NCBI GenBank assembly: GCA_977020255.1
Contig: CDROCS010002027.1
Location: 1-64,000 of the forward strand
DNA: 64,000 bases
Source of the DNA: Obrimoposthia wandeli
Taxonomy: Eukaryota
Direction of reading: 5' to 3'
A program made the translations under genes and the position numbers. The notes under the pieces are model-generated. The model did not search any database. It saw nothing but the letters and a program-made list of their open reading frames with translations, and was not told the DNA's origin. Shown here one piece after another: positions 1 through 64,000 of this stretch (its first letter is position 1; every line of letters starts with the position of its first letter).

Positions 1-1132
1 TATTACTAGCTTGCTGCTGTGCAGTGAACGAAAGACTCGTCATGCAATGATAATGCCGCTTTCTGCTAGTATCACTCTTTGTTTGGTTCAAAAGTATTGT
101 TACCTTCAAGAATGCACAACCACCACCACTCTGAACACCCACTTTTTAACTGCAATCAATAATACTCAGCAAATTAGACTTAACGCACCAAAAAATGTTT
201 ACTAATACTGCTTTAACATTTGAATCAGATAAGATGATTTTGAATGCTTCGGTAACACGCTCTTTTGTTGCTCCGCCCCCAACATCTAGGAAGTTAGCCG
301 GGAAACCGCCATTAAACGCGACGATATCCATAGTCCCCATGGCTAAACCAGCGCCGTTTACCATGCAACCAATAGTACCGGTAAGTGCTACATAGTTAAG
401 CTCCCAAGAAGCCGCATGCGCTTCGCGCTCATCTTCTTGTGATGGATCGTGCATTTCTTGCAGATCTTTATGGCGATACATTGCGTTGCTATCGATAGAA
501 AGCTTTGCATCAAGACAGTGCAAGTTACCTTCGTCGGTAATAACCAGTGGGTTTACTTCTAAAAGATCGAGATCTTTTTCAACAAACAACTTAGCTAGAC
601 CAAGGAAAATTTTAGGCAAATTGTTACTTGCGTTGCCAAGTTCCAACTGAAAGCCATTCAATGTGCTTACAAGGCTGAGCACCTTGTTAGTAGATCTGAT
701 AGTTGCCTTTGCCTCTCAGGCGTTGCCTCGGCAACTTTTTCGATCTCAACACCACCTTCAGTAGACGCCATGAACACAACACGGCGGCTTGAACGGTCGA
801 TAACTGCACCCAAATATAGCTCTTGAGCGATATTATCTGCATGTTTCTGGCGAATGGGCAACTGGCCGACCATTTTCGCCGCTGTATGTTACTGTTTGTT
901 CAACCAAAAGAAGCGGTAAATTTTTTAAGCTTTCAGCTGATTTAACTAATTTAACACCGCCCGCTTTACCGCGACCACCTGCGTGAACTTGAGCTTTAAC
1001 CACCCATTGCTCACCGCCAATTTTCTGTACAGCTTCTGCAGCTGCTTCCGGAGTGTCTACAGCGTATCCTTTAGATACCGGTAAACCATACTGTGCAAAC
1101 AATTGCTTGCCCTGATACTCGTGAAGATTCAT
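1..1132 (-). pseudogene. sucC: Succinyl-CoA synthetase beta subunit, broken into at least 3 frames (833-1132, 667-873, 146-682, plus a degraded tail); probably sequencing/assembly error rather than true decay
   Basis: [55 protein letters not shown] and [15 protein letters not shown]...NFLDVGGGA are SucC motifs spread over different frames; expected position after lpdA. Confidence 0.85.
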
Positions 1133-1510
1133 GCGTATTATCCGTGTATTTTCACTAATTTAAAGACTTTGAGAGTACTTAAAAGTACTCCAGCAATTAA
1201 CTGTTTTGAACAGCTAACCGCAAAGTCTACGAACAGGCTTTAACACCTTGTAGTACTGCCGAGCAAAACACACACTCAAATTAAAATTTAAGTTAAATAT
1301 TTAGCGCCGGGGTACTGGCTAATAAACAGAACGCTTATTAGCACTTTGTCCCGTAATATTAAAATTTCACTTAAGTGTGAAGCTAAATAAGTAAATTTTT
1401 GAAATTACGGTGAATTCTTATACTGTATTCAGCTTAATCGATCACTCGATCAAGCCGAAAGCAGTATAGCAAAATATCATTTAAGATTTAACCTAGACAA
1501 AGGTCAAATA

Positions 1511-2962
<1,452 letters not shown>

Positions 2963-3009
2963 TTAGTATGCAAGCGAGAAAGCTCACACTTAAAAATAGA
3001 AAAAGGGAG

Positions 3010-3176
3010 CTAGCAGCCTGTCGGACTTAACACTAATCTACTGCGAAAAATCAGAATTTGGCCATATTTCCAGCTCTTTCTCGTTAAATAGCTCGCTATT
3101 CGCCTCAAAAGACCAAGAAATCTATCTCAAATCTACTTTTTCTCGCTACGATCGGCCAAGCCCGACAGACTGCTAG
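3010..3176. mobile_element. MITE-like element (159 bp, 3014-3172) with imperfect 15-bp terminal inverted repeats and flanking CTAG direct repeats
   Basis: CTAG(3010-13)-CAGCCTGTCGGACTT(3014-28)...AAGCCCGACAGACTG(3158-72)-CTAG(3173-76); 13/15 arm match; no ORF inside. Confidence 0.7.
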
Positions 3177-3332
3177 CGCTCCCTAGAAAGTTGTCGTAAA
3201 TTACTGCGCTGAACAACACTGTTTCAAACTAGGCTTAACATGCTAATTTATAAATAAAAACTTAGCTATTACACCAACTCTAACCTTGTCATCTATGCGC
3301 TCTTTACCTTTTACGACAACCTCATTAGTGGC

Positions 3333-4532
3333 TTAGATATCCAGCAATATACGTGCTGGATCTTCTAACATATCTTTGATAGCCACCAAGAACTGCACCG
3401 CTTCTTTACCATCACACATGCGGTGATCGTAAGAAAGGGCCAAGTACATCATCGGTTGTATAACCACTTGTCCATTTACTGCCATTGGCCGCTCTTGGAT
3501 TTTGTGCATACCTAAGATAGCCGTTTGTGGCGGGTTCAAAATCGGGGTGGATAGTAGTGATCCGAAAACACCGCCATTGGTAATAGTAAACGTACCACCG
3601 GCCATATCATCCAAGCCCAATTTGCCATCACGACCGCGCAGTCCAAAGTCACGAATAGTTGACTCTATTGTCGCCAGCCCCATGCTATCAGTGTCTCTTA
3701 ATACCGGTACCATTAAGCCACGGTCCGTTGATACGGCTACACCGATATCTTGGTAACCATGGAAAACCATATCGTTACCGTCTATTGATGCATTGACTGC
3801 AGGATAGCGCTTTAACGCTTCTGTCGCCGCTTTTACAAAGAAAGACATAAAACCTAAACGCGTATCATGGGTTTTTTCAAACAGATCTTTGTATGTTTTA
3901 CGCATCTCCATAATAGGACCCATATTAACTTCGTTATACGTAGTTAACATGGCGGCTGTTTGTTGTGCTTCTACCAATCGCTTGGCGATAGTGGCGCGCA
4001 ATCTAGTCATTGGAACGCGTTTTTCAACACGTTCACCTGCCATAACAGCGGCTGGTGCAGCTGCTACAGCCGTTTTTGCGGCTGCTTTTACAACAGGTGC
4101 AGCAGCTGTCTTCATGAAGTTTTGTACATCTTCTTTGGTGACGCCACCGTTTTTACCCGTGCCTTTAATGTTGGCTGCATTTAAATTGTTTGCTTCAATC
4201 AATTTACGTGCTGCTGGACCTACTTTATCATCAGCATCCGCATCAGTATTTTCAGCTTCTGAGCTAGCAGCGGGTGCATTTTCAGCTCCTGCAGCGCCCG
4301 CTTCGAACATAGCGATTACTTGATCGGATAAAACGGTATCACCTTCACCGGCAATAATATTAACAATCACACCATCAGCAGGTGCTACCACTTCTAAAAC
4401 GACTTTGTCTGTTTCAATATCAACTATTAAATCATCAGCTGAACAAGCTTCACCTGGTTGTTTGTGCCAAGTCGCTACTGTGCCATCAGCTACAGATTCT
4501 GGAAAAGTAGGTGCTTTAATTTCGATGGACAT
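3333..4532 (-). CDS. sucB: 2-oxoglutarate dehydrogenase E2 (dihydrolipoamide succinyltransferase)
   Basis: Lipoyl domain IETDKV, Ala-rich linkers, catalytic SYDHR. Confidence 0.97.
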
Positions 4533-4570
4533 ATATGTTCCTTATTAAGCTCTATAAAACCCTTGCTTCT

Positions 4571-4603
4571 TAAAGTCGCCACAACTTTGCTGTGGCGACT
4601 TTA
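4571..4603. repeat. Perfect 13-bp inverted repeat (stem-loop) between sucA and sucB
   Basis: TAAAGTCGCCACA-actttgc-TGTGGCGACTTTA. Confidence 0.8.
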
Positions 4604-4620
4604 TACAAGAGGCTATTTGA

Positions 4621-7455
4621 TTAACCGTTGATAGCTTCTTCAACGAGATTTTTTTGCTGCTCTAAATGTACTGACATATAACCGACTGCGGGTGCAGCTG
4701 CGTGAGGACGCCCCACACCATGCAATTTAAGGCTAGGATGACTTTTTTCCAACACATTTCGAATACGATGCTGTGTGCTATACCAAGCGCCTTGATTCAT
4801 TGGTTCTTCTTGACACCAAACAATAGATTCAAGATGTTGGTAATCCTTAATAGATTCAAATAATGCATCATCTGGGAATGGATATAGCTGTTCTATACGT
4901 ACTATGGCTACATCACTGCGCTCTAACTCTTGACGTCTATTGTATAAGTCGTAATAAACCTTGCCGCCACATAGCACAACACGTTTAACTTTCTCTGCTT
5001 CAAGGTTGTCAGTTTCAGCTAAAACGGGCTCAAAAGTCCCTGTTGACAAATCTTCGATTGGCGAAGTTGCCTGACGGTGCCCTAATAAGCTCTTTGGAGA
5101 CATAACAATCAGTGGTTTACGCAGTGGTCTCACAATTTGACGACGTAGTAAATGGAATATCTGCGCCGGTGTCGTTGGCGTACATACCTGAATGTTATGC
5201 TCTGCACACATTTGCAAGAAACGTTCTAACCTTGCCGAGGAATGTTCAGGACCTTGTCCTTCAAAACCGTGTGGCAATAGCAGTGTTAAGCCACACAAGC
5301 GCTCCCACTTTTGCTCACCAGAGGTAATGAATTGGTCTATTACAACTTGCGCACCATTGGCAAAGTCACCAAACTGTGCTTCCCAAATAACCTGTACATT
5401 TGGCATTGTGGTCGCGTAACCATATTCAAATGCTAAAACAGCTTCTTCAGATAAGAAAGAATCGTAAAGTTCAAACGTAGGCTGATCCGGTGAAATGTTT
5501 TTAAGTGGCGTATAATCGCCTTGCTTAGCTTGGTTGTGCAAAACAGCATGGCGATGCGAGAATGTACCACGACCAACATCTTGACCGGTAAAACGTATTG
5601 GGAAACCTTCTGCCAAGGTCGTTGCATACGCCATTGTTTCAGCAAAACCCCAGTTACATTCGATTTCGCCCGACGCCATTTTTTTGCGGTTTTCATAAAT
5701 TTTCTGTACTTGACGCTGAACTATGAAACCTTCAGGTACTTCACTGAGTTTTACATTCAGCTCACGAATCAGTTTCAAATCAACCGCTGTGTCACATTCA
5801 AATGACCACTCTAATCCTAAATAGGGCTTCCAATCGACAAACAGCTTTGAGTTAGGCTTCATAACTAATGCTTTTGCTACATGTTCACCGTTTTCTAGTG
5901 CAGATCGGTAGTCCTTCTCCATTGCCTTGCTATCTGCAACACTGAGAATACCATCGTTGATCAATGCTTCAGAATATAAGGTGCGTGTTGTCTTCTGCTT
6001 TTTAATCGCTTCATACATACGCGGCTGAGTACCAAACGGCTCATCGGCTTCATTGTGCCCTCGACGTCGGTAACAGACAAGATCAATAACCACATCGCGT
6101 TTAAACTCATCACGGTAATCAACTGCTAATTGCGTAATAAAACGCACCGCTTCTGGATCATCACCGTTGACATGAAAAATAGGCGCCTGAATCATTTTCG
6201 CTACATCTGTGCAGTATTCCGTGGAACGTGCATCTTCTTTTCTAGAGGTAGTAAAGCCGACTTGGTTATTGATAACGATGTGGATTGTGCCACCCGTTTT
6301 ATAAGCGCGTGTTTGCGACATTTGGAAAGTTTCTGTCACAACCCCTTGCCCTGCAAAAGCAGCATCACCATGAATACTCACGGGGATAACGGTTGAGCCA
6401 TCTTTATCACCACGACGATCTTGACGAGCGCGCACTGAACCTTCAACCACAGGTGCTGCAATTTCAAGATGCGATGGGTTAAACGCCATCGCTAGATGAA
6501 CTTCGCCACCAGAAGTATTTACATTAGATGAAAATCCTTGATGATATTTAACATCACCCGATTTACTTTGAACCAGTTTTTTACCTTCAAACTCACCAAA
6601 TAAATCAGAAGGATTCTTGCCAAAGATATTAACTAATGTGTTTAAACGGCCACGGTGAGCCATGCCAATAATAATTTCTTTAGCGCCATTAGTACCGCCG
6701 CGCTGGATCATTTCATCCAAGACGATAATAAGTGACTCAGCCCCTTCTAAACCAAAGCGTTTAGCACCGGCGAAACGTGAGCCTAAATATTTTTCTAAAC
6801 CTTCAGCCGCGGTTAATCGCTCCAGAATATGAATACGATCTTCTTTGGATAGTTTAGGTTTACTGCGAGTTGGCTCTAAACGCTCTTGTATCCAACGTTT
6901 TTCAACCGTATCGACTATATGCATGTACTCTGAGCCAATTGATGCACAATAAGTTTGCTTTAAATCGACCAGTATTTGCCTAAGTGTTGCTGTCTGCGAG
7001 CCAAAACGTAACGTTCCCAAAGCGAAAACGGTATCTAAATCGGCATCGGTAAGCGTATGAAATGCCGGATCTAAATCAGCAATTTTTTCACGCTCTAATA
7101 AGTTTAAAGGATCAATGTTAGCTTCTTGATGGCCGCGTACACGATAGCCACTAATCATTCTTAAAACTAAAACTTGCTTAGCTTCATGTTCAGAAGAAAC
7201 ATTATTTACGGCTGTTGATTGCTGGATCTTTTCGCTTTTTGCGTACTCGCGAAACTGTTTAACGATAGGTGCTAGTTCGACATCCACTACGCTGTCGTAA
7301 GTAGCATCAGGCAGTTGATCAAATTCCTTACGCCATTCATCACTAACAGCGTTTGGGTCTCTTAAATATGTTTCATATAGCTGCTCTATGTAGGATAGAT
7401 TCCCACCGTAGAGATGCGCATTTTTCCACAACAACTCCATCATGCCTTCTTGCAT
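4621..7455 (-). CDS. sucA: 2-oxoglutarate dehydrogenase E1
   Basis: GMAHRGRLN, HGDAAFAGQG (TPP), WEAQFGDFANGAQ motifs; 944 aa. Confidence 0.98.
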   Translation of the reverse strand: MQEGMMELLWKNAHLYGGNLSYIEQLYETYLRDPNAVSDEWRKEFDQLPDATYDSVVDVELAPIVKQFREYAKSEKIQQSTAVNNVSSEHEAKQVLVLRMISGYRVRGHQEANIDPLNLLEREKIADLDPAFHTLTDADLDTVFALGTLRFGSQTATLRQILVDLKQTYCASIGSEYMHIVDTVEKRWIQERLEPTRSKPKLSKEDRIHILERLTAAEGLEKYLGSRFAGAKRFGLEGAESLIIVLDEMIQRGGTNGAKEIIIGMAHRGRLNTLVNIFGKNPSDLFGEFEGKKLVQSKSGDVKYHQGFSSNVNTSGGEVHLAMAFNPSHLEIAAPVVEGSVRARQDRRGDKDGSTVIPVSIHGDAAFAGQGVVTETFQMSQTRAYKTGGTIHIVINNQVGFTTSRKEDARSTEYCTDVAKMIQAPIFHVNGDDPEAVRFITQLAVDYRDEFKRDVVIDLVCYRRRGHNEADEPFGTQPRMYEAIKKQKTTRTLYSEALINDGILSVADSKAMEKDYRSALENGEHVAKALVMKPNSKLFVDWKPYLGLEWSFECDTAVDLKLIRELNVKLSEVPEGFIVQRQVQKIYENRKKMASGEIECNWGFAETMAYATTLAEGFPIRFTGQDVGRGTFSHRHAVLHNQAKQGDYTPLKNISPDQPTFELYDSFLSEEAVLAFEYGYATTMPNVQVIWEAQFGDFANGAQVVIDQFITSGEQKWERLCGLTLLLPHGFEGQGPEHSSARLERFLQMCAEHNIQVCTPTTPAQIFHLLRRQIVRPLRKPLIVMSPKSLLGHRQATSPIEDLSTGTFEPVLAETDNLEAEKVKRVVLCGGKVYYDLYNRRQELERSDVAIVRIEQLYPFPDDALFESIKDYQHLESIVWCQEEPMNQGAWYSTQHRIRNVLEKSHPSLKLHGVGRPHAAAPAVGYMSVHLEQQKNLVEEAING

Positions 7456-7940
7456 TTGCTGACCACCTTAAATTAGCAATCCAATAAGCGCATTTTTAGC
7501 TAAGTTAGCGATGAAAGTACAAAATACTCACAAAATAATCTAACTACTAAAAATCAAATTATGGGATTTACTGTCGTTTTCTTTAAATTACTTGCCAAAG
7601 TGCCATAAAACGGACATTACAATGTATATTGTAAACGTTTTATTAACGCCTTTACACCGCTAGGCACTGCATATTTAATCTATTTTTAATGATTTCATAC
7701 TTGTATTTATCATTGATAAAAAAATGACAACCTATTTAACTACTGCATAACTCACATTTATACAGCGATATAGACTAAATTATTAATATAACGCATAAAA
7801 ACAAATTAGGCTAAACATAATCTATAGCCATCTAGTTCGTAGATTCGCACTAATAAATAAGCTTTCACTCAAGTGCGTATTCCAACCTCTACACAGCATT
7901 TATTTTAAAACGCTAACTTTTATAACTACCTCGCTTCTAC

Positions 7941-8030
7941 CTTTCTATCGCTTTCTATCTTTCCATCTCTTTCCCGCTTTCCATCTTTCCATCTTTCCAT
8001 CTTTCTATCTTTCTATCTTTCTATCTCTTT
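7941..8030. repeat. Degenerate octamer tandem repeat CTTTC(C/T)AT, about 9-10 copies
   Basis: ctttctat/ctttccat units read directly in the sdhB-sucA intergenic region. Confidence 0.85.
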
Positions 8031-8068
8031 CGGCCTATTACCTTGCTATTTTTAATTATTTCAAAGCA

Positions 8069-8092
8069 AAAAAAAGGCGCACAATGCGCCTT
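8069..8092 (-). terminator. Intrinsic terminator after sdhB
   Basis: Minus strand AAGGCGC-attgt-GCGCCTT followed by a T run, 5 nt after the sdhB stop. Confidence 0.8.
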
Positions 8093-8096
8093 CTAT

Positions 8097-8801
8097 CTAA
8101 GTTGCTTTTTGTAACAGCATGTTGCGGATTTTGCCAATTGCCTTAGTTGGGTTCAACCCTTTCGGACAGACATTCACACAGTTCATAATACCGTGGCAAC
8201 GGAACACACTAAAAGGATCATCCAGATCAGCAAGACGCTCATCTTGGGCGGTATCACGTGAGTCCGCTAAAAAACGATAAGCTTGCAACAGTCCTGATGG
8301 CCCAATAAACTTATCTGGGTTCCACCAAAATGAAGGACAAGCAGTAGAACAACATGCACACAATATGCACTCATACAAACCATCTAACTCTGCACGCTCT
8401 TCAGGCGATTGTAAACGCTCAATAGCGGGTGCTGGAGTATCGTTAATTAAATAGGGTTTGATTTTTTCGTACTGTGCATAAAATTGTGACATATCAATCA
8501 CTAAGTCGCGTATAACCGGTAATCCCGGCAATGGGCGCAGCACAAGCTTGTCATTTTTAACCACAGCAGATAACGGCGTAATACAAGCTAAACCGTTTTT
8601 ACCATTCATATTCATACCGTCTGATCCGCAAACCCCTTCACGACAAGAACGACGATATCCTATAGACGGATCTTTATTTTTCAATAGCTGTAAAAGATCC
8701 AGCACCATGATGTCTTTACCACCGGGAATATCAATATGGATATCCTGCATATATGGCACATCATCAGCATCTGGATTATAACGATAAACACTAACTAACA
8801 T
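8097..8801 (-). CDS. sdhB: Succinate dehydrogenase iron-sulfur subunit
   Basis: SCREGVCGSDG, CILCACCSTACP, CHGIMNCVNVCP Fe-S motifs. Confidence 0.98.
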   Translation of the reverse strand: MLVSVYRYNPDADDVPYMQDIHIDIPGGKDIMVLDLLQLLKNKDPSIGYRRSCREGVCGSDGMNMNGKNGLACITPLSAVVKNDKLVLRPLPGLPVIRDLVIDMSQFYAQYEKIKPYLINDTPAPAIERLQSPEERAELDGLYECILCACCSTACPSFWWNPDKFIGPSGLLQAYRFLADSRDTAQDERLADLDDPFSVFRCHGIMNCVNVCPKGLNPTKAIGKIRNMLLQKAT

Positions 8802-8813
8802 CGCAATGACCTC

Positions 8814-10592
8814 TTAATATACACGAATTTTAGGTGGGAAAGGCTTCATGGTTTTAGGTGCGAAGTTAACCGCGCGCTTACCAATTGTCTTATCATCTGG
8901 GAAGAAAACAGAGTGACATAACCAGTTTTCATCATCACGATCTTCATAGTCATTACGTGCGTGAGCCCCGCGTGACTCTTTGCGAATTTCAGCAGCAATA
9001 GCCGTTGCCTCTGCAACTTCCATTAAGTTTTCTAACTCAAGTGCTTCAATTCTTGCCGTATTAAAAGACTGGCTCTTATCATCAAGCGCCAAGTTATCAA
9101 CACGCTTGCGCAGCTCTTTTAATAGACCAAGACCTTTAAGCATACTATCGCCATCGCGGAACACACCAAAATACAACTGCATAGTACTTTGTAAATCGGT
9201 GCGAACTTGTGCAACATCTTCACCACCAACACTATTATTCAAACGATTCAAACGCTGCATAGCGCGCTCTAAATCTTCATCAGTAGCATTAGCCACTTCA
9301 AAGCCTTCACGCATTTGGCGTTCTATTTCAATACCCGCAGCACGACCAAATACCACTAAATCAAGTAGCGAGTTCCCACCCAAACGGTTAGCGCCGTGTA
9401 CAGAGACACATGCAACTTCACCACAGGCAAATAAACCACGAATAACCGCGTCTTCGCCGCCATTCTCTTTGCTAGGAGATAGTGCTTGCCCTGCAATATT
9501 TGTTACAACACCACCCATCATGTAATGACAAGTTGGCACAACAGGGATCGGTTCTTTAATAGGATCTGCGGCGGCAAAGGTACGTGATAATTCAAGAATA
9601 CCTGGCAAACGTTCCTCAAGTACATCAGCACCTAAGTGATCGAGTTTGAGCATTACATGATCGCCGTTTTCACCACAACCACGTCCCGCTAATATTTCTA
9701 AAATCATAGATCGAGCAACAACATCACGTCCCGCTAAATCTTTAGCGTTAGGAGCATAACGCTCCATGAAGCGCTCACCATCTTTATTGATAAGATAGCC
9801 ACCTTCACCACGACACCCTTCAGTTACAAGTACACCAGCACCGGCTATACCTGTTGGGTGGAACTGCCACATTTCCATATCTTGACAAGGTACATTGGCG
9901 CGTATCGCCATACCCACACCATCACCTGTATTAATTAAGGCATTGGTAGTAGATGAGAATATGCGTCCTGCTCCGCCTGTTGCTAATACAGTTGCTTTAG
10001 CTTTAACGTAAACCGTTTCACCATTTTCAATATTAATAGCGATACAGCCAACAACGTCGCCATCAGCATTTTTAACAAGATCTACAGCATACCATTCATT
10101 TAAGAAGGTAGTACCCGCTTTCAAATTAGCTTGGTACAAGGTATGTAATAAGGCGTGGCCTGTTCTATCTGCAGCTGCACAAGTACGCGCCGCTTGACCG
10201 CCTTCACCAAAGTTTTTCGATTGTCCACCAAAAGGTCTTTGATAAATACGACCTTCTTCAGTACGCGAAAAAGGCATACCCATATGATCTAATTCGAAAA
10301 CAGCCTGTGGCCCGATTTGACACATATATTCAATTGCGTCTTGGTCACCTATATAGTCTGACCCTTTAACAGTGTCATACATATGCCAGCGCCAATCATC
10401 ATTTGGATCTGAACTTGCAATTGCACAGGTAATTCCGCCTTGAGCAGAAACAGTATGAGATCGAGTTGGAAATACTTTTGTAATACAAGCGGTTTTCAAT
10501 CCGCCTTGGGCAAGCTGTAATGCAGCGCGCATACCAGCACCACCACCACCAATGACGATACCGTCAAACGTAAGTGTACGAAGGTTACTCAT
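8814..10592 (-). CDS. sdhA: Succinate dehydrogenase flavoprotein
   Basis: [16 protein letters not shown] covalent-FAD motif, [17 protein letters not shown]. Confidence 0.98.
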
Positions 10593-10595
10593 TGT

Positions 10596-10943
10596 TTAAA
10601 CACCCCAAATAATTTGAATAGCCCAAGCAACATAAACAAAGGTCATTAAACCTGTTATTGCTTGTACTAAAAAGCGAAGACCTGTCATTGGGATATAATC
10701 AGTGGTAACACACCATAAACCAATCCACGAATGGGCCGCGAAAGACAACACTAGTAACAGCGTAAAAATTCGCATCGCCATGTTTTCAAATAGCGATTTC
10801 CATTGATTAAAGTCCAAATCAGGGTTTAACAATAAATAGCCAACAATAAAAATTGTATAAGCTAGTAGTACTACTGCGGTGACGCGCTGTATCATCCAGT
10901 CGTATAGACCGCTGCGTCCGAAACTAGTGACATTAGTTACCAT
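10596..10943 (-). CDS. sdhD: Succinate dehydrogenase hydrophobic anchor
   Basis: GRSGLYDWMIQRVTA, HSWIG...TDY, three TM helices. Confidence 0.95.
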   Translation of the reverse strand: MVTNVTSFGRSGLYDWMIQRVTAVVLLAYTIFIVGYLLLNPDLDFNQWKSLFENMAMRIFTLLLVLSFAAHSWIGLWCVTTDYIPMTGLRFLVQAITGLMTFVYVAWAIQIIWGV

Positions 10944-11314
10944 ACCCAGACCCCCGCTAGTAATATTAATACTCCGGCAATAGCCAGAGCAGCTTTGGAA
11001 GCGAACATGCCGCTTTCAAGTTCTTCGAAGTGACCAGCATCCATAAATAGATGCTTGACGCCAACAACGCTATGATAGATCAGTGCCGAGAGAAGCCCCC
11101 ATGCGATTAATTTCGCAAAAAAACTTTCTTCAAACATAGTCACTGATGCTTGGAAACCCGCTTCAGATTCTAACGATAACCCCAATGCATACATCATAAA
11201 AACAGCACCAAAAAAGAGTGCTATACCGGAAATACGATGTAGTATTGAAGTCACCGCGGGAAGCGGCATATGAATGGTGCTAAAGTCTAAATTTACTGGT
11301 CTTTTTTTATTCAC
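10937..11314 (-). CDS. sdhC: Succinate dehydrogenase cytochrome b556 subunit
   Basis: RPVNLD, SILHRISG, YH..G.KHL.MD. Confidence 0.95.
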   Translation of the reverse strand: MNKKRPVNLDFSTIHMPLPAVTSILHRISGIALFFGAVFMMYALGLSLESEAGFQASVTMFEESFFAKLIAWGLLSALIYHSVVGVKHLFMDAGHFEELESGMFASKAALAIAGVLILLAGVWVW

Positions 11315-11710
11315 GGCTCATTTCACACTTGTTATGGTTTCTATGAACAAGGCTAAGGGATATCTTTTTAGTTATTATTTACTTTAGCCCTTCCTTCTTC
11401 GAAGCAGAAAAAACTGCATTTTTATTATAGCTATTTCATCCACTTTGCACAACGCACAGCTCACAACTACCTACAATTTCTAAAGATTATATGTATATTT
11501 AGTATCAGCTTATTACATTAAGCTTATATTGCTTCATTTAAAACATACGGGCACAATGACCGCTCTAATAAACAGTTTGTGTGTGTTTTTGTTGACAAAC
11601 TCGTCTTAAACCCTATATTTAAGGCGCTATTATATGCCGCATTTGATTATCGCTTCCCAGCTATAATTAATCCTAGCATGCAAAATCTAATATTTTTTAA
11701 GGAGCACTCC

Positions 11711-12991
11711 ATGGCTGATAAGATCGCAAAACTACGTGTCGATGGCTTTGATACTGAGATTGAACTACCCGTATATTCAGGATCTGAAGGCCCAGATGTA
11801 GTAGACGTTAGACCTTTAACTCAGCAAGGTTTATTTACCTACGATCCAGGTTTTGTTTCAACTGCAGCTTGTGAATCTAAAATCACCTATATAGATGGTG
11901 AGAAAGGTATTTTGTTGCACGCAGGCTACCCAATTGAACAGTTAGCAAATGACTCTAACTACTTAGAAACTTGTTATTTATTACTTAACGGCGAATTGCC
12001 GACCGAAGAACAACTAGCCGTTTTTGTTAAAATCGTTAAAGGCCATACGATGGTGCATGAGCAAATGCATCACTTTTTCCAAGGATTTCGTCGCGATGCG
12101 CATCCTATGTCTATCATGGTCGCTGTAGTAGGCGCACTGTCAGCGTTCTACCATGACTCTCTTGATATCAATGACGCTAAACATCGTGAAGTTTGTGCGT
12201 TCCGCCTTATTGCAAAAATGCCTACGATTGCCGCGATGTGTTACAAATACAGCATAGGCATGCCCTTCCAATATCCGCGCAATGACTTGAATTACGCTGA
12301 AAACTTTTTGCATATGATGTTTGGCAACCCATGCGAAGAGTACATGCCCAGCCCAATTCTATCTAAGGCAATGGATCGCATATTCTTACTACACGCAGAT
12401 CACGAACAAAACGCTTCTACCTCAACCGTACGTTTAGCCGGCTCTTCTGGTGCTAATCCTTTTGCTTGTATCGCAGCGGGTGTAGCAACACTTTGGGGCC
12501 CTGCTCACGGCGGAGCAAATGAAGCCGTTTTAAACATGCTAGAAGAAATCGGTGATGCCGAGAACATCCCCGCTTTCATCGACCGCGCTAAAGATCCCGA
12601 AGATAGCTTTCGTCTAATGGGCTTTGGACACCGTGTTTATCGCAATTTTGATCCTCGCGCTAACGTAATGAAAACAACTTGTGATGAAGTACTTGCAGAG
12701 CTAGGCATTACTGACGATCCGATGCTAGAGATTGCAAAACAGCTAGAGCAAATAGCTCTGAAAGATGAGTACTTCGTTAAACGCAAACTCTATCCGAATG
12801 TTGATTTTTATTCAGGAATTATTTTAAAAGCGATTGGCATTCCAAGTAGCATGTTTACAGTAATTTTTGCCGTGTCGCGTACTATTGGCTGGATTTCTCA
12901 CTGGAATGAGTTTCACTCAGAGCCCAATAAAATTGGTCGACCACGCCAGCTTTATACTGGCCCAAGCAAAAGAAACTACCCAACTAAATAA
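11711..12991 (+). CDS. gltA: Citrate synthase (type II); true start at 11711 (MADKIAK), not the ORF-track start 11579
   Basis: [41 protein letters not shown]; TAAGGAG RBS before ATG 11711. Confidence 0.97.
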
Positions 12992-13034
12992 GCTAGTAAA
13001 CTTATTTTTTTAGTAACAGTACTTAGCTATAATG

Positions 13035-13063
13035 AAAAAACCGATTTTAAATCGGTTTTTTTT
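13035..13063. terminator. Bidirectional intrinsic terminator between gltA and the VWA gene
   Basis: AAAAAACCGAT-tttaa-ATCGGTTTTTTTT. Confidence 0.85.
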
Positions 13064-13212
13064 CGCTTAGGTTAAACTTCTCTGGATTTCACTTCCGAAT
13101 ATAGCGACCACACAAAATACTGTTCCTTTTACAACCTGACCAAAACACTCATTCACATCTCAACCTTTTCGATTTATCTGAAACTTATGCTATCTAATGA
13201 TCGCTCGCTACG

Positions 13213-14988
13213 TTAAGCAGAAGCATCATCTATCAGCTTAGTTAAACGTAATTGTTGAATAAAAGCACTTCGATAACCATATTGGTCACTACCCTTCCCC
13301 TGTATCGCCAAATCTATAATTTGTGTCCATTCGAAATGACTTAGCTCATCGCTTTGACGCAATTTTTCAGCATATGCAGCCGCCGCTATCGCTAATTTAA
13401 AGCCACTTGAACTCTGCTCTAAACTTTTTAGCTTCTTTTGCTCTAACACTAAATTGTATTCAACAGATTTACTATTGTGTTGCTTTTTATAGCGCATTTT
13501 GAGAAAACCAATTTCACCATTGTTATCGAACTTCCTCAATTTTGCTGGCTGATAGCGCAGCTGCGTTTCGGTTTTATCAGTGTTATAAAATATTTCATAT
13601 ATCGCGGTTACACTTTGCCCTGAACCAATATCTCCTGCATCTTTAGTATCATTTTTAAAGTCTTCTTGCTTTAACAACCTATTTTCATAGCCTAGTAAGC
13701 GATATCGACTTACTACATTCGGATTAAATTCAACTTGTAATTTTGCATCATATGCGACGGTAACTAAATTTGATTTTAACTGCTGTACTAACACTTTTTG
13801 TGCTTCTTGAAGATTATCAATATAGGCTGCACTACCGTTTCCTGCATTGGAAAGCTCTTCCATTAGATAATCATTATAATTACCTTCACCAAAACCAAGC
13901 ACACTTAAACTCACGCCTGCTTTACGCTTTTCCTCAATAAAGCGTTTCATGTGAGCAGGGCTTTTCATACCTAGATTAAAGTCACCATCTGTTGCCAGTA
14001 GAATTCTATTAGCTCCATTTTTTATAAAATTCGCACCCGCTAACTGATATGCAAGCTCTAATCCATTTCCGCCATTTGTCCCACCGCCGGCTCGTAAATT
14101 ATTAATTACCCGCTTAATTTCATTTTTATCACTGCCAAGTGTTGAATTTAATGCAACATTAGCCTGCCCCGCATAGGTTACGATAGCAACGCAATCATTT
14201 GCAGTTAACTGAGCTGCTAATAAATTTAGGGATTTTTTTAATAAAGGTAATTTATTTGCACTGGACATTGATCCTGAAACATCAATCAAAAAAATCAAAT
14301 TACTGCCTTCGTTATTTTCAACATCTGCCGCTTGCAATGAAATTTTTAATAATTTTGCATCACCATTCCAAGGGCTTTGCGTCAGCTCGTAATCTAAACC
14401 GATAAGCTCATCACCTCTCTGTGAGTTAAGGTATTGGTAATCAAAGTAATTAATAATCTCCTCTGTCCTAACCGCATCAACAGGTGGCAATGCCCCTTGA
14501 TTGATAATACGCCTAACATTCGCAAAACTCGCCACATCTACGTCAGTACTAAATGTGCTGATTGGCTTAAGTGCTGGGTCTAAAAACTTGTTGCGGATAA
14601 GCGGTTTATAATTCTCACGGTTTACATTAAATAAATCCTGTTGAGTATTACTTGGATTGTGTAATAAAGAAGCTACACCTGTACTTGATTTATGGCTAAC
14701 CTCTTCCTTTATTTGGTTAATTGATGATCTTTTTACCAAATCATCTGACAAGATGTTAATTTCAGAATTAGCAGCACCAGAAACGCCTACAGGTGACGAC
14801 CTAAGCTGCATAGACAAAGCCGCCACATACTTGTTACTTTTCTTAATGGCTAATGACTGCCCTATTTGAGCGATAGAATTGGCGCCCAGATCGACATGTT
14901 TTGATGTTATCTGGGTGCAAGCAGCATGAGCAGCGGATGCCATAAGTGTTGTACAAAGTGTCAAAGGTAATGCATTTATAAACTTCAT
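13213..14988 (-). CDS. Exported VWA-domain protein, YfbK-like (vWF_A + VWA + DUF3520-type C-terminus); likely start MKFINALP at 14988
   Basis: Signal peptide ending AAHA, STFSTDVDVASFANVRR, EEIINYF, MIDAS DVSGSM, LATDGDFN, YRLLGYENR, DAGDIGSG. Confidence 0.88.
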   Translation of the reverse strand: MKFINALPLTLCTTLMASAAHAACTQITSKHVDLGANSIAQIGQSLAIKKSNKYVAALSMQLRSSPVGVSGAANSEINILSDDLVKRSSINQIKEEVSHKSSTGVASLLHNPSNTQQDLFNVNRENYKPLIRNKFLDPALKPISTFSTDVDVASFANVRRIINQGALPPVDAVRTEEIINYFDYQYLNSQRGDELIGLDYELTQSPWNGDAKLLKISLQAADVENNEGSNLIFLIDVSGSMSSANKLPLLKKSLNLLAAQLTANDCVAIVTYAGQANVALNSTLGSDKNEIKRVINNLRAGGGTNGGNGLELAYQLAGANFIKNGANRILLATDGDFNLGMKSPAHMKRFIEEKRKAGVSLSVLGFGEGNYNDYLMEELSNAGNGSAAYIDNLQEAQKVLVQQLKSNLVTVAYDAKLQVEFNPNVVSRYRLLGYENRLLKQEDFKNDTKDAGDIGSGQSVTAIYEIFYNTDKTETQLRYQPAKLRKFDNNGEIGFLKMRYKKQHNSKSVEYNLVLEQKKLKSLEQSSSGFKLAIAAAAYAEKLRQSDELSHFEWTQIIDLAIQGKGSDQYGYRSAFIQQLRLTKLIDDASA

Positions 14989-15196
14989 AGGATACCCATT
15001 CAAGTTAATTATTCTGCTCAAATATCTAGGCGATACTTAAACGATTCACAGCTTTAGTATTCTTACTAAAATCGCATTCTTGATTGCGTTTCAATAAGAG
15101 AAAAAGCTGACTAGATCTAATTTTAATTAAATTGCTGACTAGTAATAATCAAATATTATTTATAGAATGGTCTTCTCATTAAGAAGATATTATGAT

Positions 15197-16072
15197 ATGT
15201 CAAATTTATATAGCAAAGTTCATCGGCTAAAGTCGCAAGGCTGGACTTGGAATTTTTTTTTGCAGCAAATAGATCTCATTTATACCGGCGGTATAGATGA
15301 AAAGACGTTACTTGCCTTATACAGACAACCTCATAGGAAATCATCTGCACATGTAAGTAAAGTTATTACAACCTTGCATGATCGCACTTTCCCCTCGCCT
15401 TTTCCCAAAGACACCCAGGCTTTGCTTGCCATATATAACCGTTTAAGCAATAACAAAAATAATGCTAGTTTTAACGATGACGTTAATGACTTTATCACCT
15501 TTTTAAACGAAGACTTACAACACGGCTCAACCTTAAGACAGGCCAGGTTACATTGGATTAAAGCAGACATCCACTTAGATCAAATTTCTCCTTTACGCAT
15601 AAATGGTAAAAAGTTAGCTTTAGTAACACAGCGAGAATTAGCACTTTATCATTACCAACAAAGCTATGAATTATTGAAAGAATTTAATAGCGCTAACGAT
15701 CGAGAGAACCCTATGCCTATTGACGACTTTACACTTTATAAAGTACAACAAAATATGCTAGCGTGTTACTTAAATAGCTCGCATCCACAACTTCGGTATC
15801 AGGATAAAGATCTGCATAACTATTTATTGCACTCTAATTATATTAAAGATAGTAAAAAGACTCTTAACAGCGAACCTTATCAATGGATAATTGCTAGAAA
15901 TGGTTTGCGTTTTAGCTCCATACAGCAAAATATAGATAACTGTGAATATTTCTACCGGGCACTAGTTACTGCAAATTCGGCATTTGCCGATTTTGATTAC
16001 GCACCTTTAGGTGCACCTGCAATAATCAAGAGCGAAGATTTTAAATGGGCAACACAACAACTAACACCTTGA
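15197..16072 (+). CDS. Hypothetical protein (292 aa from MSNLYSK); helical, possible N-terminal DNA-binding module
   Basis: Long clean ORF divergent from the VWA gene; no family motif recognised. Confidence 0.7.
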   Translation: MSNLYSKVHRLKSQGWTWNFFLQQIDLIYTGGIDEKTLLALYRQPHRKSSAHVSKVITTLHDRTFPSPFPKDTQALLAIYNRLSNNKNNASFNDDVNDFITFLNEDLQHGSTLRQARLHWIKADIHLDQISPLRINGKKLALVTQRELALYHYQQSYELLKEFNSANDRENPMPIDDFTLYKVQQNMLACYLNSSHPQLRYQDKDLHNYLLHSNYIKDSKKTLNSEPYQWIIARNGLRFSSIQQNIDNCEYFYRALVTANSAFADFDYAPLGAPAIIKSEDFKWATQQLTP

Positions 16073-16080
16073 AGGGTAAA

Positions 16081-16443
16081 ATGAAAACACCAATCGTCAC
16101 TCTGTTTTTTCTGTTTCTTATAAGTAGCTGCGGCTTTAACACCGATACTGATAATTCGTCTGATGCTAAAAACCCGGCAGAAACGGCTATTTCTATCGAA
16201 AAATCAACATCTTCCAAAAAAGAAGCTTCAACACCAAATCAAAAGCAGCCAGTTTCAAAAAGCCAGACCATTGAGCAAGAATCAATAAATTCCGCTGATA
16301 TAGCTGATGATCAAATCCGCCAATCCCCGAACAGCGATAAAGCCTCTACTTCTTATAAAGCTAAAAAGCTGCAGCACAGCACTGAAAACCCAACAATTAA
16401 ACCAATCATTACTGAAGAGGATGACATGCCGCGACTGGATTGA
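16081..16443 (+). CDS. Small lipoprotein with low-complexity, probably disordered body
   Basis: MKTPIVTLFFLFLISS-C lipobox; GAAGGG RBS; S/T/K/Q/D-rich remainder. Confidence 0.7.
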   Translation: MKTPIVTLFFLFLISSCGFNTDTDNSSDAKNPAETAISIEKSTSSKKEASTPNQKQPVSKSQTIEQESINSADIADDQIRQSPNSDKASTSYKAKKLQHSTENPTIKPIITEEDDMPRLD

Positions 16444-16625
16444 TGAACCATGCAAATATTTTTCACTTAAAGCCTTCATGTCACTTTTATGACGAATTTT
16501 TAATACAAATTATTAGTAGTTATATTATTTTGATTACCTGTTAAGTTGCGAGATGAACTACAAATTCTAGGAAAGCATAGGTATAATTGTAGCTTTCTTA
16601 ACGCTATTTAATATGCAGGAATCTC

Positions 16626-18113
16626 ATGACCGTTCGTACTCGTATAGCCCCATCTCCTACTGGTGATCCACATGTCGGCACAGCTTACATAGCACTCTTT
16701 AATTTAGCGTTTGCCAAGCAGCATGGTGGAAAATTCATCTTGCGCATCGAAGATACCGATCAAACTAGAAGCACTACCCAATCTGAAAAAACCATTTTAG
16801 ATTCGCTTCGTTGGTTAGGCCTTGATTGGGATGAAGGTCCTGATATAGGTGGAGAGTACGGTCCATATAGACAAAGCGAGCGCAAAGATATTTACGCAAA
16901 ATACGCGCAGCAACTTATTGACGCCGACCATGCCTTTCGCTGTTATTTAACTGGCGAAGAACTCGACTTTATTCGTAACTCACGCCGTGAACAAGGCCTA
17001 CCGGCCGCCATGCACGAAAGCGCCTTAAAACTGCCAGAAGAAGAACTACAAAAAAGAGTCGCTCAAAATGCTCCATTTGTAGTAAGAATGAAAATCCCCA
17101 GCGAAGGTACTTGCGAATTTAACGACATGCTGAGAGGGAAGATTGAAATTGAATGGTCAATGGTTGATGCACAAATTCTTTTAAAGTCTGACGGCATGCC
17201 TACTTACCACTTGGCCAACGTCGTTGATGATCACCTTATGAAAATCACTCACGTGTTACGTGGTGAAGAATGGATTAATTCGGCCCCTAAACATCAGCTT
17301 TTGTATAAGTACTTTAATTGGGACATGCCAACTTTATGCCACATGCCACTTTTGCGTAATCCTGATAAGTCAAAATTATCAAAACGTAAAAACCCAACCA
17401 GTATTTTATATTATCAACGCATGGGCTATATGCCTGAAGGCCTTCTTAACTATTTAGGGCGCATGGGCTGGTCAATGCCTGATGAAAGAGAGAAGTTCAG
17501 CCGCGATGAAATGTTTGAGCATTTTGATATTCAAAGAGTGTCGTTGGGTGGCCCAATTTTCGATCAAACTAAACTTAGCTGGTTAAACGGACTCTGGTTG
17601 CGCGAAAACTTATCAACCGCTGAATTCGCCATTCAATTTCAAAAATGGGCATTAAATCCTGAGTATTTAATGCAGATCATTCCGCTAATTCAGCAGCGTG
17701 TAGAGAAATTTTCCGACGTAGCTCCCATTGCAAATTTCTTTTTGTCTGGGATGTTAGAACTAAGCGAAGATGACTTTAAGCATAAAAGCCTAGAACTAGC
17801 TGATACGCGCAAAATTCTACAGTTTGTCACTTGGACACTAGATACACATGATGCTTGGGACAAGGATGCACTTTTTACTTGCCTCAAGCAATTAGCTGAT
17901 AATATGCAATTAAAAATACGTGATCTACTATTCCCTATTTTTGTGGCTATTTCTGGCAGCAGCCAAAGTGTTTCAATTATCGACTCTATGGCTATTTTAG
18001 GTCCTGATATGAGCCGCGCTAGAACACGGCATGCTTTGAACACTTTAGGCACTGCATCGAAAAAAGAAGCTAAGCGCTGGGAAAAAGAATTTAAAGCACT
18101 AGCTCAAGCTTGA
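16626..18113 (+). CDS. gltX: Glutamate--tRNA ligase
   Basis: [15 protein letters not shown] (HIGH-like), LRIEDTD, KLSKR (KMSKS-like). Confidence 0.97.
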
Positions 18114-18311
18114 TTAATTGAGCATATCTCAATAGTAATTTTTTATCAGCGCACTAAAACATTGATAATATAACCACTAAATATCTGCCTTTGCTTAATC
18201 CAAACAATGATATTTAGTGCTTATCAAACCTAATTGACAGAGTATTTATAAACTCTTTTGCAGCTGATTGTGATTAATTAGTTTTTTGCAGTAAAATGTT
18301 AAACTTAGCTA

Positions 18312-18346
18312 TTGATTTTAATTCCCAATATGGCAAAATACGCGCC
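18312..18346 (+). promoter_or_regulatory. Putative sigma70 stable-RNA promoter for the tRNA pair
   Basis: TTGATT-16-CAAAAT with extended -10 TG and GC-rich discriminator ACGCGCC. Confidence 0.45.
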
Positions 18347-18374
18347 TCTTTAGAGATGAATATGTAATAAAAAA

Positions 18375-18450
18375 GGGGCCATAGCTCAGCTGGTAGAGCG
18401 CAACGCTGGCAGCGTTGAGGTCAGGAGTTCGACCCTCCTTGGCTCCACCA
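18375..18450 (+). tRNA. tRNA-Ala(GGC)
   Basis: 76 nt GGGGCCA...TGGCTCCACCA, D loop AGCTGGTA, anticodon arm CAACG-CTGGCAG-CGTTG, GTTCGA T loop, encoded CCA. Confidence 0.97.
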
Positions 18451-18468
18451 TATTCACTGTTTAAAAAC

Positions 18469-18544
18469 GGGGCCATAGCTCAGCTGGTAGAGCGCAACGC
18501 TGGCAGCGTTGAGGTCAGGAGTTCGACCCTCCTTGGCTCCACCA
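18469..18544 (+). tRNA. tRNA-Ala(GGC), identical second copy
   Basis: Same 76-nt sequence after an 18-nt spacer. Confidence 0.97.
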
Positions 18545-18653
18545 CTATTTTCACCCTTCACCCAAAATTACTTGAATAATAATTACTATCAATTACTTTT
18601 TATTGTTTTCATTCTTAATACTCACTCTTTGCATGTACTAGTTTTTTTAACAA

Positions 18654-19877
18654 CTACCTTTCCTCATGCCACACCGCAAAATATTGCATATTAATCATTG
18701 CCAATAACGGGATGATTAACAATAACAACACTAAGCTAACTGCGAAAGGCGCTTGCAAGCCACTTTGCTGAATTAACACCACAATAACTGAAGCGCCTAC
18801 CATTTGCACAAAACCTAGCAAAGAAGATGCCGTTGCCGCTCTATCACCGAATTGAGCAAGCGCCATGCTGGTAGCAGGCCCTAGCAGCAAAGACAAACCA
18901 GCACTAAGCAATGAAATAGGTAGCATAAAACCTAATGCAGCAACCACTGCCTCATGCTCATAGCGACTTAATAACCACTCACAACAAAGCAGAATTATCG
19001 CCGAGCCCAGCATAAATAATAAAGCAAGCTTAACTACCGGTACGTTACCAAACCGCCTAATCAACACTGGAGCCACAAAACAACAAACAATACTTACCAC
19101 TGCATTCAAACCAAACAACATACTAAAAAGGCTTTGTGATACCTGTAAATGCTCGATCAACCAAATAGGTGCATAACTCACATAGCTTAATATCCCCGCC
19201 ATCGCAGACATACAACATACAGCATAAAAAATAAAATACTTGTTAACTAAAACCGAATGATACCCCTGCCAATTATACAAACTAATTACTTTGGCACTAT
19301 GAACCGTCTCATTTTTCAACGTTTCTGGTAAATAGACATATACTATACATAATACTATAAAGGCATAAACCGCCATAAATACAAACGTAGAACGCCAGCC
19401 AAAATAGCTAGCTAGAAAGCTACCGAACATCGGCGCTAATGCTGGCACTATACTGAGAACACCATTTAAATAGCTGTAAATTTTAGCCCTGCGCTGATAA
19501 GAATAGGTATCGCGAACAACACTAAATATAATAACTGAAACCGAACAAGCAGCAAGCCCTTGCAACAAACGACTAAGCTGTACTAACCACAAATCAACCG
19601 CGACAGAACAAGCGATACTGCTTAATACGTAGACAACTAAACCGAGTAGAGCGAATGGTTTACGCCCATATCGATCAGCCAACGGGCCAACAATTATTTG
19701 CCCAAGCCCCATCGCAAAAAAGAAGATAGTGATGATTGATTGAATCTCAGCTGCAGATGCTTGGAACTCGACAGCCATAACTGGCACAGATGACAAATAA
19801 ATATCAATAGCCATCGGACTCAAAACGACCATAGTCATCAATATAAAAAGGATTTTAGGGTGCATATATAATATCAA
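18654..19877 (-). CDS. Bcr/CflA-family MFS drug:H+ antiporter
   Basis: SPMAIDIYLSSVP, GPLADRYGRKP motif A, about 12 TM segments. Confidence 0.9.
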   Translation of the reverse strand: MILYMHPKILFILMTMVVLSPMAIDIYLSSVPVMAVEFQASAAEIQSIITIFFFAMGLGQIIVGPLADRYGRKPFALLGLVVYVLSSIACSVAVDLWLVQLSRLLQGLAACSVSVIIFSVVRDTYSYQRRAKIYSYLNGVLSIVPALAPMFGSFLASYFGWRSTFVFMAVYAFIVLCIVYVYLPETLKNETVHSAKVISLYNWQGYHSVLVNKYFIFYAVCCMSAMAGILSYVSYAPIWLIEHLQVSQSLFSMLFGLNAVVSIVCCFVAPVLIRRFGNVPVVKLALLFMLGSAIILLCCEWLLSRYEHEAVVAALGFMLPISLLSAGLSLLLGPATSMALAQFGDRAATASSLLGFVQMVGASVIVVLIQQSGLQAPFAVSLVLLLLIIPLLAMINMQYFAVWHEER

Positions 19878-19968
19878 AAGAAACTAAAAAAAGAACACCC
19901 AGACGAAACGCTCTATAAAAACAAAAAACCACATAAATAACATAAGCTACAATCAATAAAACTATATA

Positions 19969-20655
19969 TTAAAAATCATCCTCGTTAAACGCTTCATCTA
20001 TAGCACCATCTCTAACTGCCTGCTCGCGTAACCCAAGATAAGCATCTCGAATAAATATATATTCATCACCTGATATCAAAGCCTCTGCATTAAATAACTG
20101 CGCTCTGTTATTAAGTAATCGAACTGAATAACCAACATTTCGCGTAGGAACATCCTCTACATAACGCCAGGCATCTAGTGGCACAAAGCTAGCAGGTGCA
20201 TCCCTTAGCGAGCTGGGCCCAAAAAAAGGCATCACGAAATACGGACCTGCAGGAACACCCCAAGCACCTAATGTCTGGCCAAAATCCTCAGCGTGCTTTT
20301 CAAGCCCCATTCCTGAAGACACATCGATCAAGCCACCTAAACCTATGGTAGTATTAAACGTTACGCGCGCTAAGTCGACACCTGCATCTGCAAACTTAAA
20401 CTGCAGCACATTATTAACCATAGTACCTACATCACGAATATTCGCAAAAAAATTACCTACTCCGGCTTCTATGATATCAGGGGTTATGGCTTTATACCCT
20501 TGAGCTAACGGCTTTAAAGCAACCGTATCTAGCACATTATTAAACCCATAGATTTTTCTATTAACTTTTTCTAGTGGATCAACATTATCATTTGCCTGTA
20601 CAGCAAACGAAATAATCATAATCACACTCAGTATAGCAGTTCTAGCTATGCTCAC
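19969..20655 (-). CDS. mlaA: MlaA/VacJ-family outer-membrane lipid asymmetry protein
   Basis: DPLEKVNRKIYGFN, NTTIGLGGLID, EDFGQTLGAWGVPAGPYFVMPFFGPS, YIFIRDAY. Confidence 0.9.
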   Translation of the reverse strand: MSIARTAILSVIMIISFAVQANDNVDPLEKVNRKIYGFNNVLDTVALKPLAQGYKAITPDIIEAGVGNFFANIRDVGTMVNNVLQFKFADAGVDLARVTFNTTIGLGGLIDVSSGMGLEKHAEDFGQTLGAWGVPAGPYFVMPFFGPSSLRDAPASFVPLDAWRYVEDVPTRNVGYSVRLLNNRAQLFNAEALISGDEYIFIRDAYLGLREQAVRDGAIDEAFNEDDF

Positions 20656-20723
20656 GTTAAACCCTCGACACTAACAATAAATATTTAGATCACATTATAA
20701 CATCAAAAGCTGGTTTTTTGAGC

Positions 20724-20750
20724 AAAAAAAAAGCTCCTTTCGGAGCTTTT
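20724..20750 (-). terminator. Intrinsic terminator after the porin gene
   Basis: AAAAGCTCC-tttc-GGAGCTTTT; T run follows on the minus strand. Confidence 0.85.
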
Positions 20751-20767
20751 ATAAAATGTATTAAGAA

Positions 20768-21709
20768 TTAGAACTTAACACGGTAACCAACAGTAAATCT
20801 GTTGAATTCAGTATCTGCATTAGCTGCATCAGTTGCATTGTGTCTAGCAACTTCTGTGTAAATGTCAGCACTTCCACCTAGATCGTGGTAAACACCAAGC
20901 ATTACACGATCTTTTTCAATGTCACCAGCGCCTTCCATTCTAGCATAGCCGAAACCGTAACCAGTTTTACCTGAAGTGTATTTCGCAGCAAAATCAACAA
21001 CTTGATTATCTGCAACATCTTCATCTTCAAGGTTTAAACCAAGGTATATTCCATTGGCATTATATGCAATACCGATAGAACCAGATTCAAGTTCACTAGA
21101 ATTTGCCGCTGTATCTGTGTAATCAGCATCCATGTAGGCTGCTTGTACTGTAACAGCGCCGAATGTTCCACCGATACGAGCTACATATCCATCTACATCT
21201 TCAAATGTTTCATCGCTGCCTTCGCCTTCAGCGATCAGGCCTAGAGTTGCAGTTAGACCACTAAAAGATGGAGTTGTATATGCTAGAGCATTACCGATAC
21301 GGAAAGGAGTCTGCTCGTATACACCTGAGTTTTGCTCGAAAATATCAGCAACATATGTAGCAGTCATTGGGTTAGTGAAACGACCTACTACAACCTTACC
21401 GAAGTCACCTTTAACGCCAGCATTCATTTGACGAACACTTAAAGAAGTAGAGTTCAATGTGCTGTTGTTAGACGAACGAGGGCTGTTACCGAAAGATAAT
21501 TCGATTTGATAGAAAGAAGTTAAACCACTATCCATCTGTGAAGAACCTTTAACGCCAAGACGTGCACCAGCATTTTGAATAGCTACATCTTTATCTTCTT
21601 GAACAACTATACGTTCATGAACACGACCGTAAAGTGTAGCATCTGCTTGAGCGATCATTGGCGCAGTCATTGCACCAGCAACAGCTAGAGCGATAATTGA
21701 CTTTTTCAT
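20768..21709 (-). CDS. Gram-negative trimeric porin
   Basis: Signal peptide, ATLYG, RLGVKG, Y.TP.FSG, C-terminal YRVKF. Confidence 0.9.
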   Translation of the reverse strand: MKKSIIALAVAGAMTAPMIAQADATLYGRVHERIVVQEDKDVAIQNAGARLGVKGSSQMDSGLTSFYQIELSFGNSPRSSNNSTLNSTSLSVRQMNAGVKGDFGKVVVGRFTNPMTATYVADIFEQNSGVYEQTPFRIGNALAYTTPSFSGLTATLGLIAEGEGSDETFEDVDGYVARIGGTFGAVTVQAAYMDADYTDTAANSSELESGSIGIAYNANGIYLGLNLEDEDVADNQVVDFAAKYTSGKTGYGFGYARMEGAGDIEKDRVMLGVYHDLGGSADIYTEVARHNATDAANADTEFNRFTVGYRVKF

Positions 21710-22061
21710 TTTTAATTTCCCCTTAAATATTCAATATACTAGTAGTGAATGTTTTATTTCTAGTTTCTTTTAATGCGTTATCCAACTTAAGTATAGTCGG
21801 TAATGCACTGAAAAAATACTACATATTTAGAATAATTTAAATATAAAACTACATTTTTTATTTGCTAACTGTATTTATATTCAATTCGTTACTACAACAA
21901 GCTGCTTAATTAGGTTACTCATAAACATCTACCGGACAGCTAAAAGCAACTCAGTTGTAATTTATTGCCGAATTAAACCACAAGGCCATCAACAGTGCAA
22001 CTCTTTAAAAAAGTTCCCTCTTTATGAAAAATATATACAAAAACCTCTGATCCCTTTAGTC

Positions 22062-25000
22062 CTAGCTACTTATAGTGCGCCATTTCTGCTGCATTCTTTT
22101 TTCTGAAACACTCTCTAATGTCTTAATTTGCTGAGAAAATAATGAAATGCGATACTCTTGAAGCAACCACTTGTATTCTTCTAAGCTGGGATCTACTTCG
22201 TCGCGCTGTTTACAAATCTGCATTTTTTCTTGCAAGCACTGCTCTAATTCATTTAACTGTCCTGATAATAGCTTTTGCCTAGGCAGTTCTCGCTGATATT
22301 TTTCTAGCCTAATTTCAATACTTTTCATATATCTTGTGTATTGCTCTAATCTATACCACGATATATGCGTAAGGTAGCTATTTGAAAACAAATTAGATAA
22401 TTGTTGTTTTATATCAGATATTATCATTATCGTGGTCAATAATTGAGCACCATTCAATTGCTTTTGTAATTGATGATATTGACGGTGTAAAAAGTGCACA
22501 CGTTCAGCAATCTTTATTACCCAACGACCGTATTCGACACCAGACTTTAAGCTTTCTATCTTCTCTTGAAATGCGCCCTTCGATCTTGGAATACCTTGCT
22601 CAAGTTTCAAAGACTCCCTCATTGCCATTGAATGAATCTCATGTTCAAGGTCCTTCTTACTGAATATTTTCCCAATGAATAGCACACTCTCAGTTAATTT
22701 AGGCATGCTACTGCGTGCTTTTTTTATACTTGACACCAACGCAAGCGATGCCAAATGAGTGATCGCCTCTACACTAAGACTATGTGCATAATGCTTATTC
22801 ATCGTTAAAACTAGATCAACCGCTAACTTATCAAGCTTTAAAGCAGGCCAAGCGGTGATGCTTATGCCACCTTGCTTCACTTCAATACTTTCAGGTAACT
22901 CCTCAAAATCCCAAGCAACCAATCCTTTCTTACCCCAAACTTGTTGTTCCTCATCTTGCAACTCGCTATCTACCAGCTTGGCATACTTATCAAAAAGTGA
23001 TTCGAGATCCCGGCTTTCTCCTATTAACTCGCCAGAATTATTGAGCAGTTTGATATTGAATTGTAAATGGGTTGCTAGAGAAGCTTGATCAAATGAGCCC
23101 ACTGGCAAATTTACGCCTGTCATACGCAGCAAGTGGTGACTTAACCGCTCTAATAAATTACCTTCCGCAAAATTCATACCTTCTATAAAGGCATCAATAT
23201 AATCAGGTATTGGCACAAAGTTTTTGCGTTGCGCCTTGGGCAAGGATTTCAAGAGTGCAATACAACGCTCTTTTATTAATCCAGGCACTAGCCAATCTAA
23301 CCGGTCTTTAGATAAGTGCTTTAGTAAAGCAATTGGTAAATGAATTGATACTCCATCATCCAAGCTTAGAGGATTAAAGTGATAACTAAGTGCTATATCA
23401 ACACCCTTAAACGCTATTGTATTTGGATAATCACTATCTTTAACATGCTCGCTTGACCGCTGAAGTACATCTTGCTCTTGTAAGAATAATATTTTTGGGT
23501 TTTGTTGTTCTATTTTTTTACGCCATTTTTCAAACCCTGCGCCGTTAACGATAGCTCGATCATTCAAACTAGCTATCTTTTGAGCATAAAAATCATATAA
23601 AGCATCTTCATCGACTAATAAATCTCTACGCCTAGATTTAGCTTCTAATTCTTCTACTTGCTCAAGTAACTTTTGATTATGCTTATAAAAAGCAGCATTC
23701 GTATGATAGTGCCCCTCAACAAGTGCTGAGCGGATAAGTATTTGCTGACTTAAATCTGCATCTATATCACCATAACTAACCACCCGCTTTTGTACTATCG
23801 TTAAACCATATAATACAACTTGTTCTAAAGCCGTTACTTGAGCCGATTTTTTCTGCCATTTAGGCTCCAAATAGCTCTTTTTAACTAAATGCTTAGCTAG
23901 AGGTTCGATCCATTTAGGATCAATCTTTGCCGCTACCCTACCATATAACCGAGAGGTTTCTACCAACTCACTCACCATCAGCCATTTAGCTGATTTTTTA
24001 AACTGAGTAGAAGCTGGAAAAATATAAAATCGGCGGTTTCTGGCACCTAAATACTCTTTATTTTCTTGCTTAAAACCTATATGACTTAATAATCCAGATA
24101 ACAGCGACACATGGACAGATTGATAGCTCGAAGGTTCTTGTTTCACTGTGTAGTTTAGCGCTTTACAAGCTAGATAAAGCTGTCGATGCACATCACGCCA
24201 TTCTCGCATACGCATAAAAGAGAGGAAATTTTTAGTACAATATTTGCGCAGCTGATTGGTCGATAATGTTTGTCGTTGCTGTTCGTAAGCATTCCACAGA
24301 TTAACGAAACTAATAAAATCAGAATCTTCATCTTGATGCTCTTTATGACATTGATCAGAAGCTTGTTGTTTATCCAAAGGGCGCTCTTTTGGATCTTGCA
24401 CGCTCAACGCGCTTGCAATTATTAAAACTTCACTTAAAGAGCCTTGCGTATTCGCTTCTATAATCATGCGCCCAATACGCGGATCTACAGGAAGCTTCGC
24501 TAGCTGGCGCCCTAGCACAGTCATTTTTTTATGCTTGTTAACTGCGCCTAATTCTTCAAGTAATTTAAAGCCATCGGTAATAAACCGACTATCTGGCGGA
24601 TCAATAAACGGAAAGCGCGCAATATCTCCAAGCTTTAAATTAAGCATTTGTAAAATAACGGCAGCTAAATTAGTTCGTCGGATCTCTGCATCCGTAAATG
24701 CTGGTCGCGAGTCATAATCTTCTTTGGCGTATAACCGGATACAAGTACCGGGCGCTATACGACCACAGCGCCCAGCTCTTTGATTTGCACTCGCTTGAGA
24801 GATACTTTCTATTGGTAAACGCTGCACCTTTGATCGATAACTATAGCGCGATATACGTGCTACACCGGTATCAATCACATAGCCTATGCCAGGTACTGTC
24901 ACTGATGTTTCAGCTACGTTTGTGGCTAAAATAATGCGCCTGCCTGTTTGCCCAGCATCTAACTGAAAAATCTTATTTTGCTCTTTTACACTTAGCCTGG

Positions 25001-26000
25001 CATATAATGGCATTACTTGCGCATTTTTTAACTGCGCCTTTCTCAGCACTTCTGCGCTTTCTCTTATTTCTCGCTCCCCTGAGAAAAATATCAATATATC
25101 TCGTGGGCCGCTATGAGTTCCTTGTTTTTGTATTTGATATATTTCAGATACTGCATCCAGTACCGCTTCAGTTTGCGTCTGCTCTTTTTTAGAGAGGTTA
25201 TCGTCTGCATCCAAGCGCTCTGTCAGTAATGGTCTATACAGAACTTCAACCGGAAATGTTCGGCCTGATACCTGCAAAATAGGCGCATTATCAAAATGTG
25301 CAGAAAACCTTTCCAGATCGATCGTCGCAGATGTGATAATAAGTTTTAGGTTAGGCCTTTGCGGTAGAATTCGTTTTATATAGCCTAATAAGAAATCTAT
25401 ATTCAAACTGCGTTCATGCGCTTCATCTAAAATGAGTACTTCGTATTTTTCTAATAACGGGTCATGCTGTGTTTCTGCAAGCAGAATACCATCAGTCATC
25501 AGCTTTATAAGCGTCGCATCTGTTACTTGCTCGGTAAAACGCACCTGATAACCTACTTTATCTCCCAGTTTTGAATGCAGTTCATCTGCAATTCTGTTAG
25601 CAACAGTGCGCGCTGCTAGTCTTCTAGGTTGTGTGTGACCTACTAAGCCTTTAGTCCCCAAGCCTAATTGCAGGCAAATTTTGGGCAACTGGGTTGTTTT
25701 TCCAGAACCGGTTTCACCAGCGATGATGATTACTTGGTTTTTTTGAATAGCATCCGCGATTTTTTCGCTGCTTTGTGCTACCGGCAAATCTGCCAATTGG
25801 ACATCGCCGATAGATCTGTATTTTTTATCTACTCTTTTTTGTGAAGCTTCAATTGCTCCCTGCACCTGCTTTATCATTTCATCTACAGGCTTTTTTTGCC
25901 TGGTACGCAGCGCTATTTGCTGCAGCTTATGCGTTAATTTTGAATGAAGTTTAGTTTCGCATAGCATTAAGCTTTGTTGCAAATCAACAATAGAAGTCAA
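22062..26000 (-). CDS. hrpA: ATP-dependent RNA helicase HrpA (TTG start)
   Basis: GETGSGKTTQ, DEAHER, SAT, ATNVAETS, QRAGRCGR; 1312 aa. Confidence 0.96.
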   Translation of the reverse strand: MTSIVDLQQSLMLCETKLHSKLTHKLQQIALRTRQKKPVDEMIKQVQGAIEASQKRVDKKYRSIGDVQLADLPVAQSSEKIADAIQKNQVIIIAGETGSGKTTQLPKICLQLGLGTKGLVGHTQPRRLAARTVANRIADELHSKLGDKVGYQVRFTEQVTDATLIKLMTDGILLAETQHDPLLEKYEVLILDEAHERSLNIDFLLGYIKRILPQRPNLKLIITSATIDLERFSAHFDNAPILQVSGRTFPVEVLYRPLLTERLDADDNLSKKEQTQTEAVLDAVSEIYQIQKQGTHSGPRDILIFFSGEREIRESAEVLRKAQLKNAQVMPLYARLSVKEQNKIFQLDAGQTGRRIILATNVAETSVTVPGIGYVIDTGVARISRYSYRSKVQRLPIESISQASANQRAGRCGRIAPGTCIRLYAKEDYDSRPAFTDAEIRRTNLAAVILQMLNLKLGDIARFPFIDPPDSRFITDGFKLLEELGAVNKHKKMTVLGRQLAKLPVDPRIGRMIIEANTQGSLSEVLIIASALSVQDPKERPLDKQQASDQCHKEHQDEDSDFISFVNLWNAYEQQRQTLSTNQLRKYCTKNFLSFMRMREWRDVHRQLYLACKALNYTVKQEPSSYQSVHVSLLSGLLSHIGFKQENKEYLGARNRRFYIFPASTQFKKSAKWLMVSELVETSRLYGRVAAKIDPKWIEPLAKHLVKKSYLEPKWQKKSAQVTALEQVVLYGLTIVQKRVVSYGDIDADLSQQILIRSALVEGHYHTNAAFYKHNQKLLEQVEELEAKSRRRDLLVDEDALYDFYAQKIASLNDRAIVNGAGFEKWRKKIEQQNPKILFLQEQDVLQRSSEHVKDSDYPNTIAFKGVDIALSYHFNPLSLDDGVSIHLPIALLKHLSKDRLDWLVPGLIKERCIALLKSLPKAQRKNFVPIPDYIDAFIEGMNFAEGNLLERLSHHLLRMTGVNLPVGSFDQASLATHLQFNIKLLNNSGELIGESRDLESLFDKYAKLVDSELQDEEQQVWGKKGLVAWDFEELPESIEVKQGGISITAWPALKLDKLAVDLVLTMNKHYAHSLSVEAITHLASLALVSSIKKARSSMPKLTESVLFIGKIFSKKDLEHEIHSMAMRESLKLEQGIPRSKGAFQEKIESLKSGVEYGRWVIKIAERVHFLHRQYHQLQKQLNGAQLLTTIMIISDIKQQLSNLFSNSYLTHISWYRLEQYTRYMKSIEIRLEKYQRELPRQKLLSGQLNELEQCLQEKMQICKQRDEVDPSLEEYKWLLQEYRISLFSQQIKTLESVSEKRMQQKWRTISS

Positions 26001-26108
26001 AGTTAAATCTCTTGGGTAATTGACAGTTGAGGATTGCTCCTCACTAAAGGCAAATTATTCCAACTGCTATTTTCACTATCGCTAGCAGCTAAAAAAATCA
26101 GTAACACC

Positions 26109-26903
26109 TTATTGAATAGCGAGCTTTTGACTAACAATATCAGCCAATTTAAACGTCGCTAACTCCCCGGTTGCAATTTTATTCCACTGCTCATTCAAAG
26201 TTAAAGGCTCTGTAGCAACCACCGTTACTTTATCGGTAACTGATGTTTCATTATAGAAATTGACGGTAACATCACAATCTTTCAAACTCGCTTCCCCGAA
26301 AGGTGCCTGGCGAGTTATCCACCATAGCTTGGTGGTATTATAAGCAAACAAAAAATCAGATTCTGATAACAGCATGTTAAAAACGCCTATGGCACGCAGC
26401 TTTTCACAACACTGATGCAAAAACTCGCTTAATAATCCATAATTTTTGAGCTCAGGCTTAGACTTAAACTTAATTCGAATCTGATCCATCAACCAACAAA
26501 AGGCATATTCGCTATCGGTATCCCCTACTGGGAAATAATACTGTAATGGCCAATCGAATAGTGACTTATCTAGTTGGCCATTGTGTGCGAAAGTCCACAT
26601 ATAACCCCACAACTCGCGGCTAAACGGATGAGTATTTTCAAGATTGACTTTTCCAACATTCGCTTGGCGAATATGGCTAATGACCAAAGTACTTTTAATG
26701 GGATGGTTCTTAATAAACTCAGCTATTTTCGAGCTGCAGCTTGGATCAGGATCATGGAAACTACGCAAACCTTTACCTTCATAAAATGCAATTCCCCACC
26801 CATCTCGATGAGGGCCTGTTCCACCACCGCGTTGCATCAAGCCACTAAAACTAAAACAAATATCTGTTGGGACATTTGCACTCATCCCCAATAACTCACA
26901 CAT
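26109..26903 (-). CDS. Class II glutamine amidotransferase, YafJ-like
   Basis: N-terminal MCELLGMSAN nucleophile Cys, HRDGWG, NTHPF, FAHNG, GDTDSE. Confidence 0.9.
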   Translation of the reverse strand: MCELLGMSANVPTDICFSFSGLMQRGGGTGPHRDGWGIAFYEGKGLRSFHDPDPSCSSKIAEFIKNHPIKSTLVISHIRQANVGKVNLENTHPFSRELWGYMWTFAHNGQLDKSLFDWPLQYYFPVGDTDSEYAFCWLMDQIRIKFKSKPELKNYGLLSEFLHQCCEKLRAIGVFNMLLSESDFLFAYNTTKLWWITRQAPFGEASLKDCDVTVNFYNETSVTDKVTVVATEPLTLNEQWNKIATGELATFKLADIVSQKLAIQ

Positions 26904-27962
26904 TTAAAACTTTAACTCCAATTTTGTAGTGTTTTCGTCGACAATTTTGGACTTTACTTGCTCAATTGTCTTTGCATTATTTTTCAAATCATTTACCCCT
27001 ACTTTCTCGCTCTCGTCAGGTACAATCTTAGAAAATAATTTTTCTTGTACTTCATTAAGGGGTGCTTGCAATTTAGTATTGCCATTTTCGTGCTTGCTTG
27101 CAGAAGTGTTTGCGACCACTTTTTTTGCATGCGTCGCTGTTTTCATCTGACTTGGTTGAATGCTGGCGCCGACTGCTGTGGCTATCTCATTGTTGTTAGC
27201 ATCTAAGTTCTTAGCATCTAAAAATTGTTTTTTTTGCTGTAAGCCAAACTCAGTACTGTGTTGTGCAACAGCAACCTGATCTCGTTCATTATTACTTAAA
27301 GCTTTACTCGCTTTTTTTGTTACGGCTAATTGATTATCAGATGACATACTATCTGAATTCCCTGCCCTATCAACACGACGTTGCCTAGCTAAAGGCTTAG
27401 AGCGGCTAGAGGTAGATTTTAAAAAATCAGCATCAGTAGAGCTTAAAGTAAACTTATCAGGCAAATTATTAATAACATCAGCATTTTGAACGCTCGGCTT
27501 TTTATCACTCAAACTATCTAAATCTATCTCTTCACCGCTTAAACTATGGTTACTAGCTTTAGCTAAGTCTATATGTTTTGCTTTTAATTCATCCCCGTTT
27601 AGATGTGAATCAACTACTTCTTTACACTGCCCTGTAAAATGGGATTTACTATCCATTGTCATTTCAGCAGATTCTACTGTGGCAACGACTGTACCTCCAG
27701 ATGCTATATGTAAATGTTGGCAATAAACTTCACCTTCAACAATGCCTGAGACAGTCACATGCTGTGCTTTTATAACACCTTGGACTAAGCCTGTCTTTCC
27801 GATAGTTATATCCTCAATAGAAGTAATATTACCTTCTACATAACCATCAATATGTATTTTTCCAGTGATGATCAAATCGCCAGATATTTTGTTATTTTTG
27901 GCAATAATCGTCAATGCTGTACGTTTTTTTTCAGAGGGTACAGATCTTTTAAAGAAGCCCAT
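26904..27962 (-). CDS. Bactofilin (polymer-forming cytoskeletal protein) with long low-complexity C-terminal tail
   Basis: TIIAKNNKISGDL...IHIDG.VEG.I...ITIGKTG.VQG.I.A..VTVSG.VEG beta-helix; N-terminal MGFFK; about 240-aa polar tail. Confidence 0.88.
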   Translation of the reverse strand: MGFFKRSVPSEKKRTALTIIAKNNKISGDLIITGKIHIDGYVEGNITSIEDITIGKTGLVQGVIKAQHVTVSGIVEGEVYCQHLHIASGGTVVATVESAEMTMDSKSHFTGQCKEVVDSHLNGDELKAKHIDLAKASNHSLSGEEIDLDSLSDKKPSVQNADVINNLPDKFTLSSTDADFLKSTSSRSKPLARQRRVDRAGNSDSMSSDNQLAVTKKASKALSNNERDQVAVAQHSTEFGLQQKKQFLDAKNLDANNNEIATAVGASIQPSQMKTATHAKKVVANTSASKHENGNTKLQAPLNEVQEKLFSKIVPDESEKVGVNDLKNNAKTIEQVKSKIVDENTTKLELKF

Positions 27963-29017
27963 TTTACTGATTCCACCTTAGTAAATATTTTTTCAAAATT
28001 TGCTACATTCCAAGCAGTGAAATTGGCTGGGTTGATAGCTTTTGATAAGTACAGAAGTTCGTAATGAAGGTGCGGACCTGTTGATTGTCCAGTATTGCCA
28101 CTTTCTGCAATTTTTTGCCCTTTATGCACATAGTCACCTACTTTAACTAAATATTTACTTAAATGTGAATAACTAGTTTCAAAGCCGAAATTGTGCACCA
28201 TCTTGATAAACTTTCCGTTTCCTGACTTCCGCTCAACCGTACTTATAACACCATCAGCGGGAGCGTAAATAGGCGTTCCTTTCGCTGCTTTAAAATCCAT
28301 ACCTTTATGCATAGTCCGAATTTTTTTTATCGGATGATAACGCATACCGTAACCATCACTTACTCTGATAGCATCAATCGGCAAGCCATTGGGAATGCTA
28401 TTTAACAAGAAAATTCTTTGCTTGGTAAGTGTAGATACTCGTTGAAACCTATCTTCACTAGCGTTAATAGGTTGCTTTAAATTTAGCATTCTCTCCAGTT
28501 CATCAAGGCTTTTATCTAACACTAATACATCACCACCCAAAGCAGTGTTTAGCCTTTGGATTTCTAAATTTTCTTCGCGTAGCTTATCGCGCTCTTCTTG
28601 TGTCTGGTTTAATGAGCTTTTTAAAGTTGGCATCTTTACCGCTACTAGCTTTAGCTCATCTCGCTCGCTAGTTATTGAAGAAATAGTGTTTTTTAGCAAT
28701 TCGATTCGAGCATTTTCAAACGCGAGCTTATCTCTTTGTTGCACTATGCTCGCCAGCACGTCTTCCAATTGAGTGAGTTCTTGTTCATTTTTCTGCTGAG
28801 TACCCAGCAAGGCAGTATATTGGCCGTTTAAATTTTGATGTGTTTTCTCTAACTCTAATAAATTATCAGTGGTTTTAACCCATAACCAATTACTGATAAC
28901 AAAATAACCAATCACAATACTTAACAAAATCAGAGCTATATGGCGTGCTATCTTGCTCATCGAAAATTGTTTTGAACCTGACCTCGTCGTCAGAGTAATG
29001 ACCATATTTGTTTTCAA
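27911..29017 (-). CDS. Membrane-anchored coiled-coil M23 (LytM) peptidase
   Basis: TM helix, coiled coil, HKGMD and HLH zinc ligands, GNTGQSTGPHLHYE. Confidence 0.92.
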   Translation of the reverse strand: MKTNMVITLTTRSGSKQFSMSKIARHIALILLSIVIGYFVISNWLWVKTTDNLLELEKTHQNLNGQYTALLGTQQKNEQELTQLEDVLASIVQQRDKLAFENARIELLKNTISSITSERDELKLVAVKMPTLKSSLNQTQEERDKLREENLEIQRLNTALGGDVLVLDKSLDELERMLNLKQPINASEDRFQRVSTLTKQRIFLLNSIPNGLPIDAIRVSDGYGMRYHPIKKIRTMHKGMDFKAAKGTPIYAPADGVISTVERKSGNGKFIKMVHNFGFETSYSHLSKYLVKVGDYVHKGQKIAESGNTGQSTGPHLHYELLYLSKAINPANFTAWNVANFEKIFTKVESVKWASLKDLYPLKKNVQH

Positions 29018-29300
29018 TTTTAATCTTTCTCATACATCTTATAACGGAGGGAATAATAACAAAAAAAACACTATAAATACCCACCTTTTTTGAAGTTGAA
29101 TTTGTTAAATGCCTCTAGCTGCTGTTTTTTAAAAGTTTAGCTGTTACGCTACCTCCCTCTAACAAGTTATTATTAGCCATCATCGGCGAATTCACTTATT
29201 AACTAAACTAATCTTCAATACTCGATGCTAGTAGTACTTATGTTTTAAATGCAATTCACTGAGCAATTAAAACATAAGCCGTAACCTTTTTACCAATTGG

Positions 29301-30671
29301 TTATTTAATCACTTGGTAGCAAGGTATGTACTTTTCGTGATCAATTTTCATCCTTCTTTGAGATACAAAAGCCGCTAATAGATCATCTAACTTATGCATC
29401 AAAACGATATCTCCGGTTAAGGAAAACGGCCCCTTAGCTGCAATTGACTTCACAGTGGGTTCTTTAACATTTCCAGCGACAATACCCGACATAGCACGAC
29501 GTAATTGTGCTGCCAAAATATAGTCTGCTTGCTCAGCATGCAAATCTAGTTCCGCCATTGCTTGATGAGTTGGTTCAAACGGCTCCTGAAATTCACTTGG
29601 GATACACAACTCCCAATTAAAATGAAAAGAACCTCCTTTTTCTTTTCTATGTAAGTGAACTTCTTTCAGCTTAGCTTGCATTGCAACAGCAACCGCCTGA
29701 GGATCATTGATAATAATCTGATATTTGTTACTGGCATTTTCACCGATGGTTGCCTTTATGAAGGCATCTATTTTCTCAAAATAAGCTTCTGATCCTTCTG
29801 GGCCTGTAAAAATAAAAGGAAATGGGATGCCTGCATTATCAGGGTGCAACAAAATACCTAGCATATATAAAATTTCTTCAGCCGTGCCCGCCCCGCCAGG
29901 GAAGACAATGATGCCATGCCCTAAACGAACAAAAGCTTCCAAACGCTTTTCAATGTCAGGAAAAATAACAAGCTCATTTACAATAGGGTTAGGTGATTCA
30001 GCAGCAATAATGCCGGGTTCCGTTAACCCGATATAACGCGCATTAGCAACACGCTGCTTAGCATGTGCGATGGTTGCACCTTTCATGGGACCTTTCATAG
30101 CACCCGGACCACAACCAGTACAAATATTAAAAGCTCGCAACCCTAATTCATAACCAACTGATTTTGAATAATCATACTCTACTCGGTTGATCGAATGGCC
30201 TCCCCAGCAAACCACTAAGTTTGGCTTTATGTTGGGTTTTATTAGATTGGCGTGCCGTAAAATATTAAAAACTGTATTAGTAGTTGTTTGGGATGCTGGT
30301 AACTCTGAACTGTTATGATCTAGCTCTCCACCTATATATAATAGATCTCTAAGCACAGCAAACAAATGCTCTCTGATACCTAAAATTAATTCTCCATCTA
30401 CAAAAGCATTTACCGGCGCATTAATTAAATTAAGCATGACACCTTGATGCTTCAATTCAATTTTTATATCGAAGTTCCTAAATTTTTCTAGTACATCACC
30501 CGTATTATCTTCATCACTACCTGTATTAAGCACTGCTAGAGAACATTGGCGAAAGACATTATATAAACTATTGCTAGTAGCACCTTCTTGTAACTGTGCG
30601 ACTTCATAAGGTGATAATGTATCTAAACTATCAAGAGGCTTTACACTCGCATCCATAAACTCTGTTATCAT
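29301..30671 (-). CDS. ppnN: Nucleotide 5'-monophosphate nucleosidase PpnN (YgdH, LOG family)
   Basis: VVCWGGHSI, CTGCGPGAMKGPMKGA, EKRLEAFVR, FPGGAGTAEE. Confidence 0.93.
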   Translation of the reverse strand: MITEFMDASVKPLDSLDTLSPYEVAQLQEGATSNSLYNVFRQCSLAVLNTGSDEDNTGDVLEKFRNFDIKIELKHQGVMLNLINAPVNAFVDGELILGIREHLFAVLRDLLYIGGELDHNSSELPASQTTTNTVFNILRHANLIKPNIKPNLVVCWGGHSINRVEYDYSKSVGYELGLRAFNICTGCGPGAMKGPMKGATIAHAKQRVANARYIGLTEPGIIAAESPNPIVNELVIFPDIEKRLEAFVRLGHGIIVFPGGAGTAEEILYMLGILLHPDNAGIPFPFIFTGPEGSEAYFEKIDAFIKATIGENASNKYQIIINDPQAVAVAMQAKLKEVHLHRKEKGGSFHFNWELCIPSEFQEPFEPTHQAMAELDLHAEQADYILAAQLRRAMSGIVAGNVKEPTVKSIAAKGPFSLTGDIVLMHKLDDLLAAFVSQRRMKIDHEKYIPCYQVIK

Positions 30672-31434
30672 AAAATTAATTCTCCTTGAGTAAGTATAAG
30701 CATAGCTTTATTTCTTTTAATTTTCGCCTCAGCATAAAAACCATATTAATTAAAGCAGAGGCTTATCTAATCGCAATCATTACCGAGCTAAAACATTAAA
30801 GAGTACTTCTTATTTTCTAAATTCCGATAAGCCCAGTTTAAGAGCTTAATTCCGGTTTTTTGTACCCGCAATCCTACATTGCTTAATTTAAGAATTTTCT
30901 ACTGGAATATGGAAACTGCCTGCTTTTTGGCCAGGCTACATTAGTATGTAAATTATTGTTTGCAAGTAATTAAAATAACAAACAAACATAACAAAAACAA
31001 ATTGCGCGTATTTTTTCAAAATACTACTTCTCAAGCAACCTAACGAATCACTATTCTAGCGAGCCTAATTAGAACTTAAACTTTAGTCGGTAATGAGCAC
31101 TAAAGCCTTTCAATTTTCTACCTTAACAATATAATACAGGCCGCTATGCTACTTATCTCCTAATTTATAGTAATTAAACTGTGTTTGCTCACGAATGACA
31201 TTCGTTTTTTCTGTTATTTAAAACCTTTTTCTTCCTAGCCTTAATTTTGAATTAGTATAAAATACAGGTAACTAGTAACTTAAAATATTGAATTATCAAA
31301 TTATGTGTTGTTGTAAAAGGAAAGTATCGCTCAGCAAAATACAATTAAAAATTCTCCACTAAAGAAAGACCTTTCATTTGTTACTCAGTTAGAAAACCGT
31401 TTCAATTATAGTGAAACTTAAGAGGTAAAAAGCA

Positions 31435-32916
31435 ATGTCTAGTAAAGAATTCGATGTATTATTAGTAGGCGCGGGAGCGATGAGTGCCACATTAGGGACT
31501 TTGCTTAGGGAATTAGATCCTACATTAACTATCGGAATAGTTGAACGCCTTGAACACGTTGCGAGTGAAAGTACTGACGGTTGGAATAATGCTGGGACAG
31601 GCCATGCTGCTTATTGTGAACTAAATTACACCTCTGAAGATGAAAACGGCAACATTGATATCAGCAAAGCTTTAACTATAAACTCTCAGTTTGAAGTTTC
31701 ACTGCAGTTTTGGAGTTATTTAGTCGAAAATAACAAATTACCACAAGCTGAAACCTTCATTAATCGCACTCCACACAAGAGCTTTGTATGGGGGGGGAAA
31801 AATGTCGAATTCTTACGCAGAAGATTTCAAAAAATGAACACCCACCACCTCTTTGAAGGAATGGAGTTCACTGAAAACCCTGAAACGGTTGAAGCTTGGG
31901 TCCCTCTTGTTATGCGTGGCAGAGACGCCAATACACCTATCGCAGCGACTAAAGTAGAGCATGGTAGCGATATTGACTTTGGTGCTATCGCTAGAAATAT
32001 GATTGCTAATCTTTCTAAACAGGATCATTTTGATTTAATGGTAGGCCACTCGGTAGAAGGGCTAAATAAAAATGCTGACGGCAGTTGGACAGTCACAGTA
32101 GAGCCTAAAGGTAGTAAAAGTTATGACATTCAAGCTAAATTTGTCTTCTTAGGTGCCGGTGGAGGTGCTTTACCATTACTACAAAAATCTGACATTCCTG
32201 AATGCAAGGGTTATGGCGGCTTTCCTGTGACCGGACAATGGCTGGTATGCACTAACCCTGTCATTGTTAATCAGCATCATGCAAAAGTTTATGGTAAGGC
32301 ACCCGTTGGCGCTCCCCCCATGTCTGTACCACACTTAGACACCCGTAATATTGGCGAAACCGATGCATTATTATTTGGTCCTTTCGCGGGGTTTACCACT
32401 AAGTTTTTAAAGAAAGGTTCCGTAATGGACCTTGTCAGTAGCATAAAAGTTGGCAACATCAAACCTATGCTATCTGTTGGCATGAACAATATGGATTTAA
32501 CAAAATATTTGATTAGCGAAGTTTTTCAATCAAGTACTGAGAGAATGGATGCACTACGTGAATTCTACCCTCTGGCCAAGGATAGTGATTGGTCGTTAGC
32601 CAATGCAGGACAAAGAGTTCAAATTATTAAAAAAGATGCACAAGGTGACGGAAAACTAGAATTTGGCACTGAAATTGTTTCTTCAGCGGATGGATCACTC
32701 GCTGCACTGCTTGGCGCCTCTCCTGGTGCTTCAACAGCGGTAAACACAATGGTTAACGTTATTGAACGCTGTTTCGCCGAGCGCTTTGATTCAGCTGATT
32801 GGCATAGCAAAATTAAAGACATGATCCCATCATATGGGGAGTCGCTCATTGAAGACGCTGAACTTGCCAAGAAAATTCGTCACTACACGCAAACAACGCT
32901 TAAATTGAAAAACTAA
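31435..32916 (+). CDS. mqo: Malate:quinone oxidoreductase
   Basis: GAGAMSATLG, WNNAGTGHAAYCELNY, PPMSVPHLDTR, LLGASPGAST. Confidence 0.96.
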   Translation: MSSKEFDVLLVGAGAMSATLGTLLRELDPTLTIGIVERLEHVASESTDGWNNAGTGHAAYCELNYTSEDENGNIDISKALTINSQFEVSLQFWSYLVENNKLPQAETFINRTPHKSFVWGGKNVEFLRRRFQKMNTHHLFEGMEFTENPETVEAWVPLVMRGRDANTPIAATKVEHGSDIDFGAIARNMIANLSKQDHFDLMVGHSVEGLNKNADGSWTVTVEPKGSKSYDIQAKFVFLGAGGGALPLLQKSDIPECKGYGGFPVTGQWLVCTNPVIVNQHHAKVYGKAPVGAPPMSVPHLDTRNIGETDALLFGPFAGFTTKFLKKGSVMDLVSSIKVGNIKPMLSVGMNNMDLTKYLISEVFQSSTERMDALREFYPLAKDSDWSLANAGQRVQIIKKDAQGDGKLEFGTEIVSSADGSLAALLGASPGASTAVNTMVNVIERCFAERFDSADWHSKIKDMIPSYGESLIEDAELAKKIRHYTQTTLKLKN

Positions 32917-33071
32917 TATTGAAAAGTTTATAGAGTTCGAGATCGAGCTTTATTCGTGTACTTAATACTTATTAATTTAAGTAATTAAGTGCACTATATT
33001 CGTTTATTTACTTGCCCTTCTTCTACTAATACATCTCTAACATCCCTCACTGTTGATATTAAAGTAACCAA

Positions 33072-33365
33072 CTAATGTAAGTTATCTCGCTCTTTTTGTG
33101 CTTCAAGACCTTCTGGCACTAAATCTACACCGCCATCATTATATGGATGACACTTTACTACCCTCTTACCACCTAACCATAAACCTTTAAACGGCCCATG
33201 TATTTCAATAGCTTCTTTTGTATAACTGGAGCAAGTAGGATAAAAACGACAGTTATTACCTAGCATAGGACTAATTGCATATTGATATATTTTAATCAAT
33301 AATAATAAAATGGCACTTAAGCAGGAACTCACTACAGTTTGGATCTTGTACAACCATTTAAGCAT
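33072..33365 (-). CDS. yidD: Membrane protein insertion efficiency factor YidD-like protein
   Basis: YQYAISP...CRFYPTCSSY..EAIEIHG..KG.WL...R..KCHP...GG.D.VP. Confidence 0.9.
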   Translation of the reverse strand: MLKWLYKIQTVVSSCLSAILLLLIKIYQYAISPMLGNNCRFYPTCSSYTKEAIEIHGPFKGLWLGGKRVVKCHPYNDGGVDLVPEGLEAQKERDNLH

Positions 33366-33466
33366 ATAATATAGCTACATTTCATTTTTCTATCGGATTC
33401 AATTTAAACGCTATGTAAAGTGTAGCATTTTCACTCAACACAGCGATTGATTCGATCGAGAATTAT

Positions 33467-34258
33467 TTACTCTTGCTTGTGTAAATGCACATCCATTTGC
33501 GGGAAAGGAATACTAATACCTGCCTCATCAAACCTGAGTTTCACCTTCTCTGTGGTATCCCAAAGAACCCCCCAATAATCGGCGCTATTCACCCAAGGCC
33601 TAACAATGAAATTAACGCTACTATCGGCAAGTTCCGATACAGCAATCACTGTTTCGGGATCTTTCAAAACTCTGTCATCTTCAGCAATGATATCAGCGAG
33701 CAACTGTTTAGCTTGCCTTAAATCAGCTTCATAGCCTATACCAAACACCATATCTACCCTACGGGTATCTTTGGCTGAATAGTTTATTATTACGCCTCCG
33801 TAGATAGCTCCATTAGGTACAATGATTGCGCGGTTATCAACAGTACGCATCATACTGTTAAATATAGAAATCTTTTCAACAATCCCCGATACTCCAGCAG
33901 CTTCTACAAAATCACCTTCTTTAAAAGGCTTAAAGAGTAACAACATTACCCCAGCGGCAAAGTTCTTTAAAGAGTCTTGCAGTGATAAACCAATGGCTAA
34001 ACCTGCAGCACCCACTATTGCGATCAACGAAGTCGTATCCACCCCTAATCTATCTAAAGCGGCAACAATAACGACTAAAAACATAATAGCGTTACCGATA
34101 GATAATACAAAATCTACTAACATTTTATCCATTTTGGATTTATTTAGTATTTTTCTAAGCAGCCCTAAAATCATTTTTATCAGTATTTTACCAATAAAAA
34201 ATATCGCTATTGCTAAAGCAATATCAATAGCCCAAGGCATAATGTATTGATCAACCAT
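33467..34258 (-). CDS. mscS: Small-conductance mechanosensitive channel
   Basis: GAAGLAIGLSLQ, NFAAG, PFKEGD, IVPNG, INYS, RRVD, ISIPFPQMDVH. Confidence 0.93.
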   Translation of the reverse strand: MVDQYIMPWAIDIALAIAIFFIGKILIKMILGLLRKILNKSKMDKMLVDFVLSIGNAIMFLVVIVAALDRLGVDTTSLIAIVGAAGLAIGLSLQDSLKNFAAGVMLLLFKPFKEGDFVEAAGVSGIVEKISIFNSMMRTVDNRAIIVPNGAIYGGVIINYSAKDTRRVDMVFGIGYEADLRQAKQLLADIIAEDDRVLKDPETVIAVSELADSSVNFIVRPWVNSADYWGVLWDTTEKVKLRFDEAGISIPFPQMDVHLHKQE

Positions 34259-34496
34259 AATATTTTTATCTCCTTAAAGTGTTCACTCAGTGAATCAGCT
34301 TTTATTGTGTGTTAATGACCACTGCAATAGCAATTTGAATCATTTGTAGTCTACGCTTATCGCATCCAACTATTGCATACGTTAGTATAATCAGTTTAGG
34401 CTGAAACCAATAATTGTTTAACAGCCATTAAGCTAAAAAAGATTATAAAGCTTTTGCATTAGTTTGCAGGAACTGCAAAAAGTGATAGTTTAAGTT

Positions 34497-34870
34497 GCGG
34501 TTAAGGCTAATATTCTTAAAACTATTTGAACCATAAACCTTCGGACACAGACAGCACTTATCATTCCCATAAGTACATTCAATGCTTATCAATACGGCAA
34601 CCAGGGTTCTAATTTTTTGTATTTGCCAAAAATTAAAGTAACCACCTTTAAGGAAATAGCGAACAACTCCAAGACGCCACTGGCGTAAAGGATTGTTTGT
34701 GATTGAGGCAATGGTTACAGGCGGGCTGGTTGCCCGGCGAAAACCATTAACAAAGAGCACGAATAATCCTGTACGCCCCGTAGGGTGGATCTCTAAGCGG
34801 TCAACTCCTTTGTCAGAATATTTGTAAAGGACTGGCCATTCACTGCACGTTCTTCCGCGCATTTAGCCAT
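34497..34870 (+). ncRNA. Candidate structured non-coding RNA, family not recognised
   Basis: GC-rich island with nested helices incl. GGCGUA-A-AGGAUUGUUUGUG/CACGAAUAAUCCU-G-UACGCC; G-U pairs favour the + strand; candidate promoter TTGCAG-16-TAGTTT upstream. Confidence 0.5.
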
Positions 34871-34874
34871 TCAG

Positions 34875-34883
34875 TTATCCACA
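34875..34883 (+). promoter_or_regulatory. DnaA box, perfect consensus
   Basis: TTATCCACA. Confidence 0.65.
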
Positions 34884-35110
34884 GGGAACATCTGGGGACT
34901 TATTCGCTACTTGCTTAATCGAAAGATCCATTTAATAACGATTTTACTAGTCATATAAAACTCAATTTAGCCATATAACAGTTTAACAAAGCTATTCATT
35001 GGAAAATATCACTCTAAATATTTGATTTTTTGATATATTTGTTGTAATAGTATTACATAGGTATATCATTTATTCGTCTAAAGTTAACTTTAATTATATA
35101 GTAGCCTGTT

Positions 35111-35680
35111 ATGAAAAATTTCCTTATCATTATCCTATTATTCAGCTACATAGAATCAAGTTTTGCTATTTCTGCTCATGTTTCTGACGACTTGCAAGTT
35201 TATTATAGATCCGGACCTTCAACTAAATATCGCCTTGTTGGTACATTAGTCAGTGGTGATACGATTACCATTTTGGATGATACAACCAGCAAACGCTTTT
35301 ATAAAGTAAGCACATTGCAGGGTAAAGTTGGTTGGATAGCAAGCAATAAAGTTAAAACAGGAGATAGTGCTAAAACCAAGGCATTACAACTTGAAAAATC
35401 TTTATCGAGTAGTATCGCTTTGATCAAAAAACAAGCAAATGAAATTCATCGTTTAAAGAACTCGCTAAGCAAACAACAAATTGAAAATGATAATCACTCG
35501 AATAAACAATCCCAACTCAATTCGGAAATAAACTCTTTAAGCGATCAAATTAATGATTTAGACGATAGCAATTTAATTCGCTGGATGACCCATGCGGGTA
35601 TCGTAACTATTATCGGCATTTTTCTGATTTTTATCGTTTCTATTTTCAGAAAGCGCAAGAACTACAACGAAATTTATTAA
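35111..35680 (+). CDS. SH3-domain protein (YgiM/TIGR04211-like)
   Basis: Signal peptide, VSDDL.VY.RSGPS..YR..G.L.SG, GW, coiled coil, C-terminal TM + RKRK. Confidence 0.85.
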   Translation: MKNFLIIILLFSYIESSFAISAHVSDDLQVYYRSGPSTKYRLVGTLVSGDTITILDDTTSKRFYKVSTLQGKVGWIASNKVKTGDSAKTKALQLEKSLSSSIALIKKQANEIHRLKNSLSKQQIENDNHSNKQSQLNSEINSLSDQINDLDDSNLIRWMTHAGIVTIIGIFLIFIVSIFRKRKNYNEIY

Positions 35681-35933
35681 GAAAAGCTTTTAAATACCGC
35701 TCAATATCTAGCCAAGTGTAGCATCGATTATTGAGCACTAATTTCTTTTTCTATCACAGCTATTAATAAAAGACCCGCGCTCTTCTGCAATTATTTATTG
35801 ATCTTTTATAGCATTTTTTTAAAGTCAAGTATTGACACTATGGATCATAGACTGTCATTAATATCATTGGTTATTAAAAAAACAATTTACTAGAGCCCTT
35901 TATTTACGGGTCTTGCAGAAGCTTCAATCAAAC

Positions 35934-35967
35934 TGTCTACAAAGTTATCCACACTATCTGGGGATAA
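35934..35967. promoter_or_regulatory. DnaA-box cluster: perfect box plus inverted 1-mismatch box, and a degenerate third
   Basis: ctgtctaca-aag-TTATCCACA(35945-53)-ctatc-TGGGGATAA(35959-67). Confidence 0.65.
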
Positions 35968-36367
35968 CGATAGCCAAAAACGCTAAACTATTTTCGTTAA
36001 TATAAAATGAATTATTTTTCGAAAATCATCTTCCAATAGTATTTTTAAATAACTGAGCCCATATCTACTTCTATATAAAATTAAACTAGCCAATCGTGCT
36101 CACTGAGACATTTGATTAAAATATATACCTCTCCAGAAGATAGACGTTTTGAATATTAATAACTTGTTCTCACACCTTTTAACAACTACAGTGTAAGTAT
36201 AGTTATTAGTCAGTGTTTATTTATCAACAGATAGTAGCTGAACAGTTTACTTGCTATATTTATGAACTGTTATATTAATTAATCTGTAACAGTCCTGTGT
36301 TTTATCTACATGGATCTTAATCGACATTTTCGATTAATTGCATGCTCACTAAAGAAGAGGTTTATTA

Positions 36368-36499
36368 ATGCTAACGATTTTAACGCTCTGTATTTTTGCT
36401 ACAATTTTGCTTTTGGGCCGTGGACTTTTTACGCCTCAGCCTAAGCTTCAACCAGTTAAAGCCAAAAAAGAAGTGGCTCGAAGAACGTCGAGATATTAG
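36368..36499 (+). CDS. Small single-pass membrane protein (43 aa), below the ORF-track cutoff
   Basis: MLTILTLCIFATILLLGRGLFTPQPKLQPVKAKKEVARRTSRY; AAGAGG RBS 7 nt upstream. Confidence 0.6.
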   Translation: MLTILTLCIFATILLLGRGLFTPQPKLQPVKAKKEVARRTSRY

Positions 36500-36568
36500 T
36501 TTTTTTGGATAGTTACAAATACCACATACCATTGCTTAACATATAATCGGCATTTAACAGTGAATTAC

Positions 36569-36594
36569 AAAAAAGCGCTATCAGCGCTTTTTTT
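36569..36594. terminator. Bidirectional terminator at the recD 3' end
   Basis: AAAAAAGCGCT-atc-AGCGCTTTTTTT. Confidence 0.8.
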
Positions 36595-38473
36595 AACTAG
36601 GCTCTTTGAGCTGCCATATTTTATCTGCTAAACCGCTAGTACGTTTAGTGGTTTTAGATATAGCTTGTTGTAAGATGCGCGGTATACCAAAAAAAGTAAA
36701 CTGCTGTTTTGCCCTTGTTATAGCAGTATAGACAAGCTCTTTATTAATGATTTTAGCACTTTGCACCAACATCAGCATAACATGCGAAAATTCCGATCCT
36801 TGGCTTTTGTGCACCGTCATCGCAAACACCGTTTCATGCTGTGGCAAACGACTAGGCAACACAGCACGCATTTCACCCCCTTGTTCAAACCACACTTTCA
36901 ACTGCTTCGTTTGAGAATCAAAACAGGTAATCCCGATATCGCCATTGTATAACTGCATTTGGTTATCATTGCGGGTTATCATAATTGGCCGCCCTAAGTA
37001 CCAGCGATTTTCAGGCTCTTTAAGCTTTAATTTTTCAAAATGCTGCTCAAGCTCTTGATTAATCTGCTCTACCCCATAAGGGCCTACCCTTAAAGCACAT
37101 AGTACTTGAAACTGATTAAAGCTCGTTAGCAGTGTTTTCGGATCTTGCTCGGTTTTTATTATGTCGAAATAAGCTTTATAGCCAAGCAAGATATTGCTTA
37201 AAGCTTGCTGAGTATCTTGAGTAGGAAGTACAACTTTAATATCAGCATAGTTGCTATTCAGCACTGCGCTAACCCGTTTTGCATCTCCTTGATTACAAGC
37301 TTTAGCTAAAGCTCCAATGCCACTACTATCTGAGAACCGGTAGCTTTTTTGTAGAAAAGCTAATTGATCTGCAAATGAATATTGGTTAATTTTAATCGGC
37401 TCAAAACCACAACTGACTTTTAATAGTTCAGATTGAGCTGCTGAGTAACACGCTATTTGTGGCACCGCACAAATATCGCCTAACACGCTGCCAGCTTCTA
37501 CTGAAGCTAATTGATCTCGATCGCCTATTAAGACTAATCTAGTTTGGTTTGCCAGCGCATCGACAATACTTGCCATCATGGGTAAATCGATCATCGAAGC
37601 TTCATCGATTATAAGTAAATCTAGTAGTAATGGATTTTCACGATGATGAATGAATTTATTACTACTTGCTCTTGAGCCTAATAAGCGGTGTAAGGTTTTA
37701 CCTTGCTCCGGGATAAGCGATAACACCTCTGCCGATAAGTTAAGCTTGTTTTTAGCTTGAGCAATCGATTCAGATAACCTAGCAGCCGCTTTTCCCGTTG
37801 GGGCCGCCAACTGTATTATAGGTCGTTTGTTTTGCTGCAATTGGCTTTCAATATAAATAGCCAATAGCTTAGTGACGGTGGTGGTTTTACCGGTGCCTGG
37901 GCCACCACTAATGATGCTGATAGGATGCTCAGTAGTAATAGCAGCCGCAATTCTTTGCCAATCAGGCAGCTCCTTACTAGAAAAATATCTATCTAACTGC
38001 TTGGTAAGCTGTAGCGCTTTTAGTGCACTAGCTTCTTTGCTTAATAATGCATTGGCCGGCTGCTCTGCTGGCATTAATAATCTAGCAGCCACTTGGCACT
38101 CATACCGCCAGTACCGGTATAAATACAAACGATTATTATCAATCACTAAAGGGGTAATGCAGGATCCATCGCCAATTATTTGGTTATCAAGCAAACTCTG
38201 CGCTGAAGATTTAACACCTAATAAAGCTGTTGCTGATTTAATTTGATCTACTGGCCAATGCTCGATTGTTTCAAACAAGTTATCTAGTGCGACGCACACA
38301 TGCCCATCGCCTAATTCAGCACTAACCAAGGCTCCTAGTAATAGTTGGCTATTGCTACTATCTGGTAATTTTTGTGCCAACCACTGGGAAAATTTAACAT
38401 CGACCACGCGCATCAGCTGTTGCTTTAATAATTGATCTAGTAGTTCAAACAGCGGCTCACGTTGCGTGTTCAT
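36593..38473 (-). CDS. recD: Exodeoxyribonuclease V alpha subunit
   Basis: SGGPGTGKTTT, AAPTGKAAARL, TLHRLLG, DEASMID, AMTVHKSQGSEF. Confidence 0.96.
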   Translation of the reverse strand: MNTQREPLFELLDQLLKQQLMRVVDVKFSQWLAQKLPDSSNSQLLLGALVSAELGDGHVCVALDNLFETIEHWPVDQIKSATALLGVKSSAQSLLDNQIIGDGSCITPLVIDNNRLYLYRYWRYECQVAARLLMPAEQPANALLSKEASALKALQLTKQLDRYFSSKELPDWQRIAAAITTEHPISIISGGPGTGKTTTVTKLLAIYIESQLQQNKRPIIQLAAPTGKAAARLSESIAQAKNKLNLSAEVLSLIPEQGKTLHRLLGSRASSNKFIHHRENPLLLDLLIIDEASMIDLPMMASIVDALANQTRLVLIGDRDQLASVEAGSVLGDICAVPQIACYSAAQSELLKVSCGFEPIKINQYSFADQLAFLQKSYRFSDSSGIGALAKACNQGDAKRVSAVLNSNYADIKVVLPTQDTQQALSNILLGYKAYFDIIKTEQDPKTLLTSFNQFQVLCALRVGPYGVEQINQELEQHFEKLKLKEPENRWYLGRPIMITRNDNQMQLYNGDIGITCFDSQTKQLKVWFEQGGEMRAVLPSRLPQHETVFAMTVHKSQGSEFSHVMLMLVQSAKIINKELVYTAITRAKQQFTFFGIPRILQQAISKTTKRTSGLADKIWQLKEPS

Positions 38474-41400
38474 GCACCTTCCTCGAAAAGTTTATCTAGT
38501 TTTTCTATGAGTATACGTGCAGGCTTGGTGTAATAAATCCCGGTATCCGAATCAGGCGAAAGTCCTCGTAAAAACAAATAAAACACTCCGCCAATGTCTT
38601 TATCGTAATCATAATCAACGATGCGATTACGCAAAAAACGATGTAGCGCTAACGTATATAATACGTATTGAAAATCATATCGATGGTCAATCATTGCTAA
38701 TTCTAATTGGGGTATTTGGTAATCACTCAAAGTATCGCCTAAATAGTTAGATTTATAATCAACGACATAATACTTCCCTTCAAAGCGCAATGTTAAATCG
38801 ATAAACCCTTTTAACATGCCTGCTATTTTTGAGAACACTAGCTGCCCTGCTCTTTTGGCAAGAGGATCATATTGCGCTAATAATCGATTCACGCTGTGAC
38901 ACTCTATCGCTTTAAAAACCAGTACAAACTCCATTTCTACTAATCTGTTAGCGGTTGTAATCTGCTGTAAGCAAAACTGCTGTTGGGATTCTTTCGCCTC
39001 TAAAACCACTTCCAGTGATTGGTAGACAAAACTGGCTAAACAAGGAAGCCAGGCTAAGTCATAACCTGTGGCAGGTAAACGCTGTGCGAGCACTTCTTCG
39101 ATCTGGCTGATATCTTGTGCAGCAAAATCAATATCTTCATAAATACTATGTAAAAACGTTCCTGCGACAGCCCCTTTAGCAAAGGTAAAAATACTATCTT
39201 CAACTAATTCAGGCGTCAGCTCTGGCGTATCTATTTCATCCGCGACTTCAATATCTAATTTATTACTTTCTAGCGCAGTGCTGTGTTGTGCATTACGCGA
39301 TAACGCAGAATAACTTGTCACGCGCCAGTCATACTCAATCACTCTTGTAAAATCAGTTACTTGTAACTGATCTTCAAGTGCAGCATTACTTGAATCATTT
39401 TCTTGGGATTCTTCCACCAGCATCGATATGCCAAATAAATCGGGTTGGGAAATTGAGATATTAGCAGTATCAAGTACTTTAATTTCTGCACTGCTGGCAG
39501 ATAGTTCAGCTAGCGCTTGCTGCAAAGTTATATCTTGTAATAGCTTACTTTCGCCTTGTTCTGTGATTAACGTTAGCAAGTAACCTATTGCCGTTTTATG
39601 CCAAACGCTTTTATTTCTAAGACACACATCTGCCATGCCAATAAAGCAGCCGTGGGCAGCGCGTGTAATAGCCACATACAATAAGCGTAAGTCTTCTGCG
39701 AGTGCTTCTTTATCTTGCTTATCCGTTTCGCCCTCACCGGTGGTGGCTAAAATCGCTTGACCTTGCTCATCGTGATACAACTTATTGGTATTACTTCGAT
39801 AACGACAAGCAAAAGGGATATACACCAAATCGTATTCTAAACCTTTAGACTTATGAATGGTGATGACGGTGACTCTTGCTCTATCACTATCTAGCCTTAA
39901 CTGCTGCTCTTGTGCTTGGTTCGCCGGTTGTAAGCGCCTATCTTGTAAGTAGCGAATTAGCGCTTCATTTGACTCTAATTCTGCACTGGCTTGCTGCAAT
40001 AATTCAGATAAGTGCAAATAATCTGTTAAGCGGCGTTCGCCATCAATGTAACTTAACCAATGCTTTGCCAGCTCTCGTTGTTGTAAAAGCGCATGTAACA
40101 TGGCTAAAACACCGCTTTTGTACCAAATTTTGCGCAATATCAAGAAGTCTTCAACCAATGCTTCCCACGCTATTTCATCTTGGTTGAGATCATATAATTG
40201 TGCTGCGTTAAGTTGGAAGATTTCAGTGGCTAATGCACTTCGCAAATAGCGTTCATTATTGGGCTCATTAACCGCTTTTAATACGTACTCAAGCTCTCTA
40301 GCGACGTTCATACCGTAAACATTATCGCGATTAGACATAAACACTGAATCTATTTTCACTTCTAATAATGCTTGCTGTACTAGCCCTGCCTCTTTTCTAT
40401 CACGCACTAGAATGGCGATATTTTTGGCAGTAATAGCCTTATCTTTTAAAGAGCCTTCCTTCATCATGCGCTCTATTTGCGTCGCGCAAACAACCGCTAA
40501 ATCTTGTAAATATTGATCGTTGTTAACTTTGTCACTACTCAACCAAAAATTTAGCGCCGCCATCTTCTTACCGGCAAACATTAATTGCGAGGCGCCTTTT
40601 TTTGCAGCTTCTACCGGATGAAACGGAATATCATCACGATAGATAAAAGCAGCAGGTGAGCGTGAGAACAATTGATTAGTAGCACCGACCATCGCACTAG
40701 AAGAGCGCCAGTTAGTCCCTAGCGTATAATGCTTTTTTACTTGTCTGCGCGCTGTCATGTAGGTAAATATATCAGCCCCTCTAAACGCGTAAATGGATTG
40801 CTTGGGATCCCCTATCATCAATAAACCTAATCCTGATGATGACGAATCACTCGCTTCACTTTGCTCATCATCAACCTGATAAAGCTGCGAGAAGATTTTA
40901 TACTGTTCAGGATCAGTGTCTTGAAACTCATCAATCAGTGCAAAGGGGTATTGTTTGCGTATCGCGAGAGCCAAGCTATTTGAACTGCTATTAGAGCTGT
41001 TATCTGCACTGATATTTAAGCTATCATATAAATGAACATCATCTAATGCGGCTGCTAATTTTTGCAGTAGATCATCAAAACTTTGTAATTGAAGTTTGTT
41101 TTTTTCACGCTGCATATTAGTGCGCACAACGTTAAGTGCTCGACAAAATATGACTGCTTTAAAATTTATTTGCAGCTCACAAAAACTCGCTATTTTTTCA
41201 AACATTAAATGCTCAGGAACAACGTCCGTTTTACATTTTTCAAGCAACTGGGGCTGCGAAAATTTTGCAAGTTCCTTAAAAGGCGCTTTTTCTCCTGCTG
41301 CAAACGCCATTATTTTCGCGTACCAATTAGGTAAGTGCTTTTTTGAATAGCTACGCTTATCGACAGATGAGTTTTGAATCAACCCTTGCAAGTCATCATT

Positions 41401-42147
41401 AGGATCTTCACTACTTTGCACAGCTAATAGCTCTATACGCAATTGCTGCTGTGCACTTAAAAATTCTTGCCACTTTTGTGATAAATCAAAAGCACTGTAA
41501 TCAGGCTCAAGCTGCAAATTACTTAAACCTAGATAGCCACGTATTTTACTTAGTAAAGCATCAGGGTTAGCATAACAGGCCAATATTTCTTGCGCTAAAT
41601 CTAAAGGCGCTTGGTATAGCTCTACTCGCCAATAATCTAAGAGCGCTTGGCGCACTATATCGCTATCATCGCTTATCAGCTGCGCACCAAAGTTAGCACC
41701 TGACTCAAAAGCATGCTGCTTTAGCATTCGCTGGCAAAAACCATGAATGGTAAATATTGCTGCTTGATCCATTTCAGAAGCAGCGAACTCTAAATCTAAA
41801 ACAGCCCGCTCATGATCTTGGTGCTGTGCTAGTAACTGCTGAATAAAAACGTCTTCACTAGCGCCTAATACAAAGGCAATGCGCGCTTCTTGAATACGGG
41901 CACGAATACGCTCGCGCAGTTCTTGTGTGGCCGCCTCCGTAAAAGTAACCACTAATATTCGATCTACTTCTAACGGCTCTTTGCGCCCTAATCCTAATAA
42001 CAACCGTAAATAAAGCGCCGCTAAGGTATAGGTTTTACCGGTGCCTGCACTGGCTTCAATTAATGCCTGGCCTGTTAATGGCATACTAATAGCATCTAGT
42101 ATTTCAGGAGGGTTGTTATGCTCATTATGAGTGGTTGGAAGCGGCAT
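38470..42147 (-). CDS. recB: Exodeoxyribonuclease V beta subunit
   Basis: EASAGTGKTYT, DEFQDTD, GDPKQSIYAFRGAD, TIHKSKGLE, nuclease GFIDL...VVDYKSN. Confidence 0.97.
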   Translation of the reverse strand: MPLPTTHNEHNNPPEILDAISMPLTGQALIEASAGTGKTYTLAALYLRLLLGLGRKEPLEVDRILVVTFTEAATQELRERIRARIQEARIAFVLGASEDVFIQQLLAQHQDHERAVLDLEFAASEMDQAAIFTIHGFCQRMLKQHAFESGANFGAQLISDDSDIVRQALLDYWRVELYQAPLDLAQEILACYANPDALLSKIRGYLGLSNLQLEPDYSAFDLSQKWQEFLSAQQQLRIELLAVQSSEDPNDDLQGLIQNSSVDKRSYSKKHLPNWYAKIMAFAAGEKAPFKELAKFSQPQLLEKCKTDVVPEHLMFEKIASFCELQINFKAVIFCRALNVVRTNMQREKNKLQLQSFDDLLQKLAAALDDVHLYDSLNISADNSSNSSSNSLALAIRKQYPFALIDEFQDTDPEQYKIFSQLYQVDDEQSEASDSSSSGLGLLMIGDPKQSIYAFRGADIFTYMTARRQVKKHYTLGTNWRSSSAMVGATNQLFSRSPAAFIYRDDIPFHPVEAAKKGASQLMFAGKKMAALNFWLSSDKVNNDQYLQDLAVVCATQIERMMKEGSLKDKAITAKNIAILVRDRKEAGLVQQALLEVKIDSVFMSNRDNVYGMNVARELEYVLKAVNEPNNERYLRSALATEIFQLNAAQLYDLNQDEIAWEALVEDFLILRKIWYKSGVLAMLHALLQQRELAKHWLSYIDGERRLTDYLHLSELLQQASAELESNEALIRYLQDRRLQPANQAQEQQLRLDSDRARVTVITIHKSKGLEYDLVYIPFACRYRSNTNKLYHDEQGQAILATTGEGETDKQDKEALAEDLRLLYVAITRAAHGCFIGMADVCLRNKSVWHKTAIGYLLTLITEQGESKLLQDITLQQALAELSASSAEIKVLDTANISISQPDLFGISMLVEESQENDSSNAALEDQLQVTDFTRVIEYDWRVTSYSALSRNAQHSTALESNKLDIEVADEIDTPELTPELVEDSIFTFAKGAVAGTFLHSIYEDIDFAAQDISQIEEVLAQRLPATGYDLAWLPCLASFVYQSLEVVLEAKESQQQFCLQQITTANRLVEMEFVLVFKAIECHSVNRLLAQYDPLAKRAGQLVFSKIAGMLKGFIDLTLRFEGKYYVVDYKSNYLGDTLSDYQIPQLELAMIDHRYDFQYVLYTLALHRFLRNRIVDYDYDKDIGGVFYLFLRGLSPDSDTGIYYTKPARILIEKLDKLFEEGA

Positions 42148-45100
42148 TAAACATCCTCCTTTGGTGTATCAGAATCTATGACTAGGTATTCATATAAGGG
42201 TTCGAATATTGCATCATTCACCGCTAATAAACCGACACCAATACTTGACCATTTAGGGAAAACGCGATGTAAGTATGGATCGGCAAAGTTGTTATAATTT
42301 TTCTCTATTTCCACTATTACTTTATCTTTGTCTTCACTTGAAAATATTTTCCAACCTAAATCAGGCAGCCAAGCTAACGGAACCGCTAAAGGGTCAACCA
42401 TGGCATTGCGGTATAAATCGATTAAATGACGCAATATTTGCAAAGCCTCTTCTTTGGCAACGGCTCGAAAATGGAACTGCTCGTTTATGGCTCTAAAATA
42501 GGTGGTGTGCGCACAGCCATTAGCACAAGCTGAAAGATGCTCAATCCAAGTTTGAATATACATTCTTCCGCTACTATTGGCCGCGCTAAATTTAACGACT
42601 CCAGCATCATACAAAGGTTCTATCCAGCCCTGGAACTGCAAACCATCTATCTCTAAATCAAACATTAACCGATGTTTAACCCCTTTAATTAAAGGCTTCA
42701 CTTTTTCGGCAAGTTCTGTAGCGTCAAAAACATTCTTCGCTAAACTTTTATCTCCAGCCACGCCTAACGGCAACTGCCCTGAAGCGCTTAATAAGTGGCT
42801 AAAGTTGTCCATATCCTTGTCTAAAACACTGTGCTGTAGCAGTTGATCTCTAACGATATAGTTATCTAATCCGCCTAATACAAACGGCTCTTCATCTTCC
42901 GCGATACTCTCTTCGTCACTAAAGCTGACTTGCAGTTTTTGCTGAAAATAATAGCGAATCGGTTGTTTAAAGAACGAACAAAGCTCATCAAGGGTTAACT
43001 TTTCTAACGATTGCGCCGGTAATGGCTGCACAAAATTGCTATTTTGTAGGGTATTAGTATCTAAATTTGCCACTGAAAACCACTGCTTGGCATAACTAAA
43101 TAGGCCGTTTTTTGCAGAAAAATTATTTCTGTGGTAAGCACTAATAGGATGTTCAACACTTAAGTGCGCCAATAACGCTTTACCTTGCTGCTCTATTGTT
43201 AAAATATCAAAGCCTGCTGTTAGTGGCTGCCCTTCAAGATCAAGATAATAGCCTTGTCCGATATATTCGAATAATTCGCTGACTAACACTGAAGGCGCTC
43301 GGTGGCCATTATCAGCCATTGAACGGCCTATATAACTGATATAGAGCTGCACTCTGGCAGATAGTAATGCTTCTAGAAACAAGTACCTGTCGTCATCACG
43401 TCTTGAGCGATCACCTTTTCGGGAATTTAGATTCATTAAATCAAAACCCATCGGCGCAACTGAACGTGGATAATCGCCATCGTTCATCCCTAATAGGCAA
43501 ACTATTTTAAAAGGGATGGCACGCATCGGCATTAAAGTACAAAAGTTAATTTGACCGGCTAAAAACCGCTGGCCAGAGCTCTGCTGCGTGAGGTTTTGCT
43601 GTAAGTAGTCAATCACGATATCGGCGGGAATTAGCTGCTCATAATGCACTTCACCAATCGTTTCCTGTAGCTTCTCTAAGGCGCTATAAATCACTTCTAA
43701 TGCTGCTAAATCGGCATCGTCTGGTGCGTACAAATCTTTTAGTAATTGATGATAAAAATCGATCCATTGATCAATGCTGTTGGTGCTATTAAACTGCGTT
43801 TTGCACAGCTGTAAAAGATCAACAAAGTGACTTAGTTGTCCAAGGCTTGCAGCATCTAGGCCTTCAATTTCACTGTAAGGGGCTATATTTTGCCAAGTTT
43901 CGTCAATTTCTCCTAACGCAAAACCTGCAAACATTCTATCTAAGCCAAACTGCCAGCTATTTTGTTTAAACCCTGGCAGAGATAACTCTTCACGGTTTTG
44001 GGCATCTAGCCCCCATTTAATTCCCGCTTGTAAAATCCACGCGCGTACTTGGGCAAAGCTCGCTTCATCTAACGAGAGGCGACGCTGCAGAGCTGGCAAG
44101 GATAATAATTCCAGTATTTCGCTACTGCCATAACGACTGTTAGCTAAGCTCAATATTCCTAAGAAATTGGCGATTAAAGGAGATTCTTGCTGTATGTTTC
44201 TATCTGAAATAGAGAACGGTAAATATTTCTCCCCGGTTGCTTGGCCAAAAATTGCTTCCACAAAAGGGCTATAGAAAGAGACATCAGGCATCATTACAAT
44301 GATATCGCGAGGCTCAATATCAGGTTTGTGCTGCAAAACATTCAGCAGTTGATCTTGTAATACTTCTACTTCACGCATCGCACTATGACAGCTGTGCAAA
44401 CTAATAGAGTCATCTTTAACATCAACCACTAACCTTGGGTCACTATTAGATGCAGCCTGCTGTTCATTTAAATCAGCGCGACGATTACGCAACGATAAAA
44501 TGTCACTTTGCAGGGTGCTCAATAAGTGACTGTTGTCATCTTCATTAAATAATTCAACCGTGGGTAATTCAAGTTGAGAGAGCATGTGTAAATAATCACG
44601 CCCTAATTTCCCCATCGAAGCGAGTAGTGGGTTACCTTGCTCATAGAGCTTTATCTCATCAATACTAGCTTGATCTTCACTATTAGCGCGGCGCATTAAT
44701 TGGCCTAAATAGCGATTATCAACAATATCACTCCAGTATTGCCTGCAAGGGTTAGCTACCATCAAATGAATATCACAGCGCTTGCCTAAAATAACTAGCG
44801 CTTGCAGGTAGTTATCAGGTAATGCAGATATACCAAAAACAAAGAGTCGTTGGGGGATGTCTTGCGCGGGCGCCTTTTCAATGACATCGATAAACGCATC
44901 AAACATGTTGGCTCGGTGCCAATGAGGAAACTCACGCTGATGAGTATCAAGTACTATCGCGCGCCATAAAATTGGCTGCCAAAGCTGCTCATCTTCTGCT
45001 GGTGTATTATCTCCAGCTTCCCAAAGTGCGATCCAATCTGGACGATAAACTAAGTATTGGTCAAATAGGTCCGCTATTTTTTCACACAGTTGGTAAAAAC

Positions 45101-45467
45101 GTATTGGTGCTTTGTCCCCTTGCATATAATGAGATAAAGGTTGAAATTCATCGCTCTCTATATATTCAGGCAGTATTCTCATCAAGACCCAAGTCATGCT
45201 TTCTTTTGAGTAAGCAGATCGCTCAGGTACATCGACAAGCAACTGAGAGAATGTTCTCCATAAGAAACTAGCAGGTAGGGGGAAGTCAATATTGGCTGCG
45301 ATGCTGAGCCGCTGTGCTAACTCTAATTTAAGCCATTGCGCCATTCCCGGGCTTTGCACCAGTATTTGTTCTGTGCAAAATGGATCGCTTAAGGGTTGCT
45401 GCGCAATCATTTCCACTAATACATCGCGCAACACATTCAACGAGTTAGAATGATAAACTTTGAGCAA
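42147..45467 (-). CDS. recC: Exodeoxyribonuclease V gamma subunit
   Basis: YHSNSL, ILVQSPGMAQWL, NPCRQYW, CTLMPMRAIPF, DDRYLFLEAL. Confidence 0.96.
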   Translation of the reverse strand: MLKVYHSNSLNVLRDVLVEMIAQQPLSDPFCTEQILVQSPGMAQWLKLELAQRLSIAANIDFPLPASFLWRTFSQLLVDVPERSAYSKESMTWVLMRILPEYIESDEFQPLSHYMQGDKAPIRFYQLCEKIADLFDQYLVYRPDWIALWEAGDNTPAEDEQLWQPILWRAIVLDTHQREFPHWHRANMFDAFIDVIEKAPAQDIPQRLFVFGISALPDNYLQALVILGKRCDIHLMVANPCRQYWSDIVDNRYLGQLMRRANSEDQASIDEIKLYEQGNPLLASMGKLGRDYLHMLSQLELPTVELFNEDDNSHLLSTLQSDILSLRNRRADLNEQQAASNSDPRLVVDVKDDSISLHSCHSAMREVEVLQDQLLNVLQHKPDIEPRDIIVMMPDVSFYSPFVEAIFGQATGEKYLPFSISDRNIQQESPLIANFLGILSLANSRYGSSEILELLSLPALQRRLSLDEASFAQVRAWILQAGIKWGLDAQNREELSLPGFKQNSWQFGLDRMFAGFALGEIDETWQNIAPYSEIEGLDAASLGQLSHFVDLLQLCKTQFNSTNSIDQWIDFYHQLLKDLYAPDDADLAALEVIYSALEKLQETIGEVHYEQLIPADIVIDYLQQNLTQQSSGQRFLAGQINFCTLMPMRAIPFKIVCLLGMNDGDYPRSVAPMGFDLMNLNSRKGDRSRRDDDRYLFLEALLSARVQLYISYIGRSMADNGHRAPSVLVSELFEYIGQGYYLDLEGQPLTAGFDILTIEQQGKALLAHLSVEHPISAYHRNNFSAKNGLFSYAKQWFSVANLDTNTLQNSNFVQPLPAQSLEKLTLDELCSFFKQPIRYYFQQKLQVSFSDEESIAEDEEPFVLGGLDNYIVRDQLLQHSVLDKDMDNFSHLLSASGQLPLGVAGDKSLAKNVFDATELAEKVKPLIKGVKHRLMFDLEIDGLQFQGWIEPLYDAGVVKFSAANSSGRMYIQTWIEHLSACANGCAHTTYFRAINEQFHFRAVAKEEALQILRHLIDLYRNAMVDPLAVPLAWLPDLGWKIFSSEDKDKVIVEIEKNYNNFADPYLHRVFPKWSSIGVGLLAVNDAIFEPLYEYLVIDSDTPKEDV

Positions 45468-45602
45468 AGCATCACCTCAAATAGTTTTTACTGATTATTT
45501 AATTCGATGCTAATATCGGCTGTCGCTATTTAAAAATTCGCCATCTTTAGCAGTAGATATTGATAGAAAATCTTTTCTTTGAAAGCCAGCAAGTCTTTTA
45601 TC

Positions 45603-45624
45603 TTCTAGCTTTCTAGCTTCTAGC
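45603..45624. repeat. Heptamer repeat TTCTAGC x3 (one 1-nt insert)
   Basis: ttctagc-t-ttctagc-ttctagc just 3' of the 63-aa ORF. Confidence 0.6.
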
Positions 45625-45635
45625 TAAGTGATTGT

Positions 45636-45827
45636 CTAACTATCTATAATACTAATCTCTGGTTTTTGGTACCCGCTATCTAAGGACCATATTTCTTTAC
45701 CCATCTCAACCTTAACAACACCAGGGAAGCGTTTATGCAGATACACAACGGCATCTTCCAAAGTATTTATATCGCAAAGCATAACTCCGCCGCGATCGTT
45801 ATCTGTGGAAAAAATAAAACTCTTCAA
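45636..45827 (-). CDS. Small hypothetical protein (63 aa, TTG start)
   Basis: Protein-like composition; fills an otherwise empty gap between recC and the MFS gene; AGAGAG purine run upstream. Confidence 0.5.
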   Translation of the reverse strand: MKSFIFSTDNDRGGVMLCDINTLEDAVVYLHKRFPGVVKVEMGKEIWSLDSGYQKPEISIIDS

Positions 45828-45969
45828 GTTAGCTCTCTCTGTTTTTCTTGATGATTAAATAGTGCGTTATAACACCCATTACTTAAATAAAAGATCCCTA
45901 TTAACTTCACTTGAAGCGGTCGCAATACCCTTGATGATTTAGGCTACGCCTAATTCATCTCTATTAAAC

Positions 45970-47184
45970 TTAAGCGATTGCAACACTGGTTATTTTACTT
46001 GAGAAATAGCCCACAACCAAGATAGAAGCGCTCACAACAACAATCATAATTAAATTCATGTTTGTCCAGCCGATAGTCGCCTCTAACCATCCAGAGCTCA
46101 GTGCTGAAAGAGCTACCATAGAAAACAATATAAACTCATTTGCCGCTTGGCTTTTAGCTTTTTCATGTGGCTTATAGGCGGATGTTACCAAATGCGTTGC
46201 GCTAATGAACATAAAATTCCAACCTAGCCCTAATAACACCAGCGCACTCCAAAAATGCCACAAGCTTTGCCCATCATAGTTTACTGCAATACAGGCCAAT
46301 ATAAGTACCGAGCCTGTTTGCACCAATTTTATAGCGCCATATTTTTGAATTAGCTTGCCGGTAAAAAACGACGGTAAAAACATCCCTAATACATGCCATT
46401 GAATTACCCAGGCAGAATCTGCAAAATTAAAACCATGATGATTCATAGCCAAAGGGGTCGCCGACATCAATAAATTCATCACCACATAACCAACCGTTGC
46501 TGCGACGATTGATACTGCAAAAATCGGCTGACTAATTATTTTCCATAATGATCTTTGCTCAAGGTTACCTTTAGCTTGATACGTCCCGTTTGGAAAATCT
46601 GCTTGCGTTAATAAAATAAAAGCTAATATATTTAAACAAACAACACCCATAAAGGAGCCCACAAAGGGGTAGCCATCAATAAAATCCTTAGTTTCAACGG
46701 CTAAAGCTGGGCCTAAAAACGCAGCCAAGACACCTCCGAGCATGACAAAAGAAATAGCTCTACTTTTTTCACTTTCAGCACAAGACTCTACCGCCGCAAA
46801 CCGATATAAAGTCCCAAATCCTATTCCCATACCCAACAGAAAGGATCCAGCACAAAAACCGAAAAAACTATGGTAAAAAAGTGCTATACAACAACCAACC
46901 GCTCCTGCTATGCCTAAACTATTACCCAGATAGAAACCTTTTCGCCTACCAAGCTTATGCATAATCAGCGATGCGGGGATGGTTGCACTCATAAGACCGA
47001 TAAATTGAAAAGCTAAAGGCAGGGTAATAAAAGCATCTGACGGAGCTAAACTTTGTCCAATTAAAGCCGCCATAGCGACTAACAATATATTTCCTGTTCC
47101 TAAAAGGGCTTGACAAAGCGAGAGGATAAAAACAGTTTTATTCATAAAACAAGCAGCCTGATATCGGTTAAAAAAGATCAACAA
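45970..47184 (-). CDS. MFS transporter
   Basis: About 12 TM; KLGRRKGF, YRFAAVE, GWNFMF, KAKSQAANEF. Confidence 0.88.
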   Translation of the reverse strand: MLIFFNRYQAACFMNKTVFILSLCQALLGTGNILLVAMAALIGQSLAPSDAFITLPLAFQFIGLMSATIPASLIMHKLGRRKGFYLGNSLGIAGAVGCCIALFYHSFFGFCAGSFLLGMGIGFGTLYRFAAVESCAESEKSRAISFVMLGGVLAAFLGPALAVETKDFIDGYPFVGSFMGVVCLNILAFILLTQADFPNGTYQAKGNLEQRSLWKIISQPIFAVSIVAATVGYVVMNLLMSATPLAMNHHGFNFADSAWVIQWHVLGMFLPSFFTGKLIQKYGAIKLVQTGSVLILACIAVNYDGQSLWHFWSALVLLGLGWNFMFISATHLVTSAYKPHEKAKSQAANEFILFSMVALSALSSGWLEATIGWTNMNLIMIVVVSASILVVGYFSSKITSVAIA

Positions 47185-47567
47185 ATTAAGGGGGAATTTT
47201 TAATATGGCGACGAGTTTAAACCCTCAACAAAACGTTTAGATTCATTACTATATATGATTGTAGTGTCTATTAAAAAACTACTGAGGTATAGCAGTTTTA
47301 TTCTATATGCAGTGCCATTTGCATATAAACAATCAACTTTTGCTACTTTTATACAATCAAAAGGCTCTGCATATTGACTTTAACTTTGTATTTGACTTTA
47401 ATCTACTATCACAAGAATTTTATAGATCTGTAATCACTATTTTTTTAGAGTTATCACTATTAGCTAATTTTGTTCTATAATTAGTTAGCAAACGCACTGG
47501 CATAAATCTTATTTTTCCAAGCTGCCAACTAGATTTATCAAACCGCTCAATACCGCACGAGAATTTT

Positions 47568-48362
47568 ATGAATTTAAGCAATCTATTAGTTTTATTGGTA
47601 GAACCTTCAAACTTACAGCGATCTATTATTCGCAAGCACTTGGCTAGTTTTGAAATTACTGAAGTCGAAGAATTTGTCTGCGGCCAAGATTCACTAGATT
47701 TCATGGAACACCAAGTTCCTGATATTGTTATTAGCTCTATGCACTTACCCGATATGACAGGTACTGACATAGTCAAAGATATGCGAGAGCACGAACGCTT
47801 ACAAAAAACAACTTTTCTACTGATTTCTTCAGAAACACACTATCGCTTCTTAGAACCTGTTCGCCAAGCGGGTGCCATTGGAATATTACCTAAACCTTTC
47901 GATGAAAAAGATCTCGGTAAAGTACTGCATAGTACCTTAGATTACATAGGAGATTATGAATCTGAAGTCACTGACGAAGAATATGAAAGTTTATGCGTAT
48001 TAATCGTCGATGACAGTAAAGTTTCTCGTAGTTATTTTAAGAATATTCTGGGAAACCTAGGGGTTAAAAACTTAGTAGAAGCAGAAGATGGTGCTCAAGC
48101 GTATGAAATATTCCAACAACAGCATTTTGACCTCGTTGTAACCGATTACAATATGCCCAATGTTGATGGTAAAGAATTACTTGAACTAATACGCCACGAT
48201 GATACTCAACCATCTGTGCCCGTTATGATGGTAACATCAGAACAAAACCAAGCCTCCCTTGCCGCTATTGAAAGCTCTGGGGTTTCTGCACTACTTAAAA
48301 AACCACTTACTTACGACTCCATTAAACGAATTATTACAGAATTAATTTTTGACGATGCTTAA
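47568..48362 (+). CDS. Response regulator with two tandem receiver domains and no output domain
   Basis: REC1 LLVEPS...PDIVISSMHLPDMTG...LPKPF; REC2 IVDDS...DLVVTDYNMP...VTS...KKP. Confidence 0.88.
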   Translation: MNLSNLLVLLVEPSNLQRSIIRKHLASFEITEVEEFVCGQDSLDFMEHQVPDIVISSMHLPDMTGTDIVKDMREHERLQKTTFLLISSETHYRFLEPVRQAGAIGILPKPFDEKDLGKVLHSTLDYIGDYESEVTDEEYESLCVLIVDDSKVSRSYFKNILGNLGVKNLVEAEDGAQAYEIFQQQHFDLVVTDYNMPNVDGKELLELIRHDDTQPSVPVMMVTSEQNQASLAAIESSGVSALLKKPLTYDSIKRIITELIFDDA

Positions 48363-48474
48363 ACTAAATAGCCATAATCAATAATACTTTGCTGCTGCGC
48401 TAAAAATAATTCTACACTACTCTAAACTCTCTTTTTAAACGCTTTAATCCGAGAGTTTAGAACGAGTTTCAATA

Positions 48475-50622
48475 TTACGCTTTATGGCGTATTTCAAAAC
48501 ACTTGTGAATATTAGTCGTACGTTTAAAGTCAGGGTCAATGGTTCTGGCTGTAATCTCTACAACATCATATGACGCTAGCAATTCGTAATCTAATTTGAA
48601 CTTACGATAGTTGTTAGAAAATATTAACAATCCGCCTTTGCGCAACAATCGCATACTCGAACTAATCAAACGTACGTGATCGCGCTGTACATCTAGCACA
48701 TCTTGCATTCGCTTAGAGTTAGAGAACGTTGGAGGGTCCATAAATATTAAATCATAACTCGGCTGGCGCTGTTTTTTCAGCCACTGTAAACAATCTGCTT
48801 GAATGAAATGATGATTACTATCATTAAAGCCATTCATTGCCATGTTCTTTGCTGACCAACTCAAATAAGTTGCAGACATATCAACACTTGTAGTCGATTT
48901 AGCACCGCCAATCGCGGCATGAACCGAAGCGGTACTTGTGTAAGAGAACAGGTTCAGAAAATCCATGCCATCGCTTTGCTGTTGGATTTCTAAACGAATA
49001 GGACGATGATCTAAGAACAAACCTGTATCTAAGTAATCTTTTAAATTAATTCTAAAACGACAATTGTTTTCTTTTACTTCAAAAAACTTACCTAAGTGAC
49101 CCTGCTTTTCATATTGCTGAGTACCACTTTGGCGTTTACGCTGTTTCAATACAACTCGTTTAGGGCTAATGTCTAACACTTGTGGAATCGCTATCATCAC
49201 ATCTTTTAGACGCTCAAATACTTTAACTTGATCAATCGTTTTTGGCGCAGCATATTCTTGCACGTTCACCCAGTCACCATAGACATCAATAGCAACCGCA
49301 TATTCTGGTATATCAGCATCGTATAATCGGTAAGCAGTAATTTCGTTCTTTTTACGCCATTTTGCTAAAGATTTAACATTCTTCTTCAAGCGATTCGCAA
49401 ACATTTGCCCCATTTCAGAAAGGGGCTCTAATTCTGCTAGCTCTAACTTTGACTCAGCATCTGTGCGTTCAGCGTATATATGATAATTAAATAGGTTGCT
49501 TTCTAAAGGCCCGTTATTGAGCTTATACATCTTATCAGGCTTTAAACCGATGACCTGGCAAAGCTCAGGGTTTCCCGTAAACACCGAAGCTTTCCACCCT
49601 CTAAACTCTTCTTTAAGCCTATCTCCAATACTGCGGTACATAAACATCAAAGAGGAACTGTCCCCCAAGCGCTCACCATAGGGTGGGTTGGTAATTAACA
49701 AACCCGGGAAATCATTTGGAGGTAGCATTTTTTCTACCTGCCCGGTCTTATATTGAATGAGTTCGTCTAAGCCAACATTCTTACTGTTAGCCGTGGCGTT
49801 TTCTAAGACACGCGCATCAATATCTGAACCAATAAATTGTACATCGTTCTCTTCTAAACCAGTAGCGCGGCGCTTCTCAGCTTCTTGCAGCAATGAATCC
49901 CAAAGCTGGGCCTCATGTTTTTTCCAATGCACAAATCCCCAGTGTTGACGATCTAACCCAGGCGCTATATCCGCTGCCATCATAGCCGCTTCAATCAACA
50001 AAGTGCCCGCACCACAAAGCGGGTCATATACTTGCTTGAATTCACCTTTTATTTTCGGCCAACCTGCGCGCATCAATAACGCTGCCGCTAAATTTTCTTT
50101 TAAAGGCGCTGTTCCTGCAAACAAACGATAACCACGACGGTGCAAGCTTGATCCCGAAAGATCCAAAGAAACAGACAAGCGACCACGAAACAAATGCGTG
50201 TGAACTCTAATATCGGGTGTTTCACGCTCAATAACAGGCCTGATGCCCGTTGCGTCACGAAACTGATCAACGATGGCATCTTTTACTTTCAACGCACCAA
50301 AATGCGTATTATTTATCGCTCTCGAACTACCGGTAAAACTAATCGCCAAGCTATTAGTCGGCTCCATATGATCTAACCATTGGATACTCTGAATTGCATC
50401 GTACAACTCATCCGCTGTTTCAGCATTACCTGTTAATAGCGGAAGCAGTACTCTATTGGCAACGCGAGACCAAAGACAGGCACGATAAGCGTATTCAATG
50501 TCGCCAGAGAATTCGACTCCTACCGCGACCTGTTTAACTTTATCTGCACCAAAACTGATCAACTCATCAACCAGAAGCGGCTCAAAACCCTTTGGGCAAG
50601 TCGCTAAGAACATATGTGACAT
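48475..50622 (-). CDS. rlmKL: Bifunctional 23S rRNA m2G2445/m7G2069 methyltransferase
   Basis: THUMP region, DPLCGAGT, NPPYGERL, DTGLFLDHR, LNLFSYT, DPPTFSNSK; 715 aa. Confidence 0.96.
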   Translation of the reverse strand: MSHMFLATCPKGFEPLLVDELISFGADKVKQVAVGVEFSGDIEYAYRACLWSRVANRVLLPLLTGNAETADELYDAIQSIQWLDHMEPTNSLAISFTGSSRAINNTHFGALKVKDAIVDQFRDATGIRPVIERETPDIRVHTHLFRGRLSVSLDLSGSSLHRRGYRLFAGTAPLKENLAAALLMRAGWPKIKGEFKQVYDPLCGAGTLLIEAAMMAADIAPGLDRQHWGFVHWKKHEAQLWDSLLQEAEKRRATGLEENDVQFIGSDIDARVLENATANSKNVGLDELIQYKTGQVEKMLPPNDFPGLLITNPPYGERLGDSSSLMFMYRSIGDRLKEEFRGWKASVFTGNPELCQVIGLKPDKMYKLNNGPLESNLFNYHIYAERTDAESKLELAELEPLSEMGQMFANRLKKNVKSLAKWRKKNEITAYRLYDADIPEYAVAIDVYGDWVNVQEYAAPKTIDQVKVFERLKDVMIAIPQVLDISPKRVVLKQRKRQSGTQQYEKQGHLGKFFEVKENNCRFRINLKDYLDTGLFLDHRPIRLEIQQQSDGMDFLNLFSYTSTASVHAAIGGAKSTTSVDMSATYLSWSAKNMAMNGFNDSNHHFIQADCLQWLKKQRQPSYDLIFMDPPTFSNSKRMQDVLDVQRDHVRLISSSMRLLRKGGLLIFSNNYRKFKLDYELLASYDVVEITARTIDPDFKRTTNIHKCFEIRHKA

Positions 50623-50991
50623 TAATTTGTACCTTTGAGAGTAACACTACATGTGTACTCATTTATTAAAAAGCTCACTAAATCAATAATATATATAATT
50701 ATTCATATTGATCACAATAAACATGATTTTTTTTCAGCAATTGCTTGTTTGCTAAAAATTACTTAACCCACTGATAAAACGATTATTTATTTATCAGCTT
50801 TTTTAACTAACGACAAACAACTGTTTAAAAATAGCACTAATCTGCTATTTTTTGCTATAACTAGTTTTTACGATGATTAAATTGCACCTAATACAATTAA
50901 TTTGCACGACTAACAACTCAGCAACTAACCTAAAGGAGCCCAGTAACGCATATCTCACCACCGTTAAATAAAAACATTAAGAGGTTATAAT

Positions 50992-51198
50992 ATGAAGAGA
51001 CAAAAACGCGATAAATCTTCTATTTTACATTCAAGAGGATTTAGTGCCGGTTTATCAGGAAAGTCTAAAGATTTATGTCCCGTCAATGATGAAGATCAAC
51101 GCTGCCTCTGGTTAGGTGGCTGGCGCGAAGGTCGTGAAGCACACTGGGACGGTATGGGTGGCGTATCAGCTATCCAAGTTAATCCATCTTTACATTAG
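50992..51198 (+). CDS. rmf: Ribosome modulation factor
   Basis: MKRQKRDK...RGF.AG..GKS...CP...W..GWREG. Confidence 0.93.
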   Translation: MKRQKRDKSSILHSRGFSAGLSGKSKDLCPVNDEDQRCLWLGGWREGREAHWDGMGGVSAIQVNPSLH

Positions 51199-51212
51199 TA
51201 CAATCCCAATAA

Positions 51213-51233
51213 AGGGCTTTCGCTAAAAGCCCT
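51213..51233. terminator. Hairpin between convergent rmf and pyrD
   Basis: AGGGCTTT-cgcta-AAAGCCCT. Confidence 0.6.
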
Positions 51234-51275
51234 AACCTTTTAAAGCACACATTCCTTACTCAGGCACTTAATAAA

Positions 51276-52304
51276 TTACTTTCCTGGTAAAGATTGAATA
51301 GCCCTTACTGATTCTGCAATTAATCCCGGTCCCTTATAAATAAAGCCAGTATATATTTGCACCAAACTAGCACCTGCTTCAATTTTTTCAGCAGCATCGA
51401 AACCTTCAGATATCCCCCCTACTCCAATAATTGGGATAGTCCCTTGTAATTCTCTGGCTAAAGTACGGATAATTCTAATTGATTGGTTACGCACCGGTGA
51501 ACCTGACAAACCGCCTGCTTGATGATGAACAATTGAATCTTCTACGCCCTGTCGAGATAACGTTGTGTTAGTGGCGATAACCCCATCAATTTCATATGTT
51601 TTAAGTGAGCTAGCCACCATGGCAACTTCTTCTTCAGTTAAATCTGGTGCTATTTTAACCGCGATAGGCACATATTTATCATGTAAAACCGCTTGTTTAG
51701 CTTGTTCGTTTTTCAATACTTCTAACAAACCATTTAAAGACTCACCAAACTGCAGTGTACGTAGCCCGGGTGTATTTGGTGAAGATACATTTATGGTAAT
51801 ATAGGAAGCGCGAGAATACACTTTACGCAAGCTGTACAAGTAGTCATCATTCGCTTTATCATTCGCAGTATCTTTATTCTTCCCAATGTTTATGCCTAAC
51901 ACCCCTTTAAAGCGTGCTTTATCGATATTTTGTAACAGGGCATCAACGCCATCATTATTAAAACCCATACGGTTAATAATGGCATTATGTTCAGGGATAC
52001 GAAAGATACGTGGCTTAGCATTACCTATTTGTGGCTTTGGTGTGACGGTGCCTACTTCTAGAAAACCAAAACCCATACTTGCTAAACCATCAATAGAGGC
52101 ACCATTTTTATCCAAGCCTGCCGCTAAACCTACTGGGTTTGGAAACTTAATCCCCATAACTTCAACAGGTGCATAATGATTTTCGGCCCCAAGAAGCTTA
52201 GGCAAGCCTAATACTGCCGCTAGATTCATGCCTTTAAGCGCTAAATTATGAGAATTCTCAGCATCTAAACTGAACATTAGTGAACGGGTCAAAGGATATA
52301 ACAT
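51276..52304 (-). CDS. pyrD: Dihydroorotate dehydrogenase (quinone, class 2); likely start MLYPLTR at 52304
   Basis: FPNPVGLAAGLDK, NRMGFNN, NVSSPNTPGLR, KIAPDL, TNTT, GGLSG. Confidence 0.96.
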   Translation of the reverse strand: MLYPLTRSLMFSLDAENSHNLALKGMNLAAVLGLPKLLGAENHYAPVEVMGIKFPNPVGLAAGLDKNGASIDGLASMGFGFLEVGTVTPKPQIGNAKPRIFRIPEHNAIINRMGFNNDGVDALLQNIDKARFKGVLGINIGKNKDTANDKANDDYLYSLRKVYSRASYITINVSSPNTPGLRTLQFGESLNGLLEVLKNEQAKQAVLHDKYVPIAVKIAPDLTEEEVAMVASSLKTYEIDGVIATNTTLSRQGVEDSIVHHQAGGLSGSPVRNQSIRIIRTLARELQGTIPIIGVGGISEGFDAAEKIEAGASLVQIYTGFIYKGPGLIAESVRAIQSLPGK

Positions 52305-52489
52305 ATGAAAGTAGACCAAGTGAAAATTTGGCGACCATTATATGTTAAAGCCAAGCATATAAATAGCTATAAAAAAATGTAATATATAAGCTAATTGTGT
52401 AGTAAGTTAAAGGGAGATAAACCTTCAAAGAGGTGTAGCCTATAAAAGCTATTTATCTAGTTTTTTGCCTATAAAAAGCTTTTCATTAT

Positions 52490-52523
52490 TTGATCTTTAA
52501 AAAAAAAAATGGATAATTGCGCC
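52490..52523 (+). promoter_or_regulatory. Putative promoter of the polyamine operon with an A11 tract in the spacer
   Basis: TTGATC(52490-95)-tttAAAAAAAAAAAtg-GATAAT(52512-17)-tgcgcc. Confidence 0.4.
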
Positions 52524-52624
52524 TATACACACAAAGTGATTACTTCAGTTGAATAACCCGTATTTTCACCACATCTGCCCTCTTTGTTTTTATTCATCAA
52601 TCTTAATTTTGCAGAACAATATAT

Positions 52625-54577
52625 ATGCTTAAAAATGATCAACCGAAAGCTACTCAAATCCCCCTATCCCCTTCATGGAACGTTGAAGACAGCGAAAAAC
52701 TATACGCTGTAAATCAATGGGGAGCAGGTTATTTTGATATAGCACCGACAGGCGATTTACAAGCTTGTGTGAAGATGCAGGATAAAACGGCTGCAGTCTC
52801 TATTCTCGATATTATTGAAGGTATGAAAGAGCGAGGCATAGAAATGCCTGCCGTACTTCGTATTGAAAACGTGTTAGATCAACGCATCAAAGAGCTAAAC
52901 GAAGCTTTTCGGACGGCAATAGGAAAAGCGCAATACCAAGGAGAGTATCGCGGTGTCTTTCCTATTAAAGTTAATCAACAATGCCATGTTATTGAAGAAA
53001 TCGCAGATTTTGGCCGCCGTTTTAATCATGGCCTTGAAGCAGGTTCTAAAGCTGAATTAATCATCGCGCTTTCTCAACTGCGCGATCACGATAGTCTAAT
53101 CATTTGCAATGGCTATAAAGATGCCGAGTTTGTCGATCTAGGTTTGTATGCACGTGAGCTTGGGATTAAATGCTTCTTTGTACTAGAGACTCCCGCCGAG
53201 CTCCCCATCATTTTAGAACGCAGCAAAGCACTTAATATAAAACCCTTAATTGGCGCACGTATAAAGTCGTCCGTCATTGTAGACGGCTATTGGAATGAAG
53301 ATAGTGGCGATCGCTCTATTTTTGGTCTATCTACAAGTGCTTTACTAGATGTTGTAGAACAGCTAAAACTAACCGACATGCTTGACTGCCTGCAGTTGCT
53401 GCACTGTCACCTAGGCTCACAAATCCCCAATATTAGAAATATTCGCAGTGGAGTTCAAGAAGCCTGTCGCTTTTATACTGGTTTAATCACTGAAGGCGCT
53501 CCAATGGGATACCTTGATTTAGGTGGCGGCCTAGCCGTAGATTATGAAGGCGCGAGTACAAACAGCACCCATAGCATGAATTATCAGTTAGATGAATACT
53601 GTGTCAATATTGTTGAAACGATTACTGAAAGCTTAAATCCGCTTAACATTGCACACCCGACCATCGTCACTGAATCAGGGCGCGCGACGGTAGCTTACTC
53701 TTCATTGCTATTATTCAATGTATTAGATGTTCGCAACCATGATCCAAGACCATTACCTGACGCCCTGAATGCAGACCATCACGAAACGTTGCACAATTTA
53801 TTTGCCGTGGATGGCGCACTAAATCAGCGTAATTTTCAAGAATGCTACAATGATGCTCTTTATTATCGCGATGAAATAAGAGAGTTATTTCGACGAGGAC
53901 AAGTAGCACTGCGCGATCGAGCACTTGCGGATAATATCACCCTCGCTATATTAGCTAAGATTGCTAAAATTTTAAAAACGATAGAGCGCATCCCTCCAGA
54001 GTTAGAAAATTTAAGCGAATTACTTTGCGATATTTATTATGGTAATTTTAGTCTGTTCCAATCTTTACCCGATATCTGGGCGATAGATCAAGTTTTCCCC
54101 GTTATGCCTATTCACCGCTTAAATGAAAAACCCACACGCGAAGCAATCATTGCTGATATCACCTGTGACTGCGATGGTAAAATAGATCGATTTATTTCGC
54201 CGCAAGGGATACGCAACACGCTACCTTTACACGCTTTGAATGAAGATCAAGAATATTACATCGGGGTGTTTTTAGTGGGTGCTTACCAAGAAACGCTCGG
54301 CGATCTACACAATTTATTTGGCGATACTAATGTGGTTAGCGTTAGAATAAATAATGATAACAGTTTTGATTTTGTTAGAGAGTTTCAAGGTGACAGCATT
54401 GCCGATGTACTTAGCTATGTAGAGTATGAGCCAAAGCAAATGCTAGAACAATTTAGACGCAGTGCAGAACTTGCCGTGAAGGAAAAGAGAATTACCACTT
54501 CACAGCGCCAAAGAATGCTAAGTGCTTTCAAAGATAGCCTACAAGGTTATACTTATTTTGAACGCGAGCAGCATTAG
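52625..54577 (+). CDS. speA: Biosynthetic arginine decarboxylase
   Basis: FPIKVNQ PLP lysine, GLEAGSKAEL, CNGYKD, HCHLGSQI, TESGRA, DITCDCDG, GAYQETLGDLHNLFGD. Confidence 0.95.
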   Translation: MLKNDQPKATQIPLSPSWNVEDSEKLYAVNQWGAGYFDIAPTGDLQACVKMQDKTAAVSILDIIEGMKERGIEMPAVLRIENVLDQRIKELNEAFRTAIGKAQYQGEYRGVFPIKVNQQCHVIEEIADFGRRFNHGLEAGSKAELIIALSQLRDHDSLIICNGYKDAEFVDLGLYARELGIKCFFVLETPAELPIILERSKALNIKPLIGARIKSSVIVDGYWNEDSGDRSIFGLSTSALLDVVEQLKLTDMLDCLQLLHCHLGSQIPNIRNIRSGVQEACRFYTGLITEGAPMGYLDLGGGLAVDYEGASTNSTHSMNYQLDEYCVNIVETITESLNPLNIAHPTIVTESGRATVAYSSLLLFNVLDVRNHDPRPLPDALNADHHETLHNLFAVDGALNQRNFQECYNDALYYRDEIRELFRRGQVALRDRALADNITLAILAKIAKILKTIERIPPELENLSELLCDIYYGNFSLFQSLPDIWAIDQVFPVMPIHRLNEKPTREAIIADITCDCDGKIDRFISPQGIRNTLPLHALNEDQEYYIGVFLVGAYQETLGDLHNLFGDTNVVSVRINNDNSFDFVREFQGDSIADVLSYVEYEPKQMLEQFRRSAELAVKEKRITTSQRQRMLSAFKDSLQGYTYFEREQH

Positions 54578-54692
54578 CAAAAAGAATGTATAAAACTATG
54601 GCTCTTTAAACCAGAATCTTAGTTTTAACTCTGAACTTTTAACAACAGCGATTCAACAATTCAGAATCAGCTTAAACGAAAAAGGACAAACT

Positions 54693-55916
54693 ATGTCAAA
54701 AGTAATGATAATCGGCGCGGGCGGCGTCGGCGGCGTAGTGGCACAAAAGTGCGCTCAAGTTGCAGAAATTTTCCAAGATATTATATTAGCGAGCCGCACT
54801 GAATCTAAGTGCATATCAATAGCCGCGCTAGTAAAAGAAAAAACGGGCCGCATTATTCGCACTGCACAAGTTGATGCAGATAACGTACCTGAGCTAGTCG
54901 CACTGTTACAAAAAGAGCAGCCAAAACTGGTTATTAATGTTGCACTGCCTTATCAAGATCTTACGATTATGGATGCTTGTTTAGAAGCAGGTGTTCATTA
55001 TATGGATACTGCTAACTATGAGCCTTTAGATACCGCTAAATTTGAGTATCACTGGCAGTGGGCTTATCAAGAACGTTTTGAAAAAGCAGGCTTAACCGCA
55101 TTACTTGGCAGCGGTTTTGATCCAGGCGCTACTAACGTTTTTACCGCTTACGTAGCCAAACATTACTTTGATGAAATCCATGAACTAGACATCATCGATG
55201 TTAATGGCGGCGATCACGGCTATCCGTTTGCCACTAACTTTAACCCCGAGATAAACATTCGCGAAGTGACCGCTGATTGTCGCCACTGGGAAAACGGTGA
55301 ATTTATTACCACCGATGCAATGTCTAAAAAGGCGAGTTTTACTTGCCCAGAAGATGTCGGTACTTACAATATTTATCGTATGTATCACGAAGAGCTAGAG
55401 TCTTTAACCAAGCATTATCCTAGCATTAAGCGTGCACAATTTTGGATGAGCTTTGGAGATAGCTACTTAAAGCACTTAGAAGTTTTAGGTAATGTCGGCA
55501 TGACCAGCATTGAACCCATTGAGTTTAATGGTCAAAAAATAGTGCCTATTCAGCTTCTAGCGAAAATGCTTCCAGACCCTTCAACCCTTGGACCTCTCAC
55601 TAAAGGGCGCACTTGTATCGGTGTGGTTGTGCGCGGCATAAAAGATGGCAAAGAAAAAGTTGTTTATTGCTACAACACTTGCGATCACCAAACTTGCTAC
55701 CAAGAAGTAGGATCACAAGCGATCTCTTACACAACAGGTGTACCCGCGATGTTAGGCGCCAAACAAATGCTGGAAGGTAACTGGATTAAGCCAGGCGTTT
55801 GGAACATAGAGCAGTTTGATCCTGATGGATTCATGGCTGATATGATGGAACACGGTTTGCCTTGGAAAGTGATTGAACTAGATAATTTTAATTTAGACAA
55901 TAGCTCAACAAATTAG
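54693..55916 (+). CDS. Carboxy(nor)spermidine dehydrogenase (saccharopine dehydrogenase family)
   Basis: IIGAGGVG, NVALPYQDL, MDTANYEP, GSGFDPG, FATNFNPEINIRE, SYTTGVPA; adjacent to nspC. Confidence 0.92.
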   Translation: MSKVMIIGAGGVGGVVAQKCAQVAEIFQDIILASRTESKCISIAALVKEKTGRIIRTAQVDADNVPELVALLQKEQPKLVINVALPYQDLTIMDACLEAGVHYMDTANYEPLDTAKFEYHWQWAYQERFEKAGLTALLGSGFDPGATNVFTAYVAKHYFDEIHELDIIDVNGGDHGYPFATNFNPEINIREVTADCRHWENGEFITTDAMSKKASFTCPEDVGTYNIYRMYHEELESLTKHYPSIKRAQFWMSFGDSYLKHLEVLGNVGMTSIEPIEFNGQKIVPIQLLAKMLPDPSTLGPLTKGRTCIGVVVRGIKDGKEKVVYCYNTCDHQTCYQEVGSQAISYTTGVPAMLGAKQMLEGNWIKPGVWNIEQFDPDGFMADMMEHGLPWKVIELDNFNLDNSSTN

Positions 55917-55938
55917 ACTCAAGCCCACCAAGAAAGCA

Positions 55939-55989
55939 ACAGCGCAACTACAGTAGTAAGCTCTACAATAAGTACTGTAAATGCGCTGT
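55939..55989. repeat. Intercistronic stem-loop
   Basis: ACAGCGCA-ac-TACAGTA-17nt-TACTGTA-aa-TGCGCTGT. Confidence 0.7.
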
Positions 55990-56022
55990 CGTCACTTAAA
56001 AAATACAAAAACGGTTAACCCT

Positions 56023-57213
56023 ATGCAGTTCACTGATTTTTCTCAGCTAGATCTAAAACGCCTACCTTCACCCTGCTTTGTGGTAGATCAAGTAGCAATT
56101 GAGCGCAACTTAGCTATTTTAAAGCATGTTGCTGATCAAAGTGGGGCAAAGGTATTAGCTGCCCTTAAGGCTTTTTCGATGTGGCGCTTGGGAGAATTAA
56201 CCGCGCAGTATTTAGATGGCACTTGCTCCAGCGGCTTACATGAGGCGTTATTGGCTAAAGAAGCATACCAAAGCAATCGCGATCCTGCTGGCAAGAATGA
56301 AGTTCATGTATATAGTGCTGCTTTTGCAAAAGATGACTTAAGCCAGCTATTAACCTTTGCTGATCACATCGTATTTAATAGTTTAAGCCAATGGCAAAAT
56401 TATCAACCGATCATTCAATCTGCTAAAGCTCAGCGCACTCAACTCAAGTTTGGCTTACGCATTAACCCTGAACACTCAGAAGGCGAAGTGGCCATATATG
56501 ACCCTTGTGCAGCAGGTTCTCGTTTAGGTATCCGTATTGCCGATTTAGAAAACCAAGATTTGGGCGGCATTAGTGGCTTACATTTTCATACTTTATGCGA
56601 GCAGGGCTTTGAAGAACTAGATCGAACATTAACCGCTGTTGAGCAAAAATTTGGTCATTTATTAACACAAATGCAGTGGGTAAATTTTGGCGGTGGTCAT
56701 CATATTACCGCACCAAATTACGATATTTCAGCCCTAATTGAGCGCATCAAAACATTTAGTACTAAGTACCAGGTACAAGTTTATTTAGAGCCTGGTGAAG
56801 CGATTGCGATTGGCAGTGGAGTATTAGTAGCAGAGGTTTTAGATATTATTGAAAGCGATGGTAAGCAAGCTATACTCGACACTTCAGCCACATGCCATAT
56901 GCCTGACACGCTAGAAATGCCCTATAGGCCAGATATTATGGATGCGGGCGTCATTGATCGATACCCACACAATTATCGATTAGGGGGCTTAACTTGCCTA
57001 GCAGGTGATGTCATCAATGATTATAGTTTTAGCAAACCATTAGAAATTGGCGACAGGCTAGTCTTTGAAGACATGGCGCACTACACCATGGTTAAAACCA
57101 CTACTTTTAATGGCACTAAACTGCCTGCTATTGCGTTATGGAACTCTATAACTGGTTCCCTGGAAATTGTAAAAGAGTTCGGTTATCAAGACTTCAAACA
57201 ACGATTATCATAA
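56023..57213 (+). CDS. nspC: Carboxy(nor)spermidine decarboxylase; likely start MQFTDF at 56023
   Basis: PSPCFVVD, LAALKAFS, GLRINPE, GLHFHTLCE, NFGGGHHIT, LEPGEA, CHMPD, HYTMVKTTTFNG. Confidence 0.95.
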   Translation: MQFTDFSQLDLKRLPSPCFVVDQVAIERNLAILKHVADQSGAKVLAALKAFSMWRLGELTAQYLDGTCSSGLHEALLAKEAYQSNRDPAGKNEVHVYSAAFAKDDLSQLLTFADHIVFNSLSQWQNYQPIIQSAKAQRTQLKFGLRINPEHSEGEVAIYDPCAAGSRLGIRIADLENQDLGGISGLHFHTLCEQGFEELDRTLTAVEQKFGHLLTQMQWVNFGGGHHITAPNYDISALIERIKTFSTKYQVQVYLEPGEAIAIGSGVLVAEVLDIIESDGKQAILDTSATCHMPDTLEMPYRPDIMDAGVIDRYPHNYRLGGLTCLAGDVINDYSFSKPLEIGDRLVFEDMAHYTMVKTTTFNGTKLPAIALWNSITGSLEIVKEFGYQDFKQRLS

Positions 57214-57245
57214 ACAATGTATAAACCCACTACAACGAGCCTAAA

Positions 57246-58139
57246 ATGACTACAAACTCACAAAACTATCCGATCTTTCTAGGTTCTGAAATAGAGCAAC
57301 CAGAACCTGAACAAGCAACTTTTCATATTTTACCCGTTCCTTATGAAAAAACAGTTTCATATGGTGGCGGTACTGGAAAAGGTCCTTTAGCTATTTTAGA
57401 AGCTTCTTGGCAACTAGAAGAGTGGGATGGCAAGAGTAAACCTTGTGATCAAGGTATATACACCTGCCCTGCCATAGATTGCACAGTAGAGCCTGCACAA
57501 GTAATTGAAAATATAGCCAAGGCGACTACTGCTATTGTGAAAGCAGGAGCGATGCCAATCATTTTTGGTGGCGAGCACACCGTCACTTATGGTGTTGCAA
57601 AAGGGCTTAGAGCAGCAGGTTATGATGATTTTGGCATCGTACAAATTGATGCTCATGCAGATTTACGTGAAGCCTATGAAGGTGATGTATTATCCCATGC
57701 TTCTGTCATGAAGCGCTGCGTCGATTTGGGCATACCACTTTATCAACTAGGCATTCGCGCATTTTGTGAAGAGGAAATGCAAATTCGCCAAGACTGCGGC
57801 GTGTTTTTTCAAGATGCTGATGAATTAGTACCCAACAACATTCAAGAGATCATCTTACCTGAAGACTTTCCACAAAAAGTGTTTTTCACACTCGATATAG
57901 ACGGCATGGATCCGTCAGTGTTCCCCTCCACTGGCACCCCAGTACCAGGTGGTTTAGGCTGGTATCAAACGCTTAACTTATTTGAATCTGTTGCAAAGCA
58001 GCGTGAAATAATCGGTTTTGACATCACAGAGTTTGCGCCTATAGAAGGGTTTCACGCCTATGATTTTGCAGCAGCTGTACTCACTTACAAAATGATGGGC
58101 ATTGTGCAAAGAGCTCAAGCGGAAAAGCAAAACTCTTGA
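57246..58139 (+). CDS. speB: Agmatinase
   Basis: GGEHT, DAHADL, DIDGMDPS..P.TGTP.PGG ureohydrolase motifs; in operon with speA. Confidence 0.92.
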   Translation: MTTNSQNYPIFLGSEIEQPEPEQATFHILPVPYEKTVSYGGGTGKGPLAILEASWQLEEWDGKSKPCDQGIYTCPAIDCTVEPAQVIENIAKATTAIVKAGAMPIIFGGEHTVTYGVAKGLRAAGYDDFGIVQIDAHADLREAYEGDVLSHASVMKRCVDLGIPLYQLGIRAFCEEEMQIRQDCGVFFQDADELVPNNIQEIILPEDFPQKVFFTLDIDGMDPSVFPSTGTPVPGGLGWYQTLNLFESVAKQREIIGFDITEFAPIEGFHAYDFAAAVLTYKMMGIVQRAQAEKQNS

Positions 58140-58196
58140 ATCATGAGTGGTTATAACTAATCTATCTAACTGTGTCTTTACTGGCTTTAACTTTTG

Positions 58197-58624
58197 TTCT
58201 GTGTGGTGAAAATAATACAATATTTTCACCACACAGAAAATCAACAAAAAAACACAAAGATCCCATCTTCACCTCATCGCTTGTTGTATTCTTTCCTCTG
58301 TGTAGCGCAGCGCCTCTGTGCCCTCGGTGGTAGATAAAGCTTTTAAAAGATTGGTTGACCACAGAGGACACCGAGCTCACAGAGAAGTGACTAAAGGCTA
58401 AAGATGCTGGTTTTGTCTGATCTTGTTGTGGTTTTCCTCTGTGTAGCGCAGCGCCTCTGTGATCTCGGTGGTAGATAAAGCTTTTAAAAGATTGTTTGAC
58501 CACAGAGGACACCGAGTTCACCGAGGAATGACTAAGAGCAAAAGACTACATATTTCGGTTTTTTGGTTGTGCTCGATTTTTTTTGGTTCTCTGTGTAGCG
58601 CAGCGACTCTGTGATCTCGGTGGT
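58197..58624. repeat. REP/BIME-like palindromic array: one 18-bp perfect hairpin, three 36-bp A arms and two 27-bp B arms built of 9-bp CTC(T/G)GTGNN modules
   Basis: A arms 58296-58331, 58437-58472, 58589-58624; B arms 58358-58384, 58499-58525; hairpin 58197-58238. Confidence 0.88.
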
Positions 58625-58679
58625 GCAAAAAGATCTTGATCTATTTTAGTTCCACCCCTAACACAAAAATGTAAAATAA

Positions 58680-58728
58680 TTCTAAATTCTAAATTCTAAA
58701 TTCTAAATTCTAAATTCTAAATTCTAAA
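58680..58728. repeat. Perfect heptamer tandem repeat (TTCTAAA)7
   Basis: Seven exact copies; the last overlaps the LysR stop codon. Confidence 0.97.
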
Positions 58729-59677
58729 CCACTGGCACAGGTGCTGTTAAATCTATATCCCCTGCTATCTCTGCTTTGAGCCACTCTAAAAATGCTTTTA
58801 TATGAGGTTCGCCTGCACGCGTTTCTAAGCACAGAGCATAATAAGAGAAACCGACTTTTAGCTTGTGTGCATACGGCATGACTAAACGCCCTGCATCTAA
58901 GTCATTTTGTGCTAAAGCCTGCCGGCCTAACACTATTCCCGCTCCTGCCACAGCAGCATTCAATGCATGATCAGCCACATTGAAATGCAAACCCGTAACT
59001 TTAGGTTTAAACTTTTTAATTCCCATAGAAGCAAACCAATCCTGCCAGCTGGCCATACTAAACTTTTGATCTATATGAGTATCATCATAAATAAGTGTTT
59101 CATTGAGTAAATCTGCAACACTTAGCGGTTGTTTTTTAGCTAAAAACGATGGGCTACACATAGGTACAATGTAATCATCAAACAACTTGTCGCTCAAACA
59201 ATCTGCATAGACGCCTTCACCAAAACGTACTGCTACATCTACATCATCTATTTTCAAATTACTCAGCGTTAAAGATGCAGAAACACGCGCATCAATATGC
59301 GGATGTTGCGCAATAAAACGATATAACCTAGGCGCCAACCACTTTGCCGTAAAAGCAGGGCCTGCTGAAATAACTAATACATCGCCACTGCGCTTTTGTT
59401 GCAACAATTGCATCGTTTGCGATAGCTGCTCAAACGCTTGGCCTATACCTGGATAAATTAACTTACCGTGTGCTGTAAGTTCAATTGAGCGACTAAGGCG
59501 ATCAAATAATTTTATACCTAAAAAGGTTTCAAGCTGCTTTATTTGATAACTTAATGCAGCGGGTGTCACAAACAATTCAGTAGCTGCTTGAGTAAAACTC
59601 ATGTGGCGAACAACAGCATCAAAGGCTTTTAAAGAATTTAATGGTGGTAATCGTGCTGTACTCATAACTAAATCCAC
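58724..59677 (-). CDS. LysR-family regulator, GcvA-like
   Basis: RLPPLNSLKAFDAVVRHMSFTQAATELFVTPAALSYQIKQLE HTH; KWLAPRL; DVAVRFG. Confidence 0.93.
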   Translation of the reverse strand: MDLVMSTARLPPLNSLKAFDAVVRHMSFTQAATELFVTPAALSYQIKQLETFLGIKLFDRLSRSIELTAHGKLIYPGIGQAFEQLSQTMQLLQQKRSGDVLVISAGPAFTAKWLAPRLYRFIAQHPHIDARVSASLTLSNLKIDDVDVAVRFGEGVYADCLSDKLFDDYIVPMCSPSFLAKKQPLSVADLLNETLIYDDTHIDQKFSMASWQDWFASMGIKKFKPKVTGLHFNVADHALNAAVAGAGIVLGRQALAQNDLDAGRLVMPYAHKLKVGFSYYALCLETRAGEPHIKAFLEWLKAEIAGDIDLTAPVPVV

Positions 59678-59699
59678 TTTTCAAATTATTCATCTAAAC

Positions 59700-59734
59700 A
59701 TGCTCTGAGTTAAAATTAATTTAACTCAGAGCAT
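59700..59734. promoter_or_regulatory. Perfect 15-bp inverted repeat in the divergent LysR/small-ORF promoter
   Basis: ATGCTCTGAGTTAAA-attaa-TTTAACTCAGAGCAT. Confidence 0.65.
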
Positions 59735-59852
59735 AGAATAACTCGTTTGTATCACTTCGGTCAATTCACTATCATTTATGCATAAAGTCCATTTAGAGAT
59801 TTTATTACTAAGCAATCCGGTTTTAAAACCTTTTATCAAAAGTGAGATTATT

Positions 59853-60005
59853 ATGAATTATCAAAATATAACCGATAGCAAAAATTTTAAGCAATGCAGT
59901 AAATTAAATTTCAAAGCAATTGAACAACAGCAACAACAAGCTCACGTTGCACGTTCTTTATTTGTTCACTCGATCTTAAAAAAGTTAAAATTGCGCTTAA
60001 TGTAA
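59853..60005 (+). CDS. Small basic protein (50 aa from MNYQNIT), divergent from LysR
   Basis: GAG RBS before ATG 59853; AIEQQ...AHVARSLF helix followed by a basic amphipathic end. Confidence 0.5.
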   Translation: MNYQNITDSKNFKQCSKLNFKAIEQQQQQAHVARSLFVHSILKKLKLRLM

Positions 60006-60069
60006 AAAGTCATACATAGTTATGTGCTTTAGCCGCTACGCTCAACGATATTTTTATATACTGACTCAT

Positions 60070-60210
60070 TAGTGTCCGGTTCAACTTTTGTTGTTCTTTA
60101 ACTCATTGATTTTACGTTAACCACAAGGGTTTTTTGGCTAAAAAACCCAATTATCTATGCTAGAAAACCACAAATCAATGAGTAAAGAGCTTACACTTTT
60201 AAACCGGACA
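60070..60210. mobile_element. Second MITE-like, nested inverted-repeat element (about 140 bp)
   Basis: TGTCCGGTT(60073-81)/AACCGGACA(60202-10); ACTCATTGATTT(60101-12)/AAATCAATGAGT(60172-83); GGGTTTTTT-ggct-AAAAAACCC(60127-48). Confidence 0.55.
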
Positions 60211-60267
60211 GCAATGATTCTTACTATAAAGTACATGATTCTTCCAGTGATCTGCTTTACTCGAAAA

Positions 60268-60594
60268 TTAGGTATTACTCTCTCCACCTTCTGGGCCGTA
60301 AAAGATCACCCACGTTGAAAAATCTTCAGTGAACTCCTCAAACCTATGCACTGTGCCTGCTGGCACGAACAATACTTCACCTTGTTCAAAAGTCTCTCTG
60401 CTGTCCCCATTCACGAAAAACCCTGAACCTGAGGCTATAACATACACTTCATCCCGGCTATGAGGTTGTTGAGAATCAATTCCTTGCGGTTTATAAATCT
60501 CTATATCTAGCGACCCGTGCTTAAAAAGCTCTTTAAAAGGCGCAACTCCGCCTTCTAAAGATTGCAGAGCATTTGAAATTGTTAATTTTTGCAT
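60268..60594 (-). CDS. Cupin domain protein
   Basis: HGSL.IE.Y.P...D.QQPHSRDEVY.I.SG.G; FVPAGTVHRFE. Confidence 0.9.
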   Translation of the reverse strand: MQKLTISNALQSLEGGVAPFKELFKHGSLDIEIYKPQGIDSQQPHSRDEVYVIASGSGFFVNGDSRETFEQGEVLFVPAGTVHRFEEFTEDFSTWVIFYGPEGGESNT

Positions 60595-60600
60595 CGTTTC

Positions 60601-62787
60601 CTACCGTATTGATAAACTGATAAAAAAAGCCATCTCTAACGCTTTGTCATGTAAGCTTTTAAAGCGCCCTGCCGCGCCGCCGTGCCCTGCATCCATATCG
60701 GTTTTAAACACTAAAATATTGCTATCTGTTTTGTATTCGCGCAATTTTGCTACCCACTTCATTGGTTCAAAATACTGCACTTGGGAGTCATGTAAGCCTG
60801 TAGTGACTAAAATATGCGGATAACCTTGTGCTGCTATATTATCAATCGGCGAATATTTCAAGATCGTTTGATAATCATCATAGTTATTCGGATTGCCCCA
60901 TTCATCATACTCATTGGTGGTTAGGGGAATGCTTTCATCTAACATGGTTGTAACCACATCAACGAAGGGTACATGCGCACCTATCGCTAAATATAGCTGT
61001 GGAGCTTGGTTTAAAATGGCGCCCATTAATAATCCACCAGCACTGCCGCCACTGGCACATATTTTATCCGCAGCGCCATAACCTTTTGTTATCAAATAAT
61101 GAGTGACATCGACAAAGTCGTTAAAGGTATTTTGCTTAAAGGATTTTTTACCTTGCTCATACCACTGCCTACCCAGCATTTCTGATCCGCGTACATGTGC
61201 GATAACAAACACAAAACCGCGATCAAGTAAGCTTAGCGTGCTACTGGAAAAACTAGGATCGATAGTTATGCCATAAGCGCCATATGCGTATTGTAATACT
61301 GGATTAGTACCATCTTTTTTAAATAAATCTTGTCGATATACAATCGAAATCGGTATTTCAGTTTGTTGATTCGCGTCATTAAAATCGCTTTCACGCGCGC
61401 TTACGAAACGTCGTTCTGAGGTGTAATTACTGGCGTTAAAGTCACCGAGCACTTGTTGCTGTTTTAGCAATGTGCGCTCCCCTGTCGCTAGATCAAAAGC
61501 GTACCATGAAGCAGGCGTGGTTAAGCTTGAGTAATAGATACGCAGAGAATCGCTGCTGGGGTCCGGATTCTCGTCGATCTCGGCTAAGTAACATTGATCA
61601 TCAAACTGCAGCGCATAATCTCTTGAATTATCAAGCGTATTTTTTACCTTAAAACTTAGCTGGCCGTTTTCGCGTATGCTCACCACTAAATAGTTATCGA
61701 ACAGTTCTACTGATTCTAATAAAACGCTATCACTGTGTGGCACCAATTCTTGCCATTTATTTCTGTCATTAACATCTTGTTGATGTGCGCACATTAAACG
61801 GAAATTTTTTGCCTGCCAGTTGCTCACGATATAATAATAATCGCCCAGTTTATCCACTTGATATTCATGCTGCGCATCATAGCCAACTAATGGGATAAAA
61901 TTAGCAAAAGGGGTATTAGCGTCTAGCGTTAAGGTATCGGTTGAATCCGTAGCCTCTAAATAAATAAACAGCATTGAATCATCGCGGCTTTTACCTAAAC
62001 TCATATAAAAGCTATGATCTTGTTGCTCGTATACGAGCTCATCTGCCTGCTGCTGGGTACCTAGTTTATGGCGATAAACTTGAGTACCCAACAATGTTTG
62101 CAAGTCTTTTTTAATATAGAAAACGTGCTGGTTATCATTCGCCCAAACCAAATCACCCTCTGTACCGATGAGTGAATCCGCTAACAAACTATCTGTTTCG
62201 ATCTCTTTAAAAGAGATGGTGTAAATACGGCGACTATCAATATCTTCTGAGAAACTTAGTAACTTATCGTCGGGGCTGATAGAAAGTTCCCCTAGATCAT
62301 AGTATTCATACTGTTCGGCGCGCTGGTTCGCATCGAGTAATAAGCAATGCTCGGTACTGTGCTGTGCTTGGGTGCGATAAAAACAGGCGAATTCTTGCTC
62401 GCCATGTACTTGGGTGAAATACCAATACTTGCCATCTTTAGCAGGAATACTTTGATCATCTTTAACGATGCGTGATTTAAGCTCTTCAAAAATGGATGTT
62501 TGCAGTGCTTGCTGAGGCTTTAAAACAGCATCAGCATAATCATTTTCGGCCTTTAGGTGCTCAAGCACTGCTTTGTCTTGGCGACTGTCATCACGCATCC
62601 AATAATAATTATCAATGCGCTGCAGCTGATGGTTTTCTAACGTGTAAGGTATTTTTTTAGCGATTGGTGCACAAAGTATACTACGCGCGGCGATAGCTTC
62701 ATCGCTTAACAATGAATGACTTACGTTTAATAAGCTTAAGTTATTAGAAGTATCGGTGTTAGCAGCATTGTAATTAGAATCAGGCAC
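60601..62787 (-). CDS. ptrB: Oligopeptidase B (protease II, S9A), GTG start
   Basis: DNYYWMRD, YAYGAYG, HVRG...G..WYE.GK, GGSAGGLL catalytic Ser, HDSQV.Y.EP.KWVAKLR, GHGG. Confidence 0.93.
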   Translation of the reverse strand: MPDSNYNAANTDTSNNLSLLNVSHSLLSDEAIAARSILCAPIAKKIPYTLENHQLQRIDNYYWMRDDSRQDKAVLEHLKAENDYADAVLKPQQALQTSIFEELKSRIVKDDQSIPAKDGKYWYFTQVHGEQEFACFYRTQAQHSTEHCLLLDANQRAEQYEYYDLGELSISPDDKLLSFSEDIDSRRIYTISFKEIETDSLLADSLIGTEGDLVWANDNQHVFYIKKDLQTLLGTQVYRHKLGTQQQADELVYEQQDHSFYMSLGKSRDDSMLFIYLEATDSTDTLTLDANTPFANFIPLVGYDAQHEYQVDKLGDYYYIVSNWQAKNFRLMCAHQQDVNDRNKWQELVPHSDSVLLESVELFDNYLVVSIRENGQLSFKVKNTLDNSRDYALQFDDQCYLAEIDENPDPSSDSLRIYYSSLTTPASWYAFDLATGERTLLKQQQVLGDFNASNYTSERRFVSARESDFNDANQQTEIPISIVYRQDLFKKDGTNPVLQYAYGAYGITIDPSFSSSTLSLLDRGFVFVIAHVRGSEMLGRQWYEQGKKSFKQNTFNDFVDVTHYLITKGYGAADKICASGGSAGGLLMGAILNQAPQLYLAIGAHVPFVDVVTTMLDESIPLTTNEYDEWGNPNNYDDYQTILKYSPIDNIAAQGYPHILVTTGLHDSQVQYFEPMKWVAKLREYKTDSNILVFKTDMDAGHGGAAGRFKSLHDKALEMAFFISLSIR

Positions 62788-62859
62788 TTAATTATTTCTC
62801 ATCAAAAAAACTAAGTGTAACCAAAATACGGCTGATTTTATACGCCTGCTTTCATGCGA

Positions 62860-63654
62860 CTACTTTACTAACTTCTGCAACGCTTGGTAATCAGCTAGCA
62901 TTGCTAAATGCTGCTGGTAATGCGCACTTTGTTTGTTGTTGCTTCTTAATGATTTTTCGCAGTGTTGCATGGTTTGTTGTAAATAGTTTTTAGCTTGGGT
63001 ATCAAATGGCTGCCAAAGTAATGAGCCGCTAGGTATTAAAGGTGTTGGTTTACGCAAATCACCGTTACCTTCAAGACTTTGGGCATTAGCTAAGTGAATA
63101 ATTTCGTAATAGCGCTGGTTTTCTTGCACTAGCTCTTCATTTAGCACAGCAAGTTCAAAAGGCTTTAGCCCCAATCGCAATTTATATTGATGGCGCACTG
63201 GGCAAAGTAGGAACTCGAGTTTAAAGCCTGCAAATTTATGCAAAAGCTGCTGTACCATATGCAGAGTTTGTTCGCCGCCGACGCCTGCTATCACAATTAA
63301 ATGCGTTTGTTGCTTATCTATCGTGGCTAGTGGTAAATCTAACACGTCAATGGTATGAAGCTGCCAAGCAAGGCGAGAGTCAGCATCACTGATTGGAAAA
63401 TGATTGGTTAATGTTTGTTGCAGATCTTGCATTATGCTGGGGATTATATCGACAAAATGAACTTGCGCAGCGACCTTTTCTGCAAGCAATAGCATTCCTA
63501 AATGGCCGTGATCACAGCAGCAATCCCAAATATGTTGATAATATTTTGGCCTGTGTTCAGCCATACTGTCACTGGGTTTTTTAGGTACTGCTTCTTTAGA
63601 AGAGCTGTGCGTTATAATATCTGCTATACATTGCAGTCGCTGGCTAATTTTCAA
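62860..63654 (-). CDS. TrmK-like SAM-dependent methyltransferase (tRNA m1A22 family)
   Basis: MKISQRL, WDCCCDHGHLG, FVDI, IAGVGGE, LCPV, E.LVQENQRYYEII. Confidence 0.75.
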   Translation of the reverse strand: MKISQRLQCIADIITHSSSKEAVPKKPSDSMAEHRPKYYQHIWDCCCDHGHLGMLLLAEKVAAQVHFVDIIPSIMQDLQQTLTNHFPISDADSRLAWQLHTIDVLDLPLATIDKQQTHLIVIAGVGGEQTLHMVQQLLHKFAGFKLEFLLCPVRHQYKLRLGLKPFELAVLNEELVQENQRYYEIIHLANAQSLEGNGDLRKPTPLIPSGSLLWQPFDTQAKNYLQQTMQHCEKSLRSNNKQSAHYQQHLAMLADYQALQKLVK

Positions 63655-63708
63655 TATTTGACCTTTGGGTACTAAAAATCAGCCATTGTAGTGATAAATT
63701 TCTGCGTT

Positions 63709-64000
63709 TTAAAGTGCCAATTGACGTTGCTCTGGCAACCCCATTGATATCACTAATGGATGGTTAGATTGCTGCCTTTCAATAAAGTCTTGTTTGCAGC
63801 TTAACCCTTGCCAATTTATATCAATCAAACTTTGTGCAACTGCCCCGCCTAAGGTCGTTCCCGGCCCCAGTATAATTAGCTGATCAGGCGAAAACTCGCG
63901 CACGGCCACTTGAATCGCTTTGGTGAAGTTATAGGTATCTGTTACTTGCTCGCCTAAGGTGTAATCCCATAACTGCTCAGGATCAGTAGAATAGGGGCTC
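63709..64000 (-). CDS. C-terminal fragment of an ACP S-malonyltransferase-like protein; 5' end lies beyond the window
   Basis: Open frame to the window edge: LWDYTLGEQV..TYNFTKAIQVAVREFSPDQLIILGPGTTLGGAVAQSLI. Confidence 0.6.
   Translation of the reverse strand, partial: SPYSTDPEQLWDYTLGEQVTDTYNFTKAIQVAVREFSPDQLIILGPGTTLGGAVAQSLIDINWQGLSCKQDFIERQQSNHPLVISMGLPEQRQLAL

What the first reader, a model, noticed from the sequence alone, without database searches (positions are those of the whole stretch)
34497..34870. Candidate ~370-nt highly structured ncRNA of no family I recognise, ending at a DnaA box
Seen: 34681-34860 is 50% GC (90/180 by my count) versus 20% at 34981-35040. Hand-folded + strand helices: 34505-10/34863-68 (GGCUAA/UUAGCC, closing the ends); 34556-61/34569-74; 34610-17/34628-35; 34642-48/34782-88; a long arm 34682-34701/34758-34777 (19 bp plus one A.G) continuing into 34710-16/34742-48 and 34722-26/34732-36; and 34799-34812/34825-37. 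Five G-U pairs would be A-C mismatches on the other strand. A candidate promoter TTGCAG-16-TAGTTT (34464-91) precedes it and TTATCCACA follows at 34875. It lacks the hallmarks of tmRNA, RNase P, 6S, SRP, CsrB, group I/II introns, common riboswitches and small ribozymes, and no RT or transposase is adjacent. Inference: a novel trans-acting RNA, or a long regulatory leader whose transcription could be tied to DnaA.
Basis: partly seen in the sequence, partly recalled or inferred. Interest (0 to 1): 0.72.

Follow-up and report, generated by a model that had tools for sequence, protein, structure and literature searches.

The report
IS5-type miniature transposon, not RNA gene
The GC-rich, strongly folding stretch between mscS and the SH3-domain gene is a 263-bp non-autonomous transposable element (a MITE with IS5-type ends), one of a repeat family found at dozens of unrelated sites in marine bacteria, so it is an ordinary kind of feature, although its internal hairpin is unusually well conserved.

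Summary
The conserved unit is window 34652-34914 (263 bp), not 34497-34870. It has 19-nt terminal inverted repeats and a TTAA duplication on each side. It recurs at 45 distinct two-ended sites in metagenome contigs, at up to 90% identity. There, 17 sites have perfect 4-bp duplications and most flanks read YTAR. The closest sampled relative genome lacks it. Its ends match the ends of 1195-bp IS5 copies that encode an IS5-family transposase; its interior does not match them. No frame is coding, and the 139-aa minus-strand ORF is spurious. No Rfam family matches. All excess folding lies inside the element (z -4.4 and -5.1 on the two strands). TTATCCACA is part of the element and is exact in 20 of 45 copies. 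One point remains interesting: the long internal hairpin (about 34678-34785) keeps its pairs through compensatory changes, 16 of 34 pairs against 4.5 in shuffles, and its G-U pairs favour the + strand. Verdict: a new member of a known kind (IS5-type MITE). Any RNA-level role for its core is unproven.

The parts
34648..34651 (.). left copy of the 4-bp target duplication (TTAA)
   Evidence: Flanks printed. Same 4 bp at 34915-34918. In the family, 17 of 45 sites have perfect 4-bp duplications and 31 of 45 left flanks read YTAR.
34652..34914 (+). the MITE itself, 263 bp (orientation by convention = window + strand)
   Evidence: Profile match 1-261 of 263, E 9.7e-89. 88-90% identical copies in unrelated contexts. 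No frame open across copies and no codon-position signal.
34652..34670 (+). left terminal inverted repeat (19 nt)
   Evidence: Matches the ends of 1195-bp IS5 copies retrieved, compared.
34896..34914 (-). right terminal inverted repeat (19 nt)
34915..34918 (.). right copy of the 4-bp target duplication (TTAA)
34678..34785 (+). long irregular internal hairpin with conserved loops and covarying stems
   Evidence: Covariance model hit 34676-34790: 137 bits on + against 39 bits on -. 34 pairs, 96.5% paired, 16 pairs with changes on both sides against 4.5 +/- 1.3 in shuffles and 2-10 in slid controls. 10 pairs changed on both sides yet kept between the window copy and the Amphritea copy.
34875..34883 (+). 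TTATCCACA (DnaA-box-like 9-mer), inside the element, 31-39 nt from its right end
   Evidence: Exact in 20 of 45 family copies.
34443..34862 (-). 139-aa ORF, judged spurious; it runs across the left boundary of the element
   Evidence: No Pfam or NCBIfam hit. Database 'relatives' share only the 36-48 residues that overlie the element, and some carry Pfam domains of unrelated families. No third-position excess. Its first ~70 codons lie in DNA that is absent from L001.

Best explanation
[quoted passage not shown] It is a 263-bp non-autonomous derivative or hitch-hiker of an IS5-group insertion sequence. Shown: it has 19-nt terminal inverted repeats of the IS5 type. It sits in a duplicated TTAA, and the family's sites read YTAR. 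It encodes no protein. It belongs to a family of 180-591-bp copies scattered through intergenic regions. It is missing from the closest sampled relative. Inferred: it was inserted by an IS5-group DDE transposase supplied in trans, which recognises the ends and makes a 4-bp staggered cut at the target. Inferred: at this locus it is a passenger between the divergent mscS and SH3-domain genes, lying 393 and 196 nt from their start codons and upstream of the only promoter-like site predicted for the SH3-domain gene. The internal hairpin is a family-level feature kept by compensatory change. I infer that it serves the element, for example through folding of read-through transcripts or binding of a factor, rather than acting as a host RNA gene at this site.
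For: Ends and duplication. Family: 97 matching stretches in metagenome contigs, giving 45 distinct two-ended sites. Of these, 17 have perfect 4-bp duplications and a further 13 match at 3 of 4. 31 left and 27 right flanks read YTAR. Copies have no orientation bias relative to neighbouring genes. Link to IS5: seven 1195-bp (1194-1196) elements with matching ends were found; six have identical CTAG or TTAG duplications and one differs at one base. Their ORF is NF033581 IS5 family transposase, E 4e-109. A partial IS5-group element in the same community (L212) ends in letters identical to the family's end at 16 of 19 positions, followed by TTAG. Published IS5 targets are CTAG, CTAA and TTAG (PMC5493358). 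Presence/absence: L001 has 97% MscS identity but lacks window 34579-35002. The Amphritea balenae copy is absent from three other Amphritea loci and from the Neptuniibacter loci that hold the same yidD neighbourhood. Copies are about 90% identical to the window's, while shared genes on the two copy-bearing contigs where this could be compared are about 67-69% identical. Non-coding. No Rfam family.
Against: No full-length parent with the same subterminal sequence was found; similarity to IS5 stops after about 20-27 nt. The comparison with L001 is not a clean empty site: about 70-90 nt on each side of the element do not align. Only one copy lies in this 64-kb window, so copy number in this genome is unknown. 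The element is GC-rich, whereas MITEs are usually AT-rich (PMC10969869). The strength and strand bias of the hairpin covariation exceed what a purely selfish repeat requires.
Confidence: 0.92

Rival explanations
1. The element is a MITE, but its core is a functional strand-specific structured RNA (or single-stranded DNA) module under purifying selection. It might, for example, act on the partner transposase or on transcripts that contain it. This adds to the best explanation rather than replacing it.
For: 16 of 34 pairs covary, against 4.5 in shuffles. 10 double changes keep pairing between copies that are 68% identical. Fixed U-G pairs and conserved asymmetric loops persist. The model scores 137 bits on + and 39 on -. 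33 of 87 pairs covary over the whole element.
Against: No promoter-like or terminator-like site inside the element. No orientation bias relative to neighbouring genes. The minus strand folds more stably in 21 of 22 copies. The two main subfamilies account for much of the covariation, so independent events are few. Unpaired and paired columns are equally diverse. There are no expression data.
Confidence: 0.2
2. One reading: a single-locus, roughly 370-nt trans-acting ncRNA gene with its own promoter at 34464-34491, ending at a DnaA box.
For: Excess folding of 34497-34870 on the + strand, z -3.05. No Rfam hit. Covariation in the inner helices.
Against: The left 155 nt do not fold better than shuffles and are ordinary intergenic sequence shared with L001 up to 34578. 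The conserved unit has different ends, which are inverted repeats with a target duplication. It is repeated at 45 or more sites. The promoter is not detected.
Confidence: 0.03
3. A cis-regulatory leader or DnaA-controlled operator for mscS-yidD or the SH3-domain gene.
For: TTATCCACA at 34875. Copies or remnants lie in the same mscS-upstream region in L074, L007 and L006. The Amphritea copy also lies upstream of yidD.
Against: The closest sampled relative, L001, has the same genes without the element. L006 and L007 carry it in the opposite orientation. Other Amphritea and Neptuniibacter loci lack it. The 9-mer is a family feature at unrelated loci.
Confidence: 0.03
4. A protein-coding gene: the 139-aa minus-strand ORF 34443-34862.
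For: An open ATG-started ORF of 139 codons. Five database proteins match it.
Against: No family hit. The matches cover only 24-35% of it and start inside the element; three of the five carry Pfam domains of unrelated families, acetyltransferase or YCII. No frame is open across copies, and diversity is 0.10, 0.14 and 0.13 at codon positions 1-3.
Confidence: 0.01

Closest known systems
IS5 (1195-bp insertion sequence, IS5 family, IS5 group)
   Same: The ends match at 15-18 of 19 positions, including the C/T difference between left and right ends at position 13. Both make a 4-bp target duplication at CTAA, TTAG, TTAA or CTAG-type sites (PMC5493358).
   Different: No transposase gene. 263 bp instead of 1195 bp. 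The interior is unrelated beyond about 20-27 nt.
Prokaryotic MITEs in general (Correia, ERIC, QMITE; review PMC10969869)
   Same: Small size, inverted-repeat ends, target duplications that fade with age, intergenic location, no coding capacity, and transcripts predicted to fold stably.
   Different: GC-rich relative to its surroundings rather than AT-rich. The fold is a branched structure with a local long hairpin, not simply the two ends pairing.
BrickBuilt MITE of Porphyromonas gingivalis (PMC4596501)
   Same: A MITE with IS5-family-type ends, no remnant of a transposase, and a tandem minisatellite inside. Some family members here (L219, L224, L289) carry six to nine tandem copies of a 27-28-nt unit.
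   Different: No sequence relation. The window's own copy has no array.
bcr1 repeats of the Bacillus cereus group (from my own knowledge, not checked with a tool or paper here)
   Same: A MITE-like interspersed repeat reported to keep an RNA fold through compensatory changes.
   Different: Different phylum, size and ends. This is a resemblance by recollection only.

Membership tests
MITE (non-autonomous IS derivative) | Short length (about 50-1000 bp) and no transposase gene | tested here: met
   263 bp; the family ranges 180-591 bp. No open frame shared by copies and no codon signal.
MITE (non-autonomous IS derivative) | Terminal inverted repeats | tested here: met
   19-nt ends in the window and in every two-ended copy.
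MITE (non-autonomous IS derivative) | Target site duplication | tested here: met
   TTAA on both sides in the window. 17 of 45 sites are perfect and 13 more match at 3 of 4.
MITE (non-autonomous IS derivative) | Many copies in unrelated genomic contexts | tested here: met
   45 distinct two-ended sites in metagenome contigs. Copy number in the window's own genome was not testable.
MITE (non-autonomous IS derivative) | Ends shared with an autonomous IS that could supply transposase | tested here: met
   IS5 copies with matching ends and an NF033581 transposase. A partial IS5-group element in the same community matches at 16 of 19 end positions. No full parent with the same interior was found.
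MITE (non-autonomous IS derivative) | Presence/absence polymorphism between relatives | tested here: met
   Absent in L001 and in other Amphritea and Neptuniibacter loci. The L001 site is not a clean empty site.
MITE (non-autonomous IS derivative) | Demonstrated movement | not testable with these tools
   Only sequence evidence is available. A direct test is outside what this report may propose.
Autonomous IS5-family insertion sequence | Encodes a DDE transposase (PF01609 / NF033581) | tested here: not met
   No transposase match anywhere in the window. The ORF on the element has no family hit.
Any Rfam RNA family | Covariance-model score at or above the family's gathering threshold | tested here: not met
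   Only two tRNAs in the window. Nothing below E = 1 in 34250-35120. Nothing in L019, L074 or L001.
Stand-alone bacterial sRNA gene | Own promoter and intrinsic terminator bounding the conserved unit | tested here: not met
   No promoter-like or terminator-like site inside 34652-34914. This was a simple consensus scan only, so weak or non-sigma-70 signals are not excluded.
DnaA-controlled regulatory site | A DnaA box conserved at the orthologous locus | tested here: not met
   The 9-mer belongs to the repeat, exact in 20 of 45 copies at unrelated loci, and the closest sampled relative lacks the whole stretch. DnaA binding itself is not testable here.

The most novel reading that the evidence does not exclude
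The core of this IS5-type MITE family is a previously undescribed, strand-specific structured RNA (or single-stranded DNA) module. It has been kept by selection across subfamilies that have diverged to 68% identity, and it spreads by riding in a transposon shell. It could act on the partner transposase or on host transcripts that contain it.
Probability: 0.18. Interest if true: 0.6.

Novelty: new member of a known kind. Interest (0 to 1): 0.3.

Why it matters
It removes a false lead. A GC-rich, strongly folding intergenic stretch with no Rfam hit looks like a new RNA gene, but it is a mobile repeat, and its ORF is the kind of spurious call that pollutes protein databases (five such 'proteins' were found). 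It also documents a MITE family with IS5-type ends in marine Oceanospirillales-type bacteria. The family is more alike between hosts than the few shared host genes that could be compared, which points to spread between lineages. The well-supported covarying hairpin inside it is a small, concrete case for asking whether bacterial MITEs carry selected RNA structures.

Tried and rejected
Rfam at gathering and at permissive thresholds gave no family.

blastn of the element against plasmids and E. coli genomes gave no match; the ends are too short for those databases.

A degenerate core pattern in viral contigs gave three hits that proved to be chance.

I considered an IS1182-family element as the parent (L288). 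I rejected it because that element has its own inverted ends and a 7-bp duplication inside a MITE copy, so it is a nested insertion.

A clean empty site in L001 was not obtained, because the flanks are too diverged.

Gene-orientation bias of the copies: none found.

Coding potential in any frame: none found.

A possible remnant of a second copy around the other TTATCCACA at 35945 shows only 11 + 9 collinear nt, which is not significant.

CsrB-like enrichment of GGA was judged by eye only; about 6 per 270 nt is close to expectation, so I did not pursue it.

Full report
Observation. GC is 0.50 at 34681-34860 and 0.20 at 34981-35040. All eight hand-folded helices are true complementarity, and TTATCCACA sits at 34875-34883. 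The claimed 374 nt fold better than shuffles on the + strand (z -3.05) and less so on the - strand (z -1.71). Rfam gives nothing there, at gathering or at E up to 10. The neighbours are mscS (33467-34258, -) with yidD behind it, and a TIGR04211 SH3-domain gene (35111-35680, +). Further out lie mqo on one side and recD and recB on the other.

What the unit really is. Loci anchored on MscS from 80 species place the window among Oceanospirillaceae/Nitrincolaceae bacteria related to the Osedax symbiont Rs2. The closest, L001 (97% MscS identity), aligns with the intergenic region at 34259-34578 and 35003-35106 but lacks 34579-35002. The GC-rich stretch instead matches Amphritea balenae next to yidD, a shortened copy in L074, and metagenome contigs in quite different gene contexts at 88-90% identity. 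The 'proteins' that resemble the 139-aa minus-strand ORF share only the 36-48 residues that overlie this stretch, and some carry Pfam domains of unrelated families. Alignment of the copies fixes the unit at 34652-34914, 263 bp. It has 19-nt inverted repeats at its two ends and TTAA immediately outside each end.

A repeat family with target duplications. One metagenome scan with a masked stretch of the window's own core found 97 stretches. From these and the earlier loci I extracted 45 distinct two-ended insertion sites, 180-591 bp long. Of these, 17 have a perfect 4-bp duplication and 13 more match at 3 of 4. 31 left flanks and 27 right flanks read YTAR. All sites appear intergenic, with no orientation bias towards neighbouring genes: left neighbours split 19 against 18, right neighbours 20 against 17. 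No reading frame is open across copies, and diversity at the three codon positions of the 139-aa ORF is 0.10, 0.14 and 0.13, so nothing is coding. On the two copy-bearing contigs that share genes with the window, those genes are about 67-69% identical at the DNA level, whereas the best copies are about 90% identical to the window's copy. The repeat is thus more alike than those host genes, as expected of something that moves between lineages.

Link to IS5. A pattern built from the real ends found seven 1195-bp (1194-1196) elements in viral contigs with matching inverted ends; six have identical CTAG or TTAG duplications and one differs at one base. Their 338-aa ORF is an IS5 family transposase (NF033581, E 4e-109; PF01609). 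Similarity between these elements and the window's element is limited to the ends, about 20-27 nt. Contig L212, from the same community as the repeat family, holds the last 134 codons of an IS5-group transposase (63% identical). That element ends in letters identical to the family's end at 16 of 19 positions, followed by TTAG. It is the best candidate for the transposase source, but no full parent was recovered. Published IS5 target tetranucleotides are CTAG, CTAA and TTAG, with a ttaa site also drawn in the bgl region (PMC5493358). These features meet the usual definition of a prokaryotic MITE (PMC10969869).

What was excluded. L288 carries a 1.7-kb insert between the two halves of a copy, and the insert encodes an IS1182-family transposase. 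The insert has its own inverted ends and a 7-bp duplication within the small hairpin of the copy, so it is a nested insertion and not the parent. Its transposase gene is in three pieces, meaning at least two breaks. The comparison with L001 shows absence but not a clean empty site. In the mscS-upstream region, L074 has a 180-bp copy in the window's orientation. L007 and L006 have weak remnants in the opposite orientation. This speaks for repeated insertion into an AT-rich spacer rather than one ancient conserved feature. The Amphritea balenae copy is missing from three other Amphritea loci and from the Neptuniibacter loci with the same yidD neighbourhood.

The structure. RNAalifold on 22 full copies predicts 87 pairs, 33 of them with at least one compensatory change: the ends pair, then a long hairpin, a small hairpin, a long-range 9-bp helix and a further hairpin follow. 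For the long hairpin, in 54 distinct sequences, 96.5% of cells are paired. 16 of 34 pairs show changes on both sides, against 4.5 +/- 1.3 in shuffles and 2-10 in slid controls. Between the window copy and the 68%-identical Amphritea copy, 10 pairs changed on both sides and stayed paired, and 3 broke. Fixed U-G pairs make the hairpin a better fit on the + strand: 137 against 39 bits. Against an RNA gene, several points stand. The terminal stem is better on the - strand. By my comparison of the ends printed, this is because of a C/T difference between left and right ends that IS5 itself also has. The - strand is the more stable fold in 21 of 22 copies. Much of the covariation separates just two subfamilies. 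Paired and unpaired columns are equally diverse. No promoter-like or terminator-like site lies inside the element. Template-switch correction of quasi-palindromes could in principle mimic selection, but the persistent wobble pairs and asymmetric loops argue against that (inference).

The DnaA box. TTATCCACA lies 31-39 nt from the right end and is exact in 20 of 45 copies. It is therefore a property of the repeat. From my own knowledge, the outside end of Tn5 contains a DnaA box that aids its transposition. That is a lead, not a test, and DnaA binding here is unknown. A second TTATCCACA at 35945 is followed by a 9-mer also found in the element's right end, but the match is not significant.

Mechanism and verdict. 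Shown: a non-coding 263-bp unit with IS5-type inverted ends and a 4-bp duplication, which is a member of a dispersed family and is absent from the nearest relative. Inferred: it was inserted by an IS5-group transposase acting in trans, is a passenger at this locus, and carries a hairpin that serves the element. I rate it a new member of a known kind, of modest interest. There is a roughly one-in-five chance that the core is a selected RNA module worth following up with transcript data.

Declaration of a slip. While reasoning, before I had tool evidence, I recalled from memory the terminal letters of IS5 as a lead. I used none of those letters in any call. Every comparison reported here rests on IS5 copies that the tools returned. 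Search patterns were real letters of the window or of retrieved copies with N at variable positions. Profiles (hmmbuild, cmbuild) were used only for searching.

Noticed in passing
L288:912-2621 (nested element) within a MITE copy at about L288:788-2805: An IS1182-family insertion sequence with its own inverted ends and a 7-bp duplication sits inside the small hairpin of a MITE copy. Its transposase gene is in three pieces, meaning at least two breaks.
   Followed up: yes
L219:14018-14608, L224:6632-7161, L289:5855-6370: Some family members carry six to nine tandem copies of a 27-28-nt unit in their middle, a minisatellite inside a MITE like the BrickBuilt element of P. gingivalis.
   Followed up: partly
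L081:2712-2855 and 3847-4109 (same arrangement in L233 and L227): A partial copy and a full copy in inverted orientation, about 1 kb apart, flank a 149-aa GNAT acetyltransferase gene. The layout resembles a composite transposon.
   Followed up: no
L212:1-531 and 1061-1380: One short contig holds the end of an IS5-group element. It also holds a MITE copy that abuts a fragment resembling the N-terminal part of an IS5-type transposase, so the repeat seems to have landed in or beside another IS.
   Followed up: partly
window 35945-35965: A second TTATCCACA, followed 3 nt later by ATCTGGGGA as in the right end of the element. It lies in the 912-bp spacer between the SH3-domain gene and recD. The match is not significant as a remnant, so it may be chance.
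   Followed up: partly
L006:3626-3693, L007:3516-3722, L074:3584-3763: The mscS-upstream spacer holds copies or weak remnants of the family in three other species, in both orientations, so the spacer looks like a repeated landing site.
   Followed up: partly
window 18375-18447 and 18469-18541: Two adjacent tRNA genes with identical Rfam scores, probably a tandem duplicate.
   Followed up: no
window 33822-34250 (+): A 142-aa ORF lies entirely inside mscS on the opposite strand. It is almost certainly spurious, and a similar ORF appears in L074.
   Followed up: no
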